A stretch of 28,319 bases of DNA from Candidatus Hydrothermarchaeota archaeon (GTDB lineage: Archaea; CAYFZR01): NCBI GenBank assembly GCA_046760505.1, contig JBHIEG010000023.1:1-28319 (forward strand), given 5' to 3'. A model generated the notes under the pieces. The model searched no databases and had not been told where the DNA came from. It saw only the letters and a list, made by a program, of their open reading frames with translations. A program made the translations under genes and the position numbers. The first letter of the stretch is position 1; each line of letters opens with the position of its first letter. Below are positions 1 through 28,319 of this stretch, piece after piece.

Positions 1-80
1 ACAATCCATTCTTCCATGGAAAATATTATATAACAAATAGATCATGCGATTTTTTAGGTGATACAATCATCAAACGCGGA

Positions 81-989
81 TTGGTGCTCTTGAGTTTCTT
101 ACTTCTAACTTTCAGTACAGGTTACGCTGCGTATGTAAATTGTATTAACTGTCACAAAGAGCCCGAGAAAATACATCCTAGTGTAAACATAGAACTTTGC
201 GCAAGATGTCATTCCATAGAGGGTAAGTTTGGTAAAAATGAGATACATGTGATACACAGACCAAAAGTAGATTGTACAACTTGCCATGGAACCATGCCCA
301 CGATTATTGAGAAGCCAGTGTGTGAAAAATGTCATACATCTTTAGTAGAAGCGCATGAAGTACTTGTAAAAGAAAAAAGAGTAGAAAAAACCTGCGATGC
401 ATGCCATAAAAAAGAAGCACCAAAAATTCACCACGCCTTGGATATTGCAAGAGAGTGCCAGAGGTGTCATGAAAAGCAATTCATAGAAAAAGCCCATACA
501 CTAAAGGAACAATGCAAAGACTGTCACCTAAGCAATAATCTTATAAAAATCCATGAAAATAAAGCAGACTGTTTTTCATGTCATAAATTGCCACCAAGAA
601 AACCTGCCTGCTCAGAATGCCATGCGGTTACCAATCATCTATATGACCCAATATGCGAGGAATGCCATGTAGAAGAACAGTATAGAGGAGAGTCGGTAGA
701 TAAGGGTATAAGGGTTCACAATCCCCATGCATACAAAGTGGATTGTTGGGACTGCCATATCATACCTCTGCCTGATAAAAACTGTACAATATGTCATGTG
801 ATAAAAAAAGATGCTAAAACTATACATGATGTTCATAAGGAAGCCCCCATAAAAGAAATCTGTGATAAATGTCATAAGAAACGGGAATTAAGAGAGGCAA
901 AAGCAAGCCAAAAGGCACGAACTTCAGTATCGCTAACAAAAGATAAAATCTTCAGATTTATTCTCTACGCAATATCAAATCTGACCTAA
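81..989 (+). CDS. Secreted multiheme cytochrome c (13 CxxCH)
   Basis: 13 CxxCH motifs, 13 additional His, hydrophobic N-terminal signal and amphipathic C-terminal tail. True start may be slightly upstream (ATC at 66/69 after AGGTGA). Confidence 0.93.
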   Translation: MVLLSFLLLTFSTGYAAYVNCINCHKEPEKIHPSVNIELCARCHSIEGKFGKNEIHVIHRPKVDCTTCHGTMPTIIEKPVCEKCHTSLVEAHEVLVKEKRVEKTCDACHKKEAPKIHHALDIARECQRCHEKQFIEKAHTLKEQCKDCHLSNNLIKIHENKADCFSCHKLPPRKPACSECHAVTNHLYDPICEECHVEEQYRGESVDKGIRVHNPHAYKVDCWDCHIIPLPDKNCTICHVIKKDAKTIHDVHKEAPIKEICDKCHKKRELREAKASQKARTSVSLTKDKIFRFILYAISNLT

Positions 990-1006
990 AATACATTCAT
1001 CCAGTC

Positions 1007-2005
1007 TTATAGTTCCCTCGTTGTTACAAATTCTAAAAGTTCGGCAAGTTTTTCCTTAGCAGGAGAATCTTCTATGAAATTAAGATCTTCCATCGCAAAG
1101 TCCTTGTAACGATTTTGTAGCAGAGATATCTCTTCCTTTACACTATATTTCTCTATTAGTTCGTGAATCTTTTCTATTTCATTCCTCTCTATATCTTTTT
1201 TTCCCCAAAGACCGAGGAGAAAATCTTTTTCTTTATTATTTAGGTGTGCAAAGAGTTTTATTATTACTATATTCATGTCCTCTTCCTTTAGATCGTTGAG
1301 AACGGGTTTTCCAATCTTATCCTGAGTTCCGTAAATATCCAAGAGGTCGTCTCTAATTTGCCATGCGTAACCTATAGACTTTCCATATGCATGGAGAGCC
1401 TCTATCTCCTCTCTCCTGCCGCCGCCAACTATCGCGCCCGCCTTGGCAGCCAGTGATATGAGAGGGCAAGTTTTTAACTCCACAATCTCTAGGTATTTCT
1501 CAACAGAAAACTTTTCTAATTCTGACCGCTCTAACTCCAGAGATGCACCCAGTACAGTCTTATAAACGCTTTCAACAAAACATTCTATCAACTCATACAG
1601 CTGATTCTTGGAGAGTGTATCCTCCTTATAAAATTTTAAGAGTCCATAGGTATCATTCAATAGAATGCCAGAGGCCAGAGTGGCTATCTTTCTATTCCAT
1701 TTTTTATGTACGGTAAGATCTCCCCTTCTCTTATCTGCATCATCAAACATATCATCTATTATTAGGGAAGATGTGTGAATTAATTCATATGCAAGGGACA
1801 CTGGAATAGCCTTCCTTCTTTCTCCATTTACTGCCTCGCATGCTAATAACGTTAAAATTGGTCTGAATCTTTTCCCTGATCTCATTATTGCATATCTAAC
1901 CGCTAGGCTTAGGGGATGATTGTCCAGACTTGAGTATAGTTCCCTTAGTTTATCGTTTATAAGGGAGCGATACTCATTATACCAATCAGGAAATATTTTA
2001 TCCAT
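1007..2005 (-). CDS. Trans-polyprenyl diphosphate synthase, probably longer than C20
   Basis: GKRFRP, FARM HTSSLIIDDMFD..RRG, KT motif, SARM QIRDDLLD. Ser at position -5 from the FARM. Confidence 0.92.
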   Translation of the reverse strand: MDKIFPDWYNEYRSLINDKLRELYSSLDNHPLSLAVRYAIMRSGKRFRPILTLLACEAVNGERRKAIPVSLAYELIHTSSLIIDDMFDDADKRRGDLTVHKKWNRKIATLASGILLNDTYGLLKFYKEDTLSKNQLYELIECFVESVYKTVLGASLELERSELEKFSVEKYLEIVELKTCPLISLAAKAGAIVGGGRREEIEALHAYGKSIGYAWQIRDDLLDIYGTQDKIGKPVLNDLKEEDMNIVIIKLFAHLNNKEKDFLLGLWGKKDIERNEIEKIHELIEKYSVKEEISLLQNRYKDFAMEDLNFIEDSPAKEKLAELLEFVTTREL

Positions 2006-2062
2006 TTATTCATTCCCTTTATTCCAAAATTTTTTAATATCATATATACATTTCCATAGAAC

Positions 2063-2617
2063 ATGCCTCTCCTGTCTCATCAGAAAAGGGCGAAAACATT
2101 TTTTGATTATCTCTCAAGATTCTATGATCACATAAATCCAAGAATATACACAAAAGAAATGAAAGAACTGTTATTAAATGAAATCGAGGGAAAAAACATC
2201 TTGGATGTGGGAGTTGGAACCGGTTACACCACAAAAGAGATTCCCAACTCCATAGGGATCGATCTATCCTACGAAATGATCAAAAAAGGGAAGAAAAATT
2301 ACACGGGATCATTAATCGTGGGAGATGCTCTCAAACCTCCTTTCAAGCCAAAATCTTTTGACACGATAATTAGTGCTGGCTCTTTCTACTACTTTCCATC
2401 TCCTTTGGAGGCATTAAGAAAATTTCATGAGTTGTTGAGGGACAGGGGAGTTTTTCTCTGCATAGTTCCAAACACAAGAATACTCAGACCCTTCATCCAT
2501 ACATTCAAAGAAAAAGATCTTGAAGACCTCTACAAAAAGAGTTCTTTCAGACAGGAAAAGCTACTAAAGGTTTGCTTTGGAGGAATCGCATATTTCTCAA
2601 AGGCAAGAAAAATGTGA
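2063..2617 (+). CDS. Class I SAM methyltransferase, VTE3(MPBQ/MSBQ)/MenG-like prenylquinol methyltransferase
   Basis: Motif I LDVGVGTG; N-terminal YLSRFYDHINP..YTKEM and ISAGSFYYFPSP resemble the VTE3 family as recalled. Confidence 0.8.
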   Translation: MPLLSHQKRAKTFFDYLSRFYDHINPRIYTKEMKELLLNEIEGKNILDVGVGTGYTTKEIPNSIGIDLSYEMIKKGKKNYTGSLIVGDALKPPFKPKSFDTIISAGSFYYFPSPLEALRKFHELLRDRGVFLCIVPNTRILRPFIHTFKEKDLEDLYKKSSFRQEKLLKVCFGGIAYFSKARKM

Positions 2618-3770
2618 TGTCCTTGTAGTAGGTCTTGGTCCAGCGGGCGCCTTCGCCCTTAGAGAAGCATCTAAACATGTAGATGTAATAGGAATAGACT
2701 CCAAGGAAAGAATAGATTATCCCGTAAAGTGTGGGGAACTGCTTCCAAAAATAAATGAATTAAAGGACCTATTGCCAGAGACGGATAGAAAACTTATCGA
2801 ATACCTCTTCAAGGTGCCAAAAAGGTTTATTTCAAATGAAACAAGCAAAATCAGATTTATATCACCAAAAAACAACTCAATAGAAATAAAATTTAAAAAT
2901 ATCATATTAAATAGGAACAAATGGATAGAGGATATCGTAAAACAGGGAGAAAAAAATGGAGCAAGAATTCTGTTGAATACCATGGCAATAGGCCTTAAAG
3001 AAAATGTTTTAAAGGTTAAAAAGGAAGGAGAAATCTTTAACATCAAAGCCAAGGTGATAATCGGGGCAGACGGTGCATACTCAAAGGTGGCGAAGTGGAC
3101 CAATCTGTACACTAGAAACGATTCTTTATGCAAAGTAAAACAGCATCTCTTGGAGGGAGTTGAAAGTGAAACCGTGGACATGTACTTCGGGCGAAGAATT
3201 GCTCCGGGAACCTATGCATATATAATACCAAAGGGAAACTCCCTTGCGAATGTTGGAACCGGAGTAAGAAATTCTTTTATCGAAAAAGGAGATACTTTAT
3301 CAAAAATTTTAGATAGATTCATCAAAAATAATCCTCTGCTAAGAGATGCAAGGATAAAAAATACCATTGGGGCGATACTGCCGGTCGGACAGCCACTGCC
3401 TAAAACATGCAGTGATAGCGTGATGCTTGTAGGGGACGCTGCAAGACAGGTAATATCAATAGTTGGGGCTGGAATCCCTCCCAGCGCCATAGCAGGAAGT
3501 ATTGCTGGTGAAATTTCCGCTAGGCATATATTAGAAGATATCCCCCTCTCGTTATACGAGAAAAAGTGGAAAGCAAATCTATCCAAGGTCTTTGAGAGAT
3601 CTATTTTCCTAAGAAAATTTTGGGATAAACTCGCGATGGATGATGACCTCATAGAGAAGTTTATGGGAAGAATGAACGAACATGATGGAGAATCCATCCT
3701 TAGGGTTAAGTTATCCCCAAGAATAAAGATTACAAACAAATTATTCCCGCTTATCAAAAATCTCATCTGA
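2577..3770 (+). CDS. Geranylgeranyl reductase family FAD oxidoreductase
   Basis: VVGLGPAG, KCGE, GADG, PGTYAYIIPKG, VGDAA, GAGI. Start uncertain because it overlaps the upstream gene. Confidence 0.9.
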   Translation: MEESHISQRQEKCDVLVVGLGPAGAFALREASKHVDVIGIDSKERIDYPVKCGELLPKINELKDLLPETDRKLIEYLFKVPKRFISNETSKIRFISPKNNSIEIKFKNIILNRNKWIEDIVKQGEKNGARILLNTMAIGLKENVLKVKKEGEIFNIKAKVIIGADGAYSKVAKWTNLYTRNDSLCKVKQHLLEGVESETVDMYFGRRIAPGTYAYIIPKGNSLANVGTGVRNSFIEKGDTLSKILDRFIKNNPLLRDARIKNTIGAILPVGQPLPKTCSDSVMLVGDAARQVISIVGAGIPPSAIAGSIAGEISARHILEDIPLSLYEKKWKANLSKVFERSIFLRKFWDKLAMDDDLIEKFMGRMNEHDGESILRVKLSPRIKITNKLFPLIKNLI

Positions 3771-3829
3771 CAAAAGGGAGTAGATAATAGAGTGAAATAA
3801 TGGGATTTAAAGTAAAAGGAGTTAATAAG

Positions 3830-5527
3830 ATGAGTGATCTAATTCTATTGCACCCTCCAAGCGTGTACGACTTTAGGGATATCTGTATATTTTACGGACC
3901 AGTCAGTGATCTCATACCTTCTACCCCCATATTTGAAATGTATCCGATCGGTTTTATCAGTATTGCAGAGTATTTGGAAAGACATGGATACAGAGTTAAA
4001 ATTGTAAATATTGCGGCGAAAATGTTAAAGGACAATAAGTTTAACGTTGAAAAACTGATAAAAGGCTTAGACTCGCAGGTATTCGGCATAGATCTCCACT
4101 GGCTACCCCATGCCCAAGGTTCTTTGGAGATTGCTAGAATTATAAAGAAGTACCATCCGAATTCAAAGATAGTGATGGGGGGTTTATCTTCCTCTTACTT
4201 TCACACTGAGATCATTGACCATCAAGTTGACTATATTTTAAGGGGAGACTCTACCGAAAAGCCGTTTCTCATGCTTTTAGACTGTATAGAAAAGGAAAAA
4301 AAGCCTGAGAACGTGCCAAATCTCACATGGAAAGATGATGGGAAGAAAAAAATAAATCCAATTTCTCATGTTCCCGAAAGCCTAGACGATCTCATGTTGA
4401 ATCCAGAGCCTCTGATAAAGTCGGTAATAAGAGACAGAGATATGAATGGATACATACCTTTCAAGGATTGGATAGACTATCCCCTTACCGCAGTTTTTAC
4501 ATGCAGAGGATGTCTTTACAACTGCGTAACCTGCGGCGGCTCAAAACACTTTTACTCGAGCATATGTATGAGGGAGAAAATAGCCTTAAGGAGTCCGGAT
4601 AAGATAGCGGAGGACATGGCAATTATTCAGGATTATATCCAAGGACCAATATTTATTGTCGGAGATCTTTTTCAAGGCGGGAACAAATATGCTGAAAACG
4701 TATTGAACTCAATAAAAAAAGAGAATATAGAGAATCCAGTCGTGGTAGAATTTTTTAAACCCCCTTCAGACTCATTTTTGGAAAAGATTTCCAGAACATT
4801 TAAAGAGTTTTACTTGCAGATATCTCCCGAGAGTCACGACTATTACATAAGAAGAAATCAGGGAAGAAACTACGGGAATAAAGATCTGGAGAAAGCAATA
4901 AAAAAAGCGATAGAACTTGGATGTAGTAGAATAGATGTCTTTTTCATGATAGGCATTCCTGGTCAAACAATGGATTCTGTCTACGAAACGGTTGAATACT
5001 GTGCGCATTTAATAGAATTAGATAGTTACAGAAGCGTAAGACCATTTATTTCTCCCTTAGCGCCATTTTTGGATCCGGGAAGCCTTGCATATGAAAACCC
5101 GGCTAAATTTGGATACAAACTATTTTTAAGATCTCTTGAGGATCACAGAAGGGCTCTGCTGAATCCTAGCTGGAAGCATACACTGAATTATGAAACCAAA
5201 TGGCTCAAGAAGGAAGATATAGTTAAGAGTACATACGAAAGCGCAATCAGATTAAACAGGATTAAGATGGAAAAAAATGTTATAAATCAGGAGGAAGCCC
5301 TTGAAATTGAAGAAAGGATATTGCTCTCGAGAAATATCCTTTACGAAATAGATAACGCACTGAAGTTTGACGGTGAAAAAAGAGAGAATAAACTATCGGA
5401 GTTAAAGTCTAAATTAGAGGAAGCCAATAAAGAGGTTCTATGTCCGAGAGAAGAGTTGAAATTTTCTAAAAAAGCGAAAATAAAGAAGATCAATGTACTC
5501 AAATCATTTCTGAGAAACTTTAGATGA
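3830..5527 (+). CDS. B12-binding domain radical SAM protein (TIGR04190/Ta0216-like)
   Basis: LLHPPSVYDFR..FEMYPIGF and GIDLHWLPHAQG signatures; CxxxCxxC (CLYNCVTC). ATG 3830 preferred over 3800. Confidence 0.9.
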   Translation: MSDLILLHPPSVYDFRDICIFYGPVSDLIPSTPIFEMYPIGFISIAEYLERHGYRVKIVNIAAKMLKDNKFNVEKLIKGLDSQVFGIDLHWLPHAQGSLEIARIIKKYHPNSKIVMGGLSSSYFHTEIIDHQVDYILRGDSTEKPFLMLLDCIEKEKKPENVPNLTWKDDGKKKINPISHVPESLDDLMLNPEPLIKSVIRDRDMNGYIPFKDWIDYPLTAVFTCRGCLYNCVTCGGSKHFYSSICMREKIALRSPDKIAEDMAIIQDYIQGPIFIVGDLFQGGNKYAENVLNSIKKENIENPVVVEFFKPPSDSFLEKISRTFKEFYLQISPESHDYYIRRNQGRNYGNKDLEKAIKKAIELGCSRIDVFFMIGIPGQTMDSVYETVEYCAHLIELDSYRSVRPFISPLAPFLDPGSLAYENPAKFGYKLFLRSLEDHRRALLNPSWKHTLNYETKWLKKEDIVKSTYESAIRLNRIKMEKNVINQEEALEIEERILLSRNILYEIDNALKFDGEKRENKLSELKSKLEEANKEVLCPREELKFSKKAKIKKINVLKSFLRNFR

Positions 5528-5704
5528 ATCTGTCTTTCTAGCCTTTATGTAAACTGGGAGCAACGTTAAAAGAGTTCCTGCACTTATGAAAAACAGGGCC
5601 ATCGAGAATTCTCTTCTCGTAATAAACTCAATTCCAACCGTTACTATGAGAAGACCGAGGAGTTTAGTCATTAGGTCTATCGTGTAATAGGTTTTACCTT
5701 CCAA
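5504..5704 (-). CDS. Small 2-TM membrane protein, last gene of the cytochrome b operon
   Basis: TTG start after AGAGGA, two hydrophobic helices, 12 nt after the CCG gene. Confidence 0.65.
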   Translation of the reverse strand: MEGKTYYTIDLMTKLLGLLIVTVGIEFITRREFSMALFFISAGTLLTLLPVYIKARKTDSSKVSQK

Positions 5705-5716
5705 ATTTATTCCTCT

Positions 5717-6877
5717 TTATATGCCCATCGACTGAAGAACCAATTCTGATACGTCTCTCACCTTGATTTGTGCGTTAGCCTTTTTTACACCATCAGAGAG
5801 ATTTAATCTACAGAAAGGGCAGCAACTCGCTATCAACTCTGCACCAGTAGAAATTGCCTCATTTGCTCTTATTTCTGCAAGGGTAATTGCATCATCAGCA
5901 AATTGAGCCCTGAATCCCCCTCCTGCGCCGCAGCATCTCGCTAGTTCTTTTATATTTTCCATTTCTACTAACTCCAACTCAGGTATGGACTCCAATATCT
6001 TCCTTGGCTCCTCATATATTCCTACGTGCCTACCTAGATGACATGGATCATGATAAGTTACTCTCATTTCCATGTTCTTCTTCAAATCGATTCTGCCTTC
6101 GTTTAGGAGCTCATATATGTATTGAGAGATATGTTTGACCTCTACATCAAAATCTAGTCCTAAAGAATCAGCCCACTTGGGGTAGTCTATGTGAAGCGTA
6201 CGAAAACAACCTGCACAAGCTGCCAAAACAGTTTCTGTACCTCTATTTTTGAACTCGCTTATGTTGTGGGTGATTAAATCATATGCTATGTCAAGTTGAC
6301 CAGTTCTGAGAAACGGAGAGCCACAGCACCACTCATTTGGACCGAGAAAATCAAAATTTATTCCAGCGGCATTCAATATTTTTACGCTGCTTTTTGCAAG
6401 ATCAAGCATTCTGTAAGCCGCTGTGCATCCAGCGAAGTATAAAATTGGAGAATTCTCTTTTATGTTTATATCTTCAGGAATCCAGGCTCCTCTTTGAGAG
6501 GGTTCTTCATTGTATGGATTGTGTTTTGCTTGCGTAGCCTTTTTTATCCTAACATGATTCGGCATAGGTCCTAATTCAAGTCGAACCAGTTCAGAGCGTA
6601 TCTCTTCCCAGAGTTCTACCGTGGGTATGTTAACCTGACAAACCTCGTGGCAGTACCCGCATGTTGTGCACTGGTATATTCTTTCAGTCATGTTTTGGTC
6701 AAATCTTGCTCTGTTTTTTAAAACATTCTTCAAGAAAAATAACTTTCCTCTTGGCGTTGAAGATTCCCATTTGTTTAAATCATACATGCAGCAAACAGGT
6801 ATACAATAACCGCATTGTGCACAACTGAAAGTTTCCCATGACATTTCGTCGGTTAACTTTACTCTCCAGTCTACCAT
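5717..6877 (-). CDS. HdrD/GlcF-like Fe-S oxidoreductase (2x[4Fe-4S] + 2 CCG domains)
   Basis: CAQCGYCIPVC, CTTCGYCHEVC; FAGC..CCG..CAGC and HDPC..CCG..CPFC. Confidence 0.93.
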   Translation of the reverse strand: MVDWRVKLTDEMSWETFSCAQCGYCIPVCCMYDLNKWESSTPRGKLFFLKNVLKNRARFDQNMTERIYQCTTCGYCHEVCQVNIPTVELWEEIRSELVRLELGPMPNHVRIKKATQAKHNPYNEEPSQRGAWIPEDINIKENSPILYFAGCTAAYRMLDLAKSSVKILNAAGINFDFLGPNEWCCGSPFLRTGQLDIAYDLITHNISEFKNRGTETVLAACAGCFRTLHIDYPKWADSLGLDFDVEVKHISQYIYELLNEGRIDLKKNMEMRVTYHDPCHLGRHVGIYEEPRKILESIPELELVEMENIKELARCCGAGGGFRAQFADDAITLAEIRANEAISTGAELIASCCPFCRLNLSDGVKKANAQIKVRDVSELVLQSMGI

Positions 6878-6887
6878 AAAAAACCTC

Positions 6888-8336
6888 CTATTGGCTCTTA
6901 GGTCTTTTGTATTTAAATATTTTGCTTCCGATGCTCATAAAGGGTTTTGATAATTTAATTGCAAGAGAAACAGGCATTATTGGGAAAGTTTTTATCTTCG
7001 GCGAAAATATCTTCCCTGGATTCATGATGTCATTTGGATCCACTTCCTTTTTGAATCTCTTTATCTTTTCGTATCTTTCCTTTCCGAAGAAACTCTCGGA
7101 TTCACCTGAAAACCATATTCCAGTAGAGTATATTCTTCCGCCGAACTTCTTTGCTACATCGATAATTTTAAATGCGTTGTTCCAACCAAAAGTGAATCTC
7201 AAGAAAGAGCGTTCGTCATCAAGGAAGAATGCTAGAATAGCTGCTTCTCTCTCGCTGATTACCTGTCCCTCCGCACCTATATACATGCCCTTTGTCTCTT
7301 TTTCGATTGCCTCGAGCGCCTCACCCAGTCTCTCCAATGGGACTAAGGCCTCGCTAGGTATTATACTCGGACCGAGCCTTTTTAATCTCATTGGATAAAA
7401 TCTCTCTTCCCATTCTTCTTTCGAGATTTCACCGCTAACTATTTCTCCAGCGTTTGAATATATTATGTCCACGAGTTTTTCCTTAGAATTGTTGTAGTCA
7501 GATTCGTAATAAGCGATCAATGCATAGTACTTGTCTTCTGGTAGAACTTTATGCCCGGTAGCCTCCTGCTTCAGTTTAGTGAATCCTGGAGTGCCAAAAC
7601 CTATTGTAAATGGTTTCACTTCCCTTACAATTTGATTTATTGCTCTATTTAGGGTTGCTGCATTTTTGAACAATACGGTTACTGGAACGATTTCCTCCTT
7701 GTCCTTTACCTCAATCTTCAACTTTGTTATGAATCCGGTTATTCCCTCACAGTCGCACACAAGGTCTAGATCATTGCCCTTGAACGTCATTACCTGTCCA
7801 TTGGGAGTTACTACCTCTGCCTCTCTTACCACATCGCATGCCCCTCCATGGGCTAGACTGCCGATTCCCGTGCCTCCCTGGGCAATCCAGCCCGCTACAG
7901 TAGCAGATGGAGCGCTGGATGGATAATTCTTGAGCTGTAATCCTTTTTTGTTTAGTTCCTTCTCAAGATTCCACCAAATTACGCCTGGCTCTACCGTAGC
8001 GGTCTTTTCATCTTTATTTATCTCGATTATTTTACCCATCCTCGAAAGATCGACCACTATTCCTCCGTACACTGGTAAGGCGCCTCCGTATCCTCCAGAT
8101 GCTGATCCTCTGGGTATCAAAGGCATTCTGAATTCGTTAGCCAAATTAACAAGCTTTATGAGTTCTTCATTATTTTCTGGAAGTACCACCGCATCAGGAA
8201 ATGTTGATAGCATAAAAACTGAAACCAAATCAGGAAGCATGCCTACATCATGTGAGTAGAGGAGTCTCTCGTCCTCGTCAAATCTTACCCTATCCCCAAA
8301 TATTTCTTTCAACCTGTATTTTAACTCAACATCCAT
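6888..8336 (-). CDS. FAD-binding oxidoreductase (GlcD/D-2-hydroxyacid dehydrogenase, VAO fold)
   Basis: PDAVVLP, PRGSASG, VEPG, ATVAGW, EGITGFIT, DPNDIMNPGK. Confidence 0.92.
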   Translation of the reverse strand: MDVELKYRLKEIFGDRVRFDEDERLLYSHDVGMLPDLVSVFMLSTFPDAVVLPENNEELIKLVNLANEFRMPLIPRGSASGGYGGALPVYGGIVVDLSRMGKIIEINKDEKTATVEPGVIWWNLEKELNKKGLQLKNYPSSAPSATVAGWIAQGGTGIGSLAHGGACDVVREAEVVTPNGQVMTFKGNDLDLVCDCEGITGFITKLKIEVKDKEEIVPVTVLFKNAATLNRAINQIVREVKPFTIGFGTPGFTKLKQEATGHKVLPEDKYYALIAYYESDYNNSKEKLVDIIYSNAGEIVSGEISKEEWEERFYPMRLKRLGPSIIPSEALVPLERLGEALEAIEKETKGMYIGAEGQVISEREAAILAFFLDDERSFLRFTFGWNNAFKIIDVAKKFGGRIYSTGIWFSGESESFFGKERYEKIKRFKKEVDPNDIMNPGKIFSPKIKTFPIMPVSLAIKLSKPFMSIGSKIFKYKRPKSQ

Positions 8337-8345
8337 TCTATCACC

Positions 8346-8792
8346 TTAATGATGCACTACTGCGTATACACTAAGACCTATCATGGCTATTATTGTTAGG
8401 ACACCGATTATAGTCCAGAAAGGTCTTTCCCAAGGGTAATATGCTTCTTTTCTGTCTATAAATGGGAGCAGAAATAACAATAGAATGAATAGTGCCGGGC
8501 CTATGATTCCACCGATTAACTTAGCCGGTATAGGACCTATTGGCCAAGTCCATGTCTTGAGAAAGCCAAAAACCGGGAAGAAGTACCAATCCGGATAATT
8601 TGAGGGCGGCATCTTGAAAGGATCAAACGGTGGATGAACAGGCAACTGGAGAAATGCGGCTAGGAAACACAAGGCTGCGAATACCAAGAGCATGACTGCT
8701 GGATATCTGAAGACCTCGTCTTTAAAGAGTATCGCGTGTCTTTCTTCCTTTTTTTCCAATCTTCTTTTTACTTCATCTATCTTCATTTTCAT
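8346..8792 (-). CDS. petD: Cytochrome b6 subunit IV (PetD-like)
   Basis: PDWYFFPVF Qo motif, LLPFID..PWERP, 3 TM helices, directly after cytochrome b6. Confidence 0.88.
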   Translation of the reverse strand: MKMKIDEVKRRLEKKEERHAILFKDEVFRYPAVMLLVFAALCFLAAFLQLPVHPPFDPFKMPPSNYPDWYFFPVFGFLKTWTWPIGPIPAKLIGGIIGPALFILLLFLLPFIDRKEAYYPWERPFWTIIGVLTIIAMIGLSVYAVVHH

Positions 8793-8795
8793 TCC

Positions 8796-9473
8796 TCATA
8801 GAGGTTCTTTAATGCCTTGGTTTCTCACCAATATGAAGTGTATCACGCATAAACCCATTAGGATAGCGGGAAGTACTAGGATGTGTAGGGTATAAAATCT
8901 TGCTAGGGTTCCGCCACCAATTTCAGCTCCTCCAAGAAGTAATTTCTGAAACACAGGTCCAATTACCGGTACAGAGGCTACCAACTGGAGCCCTATGGTG
9001 CTAGCCCAGTAAGAAACCTGATCCCAAGGAAGCATGTATCCTGAGAAACCCAGACCGAGGGTACAGAACAGAAGCAGCAATCCTATCATCCAATTCAGTT
9101 CCCTTGGCTTTTGATACGCTCCTACCAGATAAACTCTAAACATATGGAGATAAACCGCAGCGATCATTAGGTGAGCAGCCCAGTGATGAAGACTTCGCAT
9201 GAAGCTTCCGAGATAAACCTCCGTTGAGATGAACTTTACGCTCTCATATGCCATTTCTGCAGAGGGCACGTAATAGAACGCAAGGAAAATTCCTGTGAAT
9301 GCATCTACTAAAAAAGCAAAGAATGCTATCCCTCCCAAGCAGTAGGCAGGATTCATTGCCTGCCTCGGTACAGGTCTATCGAGTATGCTTTTTAGTAGTT
9401 CAAATACATCTATAGCGCCTGTTCTTTCGTCGATCCACTGAAGTATCCTTTCCTCCGGTTTAATCAAAGGCAT
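8796..9473 (-). CDS. petB: Cytochrome b6 (PetB-like split cytochrome b)
   Basis: YCLGG, RSLHHW..YLHMFRVY, PRELNW, GYMLPWDQVSYWA, RFYTLH-x14-HF..QGI..PL. ATG 9473 follows a GGTGG RBS. Confidence 0.95.
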   Translation of the reverse strand: MPLIKPEERILQWIDERTGAIDVFELLKSILDRPVPRQAMNPAYCLGGIAFFAFLVDAFTGIFLAFYYVPSAEMAYESVKFISTEVYLGSFMRSLHHWAAHLMIAAVYLHMFRVYLVGAYQKPRELNWMIGLLLLFCTLGLGFSGYMLPWDQVSYWASTIGLQLVASVPVIGPVFQKLLLGGAEIGGGTLARFYTLHILVLPAILMGLCVIHFILVRNQGIKEPL

Positions 9474-9474
9474 T

Positions 9475-9735
9475 TTAACCCACCGAAATTTCTTCAATAG
9501 GCATAAATTTTCTTCTCAGCAGTGCAAAGATCATAGCTAGGAAAAGACTGCATAGTCCAATTAAGAAGCCAATAACATCAATCTTTTCTCCAAAGATGGC
9601 TTTGAGGACATTTCCTCCAAGTTTTTCAGGTCCGAATATAATCATGCCAAGAATAAGGAGAGACGTCAGAATTATCAATCCAGATAGTATGGTTAATGTA
9701 ATCACGAATGAAAGAGAGAGAACGGATCTTTCCAT
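9475..9735 (-). CDS. Small 2-TM membrane protein in the cytochrome b operon
   Basis: Two hydrophobic stretches, AGGTGA RBS, tightly packed between cytochrome c and petB. Confidence 0.75.
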   Translation of the reverse strand: MERSVLSLSFVITLTILSGLIILTSLLILGMIIFGPEKLGGNVLKAIFGEKIDVIGFLIGLCSLFLAMIFALLRRKFMPIEEISVG

Positions 9736-9744
9736 TCAATCACC

Positions 9745-10059
9745 TTACAGTTTCAGTGCGAATATTATAGAGAGCAACACGAAAAGCGTTGCAAAGGCAA
9801 TTATACCCATGTCCCATTGGTGTAGTTTGACGCCAACATTTGGTTCTTCAGGCTTTTCCTCGATTGTTTTTTCTGGTGGATGATAGCCAGCAAATGTATG
9901 ATGCTGTGCATAATACATGCCAAGATCATTCAAGGCGGGTGGGGCCACATCGTGGCAGAAAGTGCAGTCTCTGCCTGTTTCTTCCGCATATTTAGGCTTT
10001 GCTTGAGAGATGCCTAAAGATGAGATTATAAAAATGATGATAAGTAACATCCTCTTCAT
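9745..10059 (-). CDS. Membrane-anchored monoheme cytochrome c with cytochrome f/Cyc2-like N-terminus
   Basis: Signal peptide ending SQA, KPKYAEETGRDCTFCH..PALNDLG, C-terminal TM helix. Confidence 0.85.
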   Translation of the reverse strand: MKRMLLIIIFIISSLGISQAKPKYAEETGRDCTFCHDVAPPALNDLGMYYAQHHTFAGYHPPEKTIEEKPEEPNVGVKLHQWDMGIIAFATLFVLLSIIFALKL

Positions 10060-10094
10060 GATTCCACCTGTGATAAACCTTCAAAAGAGACTAC

Positions 10095-10110
10095 ATATAT
10101 ATACGTTTCG
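10095..10110 (-). promoter_or_regulatory. BRE + TATA promoter of the cytochrome operon
   Basis: Minus strand CGAAACGTATATATAT about 35 nt upstream of ATG 10059, with an AGGTGG RBS between. Confidence 0.65.
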
Positions 10111-10294
10111 ACTTTGGGTTCTGTTAATTAATTTGTGATGATGAAAAATAAATCAGAAAGTAGAAAATTCGATTGTATCCTCCCAAAAGAGAGAACCATA
10201 AATTTTCGCCTTATTATCTAAAATGAGTCAAAGATAGATAGAAGTATACACTTAGAAAAATATGGAATAAATTTAAATAATAAAGGAGAAGGAA

Positions 10295-11176
10295 TCATTC
10301 ACTAACAATAACTTTTAGGAGATCCCAAAGACCAATTAATCCTTTAAAATTATCATTTTCATCCAATACGAATAGACAATCAGTTTTCTGTTTAAATAAA
10401 ACAGTCATAGCATCTGGCAGTAATGTTTCCTGATATACAATAGGCACCACAGGCTTTAGTATTTTCTCTATCGTCTCATATTTCTCGCCAAATTTTTCAA
10501 ATGCCTCTTCAATTCTAACGATGCCTTTAATTTTTTTGTCCTCTATTACGGGTAATACATGCGCTTTGGTTTTAATGAAGGAATTGATGGCGTATTCTAT
10601 CGAATCAGTTGTGGTTAATGTTACTGCTTCCTTCTCCATTAGTTCTTCCACCTTTACAGTGGGTATGCTAGATATCCACTCGATGTCTATGAGGAGGGAG
10701 TTTTCCGTATCGTCTCTACCAATTACTGTGCCATGGATTCTCATTTTGTTGGCAGGAGTAGGTCCGATAGTTATTCTTTCGCCTATGTGGATGGTTTTTA
10801 TGTCCCCGATGAGATAAACTTCAGCCTTGCATTCTTCAGGATGGGGAACTCCGGTTAGATCTATCTCAGTTACGGTTATGTTTGGGAATGGTATGCCTTC
10901 AACAGATATAGGAACTGGCACCTCTTTTTCAATTAGACAAATATTTAAAGCATCATATGCTTTGCTGGTGGGTCTGTATCCACCTTTAGGTCCGGGAACG
11001 CCTTCTACCAAGCCTAATGCCCTCAGGGACTGCATCTGATTCCTGATTGTACCTGGATTTTTGTCCGTCAAACTGGCTATATCTTTCCCCTTTACCGATG
11101 CACTCTTCTTCCTCCGGTAAAGGTCTATTAATGCTAGCAAAATCTCTCTTTGAACAGAGGTCAGCTCAACTGACAT
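10295..11176 (-). CDS. HrcA-type winged-helix + CBS-pair transcriptional regulator (COG2524-like)
   Basis: QREILLALIDLY..KNPGTIRNQMQSLRALGLVEGVPGPKGGY, C-terminal CBS pair. Confidence 0.88.
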   Translation of the reverse strand: MSVELTSVQREILLALIDLYRRKKSASVKGKDIASLTDKNPGTIRNQMQSLRALGLVEGVPGPKGGYRPTSKAYDALNICLIEKEVPVPISVEGIPFPNITVTEIDLTGVPHPEECKAEVYLIGDIKTIHIGERITIGPTPANKMRIHGTVIGRDDTENSLLIDIEWISSIPTVKVEELMEKEAVTLTTTDSIEYAINSFIKTKAHVLPVIEDKKIKGIVRIEEAFEKFGEKYETIEKILKPVVPIVYQETLLPDAMTVLFKQKTDCLFVLDENDNFKGLIGLWDLLKVIVSE

Positions 11177-11279
11177 ATTTTTTGCCCTCCGTTGAAAAAT
11201 AGTTTCTAAAATAAATGATTATTTATTATAGATATGTTTTATGGTTGGGTATTTAACCGAGAATTGATAATCATTATAC

Positions 11280-12218
11280 ATGTTCCAATCTTTGCCAAAC
11301 GTGATGACAGCTGATGAAATGATAGACAAAGCATTTAAAAAGGCTTCGAAAGTTACGGTTCCAAGGAAAAGGAAGAGAAAATTGGCTAAAAAAGAGAAGG
11401 AAATGCAAAAGATAAAAAAGGCTAGTCAGATATTGAAGGATAATCTTTCATACATCATAGATTCCTATCCAAATATCGATGAGGTGCCAATTTTTTACTT
11501 AGAACTTCTTGATGCATTGGTCGACAAGAACAAACTGAAGAAATCCCTTGGTGCACTAAACTGGGCAAAAAAGACAATAGAGTCTATTGAAAGACAGTCT
11601 ATTAGAGAAATTAGAGATAAGGATCCTTCAACGGTGAAGAGAAGTGCTTTTGGCAGGTATTCTTCTGTAATGAGACGGATTTCAGAAGAAATAGATTTTC
11701 TCATCGAAAGCACGAGAAAACTAAGGAAAATTCCCCAGATAGATCTCACCATTCCAACCGTGGTGGTGGCAGGACCTCCGAATGTGGGAAAATCCACCCT
11801 GATTCGCTCAATTAGCACAGCAAGACCTGAGATAAAGACTTATCCTTTCACAACGAAGGGCATAATGGTAGGTCTCATTAAAAAAGATGGCGAGAGGATT
11901 CAGATAATAGATACGCCGGGCCTGTTAGACAGGTCCATGGAGAAGCGCAACAAAATTGAAATTCAGGCAATAATAGCCCTGAAACACTTGGCAGACTTAA
12001 TTGTATTCATGATAGATCCTACAGAGACTTGTGGATATACTTTAGAGGAGCAATTAAATCTTTTGGAAGAAATAACTAGTAAATTCGACCTTAAAATTCT
12101 AAAAATTGCAAACAAATGCGATATCTTTGATGAAAAAATCAATGGTTTCCTTCCGATTAGCGCAAGAGATGGCACAAATATAGAATATTTGGTTAAAAAA
12201 ATTCTGCAGAGCATTTAA
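11280..12218 (+). CDS. NOG1-family GTP-binding protein
   Basis: GPPNVGKST, YPFTT, DTPGLLDR, NKCD, SA and a NOG1-type helical N-terminus. Confidence 0.93.
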   Translation: MFQSLPNVMTADEMIDKAFKKASKVTVPRKRKRKLAKKEKEMQKIKKASQILKDNLSYIIDSYPNIDEVPIFYLELLDALVDKNKLKKSLGALNWAKKTIESIERQSIREIRDKDPSTVKRSAFGRYSSVMRRISEEIDFLIESTRKLRKIPQIDLTIPTVVVAGPPNVGKSTLIRSISTARPEIKTYPFTTKGIMVGLIKKDGERIQIIDTPGLLDRSMEKRNKIEIQAIIALKHLADLIVFMIDPTETCGYTLEEQLNLLEEITSKFDLKILKIANKCDIFDEKINGFLPISARDGTNIEYLVKKILQSI

Positions 12219-12219
12219 G

Positions 12220-12519
12220 TTATTTTTTATATCTATATCTTTCTTTCACCTTTTCCAGAAGATCTAAAAGTTCTCTGTGAGCGGTCTTGTATTCAGAATC
12301 AGATATCTGACCTTTTAAGTAAAGAGTATGTATTTCTTCAGCATCTCTCTCAATCTCCTCCAGAAGACTGGGTAAATCTTCCCTAAACATTTTTTCCTCT
12401 TCCCCTGTTATTTTCTTCATTTCAACTTCCAGATCTCTTATTTTGAGTATGAGATATGTCTGAAAAACGATTATCAGCGTCAACAATAAAAAAACATATA
12501 GATAATAGATATCATTCAA
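12220..12519 (-). CDS. Single-TM protein with SHOCT-like C-terminus
   Basis: N-terminal TM, LYLKGQISDSEY..RELL; overlaps the rtcA stop by 8 nt. Confidence 0.7.
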   Translation of the reverse strand: MNDIYYLYVFLLLTLIIVFQTYLILKIRDLEVEMKKITGEEEKMFREDLPSLLEEIERDAEEIHTLYLKGQISDSEYKTAHRELLDLLEKVKERYRYKK

Positions 12520-13558
12520 GACCTACACCGTCCACCTCTATGGTAGAGAATCTATCCAACCCGCCCCCAACCTCGAATTTACAGTTCAAAAACTTCTCTG
12601 TAATATAGATATTCGTCAAGGCATGTTTTGAAAACATAGAAGTACTTATCTTCGATCTTCCCTCTGCCAAAGCCATGTATGGAATTATTTGATCTGCTAG
12701 ATGAGGGTCTGTTCCAGGATTTGATTTTACCATATCAAAAATTTTCTTCGAGGCTTCAATGCCTATTTTTTCTGCAGGTACGCCTTTTTTTCCCAAACAA
12801 CTTGCTCCTAAGAAAACTTTTTTTGAGTCAACCCATAATACAATCCCGCTGCCTGGCGAGACACCGGGATCTCTTGAACTAGAAAATTCTCTTTCTATTT
12901 CGCATGAAATTCCATGATCTCTCAGAAATTTCTCTGCAGAATTAGCCTGTCTATCGGAGACGTGCCTGGGCAATTTTGTACAGTATGATATGCCCTTGAT
13001 TTTATTGAATTCATTTCCTAAGGCTTCAATTTTTTTTAACCCGCTGCATGGCTCTATATAGGCATTTACAATCCCTCCTCCCTTTGGATAGTGACCTCTT
13101 CTTACCAGTTCTACTTTGCAGCGGATTCCCATCAATGAGAGAGCGCTAAGCGTTACGTTTTTGAAATAATCTATGGGTGGAGACCACTGAACGTCCGTTC
13201 CTCCTATGAGTTTAATGCTTGATTCTTCTTCTGCAAATGAAAGAACAGGCAACAGTGCTTGTAAAATTAAGGTAACGCTTCCCGCAGTCCCAACATCTAT
13301 TACCATATCTCCTCCTTTTATCTTTCCAGGTTCAAAAGTTATTTCTTGCGATCCTATTTTTAAGCCAGTCACTTTTGCATCACATATACTAGCAACAGAC
13401 TTTATTGCATGCAGGTGCTGGGCTGCTAAACCCGGATTCGGACGTTTAGAGCGAATATTATAAATCTTGAAGGGTTTTTTTGTTACCGCCCCAAGTGCAA
13501 GCGATGTCCTCAGGATCTGACCTCCGCCTTCTCCAAAGGATCCATCGATTTCAATCAT
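12512..13558 (-). CDS. rtcA: RNA 3'-terminal phosphate cyclase
   Basis: MIEIDGSFGEGGGQILR, RPNPGL..QH, GGTDV, RGHYPKGGG, catalytic DPHLADQ. Start moved to 13558. Confidence 0.96.
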   Translation of the reverse strand: MIEIDGSFGEGGGQILRTSLALGAVTKKPFKIYNIRSKRPNPGLAAQHLHAIKSVASICDAKVTGLKIGSQEITFEPGKIKGGDMVIDVGTAGSVTLILQALLPVLSFAEEESSIKLIGGTDVQWSPPIDYFKNVTLSALSLMGIRCKVELVRRGHYPKGGGIVNAYIEPCSGLKKIEALGNEFNKIKGISYCTKLPRHVSDRQANSAEKFLRDHGISCEIEREFSSSRDPGVSPGSGIVLWVDSKKVFLGASCLGKKGVPAEKIGIEASKKIFDMVKSNPGTDPHLADQIIPYMALAEGRSKISTSMFSKHALTNIYITEKFLNCKFEVGGGLDRFSTIEVDGVGLE

Positions 13559-13609
13559 GTTATCATTTTTGGGGGCAAGGGTATTTATTGGTTTAGATAG
13601 AGTTTCTTC

Positions 13610-13858
13610 ATGTTCATCCCAAATCTTATCGAGTACATGAGAAAGAATAGCGATTACCGAATAGAATTCCACTGTCCAACCATAGTAGTTAAGAAAAATG
13701 GAAGATTTTGCGCTTATATTGAAAAATTATGGAATGAAATCATTATTTACTGGATAAATCCAGAAAAAAAAGAGTATTTTGAATTAGAAAGGCTGATATC
13801 TGATTTTTTAGGGAAAAATCATGGATTCAAAGTAGTTCAAAAGGAGATGATTAGATGA
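13610..13858 (+). CDS. Hypothetical protein
   Basis: 82-aa ORF divergent from rtcA with an ATGA overlap to the next gene. Confidence 0.6.
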   Translation: MFIPNLIEYMRKNSDYRIEFHCPTIVVKKNGRFCAYIEKLWNEIIIYWINPEKKEYFELERLISDFLGKNHGFKVVQKEMIR

Positions 13859-14253
13859 AAGAGAAAAGGCTCATCCTATCAATTTTATTTCTTTATCTCA
13901 TTGTGATTGCTCTTCTATTGATAGACGTTTACGCTTTTTTCAAACTAAAGAAAATTTCTGTAAGGATAGAAAAACCAATAGAAATAGATCTGGAGATTCC
14001 TATCAAGAAAAAAGTAGATTTGAAGATCAACGAAACTTTTATCTTAAATGCTACCGTACCTGTAAAAACAACGGTGGAAGTCCCGCTCAACACTCCATTC
14101 GGAAGTTATAAAATTAGTATACCTGTGGAAGCGAATATACCTGTAAACGTTCCAATAAAGATAAACACGAAAGTTTCACTCCCGATAGACGAGAAGTTTC
14201 ATCTAAAAAGTACTATCGTATTCAACGAGAGTATTCCAGTATCTATAACATAA
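13855..14253 (+). CDS. Membrane-anchored beta-rich hypothetical protein
   Basis: N-terminal TM, then alternating I/V/P pattern; AGGAGA RBS. Confidence 0.75.
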   Translation: MKEKRLILSILFLYLIVIALLLIDVYAFFKLKKISVRIEKPIEIDLEIPIKKKVDLKINETFILNATVPVKTTVEVPLNTPFGSYKISIPVEANIPVNVPIKINTKVSLPIDEKFHLKSTIVFNESIPVSIT

Positions 14254-14271
14254 TTGTGCTATAAAATACTT

Positions 14272-15123
14272 CTAGAGAGAGTACTTCTTTCCAATCTCGA
14301 TTATCTCCCTTATTTTTTCCTTGGGAGTATCTTCTATCAATCCTTCGCAGCTCAAAATAATTTTTTTGTTTGACTCAGCCAAAGACTCTATTTTTCTTTC
14401 TATTTCTTCAGTTTTTTCTTTGTAGATTTCTTTTGAATTTATGCCACCCATAAGAATTTTTTCCGTATCAATTTTCTCTATATCTGCCTCCAAACTTAAT
14501 ATCTCGGCTATACTTTCCTCTAAGGAAACTTTTAAGTCTCCACAAATGTGCAGTATTCTTTCACCTTTTAACTTATTTAAAACCATGTTTTGATACGGAA
14601 ATGCAAGTTCAAAGAAATTTTCTGGTGAGATAAGGTCTTGAGATGCGCATGGATCTCCTACGAAATAAAATGAAGTTTCAATAAATTCAGATAGTTCAAT
14701 AACTGTCTTTGCCGCTTCTTCTAGAATACTTTTAGCCTGATCGATGTCTTCCTTAATTTTTAGTAAAAAATCTGTTCCAAACTTCTCGTAGCAGAGAGTA
14801 AATGGAGCGGTAATTATCCCTACAACTGGCACGTCCAGAGCGTTACACAGTATTTCATTGCATTTTATCAACTCCTGAATTCTATCATGATATACGAATC
14901 CTTCCTCGAAGCAATTTCTGAATAAATCCGGATCGAAATAGGATAGACTAAGATCGGGTTTATAAAAATCGTAGGCCTTTTTTAATGCATGAGCAGCCTT
15001 TTCTCCATCCGAAAGAATTTCTTCATACGTATAAGGGGTAAAAACTTGAGCATGGCGGAGTCCAATTAGGGGGGCAACCTTTAAAATCAAGGGATCACCT
15101 AGTACTGATATCTGTGGGGACAC
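14272..15123 (-). CDS. Short, divergent URO-D/MtaA-family protein
   Basis: APFTL, GDPCASQDLISPENF.ELAFPY, ILHICG, LMGGI, LSC. Confidence 0.8.
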   Translation of the reverse strand: MSPQISVLGDPLILKVAPLIGLRHAQVFTPYTYEEILSDGEKAAHALKKAYDFYKPDLSLSYFDPDLFRNCFEEGFVYHDRIQELIKCNEILCNALDVPVVGIITAPFTLCYEKFGTDFLLKIKEDIDQAKSILEEAAKTVIELSEFIETSFYFVGDPCASQDLISPENFFELAFPYQNMVLNKLKGERILHICGDLKVSLEESIAEILSLEADIEKIDTEKILMGGINSKEIYKEKTEEIERKIESLAESNKKIILSCEGLIEDTPKEKIREIIEIGKKYSL

Positions 15124-15962
15124 TCTTCCCCTAGAACTTCTTCGTACTTGTTCAATTCCTCCTTTGTTAAGGGTGGATTGATTCTTTCGAAAGCCTTTAA
15201 GAAATGCTCCATTTTTATCTTTTCAAATTTCTCTTTGCCTTCTTTTATGGCAATCAATGCGGCTTCTCTGCAAAGAGCCACGATGTCTGCACCCACGTAA
15301 TATTCGGTCATTTTAGCAAGTTTTCCCAAATCAACTTCGATATCAACAGGCATTTTTCTTGTTTGCATTCTCAGGATTTCCAGTCTATCGTTAAAATCTG
15401 GCGCGGGCACATATATTTTCCTCTCAAGTCTTCCATTTCTCAATATTACAGGGTCCAGTATGTCTGGTCTATATGTGGCTCCTATTGTGACCACTTCTCT
15501 CTCATTGCTCACACTATCAAGCGCCTGATTTATAATTCTGGTCGCCTCCGGAGTGGCAAAACGCATTGGTGCATCTCTCGTAATTCCAGAGGTCCATAGA
15601 GACATTTCTTCTCTTCTTGGGGCTAAAGAATCGATTTCATTAATAAAAACAACGCAGGGCTTTAGTCTCACTGCTTCTTCAAACATCTCTTTTATTACGT
15701 GAGGTTCGCTTATTACCTCTATCCCCTTTACAGTTATATAACTTGCATTCGCCTCATAGGCAGATGCTTCAGCAAGCATGCTCTTTCCGCCCCCAGGAGG
15801 GCCCCAAAGCAATATACCCGCTGGTGGTTTTAGGTTTGCTTTTTCAAAGGAATTGTGATACTTCAAAGGCAGGGAAACCATTTCCTCAAGCCTTTCTTTA
15901 ACCTTTTGAAGCCCTCCAATTTCTTCCCACCCAAACCTCGGTTCCAAAACCTCGTAGTACAT
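15099..15962 (-). CDS. Single-domain CDC48-like AAA ATPase with atypical Walker B and sensor 1
   Basis: WEEIGGL, GILLWGPPGGGKS, VVFINEID, ATYRPDILDP..LRNGRLE, lid GADI.ALCREA. Confidence 0.9.
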   Translation of the reverse strand: MYYEVLEPRFGWEEIGGLQKVKERLEEMVSLPLKYHNSFEKANLKPPAGILLWGPPGGGKSMLAEASAYEANASYITVKGIEVISEPHVIKEMFEEAVRLKPCVVFINEIDSLAPRREEMSLWTSGITRDAPMRFATPEATRIINQALDSVSNEREVVTIGATYRPDILDPVILRNGRLERKIYVPAPDFNDRLEILRMQTRKMPVDIEVDLGKLAKMTEYYVGADIVALCREAALIAIKEGKEKFEKIKMEHFLKAFERINPPLTKEELNKYEEVLGEECPHRYQY

Positions 15963-16024
15963 AATGTAGATGTATCTTTGAGGAGAGGATATATATTTTA
16001 TTGACCAAAACCAGTTTTATCTGT

Positions 16025-17083
16025 ATGAATTCAAGAGAAAGATTTGAAGCATCTATACGTTTAGAAGAGCCAGATCTTATTCCAGTGGCTCCAATGGTTA
16101 ACGTTCCACACGCCTCAAAGGTTTTGGGAGTTAAGCCATGGGAGTACGTGACAGATAACCATCTCTACGTGAAAGGTCAAATTGCTTCCCTGAAAAAATA
16201 TGGTTACGACTGGATATTCAATCATCAGCCCATACAGGGAGTCACAGAAGAGGAAAAAAAAAGTATGAGAATTGAAGAGGGTTTTGTTGTTCTAACTCAT
16301 GAAATGGGCTCAAAGATAAAAATACCTTTGGAAGGAGGTCCTTCTATAATAGAACCTGTTTTGAAGGATTATAGCGATTTAGACTCCCTTGAAATACCTG
16401 ATATGGACAAAAAGGAGAGAATGGAGCCATTGATCAACTTAATAGATCTGACGAAAAACGAGGTATACATATGCAGTAAGGTTCAGGCCCCGTTCCATTA
16501 TTCGGCAGAATGGATGAGGGGTATGGAAAAATTTCTGCTTGACCTATTTGTAAATCCAAGGGATGCGAAAAGACTGCTCGCATTCATGACAGAATATGCG
16601 ATAGAGGTTGGAAAAAAACAGATTGATGTGGGGACCCATGGGATAATGATGGAAGACCCTTCTGCAGCCAGCCAAGTGATATCCCCCAAACACTACGAAG
16701 AATTCGCCTTTCCCTATGAAAAAAAGGTATGCAAGGAGTTGAGAAAATACGGAGGAGAGATTATCATCCATATATGTGGAAATACTACTCCAATACTTGA
16801 TAGCCTTGTGAAAACAAAAGCAAATTGCCTGAGCTTAGACGAAACAGTAGATCTTGGATATGCAAAGGAGAAAGTTGGGGAAAAGGTAGCAATATTTGGT
16901 AATGTGTCGGTTGATACGGTTTTTAATGGACCAACAGAAAAAATTCAGGAGGAAGTGAAGGAAAATATTGAGAAAGTGGGCAGGAGAGGATATATTGTAT
17001 CTACGAGTTGTGGACTGCATGCTAACACTCCTTTCGAGCATGTTCATGCCTTGGTTAATGCAGCAAGGAAATGGGGTAAATAA
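16025..17083 (+). CDS. MtaA/CmuA-family methylcobamide methyltransferase (URO-D fold)
   Basis: MNSRERF, QAPF, MRG, EDPSA..VISP, Zn ligands HICG and STSCG. Confidence 0.88.
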   Translation: MNSRERFEASIRLEEPDLIPVAPMVNVPHASKVLGVKPWEYVTDNHLYVKGQIASLKKYGYDWIFNHQPIQGVTEEEKKSMRIEEGFVVLTHEMGSKIKIPLEGGPSIIEPVLKDYSDLDSLEIPDMDKKERMEPLINLIDLTKNEVYICSKVQAPFHYSAEWMRGMEKFLLDLFVNPRDAKRLLAFMTEYAIEVGKKQIDVGTHGIMMEDPSAASQVISPKHYEEFAFPYEKKVCKELRKYGGEIIIHICGNTTPILDSLVKTKANCLSLDETVDLGYAKEKVGEKVAIFGNVSVDTVFNGPTEKIQEEVKENIEKVGRRGYIVSTSCGLHANTPFEHVHALVNAARKWGK

Positions 17084-17100
17084 TTAGGAAGACATATCTT

Positions 17101-17124
17101 AAAAAAGAAGGAGGTTGCTCCTTC
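17101..17124 (-). terminator. Hairpin + T-tract terminator
   Basis: Perfect 7-bp stem GAAGGAG/CTCCTTC followed on the minus strand by T6, just after the stop at 17127. Confidence 0.65.
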
Positions 17125-17126
17125 AC

Positions 17127-17816
17127 TTAGTCTTTTCCTATTGGAAGAAATGGAATCAGAGACCTCGCAAACTCAGGAAGTTGTCTTGTCTGCAATTGTA
17201 TCTGACCTGGACCTGTGAACTCAAAGACGAGTCCTTCTCCGCTTAGCACTGTAGACTTCAAACCTCCAACTCTCCTTACCGTGTAGTTCATTGTGTCGCT
17301 GAATGCCACCACATGTCCCGTATCCACGATGAGTTTTTCTCCAGGTTTTAACTCCTTCTTCTCTATCCCTCCAAAGGAAGAAACCCAGACTATTCCTGTA
17401 CCACTCGCTCTAAGCATTATTATGTCGCTTTCTCCAAGAAAGCCCTTCCAGCCCTGCCATGATGTGTCTATATCGATTCCAGGAGTGTTTGCTATGTAAC
17501 TACCGCTCTGTATTATCAGTCCCTCATTATTTAATTCTATGGCCTCTATATCTCCAATGTGTGGTCCAGTAAGCGCAATTTCACCATTTTCCCTCGCATG
17601 AAAAGTATTTGTCCAGAAAGATTCTCCTCCCAAAAATGAGGTTTTCAGACTTTTCAAAAGCCCACCTAAACCTCCTCCACCGCGCATATGGGTTTCTATC
17701 TCTATCGTTGGGGTCATGTGCACCATAGCGCCTGCCTCGGCAGTTATGCTTTCTCCCTTATTGAGTTTTATCTTCAAAAGAGAGAAAGACGGTCTGTAAA
17801 GAACTTCATATTCCAC
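17127..17816 (-). CDS. TIGR00266/AIM24 family protein
   Basis: GESITAEAGAM, GGESFW.N, VDTGHVVAF, SGEGLV.EFTGPG..QLQTR. Confidence 0.93.
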   Translation of the reverse strand: MEYEVLYRPSFSLLKIKLNKGESITAEAGAMVHMTPTIEIETHMRGGGGLGGLLKSLKTSFLGGESFWTNTFHARENGEIALTGPHIGDIEAIELNNEGLIIQSGSYIANTPGIDIDTSWQGWKGFLGESDIIMLRASGTGIVWVSSFGGIEKKELKPGEKLIVDTGHVVAFSDTMNYTVRRVGGLKSTVLSGEGLVFEFTGPGQIQLQTRQLPEFARSLIPFLPIGKD

Positions 17817-17828
17817 AACATCACCTCG

Positions 17829-18893
17829 CTACTTCAACATAGACATGAGTAACTCTAACTCTTTTTCGTACGCATTTATATACTCTTTGTAGAGTTTAGA
17901 GGGTATTTTTCCCTTTGAATAATCATCTATTAACCTCTGTATTTCTTCTTTTACCTCTTCTATCCTCTTTTCTGTTTCAGATTCTAAGGTCCGCTGTACC
18001 AAAATCTCTGCTTCTCTCTTTATCTTGGCAAGATTCTTTAGACTTCTTAATGCCTCTTCAGATGCCTTTTTCTCTTTTGGGCTCAGGAACTCAGGCTCAA
18101 AATAGTGAGAAGGTTCGAGTGCCAAATTTATCCTAGATAAAATAGCCTCTTCCGCTTTTTTATGGAATTTTCCTAGTCCTTTGGAGAGAATGCTTGCTAT
18201 CTGTACTACATCTAGCACATCCTTTGGAGACATCTTCAAATGCACCACGTTCGTGGCTATGGTGGACAGGATTCTGTTGTATTTACCGCTGTTTACTTTC
18301 TCAATGAAATCCTCGGCTACGTAATTCAAATCTGTTTCCAATTTTTTGCTAAAGGACATCACCTGGGCGCCCAAAGCGGTGATCGTGCTCCCAACCACAA
18401 GACCTAAATCTCTTTTTATTTCATTTTCTAACAATTCCAAGGACTGCAAAAGAGTTTCTTCATCCAGTTCATGCCTATAAGTTATTAGAACCGCTATCGC
18501 TCTTAGCAATGTATCTATCTCGTCCTTCTCCAGTATTTCCTGGTCTTTTATCTCCTTCAATAAATGCTTGTATACAAAATGATCAATTTCTTTCTTTGGC
18601 AGGTTTTCTGATGTTAATCTGTGAAGCGTTTTCTTGAAGAAGGAAAACAACTTAGATATGAGTACTTGCCATTTTCTCTTCCCGGTAGATTCGATTCCAA
18701 ACTGCTCAAAGACCTTTGGAATTGAATCATTCAACTCGGTAATGCCCATGGGAAATGGTTTGTCTATCTCTCTCAGGGTCCAAACGTATTCGACAAAGTC
18801 CTTGTTGTTCAGATACCATTCATTGAGACCATCAATATTGTAGGTTAATATGAGATTCAGTTCCTCCTCTAAGTTTGGTAACCCTTCCTCCAT
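17829..18893 (-). CDS. Hypothetical helical protein with coiled-coil/SHOCT-like C-terminus
   Basis: 354-aa ORF in an operon with the AIM24 gene; no family recognised. Confidence 0.75.
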   Translation of the reverse strand: MEEGLPNLEEELNLILTYNIDGLNEWYLNNKDFVEYVWTLREIDKPFPMGITELNDSIPKVFEQFGIESTGKRKWQVLISKLFSFFKKTLHRLTSENLPKKEIDHFVYKHLLKEIKDQEILEKDEIDTLLRAIAVLITYRHELDEETLLQSLELLENEIKRDLGLVVGSTITALGAQVMSFSKKLETDLNYVAEDFIEKVNSGKYNRILSTIATNVVHLKMSPKDVLDVVQIASILSKGLGKFHKKAEEAILSRINLALEPSHYFEPEFLSPKEKKASEEALRSLKNLAKIKREAEILVQRTLESETEKRIEEVKEEIQRLIDDYSKGKIPSKLYKEYINAYEKELELLMSMLK

Positions 18894-18998
18894 GTTACCA
18901 CTTCGTAATTCTCTATGATTTCCAAATATTTAAGCATCATGTGAACAAATCTGATCTCAGCAGGTAAATTTTTATAAAAAATTGGGTAATTCCCAAAT

Positions 18999-19544
18999 AT
19001 GGTATATCGCTACAGAGAACTGGTAAAGGATCTATTTAATCTCTCTGAACTTAAAAGGTTAAACGAATTACCTAGTCATGCAATCACAGATGTTTTAAGA
19101 ATTCGCAAAAGAAGTTACAGAAGGTCAATGCTTGATCACTCCCTATCTGTTTCTAGGACTTGTTATTTAATCGGAAAAAAACTGAAACTAAACGTAAGGG
19201 ATCTTGCAAGAGCCGGTCTACTGCACGATGTAGGCTTTACCGTAAAAGGTTGTAAAATATGCGAGATTGATCCCATATCCTTGTACAGCTGTGGGTTCTG
19301 TCACCACAGATCCAGCGCAAGGATAGCAAAAGAGATAGGAGAAAAAGAAAATGTTGTCAATATGATAAGGTCTCATATGTTTCCTCTATGCTTGAGCCCT
19401 CCACTCAACAAGGAATCCATGGTTCTCTGGTTTGCTGACAAAATTTGCGCTCTAATGGATTTTTTATTTTTGGATCGAATTTTTTTCAAAGATTTAGAAA
19501 TTTTTAAGGTAGAAATTCTAAAATCAGATGATGGACAAAATTGA
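18999..19544 (+). CDS. HD-domain phosphohydrolase with 4-Cys insert
   Basis: DHSLSV, GLLHD, HH, SHMFP, ADK; CKIC...CGFC insert. Confidence 0.85.
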   Translation: MVYRYRELVKDLFNLSELKRLNELPSHAITDVLRIRKRSYRRSMLDHSLSVSRTCYLIGKKLKLNVRDLARAGLLHDVGFTVKGCKICEIDPISLYSCGFCHHRSSARIAKEIGEKENVVNMIRSHMFPLCLSPPLNKESMVLWFADKICALMDFLFLDRIFFKDLEIFKVEILKSDDGQN

Positions 19545-20543
19545 TTCTTCATAAGGAGGTCTCAGTACTCCCTTCTCTGTGAATATTGCATCTATCATAT
19601 TCGGCGGAGTTATATCGAAAGCGGGATTAAATACCTCAATTCCCTCTGGGGCGATTCTTTTTTCCCCTATATGGGTTACTTCTTCAGGGTCTCTTTCTTC
19701 GATGATTACCTCCTCCACGCCTTTTTTGAGATCGAAGGTGGAAGACGGAGCTGCAACATAAAAGGGTATCCGGTGCTTTTCTGCAAGGATCGCTATTCCA
19801 TAGGTTCCAATCTTATTTACCACATGGCCTGTCCTCAATATTCTGTCTGCTCCCACCAGAACAGCATCCAGCATTTCATTTGCCATTAAGTGTGCCACCA
19901 TATTGTCTGTAATGAGAGTGACAGGAATATTTTCTTTCTTAAGTTCGTATGCGGTTAGCCTTGCCCCCTGGAGAAGCGGTCTCGTCTCAGTTACAAACAC
20001 CCCAATCCTATGACCTCTTGCCCAGCATGTTTTTATAGGGGCCAGAGCAGTTCCGTATCCAGAGGTTGCCAGACCTCCTGCATTGCAGTGAGTTAGGACT
20101 GATTTTTTATCTTTTAAAAACTCGTATCCGAATTCACCTATTTTTTTATTTGCCTCCATATCTTCTTCCATGATTTTATTCGCTTCTTCAACTATTTTTT
20201 CCCTGAGTAAAGTTACATCATCGTACTTATATATTAGATCCAGAATACGATCGATTGCCCAGAAGAGGTTTACTGCGGTAGGACGTGTTATTTTCAATCT
20301 TTCCGCTGCTTTATTAATTTCTTCGCGAAAAATTTCAGGGTCCTTTGCGCTGCTTTTTATTGCGGATATAGCTAGCGCGTACCCTGCCGAAATACCAATT
20401 GCCGGGGCACCCCTTACCTTAAGATTTTCAATCGCTCTTGCTACACACTCCAAATCTCTGCATCGAATCCACTTCTCTTCAAGAGGAAGTTTTGACTGAT
20501 CCAGGATCAATAGAGAATCTCCATTCCAAATGAAAGGTTGCAT
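19524..20543 (-). CDS. mtnA: S-methyl-5-thioribose-1-phosphate isomerase
   Basis: VRGAPAIG, RPTAVNL, THCNAG.LAT.GYGTA, ETRPLLQGARLT, GADRI, NKIGTY, NPAFDITP. Confidence 0.94.
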   Translation of the reverse strand: MQPFIWNGDSLLILDQSKLPLEEKWIRCRDLECVARAIENLKVRGAPAIGISAGYALAISAIKSSAKDPEIFREEINKAAERLKITRPTAVNLFWAIDRILDLIYKYDDVTLLREKIVEEANKIMEEDMEANKKIGEFGYEFLKDKKSVLTHCNAGGLATSGYGTALAPIKTCWARGHRIGVFVTETRPLLQGARLTAYELKKENIPVTLITDNMVAHLMANEMLDAVLVGADRILRTGHVVNKIGTYGIAILAEKHRIPFYVAAPSSTFDLKKGVEEVIIEERDPEEVTHIGEKRIAPEGIEVFNPAFDITPPNMIDAIFTEKGVLRPPYEESILSII

Positions 20544-20609
20544 GATCTAAATTATGTAAGTTTTAAATATAATTTTAGTTCCTCTTAAGTTAGCATGCGG
20601 TGATTACGA

Positions 20610-20975
20610 ATGTCATTATTTTACCCAAAGAAAGAGGAAAGGTTAGATAAGCTTGAGGAAATTTCAGAAGAAAACAAAGTGAAAATAGAGAAACTATACG
20701 AAGAAATTAAGGCTCTCGATGGAAAAATTGAGGAATTGAAAAAAAAGGTTGAAGAAATGACCATAGTATACCCTGAGAAGAGAGAATGGTTAAGAGAGGT
20801 TCAACTAAGAACCTTAGTCGTCCTCCAAAAGCTTGAGGGAGCCTCTCTATCCACCGTAGCTCACAGACTTGGACTCAATGAAACTTACGTAAAAGGAGTG
20901 CTTGATCAGTTGATAGAACTTGGTTTGGTCACCTCCGAGGATAGGGGAGGAGAGACATACTACAGGTCAAAGTAG
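20610..20975 (+). CDS. Coiled-coil + winged-helix DNA-binding protein
   Basis: Heptad N-terminus; SLSTVAHRLGLNETYVKGVLDQLIELGLV wHTH; GGTGA RBS. Confidence 0.75.
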   Translation: MSLFYPKKEERLDKLEEISEENKVKIEKLYEEIKALDGKIEELKKKVEEMTIVYPEKREWLREVQLRTLVVLQKLEGASLSTVAHRLGLNETYVKGVLDQLIELGLVTSEDRGGETYYRSK

Positions 20976-21739
20976 TTAGATATGTTATTCTTATTGCATT
21001 TATCCTCTCTATCCCACCTGGATGTATATCCAATCCGGAAGAAGTCTCCATAAAGATAATATCTCCAACGATTCAATCAATGCTTAATATAACTGAAGAA
21101 AATACAATGTTATCAAGATACCATGGAAAACGTGTCATATTGATTGTTGTTGATGGAATGGGATGGTACACCTTAGAAAATGGATTGAGGGTAAAGGAAC
21201 TGCCGACATTCAGGTATCTTATAAAAAACGGAATCTACGTGAAGGCGAGATCTGTTTATCCCTCGGACACAAAACACGGTCACAGGGCTATATTCTACGG
21301 AAAATCAGAGAAAACGATATTTCAGATCTTAAAGGAAAAAGGACTTAAATCAGCATCTATTTCAAATGAAAAACTCTATGAAAAGGCTTTTCCTTACGGA
21401 GCAGAAATCATAGAGGTAAAGGATTTGGACATGGACGGATTTGTGGGAGATGATGATGACATCGTGCTAACCGTAAAGAAACTTAAGGACGGTTACTCAC
21501 TGATGTTCATCCACCTGAGCGTTGATTATACATCACATAAGTATGGACCTTACTCTTATCAGGCTATTAACGATCTTGAAGATGCAGACAGCCAAATAAA
21601 AGAGATAGTAAGGAAATATCCCGGAAGTATTTTAATCATTACCGCTGACCACGGCATGCATGAAACCCTTAGTGGAGGAGAACACGGCAGTATGCATGAG
21701 AAAGATATAAGCGTTCCTATAATAATTGGAAGAGTATAG
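20957..21739 (+). CDS. Alkaline phosphatase/NPP superfamily protein, probable lipoprotein
   Basis: IVVDG, YPSDT..GH, D..SH.YGP, TADHG, EHG. The frame is open upstream of ATG 21080 and encodes a lipobox signal; start uncertain. Confidence 0.85.
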   Translation: MLQVKVVRYVILIAFILSIPPGCISNPEEVSIKIISPTIQSMLNITEENTMLSRYHGKRVILIVVDGMGWYTLENGLRVKELPTFRYLIKNGIYVKARSVYPSDTKHGHRAIFYGKSEKTIFQILKEKGLKSASISNEKLYEKAFPYGAEIIEVKDLDMDGFVGDDDDIVLTVKKLKDGYSLMFIHLSVDYTSHKYGPYSYQAINDLEDADSQIKEIVRKYPGSILIITADHGMHETLSGGEHGSMHEKDISVPIIIGRV

Positions 21740-22600
21740 ATGTATGATAAAAATGCCCTTTTAAAATGGATAGATAAATGTAGAAACGAAGATGGAGGTT
21801 TTGGAAGAAGACCAAAAAGAGAATCCACCCTCAAAGATACATTTAACGCCCTATCGATCTTATCTTCTAAAAAAATGGATGAAAAAAGAAAAAAAGAAAT
21901 AATTGATTTTGTAATCAGTTGTAAGGATTCAAAAGGCTATGGAAAGAGACCGGAATGGAAAGAAAATATAATCGATACATACTTTGCGATAAAGATCCAT
22001 GAACTCTTAGAAATGCCTTTAGAAGGAAAAGAAAAGGTATTAGAACTACTAGAAAAATACAAAAATGATGATGGAGGCTATGGATTAAAAAAGGGATGGA
22101 GATCTTGCCTTTGGAATACGAGGTTTGCGGTTCAGATATGTAGTTCTCTGGGTAAAAAATCGGATTTAAACAAAGAGAAGATTTTAAAACTAATTTCAGA
22201 TAGAAAAAACAAGGATGGATGTTTTTCTTATTCAAAAGACAGTTTTTCAAGGCTAGAATACACATATGATGCCTTATTGATTCTGAATGAATTCAATGCT
22301 CTCTCTGAAATAGAGAGGAACAGAGTAATTGAGTTTGTGCTAAAATGTAGAAAGCCTGATGGCGGCTTCGGCGCTTTTCCCCAAGATACTTCCTGGCTTG
22401 AATATACCTACGATGCCCTCGGGATACTCAATATGCTAGATTCACTTGATCTTGTGGAAGAACATACCCTGATGTTTATTGCAAGATGTCAGAACGATGA
22501 TGGAGGCTTTGGCTCTAGACCAGGTGAACCATCAAGGATGGATAACGCCTACGATGCTTTCAACTCCCTGAAGATAATTGAATCTCAATCTGAATGGTGA
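21740..22600 (+). CDS. Prenyltransferase/squalene oxidase repeat protein (GGTase beta-like alpha/alpha barrel)
   Basis: Six repeats of the form C/K-x-N-x-DGG(F/Y)G..S..(Y)TYDAL..L. Confidence 0.85.
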   Translation: MYDKNALLKWIDKCRNEDGGFGRRPKRESTLKDTFNALSILSSKKMDEKRKKEIIDFVISCKDSKGYGKRPEWKENIIDTYFAIKIHELLEMPLEGKEKVLELLEKYKNDDGGYGLKKGWRSCLWNTRFAVQICSSLGKKSDLNKEKILKLISDRKNKDGCFSYSKDSFSRLEYTYDALLILNEFNALSEIERNRVIEFVLKCRKPDGGFGAFPQDTSWLEYTYDALGILNMLDSLDLVEEHTLMFIARCQNDDGGFGSRPGEPSRMDNAYDAFNSLKIIESQSEW

Positions 22601-22604
22601 AAAA

Positions 22605-23234
22605 ATGGTTTCTTTGTCTATAAAATGTAAACCAAGTGTAGAGGTTTTAAAATCCTTGATGGATATTATAGAGGAAGTGAACGTTAAAACCATTTACTTC
22701 GATAAAAGTTTAGCCTATCCCATAAGGATAGAAATAGAAGGAGAATTTGAATGGATGATTAAAGAATTGGAGAGGAATGAGGCAGTGGAATCCATAAGGG
22801 TGGGAAAGTCATTTGACCAGGTTTATGGAAAGAGAGTTCTAGTATATGGATGGGGTGCACAGATAAGTCAGGTAGTTCTCGGCGCTGTAACGGAGGCAGA
22901 TAGACACAACATAAGAGGGGAAAGAATAAGCATTGATACGATACCCGTAATAGGAGATGCACTCAGAGAGGCTATTTTTTCAACTTCAGACCTGCCAAGA
23001 GCAAGCATACTCGTACTCGCATGCGCTGTACTAGACAGGGAACTGGAGAATGCAATAAAAAAACTTAAGGAAGAAACAGATATTCCTATAATTGCTCTCA
23101 ATTCAATTGGCGGAGGGAAAGAACTCGCAGATCTTATTGTAACCGATCCTGTGCAGGCAGGGGTGATGGCGGTAATGGCTGTTGCAGATACCGCATTATT
23201 CGATATAAAAAAGATCAGAAAAAAGAAATTTTAA
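22605..23234 (+). CDS. DUF5612 protein with ACT-like N-terminus
   Basis: YGKRV, GAQ, EADRHNIRGERISIDTIP, TDPVQAGVMAVM. Start follows GGTGA. Confidence 0.85.
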   Translation: MVSLSIKCKPSVEVLKSLMDIIEEVNVKTIYFDKSLAYPIRIEIEGEFEWMIKELERNEAVESIRVGKSFDQVYGKRVLVYGWGAQISQVVLGAVTEADRHNIRGERISIDTIPVIGDALREAIFSTSDLPRASILVLACAVLDRELENAIKKLKEETDIPIIALNSIGGGKELADLIVTDPVQAGVMAVMAVADTALFDIKKIRKKKF

Positions 23235-23266
23235 TTAGAAGGTAAGATTATTAGGGAGGTGATTTC

Positions 23267-24199
23267 ATGGATGATACTATCTATGTAATCGGACACAAAA
23301 GTCCAGATACGGATTCAATATGCTCCGCAATAGCATATGCACATTTTAAGCAAAAATTGGGAATGAAAAACGTTAAAGCAGCTAGATTGGGAGAGCCAAA
23401 CCTAGAGACCAAATTTGTACTTGACTACTTCAAGGTAGATCTACCAGAGATACTTGAAGATGGAAGTGGTAAAAAGCTTATTCTCCTAGATCATAACGAA
23501 GTCTCCCAGACAATAGAAAAGATAGATGAGGGTGAAATCCTAGAGATCATAGACCATCACAAGATTGGAGATATCCAGACTCCAAATCCTATATTCTTTC
23601 ACGCTGAGCCAATAGGAAGCACTGCCACAATAATTGCTGATTTCTACTTTGATGAGGGAATAGACTTAGAAAAAGATATTGCTGGAATATTGCTTGCTTC
23701 AATCCTTTCTGATACGGTTATATTCAAGTCACCTACCTGCACTCAAAAAGATAAAGACATAGCAAAAAAATTAGCAAGTATGGTTGGAATAGAAATAGAA
23801 AAATTTGGAATAGATATGTTCAAGGCAAAAGCAGATCTGGCAAGCAAAAGTGCTAGAGAAATACTGGTAACGGACTTCAAAGAATTTGATTTCAGTGGAA
23901 ACAGGGTCGGAATAGGACAGATAGAAGTCATGGATGAGGAGGAAGTTCAAATGAAAAGAAAGGAAATACTGGAAGAAATGGAGAATCTGAGAAATGAAAA
24001 AGGACTGGTCATGGTAACCTTAATGATAACCAACATATTGAAAGAAGGAAGCGAGCTTCTCTTCGTTGGGGATAAAAAGGAAATATTTGAAAGGGCATTC
24101 AATGCAAAGGTGGAGAATGACTCCATCTATCTAGAAGGAGTTATGTCAAGAAAGAAGCAGGTTGTACCTCCACTTGAAAATGCTTTTGCTCATGCATAA
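23267..24199 (+). CDS. ppaC: Mn-dependent (family II) inorganic pyrophosphatase
   Basis: GHKSPDTDSICS, DHNE, IDHH, ILSDT, SRKKQVVP. Confidence 0.96.
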   Translation: MDDTIYVIGHKSPDTDSICSAIAYAHFKQKLGMKNVKAARLGEPNLETKFVLDYFKVDLPEILEDGSGKKLILLDHNEVSQTIEKIDEGEILEIIDHHKIGDIQTPNPIFFHAEPIGSTATIIADFYFDEGIDLEKDIAGILLASILSDTVIFKSPTCTQKDKDIAKKLASMVGIEIEKFGIDMFKAKADLASKSAREILVTDFKEFDFSGNRVGIGQIEVMDEEEVQMKRKEILEEMENLRNEKGLVMVTLMITNILKEGSELLFVGDKKEIFERAFNAKVENDSIYLEGVMSRKKQVVPPLENAFAHA

Positions 24200-24200
24200 T

Positions 24201-24503
24201 TTATTCTTTAAGCGCCTTAGATAACATGAATGCGCCTATAATGATGCATGGAATTCCGAATATTGCTAGGATTATTGTGAGGGTCAGTTTAATCCCTATC
24301 AGAATCGCTATCACGCCGCAGGTGATCCAGATAACCTTCGCGAAGGCATGAAGTCCCAGTCCATCCATGATCAGTATTCCGCCCAAGAATATTAAAGGAA
24401 TACCGAATATAGCGGTGAGTACTGGAACGAGCAATTTGACTCCGAATATCAGCAGTATTATCCCGAAGACTATCTCAACTATTTCGCCTGTAGATATCTC
24501 CAT
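24201..24503 (-). CDS. Small internally duplicated membrane protein
   Basis: Two copies of G.KL..(L)AIFGIP.I..G; AGGTG RBS. Confidence 0.75.
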   Translation of the reverse strand: MEISTGEIVEIVFGIILLIFGVKLLVPVLTAIFGIPLIFLGGILIMDGLGLHAFAKVIWITCGVIAILIGIKLTLTIILAIFGIPCIIIGAFMLSKALKE

Positions 24504-24656
24504 GCGAACACCTTTTTCCCGCGGAATCGTTTCGATATAATTATATATTTAAAAAGTTATATCTTTTCTTTTGTTCAGGCTCAGATTAATCTTCAATTCT
24601 TTTAAAATGTACCCTCTCAAAGAGAGAAACCTTAAACCTTTTGGGTTATTCGATGA

Positions 24657-24703
24657 TAGGAAGTTTAACTTCCTAATTCAAGGTAGTAAAGATATTATAC
24701 TAC
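24657..24703 (+). promoter_or_regulatory. vapBC promoter/operator with inverted repeats
   Basis: TAGGAAGTT-T-AACTTCCTA (24657-24675) and GTAGTA...TACTAC (24683-24703) flanking a TATA-like element. Confidence 0.5.
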
Positions 24704-24730
24704 AAAATGGTATTACTATTAGGTGAGAAT

Positions 24731-24961
24731 ATGGGTTCTTACAAGACGGTATCCGCGAAAATTGATGCTGAACTGAAAGAAAAGATCAACAGATACAATA
24801 TAAATGTCAGCAGGGTGATAAAAAAGGCTCTGGAAGAGGAAGTTAGAAGGAGAGAGGAAGAAGAAATAAAAGAGATGCTGAAAGAAGCGAGTAGAATACT
24901 CTCCAAGATTGGCAGAGAGAACATAATACAGTTCATAAGGGAAGGGAGAGAAGAGAGATGA
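24731..24961 (+). CDS. vapB: VapB-type (RHH, CcdA-like) antitoxin
   Basis: TVSAKIDAELKEK..INVSRVIKKALEEEV..IREGREER; AGGTGA RBS; ATGA overlap with the PIN gene. Confidence 0.85.
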   Translation: MGSYKTVSAKIDAELKEKINRYNINVSRVIKKALEEEVRRREEEEIKEMLKEASRILSKIGRENIIQFIREGREER

Positions 24962-25362
24962 TGTTATTCGATGCAAGTGCCTTACTTAATATTTTGGAAA
25001 GAGAGAACAGCCTTGAGATTCTGAAGAACTGCTTCATTTCGGATCTGACCTGTTATGAGATAGGAAATGCAATATGGAAATCGGTGTACAGAGAATTGCT
25101 TACCGAAGAAGAGGCTTTGAAACTCCTAAAGATTTTTGGTGAAATGGCCAAAATACTTAAAGTTGCAGCTCTAGAAAAGGAAAAAATGAAGGATGTACTT
25201 GAAATCTCTATAAAAGAATCGATCTCGTTTTACGATGCATCTTACATTTTCATTGCAATTGAAAACGGTCTAGACCTTGTTACAGATGATAAAAAACTGG
25301 GAAATTTAGCTAGCAGATACTTGAAGGTCCATAGCAGTCTGGAATTGCCTTTAGATTTTTAG
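24958..25362 (+). CDS. vapC: VapC PIN-domain toxin
   Basis: LFDASAL, YEIGNAIWK, SFYDASY, LVTDDKKL. Confidence 0.92.
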   Translation: MMLFDASALLNILERENSLEILKNCFISDLTCYEIGNAIWKSVYRELLTEEEALKLLKIFGEMAKILKVAALEKEKMKDVLEISIKESISFYDASYIFIAIENGLDLVTDDKKLGNLASRYLKVHSSLELPLDF

Positions 25363-25451
25363 CAAGTATGTTTGTTTTCAGAACAAATGAAACGTATATG
25401 ATCGGGCTTTCTCCCAACCATTCAGGTACGTTATGTTAGGATGTGTAATTT

Positions 25452-25505
25452 TCATAACATGTCCTTTTCCTTTAAACTCTTAATGAGTGATTCTATTTCT
25501 TTCAT
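25452..25505 (-). pseudogene. Probable internally deleted HEPN toxin remnant (MKEIESLIKSLKEKDML)
   Basis: ATGA overlap with the MNT stop; start resembles archaeal HEPN N-termini; only 17 codons remain. Confidence 0.55.
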
Positions 25506-25816
25506 GAAGGCAATCCTTCTTTTCGCACATTTATAAGCAATGGGCTGTTAACTCTATGATAGTCTTCCTCAGATACAGGATAAATTGATATCAGCACGCC
25601 GTATTTAAGATTTATTTCTGTTATTATATCTATCATTCTGTCTATTTCTTTCCCGGGAACAACTTTTCCTTCAAGAACAATAAGTAAGTCTATGTCCGAT
25701 TCCTCTGTCGCCTCACCCCTTGCCCATGAGCTGTAGAGGATGATATTCTTTAATCTCTTGCCATACAATTTTTCAATTTCTGTTCTAAATTCCGTGAGTA
25801 TCTTTTTTGTTTCCAT
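25502..25816 (-). CDS. Minimal nucleotidyltransferase (MNT antitoxin)
   Basis: ILYSSWARGEA.EESDIDLLIV, SPLLINVRKEG. The GS motif reads SS. Confidence 0.9.
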   Translation of the reverse strand: METKKILTEFRTEIEKLYGKRLKNIILYSSWARGEATEESDIDLLIVLEGKVVPGKEIDRMIDIITEINLKYGVLISIYPVSEEDYHRVNSPLLINVRKEGLPS

Positions 25817-25958
25817 GATGCTCTTCTCTCCTCTCTAAAATTTTTGTAGTTTTTGTTATAAGTCCAATGTGTCCCTTGTGTTGCATCTTGCCTAGCATTT
25901 CACGAATAAAAGAAGTTGCTGATATGCGATTTGGTGAGGATGTTAATAGCGATTAGAC

Positions 25959-28070
25959 TCAAGTAAAACCTCCTCTTACACCATATGTTTCATCGTAGGA
26001 AATATCTATTATTGGAAAGCCTTCATCTGGTATTTTAACCATCCAAATTGGTATTGGAACAGTATATTCCTTTATCATTGCGAAAATTTTTCTTTTTTCC
26101 ATGTAAGTTTCTTTTTTCATTTGATCATATAGTTTTCTAACCTCTTTTTCATAGATACTTGGAATACCAAGCACTGTAAATTCATCTCTGAACTTTAAGA
26201 GTTTCTGAGCAAATTCATCTCTAACTCTCCAAGAATATAAGAAGGCAGTATTATCTTGCCAGTCGCTCAACAAATTATATATCCTCCTTTGCTTTACTTC
26301 TGAAAGAAAAATTTCTTTATCGTATTCTTCTATCAGTTGAAGTTCATTTTCAAGATTTTCGCTCTCTAAACGCTTTAGGAATTTCCAAGTTCTACGAACA
26401 TCTTCCTTTTCGTATGGATATCCTTTATTAGAATTTATCTCGTTAGGAAAGGTTATCCACGCATTTATTTTCTCTGTTTTCTCTTTATACCTATTTACTC
26501 TACCAAACCTCTGAACAAGAGATTCTAAAGGAGCACATTCAGTTACCATAAAATCAAACGATACATCGAGAGAGACCTCTATGACTTGGGTAGCAACTAA
26601 AATAAAACTCTCTCCGTTTCTTATCCAATTGGTAATTTTTTCTTCTTTTTCACTTCGATGCTTATAAATGAAACGTGAGTGTAGTAACTCTGTGTTTACG
26701 TCTGAATTCCTCAACAAGTTTTGCAGTTCCTTAAATACATTCTGGGATTTTTCTACGGTGTTACATACTATCGCTATCCTAAATGGGTTTTTTTGAGAAC
26801 TAAAAATATCAAGAACGCTCTCAACAATCTCTTGTAAATCTTCCTCAACAATCTTGTACATTACTCTTCTTCTCTTTCTGAATTCATCGTTTAACCATAA
26901 TTTTTCTACTTTTCCTCCAAATATCCCAGTGAAATGTTCTAGAAGTTTGGAAGGAAAAGTTGCTGACATTACACAAAACTTTAAGTTGTAAAGTTCAGCA
27001 AAACGTTCAAGGAAATAAGAAAGAATGTACAGCATATTCGGTGAAAAAGTATGGACTTCATCAAGAATAATTACCGAATTTCTTAAATGGGGGCGTTTTA
27101 TAAAGTATTTTCCCACTTGAAGGAATGTCAACAATAGCTGGTCAAGTGTGGTAATGATAACAGGCTGAACGAAATAGGAAGAGAACATTAATTCCCTGAA
27201 ATCGCTGTCCTCTCTTTTTACGGCCTCTACATCAGCATAATAAAAAAGTTCACCCACATTTTCTTTCCCAAAAAAGCGACACAGATCATCATAAAAACTC
27301 TTTATTGAAGTGATTGTGGGCAGAACATAGATTATCCTTGAGCCATTTCCTATCGCATATGAGAGAGAGGCTGCCGTCTTTCCCCAACCAGTGGGGGCTC
27401 TGATGAGCAAATTCGTATCTATTTTACTTAGATTTAACTGTGTTTTTAGAGTATCACTTCTTATTTTTAGTCTTTTTTTCTTGATTTTCTCATTAAGCCA
27501 TGCTTCTAGGTCTTTAACATTTTTATTCGGTTTCTTTATCGTGTAATTTGTTAAGTTGTTAGCTGATAGAATATCCGCAAATTTGAAAAGTCCATAAACA
27601 TCAACAAAGTTGATCTTCGACATTAGATCGAGTTTAGAGACTAATCTGTAAAGATTTCTTCTCCAATTTATCATTTCGCTTTCAATCCATTTTTTCTCGC
27701 TTACAATAGCCTCATTTTTAACCCTATATACATCCTCATCCTCTATGCTTGTTAAACTACTGTGATGTTTAAGTATAAACAAAGGAAGAAGAGGATACTT
27801 CCCCAATTCCTCCCTACCCATGATAAAAAGAATGAGAGTTGAAAGGGGAGAGTGAAATGGATTTTTTTCGTTATGGACGCTCCAGTCATTTCTAAGTTTT
27901 CCTAAATCATGGTAATAGCAAAGGAGTTCAGCAAATTCTTGATAGTTCTTCAAATCATAAAAATTTAGAAATTCAAAATTTAATCCTTTGCATTCCTCAA
28001 TATGTTTACCTAACTTTTTACCTTCATGCGATTCTTTACTCCAAATTCTCTCTTCTAAATCGCTCAACAT
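25959..28070 (-). CDS. cas3: Type I CRISPR nuclease-helicase Cas3 (HD fused)
   Basis: H..HDLGK..H..HH..AD nuclease; APTGWGKT, DEVH, SAT, HSRF, ATQVIEVSLD, QRFGRVNR. Confidence 0.96.
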   Translation of the reverse strand: MLSDLEERIWSKESHEGKKLGKHIEECKGLNFEFLNFYDLKNYQEFAELLCYYHDLGKLRNDWSVHNEKNPFHSPLSTLILFIMGREELGKYPLLPLFILKHHSSLTSIEDEDVYRVKNEAIVSEKKWIESEMINWRRNLYRLVSKLDLMSKINFVDVYGLFKFADILSANNLTNYTIKKPNKNVKDLEAWLNEKIKKKRLKIRSDTLKTQLNLSKIDTNLLIRAPTGWGKTAASLSYAIGNGSRIIYVLPTITSIKSFYDDLCRFFGKENVGELFYYADVEAVKREDSDFRELMFSSYFVQPVIITTLDQLLLTFLQVGKYFIKRPHLRNSVIILDEVHTFSPNMLYILSYFLERFAELYNLKFCVMSATFPSKLLEHFTGIFGGKVEKLWLNDEFRKRRRVMYKIVEEDLQEIVESVLDIFSSQKNPFRIAIVCNTVEKSQNVFKELQNLLRNSDVNTELLHSRFIYKHRSEKEEKITNWIRNGESFILVATQVIEVSLDVSFDFMVTECAPLESLVQRFGRVNRYKEKTEKINAWITFPNEINSNKGYPYEKEDVRRTWKFLKRLESENLENELQLIEEYDKEIFLSEVKQRRIYNLLSDWQDNTAFLYSWRVRDEFAQKLLKFRDEFTVLGIPSIYEKEVRKLYDQMKKETYMEKRKIFAMIKEYTVPIPIWMVKIPDEGFPIIDISYDETYGVRGGFT

Positions 28071-28319
28071 CACTTACATCCCATATAGCTATACCATTTA
28101 CTGTTTTTATTGGTTTTTTAACCTTAAATTCTACATTAAAACCTTGATAAAAGAAAGTGTTCAAATATAACACTGTTATTAACTTTGTTCTAAAGCGCCT
28201 CTTGATCAAATTTTCTGTGATTTTCAGGATATCTTTCTCTCCTCTTCCGGTAACGCAACCCTCCATTCTCTGGACTTGCTTTCAAGAAGAGAAATCACCT
28301 TGGAAATTTCTCGTTCTCT
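28036..28319 (-). pseudogene. 3' end of the upstream cas gene (possibly cas5), apparently frameshifted and cut by the window edge
   Basis: Overlaps the cas3 start. No single frame stays open from the window edge to the stop at 28036. Identity inferred from position only. Confidence 0.4.

Follow-up and report, generated by a model that had tools for sequence, protein, structure and literature searches.

Here, we analysed a 28,319-nucleotide contig of a Candidatus Hydrothermarchaeota archaeon (JBHIEG010000023.1, the whole of which we call the window). Our comparative analysis suggests that a seven-gene operon on it encodes a Methanoperedens-type Rieske/cytochrome b6 quinol:cytochrome c oxidoreductase, which would obtain its Rieske subunit in trans and be joined to an inserted, dedicated FAD/iron-sulfur dehydrogenase. 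We give this reading a probability of roughly 0.58. The first-pass annotation had proposed a Rieske-less b6f-like complex tied to a flavin/CCG oxidoreductase and to external cytochromes. Both ties are supported, but Rieske genes were found elsewhere in the genome, and 'Rieske-less' is thus true of the locus and probably not of the complex.

A conserved seven-gene operon

The seven ORFs all run along the minus strand, between positions 5504 and 10059, and their coordinates, Pfam matches and TM segments agree with the operon as it was originally described. They encode, in order, an anchored monoheme cytochrome c, a 2-TM peptide, cytochrome b6, subunit IV, a GlcD-like FAD protein, an HdrD-like protein and a further 2-TM peptide. 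This order is identical, gene for gene, in both genomes of the lineage, that of the host (G000, in which the window is contig C23) and that of a sister species (G001), the phylum's only other genome. The phylum of the host archaeon is barely sampled. The intergenic gaps measure 9, 16, 3, 9, 10 and 12 nt, given the b6 ATG used by the G001 ortholog; an earlier statement that no gap exceeds 12 nt is nearly right, in that five of the gaps span 3-12 nt and one spans 16 nt. This ATG, at 9458, is the likely start of b6, as opposed to an upstream TTG from which the gene would overlap with the preceding 2-TM gene.

In the upstream intergenic region (10060..10294, minus strand), a putative promoter, we read directly from the sequence a TATA-like run, TATATATAT, at 10103..10095 with CGAAAC ahead of it, and a GGTGG at 10068..10064, 5 nt ahead of the first ATG. 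A bacterial-type scan of this region returned sites no more numerous than in shuffled sequences.

Cytochrome b6, subunit IV and the small membrane proteins

The PetB-like cytochrome b6 (minus strand, 8796..9497 from the TTG or 8796..9458 from the ATG) matches PF00033 with an E-value of 1.2e-52 and is the sole match to this family in the host genome. Against the NCBIfam model for cytochrome b6 (NF002990) it scores 252 bits, under the cut-off of 325. Two histidine pairs for hemes b_L and b_H are present (H104, H118, H205 and H220, all invariant in 19/19 aligned sequences), with spacings of 14 and 15 positions that we take to be typical of b6. Cys53, within NPAYCLGG, is invariant to the same extent (19/19) and presumably marks the position of heme c_i. 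In a FastTree phylogeny the protein falls into an archaeal clade of 14 (support 0.985), matching the Rieske tree described below. The PetD-like subunit IV (8346..8792, minus strand; PF00032, E 6.5e-10) has three TM segments and an intact Qo motif that reads PDWY; P67, W69, Y70 and F71, which make up P-[DE]-W-Y-F, are invariant in all 28 sequences compared.

Of the remaining membrane proteins, the monoheme c-type cytochrome (9745..10059, minus strand; 104 aa) combines a signal-like N-terminal segment with one CxxCH motif (CTFCH) and is anchored by a C-terminal TM segment. No Pfam or NCBIfam model matches it. It is 73% identical to its G001 ortholog and shares 37-41% identity with its positional equivalents in six Methanoperedens-type loci; by sequence comparison it corresponds to the cytochrome c gene of the Methanoperedens cluster (position of MPEBLZ_00818). 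Similarly, the last gene (5504..5704, minus strand; a 66-aa 2-TM protein) gave tblastn matches in five Methanoperedens-type loci, with 27-39% identity and E-values of 2e-7 to 8e-6, each directly downstream of subunit IV; these matches indicate homology to the small gene found there (position of MPEBLZ_00823).

The 86-aa 2-TM protein (9475..9735, minus strand; 72% identical to its G001 ortholog) is the positional analogue of a 91-aa 2-TM protein encoded ahead of Rieske in operons of the Methanoperedens type, with no homology detectable between the two families (hhalign probability 1.5%). It does lie directly ahead of b6, as had been noted, at the usual place of petC. As a replacement for Rieske we reject it, since the closest relatives carry the 91-aa 2-TM protein at this place and, after it, a Rieske gene as well.

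Rieske genes outside the operon

A PF00355 profile scan of the host genome gave no match on the window contig, and a six-frame search for both Rieske cluster boxes found nothing in the window, which confirms that it holds no Rieske motif pair. The G001 operon is likewise without a Rieske gene. Two of the three scored PF00355 candidates in the host genome pass the cut-off of 20.3 bits, at 48.6 and 42.5 bits, and these are encoded on contigs C19 (G000:C19:27333-27815) and C101 (G000:C101:1083-1565). Neither gene adjoins a b6 gene, and one of them forms a pair with the gene of a conserved membrane protein of 109 aa. Of 80 related loci, 78 have a Rieske gene no more than 2 kb from b6, so that a partnership of the two is the rule.

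Both trans-encoded proteins are 161 aa long and contain a Tat-type motif (TRRYFL), a TM stretch and bc-type cluster boxes (CTHL[AG]C and CPCH). The twin arginine (RR) and the residues C88, H90, C93, C108, C110 and H111 are invariant in 17/17 aligned Rieske sequences. In the same alignment, a C-terminal WKDPxYVKSL tail is common only to the trans-encoded proteins and to the operon-encoded Rieske proteins of Methanoperedens-type loci, of which seven are 44-50% identical to them. Identity is 84-85% to the orthologs in G001 and 71-76% between paralogs. The four trans-encoded sequences of the two species form one clade (0.995; FastTree), which is sister to the seven Methanoperedens-type proteins (0.936).

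The existence of these genes, the intact PDWY motif and the single cytochrome b together argue that the complex is probably not Rieske-less. The first-pass annotation had named a co-occurring, Tat-exported Rieske gene elsewhere, with docking at Qo, as what would speak against its proposal; there are two with the Tat motif, akin to the Rieske genes of homologous operons and kept in the sister species, and this goes part of the way against it. Given this kinship and the single cytochrome b, the two proteins may assemble with the window b6.

The FAD/CCG insertion and its paralogs

The GlcD-like flavoprotein (6888..8336, minus strand) has a VAO/PCMH fold, with matches to FAD_binding_4 (E 7e-40) and FAD-oxidase_C. 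Its neighbour, an HdrD/TfrB-like iron-sulfur protein (5717..6877, minus strand), contains a 4Fe-4S dicluster region (Fer4_8, Fer4_17) with two [4Fe-4S] ferredoxin motifs and two complete CCG domains (PF02754, E 6.6e-37). In a 27-sequence alignment of CCG proteins 17 cysteines are invariant, including all eight of the two ferredoxin-type motifs, and the best NCBIfam match is the thiol-oxidising TfrB, under its cut-off. No TM segment is predicted in either protein. The insertion lies between subunit IV and the conserved small gene with gaps of 9-12 nt and is shared by the two species with 88% identity; it is confined to this genus (2/2 genomes, close kin).

Among PDB entries, the relatives of the FAD protein include D-lactate dehydrogenase, LctD and glycolate oxidase. 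As these are matched over the FAD-binding half only and the protein stays far under all NCBIfam equivalog cut-offs, any substrate is a guess. Its best 150 relatives comprise 58 FAD::CCG fusions and 85 stand-alone FAD proteins (locus L019, for instance, encodes a 1023-aa FAD::CCG fusion).

Is the flavin/CCG enzyme tied to quinone modules in other ways? Contig C10 of the host genome carries a gene for an NrfD::FAD fusion of 867 aa. Two multiheme cytochromes and a Tat-type 4Fe-4S protein are encoded ahead of it, and its FAD part shares 77% identity with the FAD protein of the window. The fusion is kept in G001 (87% identity); among the best 150 FAD relatives a single NrfD::FAD fusion was found. 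A subunit IV::HdrD-like fusion is encoded on contig C7 of G001; it has a fourth TM helix, which according to TM prediction would place its FeS/CCG domain in the cytoplasm. Genes for HdrC-, HdrB-, HdrA- and MvhD-like proteins follow, and the same operon carries its own Rieske gene. Only one other subunit IV+CCG fusion was found, 85% identical to that of G001. Both kinds of fusion are rare and belong to paralogous systems outside the window operon.

Together with the gene order kept in 2/2 genomes, these fusions support the proposed tie of the b6 module to a cytoplasmic FAD/CCG enzyme, so far as sequence comparison can indicate it. A general linkage among relatives is contradicted by the synteny survey: of 80 related loci, a single one has a FAD gene near b6, and 34 have a CCG protein there, which where examined carries a membrane domain of its own.

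Comparison with known systems

The closest relative of the membrane core is the 'non-canonical Rieske/cytochrome b complex' of Methanoperedens (MPEBLZ_00816-00823), the group 1 MK:cytochrome c oxidoreductase of Methanoperedenaceae, whose cluster is described in the relevant sections of two reports as two multiheme c genes, cytochrome c, the 91-aa 2-TM protein, Rieske, b6, subunit IV and a small TM protein (PMC4683180, PMC7327174). We read this type of gene order directly in locus L016. The window operon corresponds to it without Rieske and with the FAD and CCG genes added ahead of the last small gene; common to both is the series cytochrome c, ~90-aa 2-TM protein, b6, subunit IV and ~60-aa 2-TM protein, with identities of 50-53% for b6, 36-39% for subunit IV, 37-41% for cytochrome c and 27-33% for the last small protein. 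Unlike in Methanoperedens, Rieske is encoded outside the operon and twice, multiheme cytochrome genes are missing directly upstream, and the Qo motif reads PDWY instead of PEWY. The host also belongs to a different phylum, and McrA was not found in its genome.

For a complex bearing a flavoprotein, the closest precedent by analogy is the Rieske/cytochrome b complexes of anammox bacteria (Kuste4569-4574, Kustd1480-1485), for which the passages on these complexes describe a gene-linked FeS/FAD oxidoreductase, predicted to be cytoplasmic (PMC12954380). By that description, a b6-type cytochrome b with subunit IV, external c-type cytochromes and linked FeS/FAD proteins are common to both, whereas the anammox flavoprotein is a putative NAD(P) oxidoreductase and Rieske is encoded in the cluster (PMC12954380). 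The window flavoprotein is set apart from this description as a GlcD/VAO-type protein that comes with an HdrD-like CCG protein. In the window it is the gene linkage to the b6 core that is observed; cytoplasmic placement is predicted only in the G001 paralog, for its fused HdrD-like domain.

HdrDE, DsrMK, TmcABCD and HmcABCDEF likewise combine a cytoplasmic HdrD-like protein (two [4Fe-4S] and two CCG domains) with a gene-linked di-heme membrane cytochrome b, and Tmc and Hmc have external c-type cytochromes as well. Their membrane partner is NarI-like (PF02665), as opposed to b6/subunit IV with a Qo motif; the gene cluster in the window contains no NarI/HdrE-like (PF02665) cytochrome b, its cytochrome being of the PF00033/PF00032 type. 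The CCG protein scores 94 against a cut-off of 735 for TmcB, 76 against 750 for HmcF and 62 against 400 for DsrK. The pairing or fusion of a FAD_binding_4/FAD-oxidase_C protein with a 4Fe-4S and CCG protein is also seen in GlcDEF, YdiJ (D-2-hydroxyglutarate dehydrogenase) and LdhH-type enzymes, again with scores below the equivalog cut-offs (GlcD 125 vs 567.9, YdiJ 94.2 vs 1350, GlcF 66.3 vs 333, LdhH 180.1 vs 800). We know of none of these enzymes described inside a cytochrome b6 operon.

A remote Rieske gene would be compatible with a normal complex, since petB-petD and petC are encoded apart in cyanobacteria and plastids, where several PetC paralogs are able to work with a single b6 core. 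That b6f complex belongs to an unrelated lineage and a photosynthetic context and has no FAD/CCG genes.

Proposed mechanism and alternatives

We propose that the operon provides the membrane core and cytochrome c of a quinol:cytochrome c oxidoreductase, and that one or both of the genes on C19 and C101 supply the Rieske [2Fe-2S] subunit. The FAD protein would oxidise a cytoplasmic substrate, by guess a 2-hydroxyacid-like one, and from FAD electrons would travel via the pair of [4Fe-4S] clusters and the CCG clusters to quinone at the cytoplasmic membrane face. This reduction may take place in the pool or, if the FAD/CCG proteins contact the complex, directly on the Qi/heme c_i side of b6 or close to it. 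A NuoH-type complex I subunit was not found in the genome, so another quinone reductase would be needed; as for quinone biosynthesis, the MqnA/MqnD family gave no match in the genome. The quinol would then be oxidised by Rieske at the Qo site (PDWY), and the anchored monoheme cytochrome c would pass electrons on to the host's multiheme cytochromes.

Electrons might instead take a path like that proposed for the Kuenenia b6-type complexes with a cytoplasmic FeS/FAD oxidoreductase in the part of PMC12954380 that deals with them. Rieske would be present, and the low-potential electron from Qo would run via b_L, b_H and heme c_i to the HdrD-like protein and FAD, where a cytoplasmic acceptor (disulfide or 2-oxoacid) would be reduced in a step powered by the other electron's exergonic transfer to cytochromes c; the path might be reversible. 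The conserved cysteine at the heme c_i position, the cytoplasmic HdrD-like domain fused to subunit IV in G001 with its Hdr and MvhD-like neighbours, and the sub-threshold match of the CCG protein to thiol-oxidising TfrB are consistent with it. We nevertheless hold such bifurcation to be unlikely. To our knowledge NrfD carries no hemes to bring electrons across the membrane, so that the NrfD::FAD paralog could not work in this way, which argues for quinone as the intermediate; and since McrA was not found, CoM-S-S-CoB is an unlikely substrate.

A little less probable still is a complex that truly lacks Rieske, in which b6/subunit IV would serve the HdrD-like/FAD enzyme as di-heme anchor and quinone site in the manner of the NarI-type cytochrome b of HdrDE, DsrMK or Tmc, the monoheme cytochrome c would link the module to external cytochromes and the two Rieske proteins would serve something else. 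The absence of Rieske from the operon in both genomes of the genus, against 78/80 related loci, is what such a module would predict, and in L044, a further archaeal locus with b6/subunit IV, there is no Rieske gene within 9 kb. The HdrD-like fusion to subunit IV in G001 and the scores of the CCG protein with the TmcB, HmcF and DsrK models, although under the cut-offs, point the same way. Yet the two conserved Tat-type Rieske genes share the origin of b6 and have no other cytochrome b to serve, and the Qo motif is invariant. The G001 fusion operon keeps its Rieske gene, so an attached HdrD does not stand in for Rieske, and the host genome already has a classical NarI-like plus HdrD-like pair on C7, where its sole PF02665 match lies beside another CCG gene.

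We consider it most doubtful that the FAD/CCG genes are passengers, that is, that they encode an ordinary membrane-peripheral or soluble 2-hydroxyacid dehydrogenase and landed in the operon with no tie to b6. FAD and CCG proteins are indeed very common alone, as pairs or fusions, as the 58 fusions and 85 stand-alone proteins illustrate; a third FAD+CCG pair lies on C7 of the host genome with no respiratory neighbours seen, and the single FAD gene near 80 related b6 loci fits as well. Against this stand the tight insertion ahead of the conserved small gene, retained at 88% identity in both species, and the closest FAD paralog, which is covalently fused to a subunit of another quinone module, NrfD.

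Gene content and conservation of the operon

The operon had been correctly described in the first-pass annotation. It comprises seven head-to-tail open reading frames on the minus strand, running from 10059 to 5504, and Pfam and NCBIfam searches confirmed the identities: cytochrome b6 (PF00033, E 1.2e-52), subunit IV (PF00032, E 6.5e-10), a flavoprotein of the GlcD-like type (FAD_binding_4, E 7e-40, plus FAD-oxidase_C; the FAD protein) and, as ORF 6, an HdrD/TfrB-like protein that combines a 4Fe-4S dicluster with two cysteine-rich CCG domains (E 6.6e-37; the CCG protein). ORFs 1, 2 and 7 matched no family in either collection; ORF 1 has one CxxCH motif, a signal-like N-terminus and a C-terminal transmembrane (TM) segment, and ORFs 2 and 7 have two TM segments each. 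Successive genes are spaced by 9, 16, 3, 9, 10 and 12 nt. Upstream lie a TATA-like run with a purine-rich stretch ahead of it, and GGTGG ahead of the first ATG; a bacterial promoter and terminator scan, which is ill-suited to archaea, showed no excess of sites over shuffled sequence (13 against 12.4 and 5 against 3.6). The b6 protein retains the four heme histidines and a cysteine at the heme c_i position, and the Qo motif of subunit IV is retained as PDWY; its P, W and Y and the F that follows do not vary among all 28 aligned sequences.

Both the class and the phylum of the host are represented in the collection by two species genomes, the source genome (G000) and that of a sister species (G001). 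All seven genes recur in unchanged order in the latter (locus L012, 5976..10518), with protein identities of 73-90%, the three small proteins included. The window DNA was matched in four sequencing runs of a single study labelled hydrothermal vent metagenome, one of which is possibly its source.

Directly upstream of the operon and on the same strand, in both genomes, lies a gene for an HrcA-type winged-helix protein with two CBS domains (10295-11176, minus), a candidate regulator. Converging on the 3' end of the operon, with synteny kept in the sister species, are genes at 1007-5527 for a polyprenyl synthetase (minus), a small SAM methyltransferase with a weak UbiE match, a geranylgeranyl-reductase-like flavoprotein and a B12-binding radical SAM protein (plus), possibly involved in quinone or lipid tailoring.

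Rieske genes outside the operon

Is this b6-type system Rieske-less, as had been proposed? For the locus the proposal stands, since the window contains neither a Rieske domain (PF00355) nor, in a six-frame search, a Rieske cluster-box pattern. For the genome it does not, and the headline is not sustained: a genome-wide scan returned two PF00355 matches, on contigs C101 and C19. Both encoded proteins are 161 aa long, start with a TRRYFL twin-arginine motif followed by a hydrophobic stretch, and bear CTHL[AG]C and CPCH boxes; the arginine pair, four cysteines and two histidines are invariant in a 17-sequence alignment. Their second box continues as CPCH-I-G-K-F, without the Ser and Tyr residues known to raise the redox potential, so that a low potential of the menaquinol type is predicted. 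The only PF00033 cytochrome b found by the genome scan is the window b6. Each Rieske paralog has an ortholog in the sister species at 84-85% identity, while the two paralogs are 71-76% identical to each other, which indicates that the duplication is older than the species split and that both copies were retained.

The trans-encoded Rieske proteins share 44-50% identity with those encoded inside the operons of seven Methanoperedens-type loci and have in common with them a C-terminal WKDPxYVKSL tail that is missing in the aligned Chloroflexota and Bacillales sequences. In FastTree phylogenies, the four trans-encoded proteins form a clade (support 0.995) that is sister to the seven Methanoperedens-type proteins (0.936), and the b6 of the genus falls inside the matching archaeal clade of 14 (0.985). 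The simplest reading of the sequences is a predicted normal partnership of b6 and Rieske protein in which the Rieske gene has been relocated, much as petBD and petC occupy separate sites in cyanobacteria.

In our comparison set of 80 related loci, taken from species genomes and including the seven Methanoperedens-type loci, a Rieske match lies within 2 kb of b6 in all except two (78/80). In one exception, L017, the contig ends only 71 nt from b6. The other, L044, is a high-GC archaeal locus encoding a 113-aa TM protein, b6 and a subunit IV-like protein with the motif PPWY (8651-10065); neither a Rieske nor a cytochrome c gene was found within 9 kb on either side, so that it is possibly a truly Rieske-free locus. 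A petBD-like locus without a Rieske gene is no proof that the complex itself lacks the protein.

One of the Rieske paralogs (on C19 of the source genome, L014 9977-10819, and on C6 of the sister genome, L096 1411-2248) has a 107-109-aa multi-TM protein encoded 27-28 nt upstream, which matched no family. The 109-aa form had no homolog in the 80 related loci and L012 at E 0.01, and a single weak extra match within its own genome (C35, E 0.002).

A Methanoperedens-type core with two additional genes

The closest relatives of b6 beyond the genus are 50-59% identical, many of them being named Candidatus Methanoperedens 'cytochrome b subunit of the bc complex'. The seven Methanoperedens-type loci have the order cytochrome c, 91-aa 2-TM protein, Rieske, b6, subunit IV and a roughly 60-aa 2-TM protein, and in L016 two multiheme cytochromes lie upstream of these genes. 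Arshad et al. (PMC4683180) described this arrangement as the eight-gene 'non-canonical Rieske/cytb' cluster MPEBLZ_00816-00823, and the cluster also corresponds to the 'group 1' menaquinone:cytochrome c oxidoreductase of Leu et al. (PMC7327174). The window cytochrome c is homologous to that of the cluster (37-41% identity), and the last small protein to its counterpart (27-39%), which always stands immediately after subunit IV. Homology of the 86-aa peptide to the 91-aa protein was rejected (hhalign probability 1.5%), and the peptide is its analogue by position and topology only. Sequence, gene order and tree all place the b6 core in the non-canonical Rieske/cytochrome b family of the Methanoperedens type. 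Compared with the known cluster, the defining Rieske gene is gone from the locus and present elsewhere in the genome, and FAD and CCG genes have been gained between subunit IV and the last small gene.

Sequence comparison also indicates that the FAD and CCG proteins form a unit. Among the best 150 cluster representatives related to the FAD protein, drawn from 1.84 billion proteins and classed by phmmer and hydropathy, 58 are FAD::CCG fusions, 85 are FAD proteins alone, 6 carry three or more predicted TM segments and 1 is an NrfD::FAD fusion. In L019 a 1023-aa FAD::CCG fusion is encoded on the opposite strand to a Methanoperedens-type bc operon and 2.5 kb away from it. Solved structures related to the FAD protein align with its FAD-binding half only (E 5e-25 to 1.6e-16); among them are a 'FAD/FMN-containing dehydrogenase', alkyl-DHAP synthase, D-lactate dehydrogenase, LctD and glycolate oxidase; those nearest to the CCG protein are an 'iron-sulfur-binding reductase' (9ojn, E 9e-36) and HdrB. 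Both proteins missed every NCBIfam equivalog cut-off by a wide margin. McrA was not found in a search of the source genome, which makes CoM-S-S-CoB an unlikely substrate. A paralog of the CCG protein (75% identical) on C16 (L112 935-7785) is flanked by a CooS-like gene, a DsrE-like gene and a 792-aa CO-dehydrogenase-family gene.

Quinone modules joined to HdrD-like and GlcD-like proteins

The NrfD::FAD fusion is the host's own. This 867-aa protein belongs to an operon on C10 of the source genome (44145-48991; L111 1145-5991) with the order 6-heme cytochrome, 4-heme cytochrome, Tat-type 4Fe-4S protein and fusion, and a CCG gene is convergent on the fusion gene. The NrfD domain (residues 15-336, E 1e-40), the only one in the genome, is followed by one more TM helix and then by a GlcD-like FAD domain 77% identical to the window FAD protein. 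The fusion is kept in the sister species (C52) as an 873-aa open frame at 87% identity.

In the sister species we also found a second, tight Rieske/cytochrome b operon of nine genes (contig C7; L013 1605-11752, minus), for which no counterpart was found in the source genome. It encodes a 5-heme cytochrome, a 77-aa TM protein, its own Rieske protein, cytochrome b, a 543-aa fusion of subunit IV to a 4Fe-4S and two CCG domains, HdrC-like and HdrB-like proteins, a 1010-aa HdrA-like protein and MvhD; a further 5-heme cytochrome follows beyond a 192-nt gap, so that such cytochromes stand at both ends. The fusion retains LPDWYF and has four TM helices, and the fourth helix, taken with the known membrane topology of subunit IV, would place its HdrD-like domain in the cytoplasm. 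Another public contig (P0129) encodes a protein with 85% identity to the fusion. Searches for longer forms with the window subunit IV gave 7 matches, all subunit IV::cytochrome c and none with CCG; residues 1-195 of the fusion gave 10, of which 2 combine PF00032 and PF02754 (one being the protein that supplied the query) and another, from Thermoplasmata, carries 4Fe-4S domains. Such searches rely on shared words, and the rarity of subunit IV::CCG fusions is therefore weakly shown.

Of the 80 related loci, 34 have a CCG match no further than 4 kb from b6. Chloroflexota loci (L025-L087; e.g. L026 9001-12441) have the common order b6, (subunit IV), Rieske and CCG protein, for which no description was found in full-text literature. 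The CCG protein is here 620-740 aa long and combines 4Fe-4S with two CCG domains. Three of the five examined begin with a NarI-like domain, which suggests a membrane anchor of their own.

The source genome has one NarI-like gene, adjoining another CCG gene. Together with the window operon and the C10 fusion, this means that every membrane module found in the source genome to interact with quinone, three in all (b6/subunit IV, NrfD and NarI-like), is tied to HdrD-like or GlcD-like proteins.

Possible routes of electron transfer

How might the FAD/CCG pair be coupled to b6? NrfD is not known to carry a redox cofactor of its own, so the cytoplasmic FAD domain of the C10 fusion would reach the external FeS protein and cytochromes via quinone only. 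By analogy with this fusion, the window pair most likely reduces quinone on the cytoplasmic side, near or at the Qi side of b6. The Rieske protein and cytochrome c would then oxidise quinol at Qo, and electrons would be handed on to multiheme cytochromes. A bolder alternative is that heme b_H/c_i gives a low-potential electron straight to the CCG/FAD module, for which b6-type complexes of anammox bacteria with a cytoplasmic FeS/FAD oxidoreductase provide a published precedent (PMC12954380). We consider it rather unlikely, at about one chance in five, that the FAD/CCG pair sits on the b6/subunit IV dimer from the cytoplasmic side and trades electrons with heme b_H/c_i directly. A single complex prediction run with b6, subunit IV, the CCG protein and two hemes scored 0.02 against a mark of 0.32, a value that speaks neither for binding nor against it.

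Were docking real, one and the same machine would connect the Q cycle with a cytoplasmic two-electron substrate and with extracellular cytochromes. It could be a substrate:cytochrome c oxidoreductase that electrons enter from the n-side, or a Qo-bifurcating device making low-potential cytoplasmic reductant, a role that has been proposed for anammox. The operon of the sister species, with subunit IV::HdrD-like followed by HdrC, HdrB, HdrA and MvhD-like genes, would extend this principle and couple quinone-based to flavin-based electron bifurcation. Electron entry or exit on the n-side of b6-type complexes through heme c_i is a long-standing question, and the natural NrfD::FAD and subunit IV::HdrD fusions, which fix topology, offer concrete constructs for probing n-side coupling of Rieske/cytochrome b complexes.

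The b6 system would work like HdrDE, DsrMK and Tmc without belonging to them, since its membrane cytochrome comes from another family. Its principle is similar to that of the anammox complexes, with a different flavoprotein, and it would extend that precedent to archaea. In full-text literature, subscription journals and supplements aside, our searches turned up no account of a b6 or Rieske/cytb operon that includes GlcD-like and HdrD-like genes, or of NrfD::FAD or subunit IV::HdrD fusions; related clusters might be listed in Data Set S1 and Fig. S7 of PMC7327174 and Supplementary Table 2 of PMC4683180, which are among those supplements.

Host metabolism

The source assembly comprises 142 contigs, with an estimated completeness of 100% and contamination of 5.67%, and genes missing from it are for this reason reported as not found rather than absent. 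Neither MqnA/D nor a NuoH-type subunit was found in the genome search. With complex I thus undetected, the host appears to have all three of its quinone modules built on HdrD-like or GlcD-like partners. Two species genomes are all that represents the phylum with this respiratory design. What stands out in this lineage is that both Rieske/cytochrome b and NrfD modules are recurrently coupled to enzymes of the HdrD/GlcD type, a coupling fixed by the two natural fusions.

The genome encodes one molybdopterin enzyme and fifteen ORFs with two or more CxxCH motifs. An ORF with 13 such motifs and with cytochrome c3/c7-like and MtrC-like matches lies in the window at 81-989 (plus), near the contig start, and its N-terminus is possibly cut off. 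Toward the other end, 25959-28073 (minus) encodes a Cas3-like helicase with Cas3 C-terminal, DEAD and Helicase_C domains.
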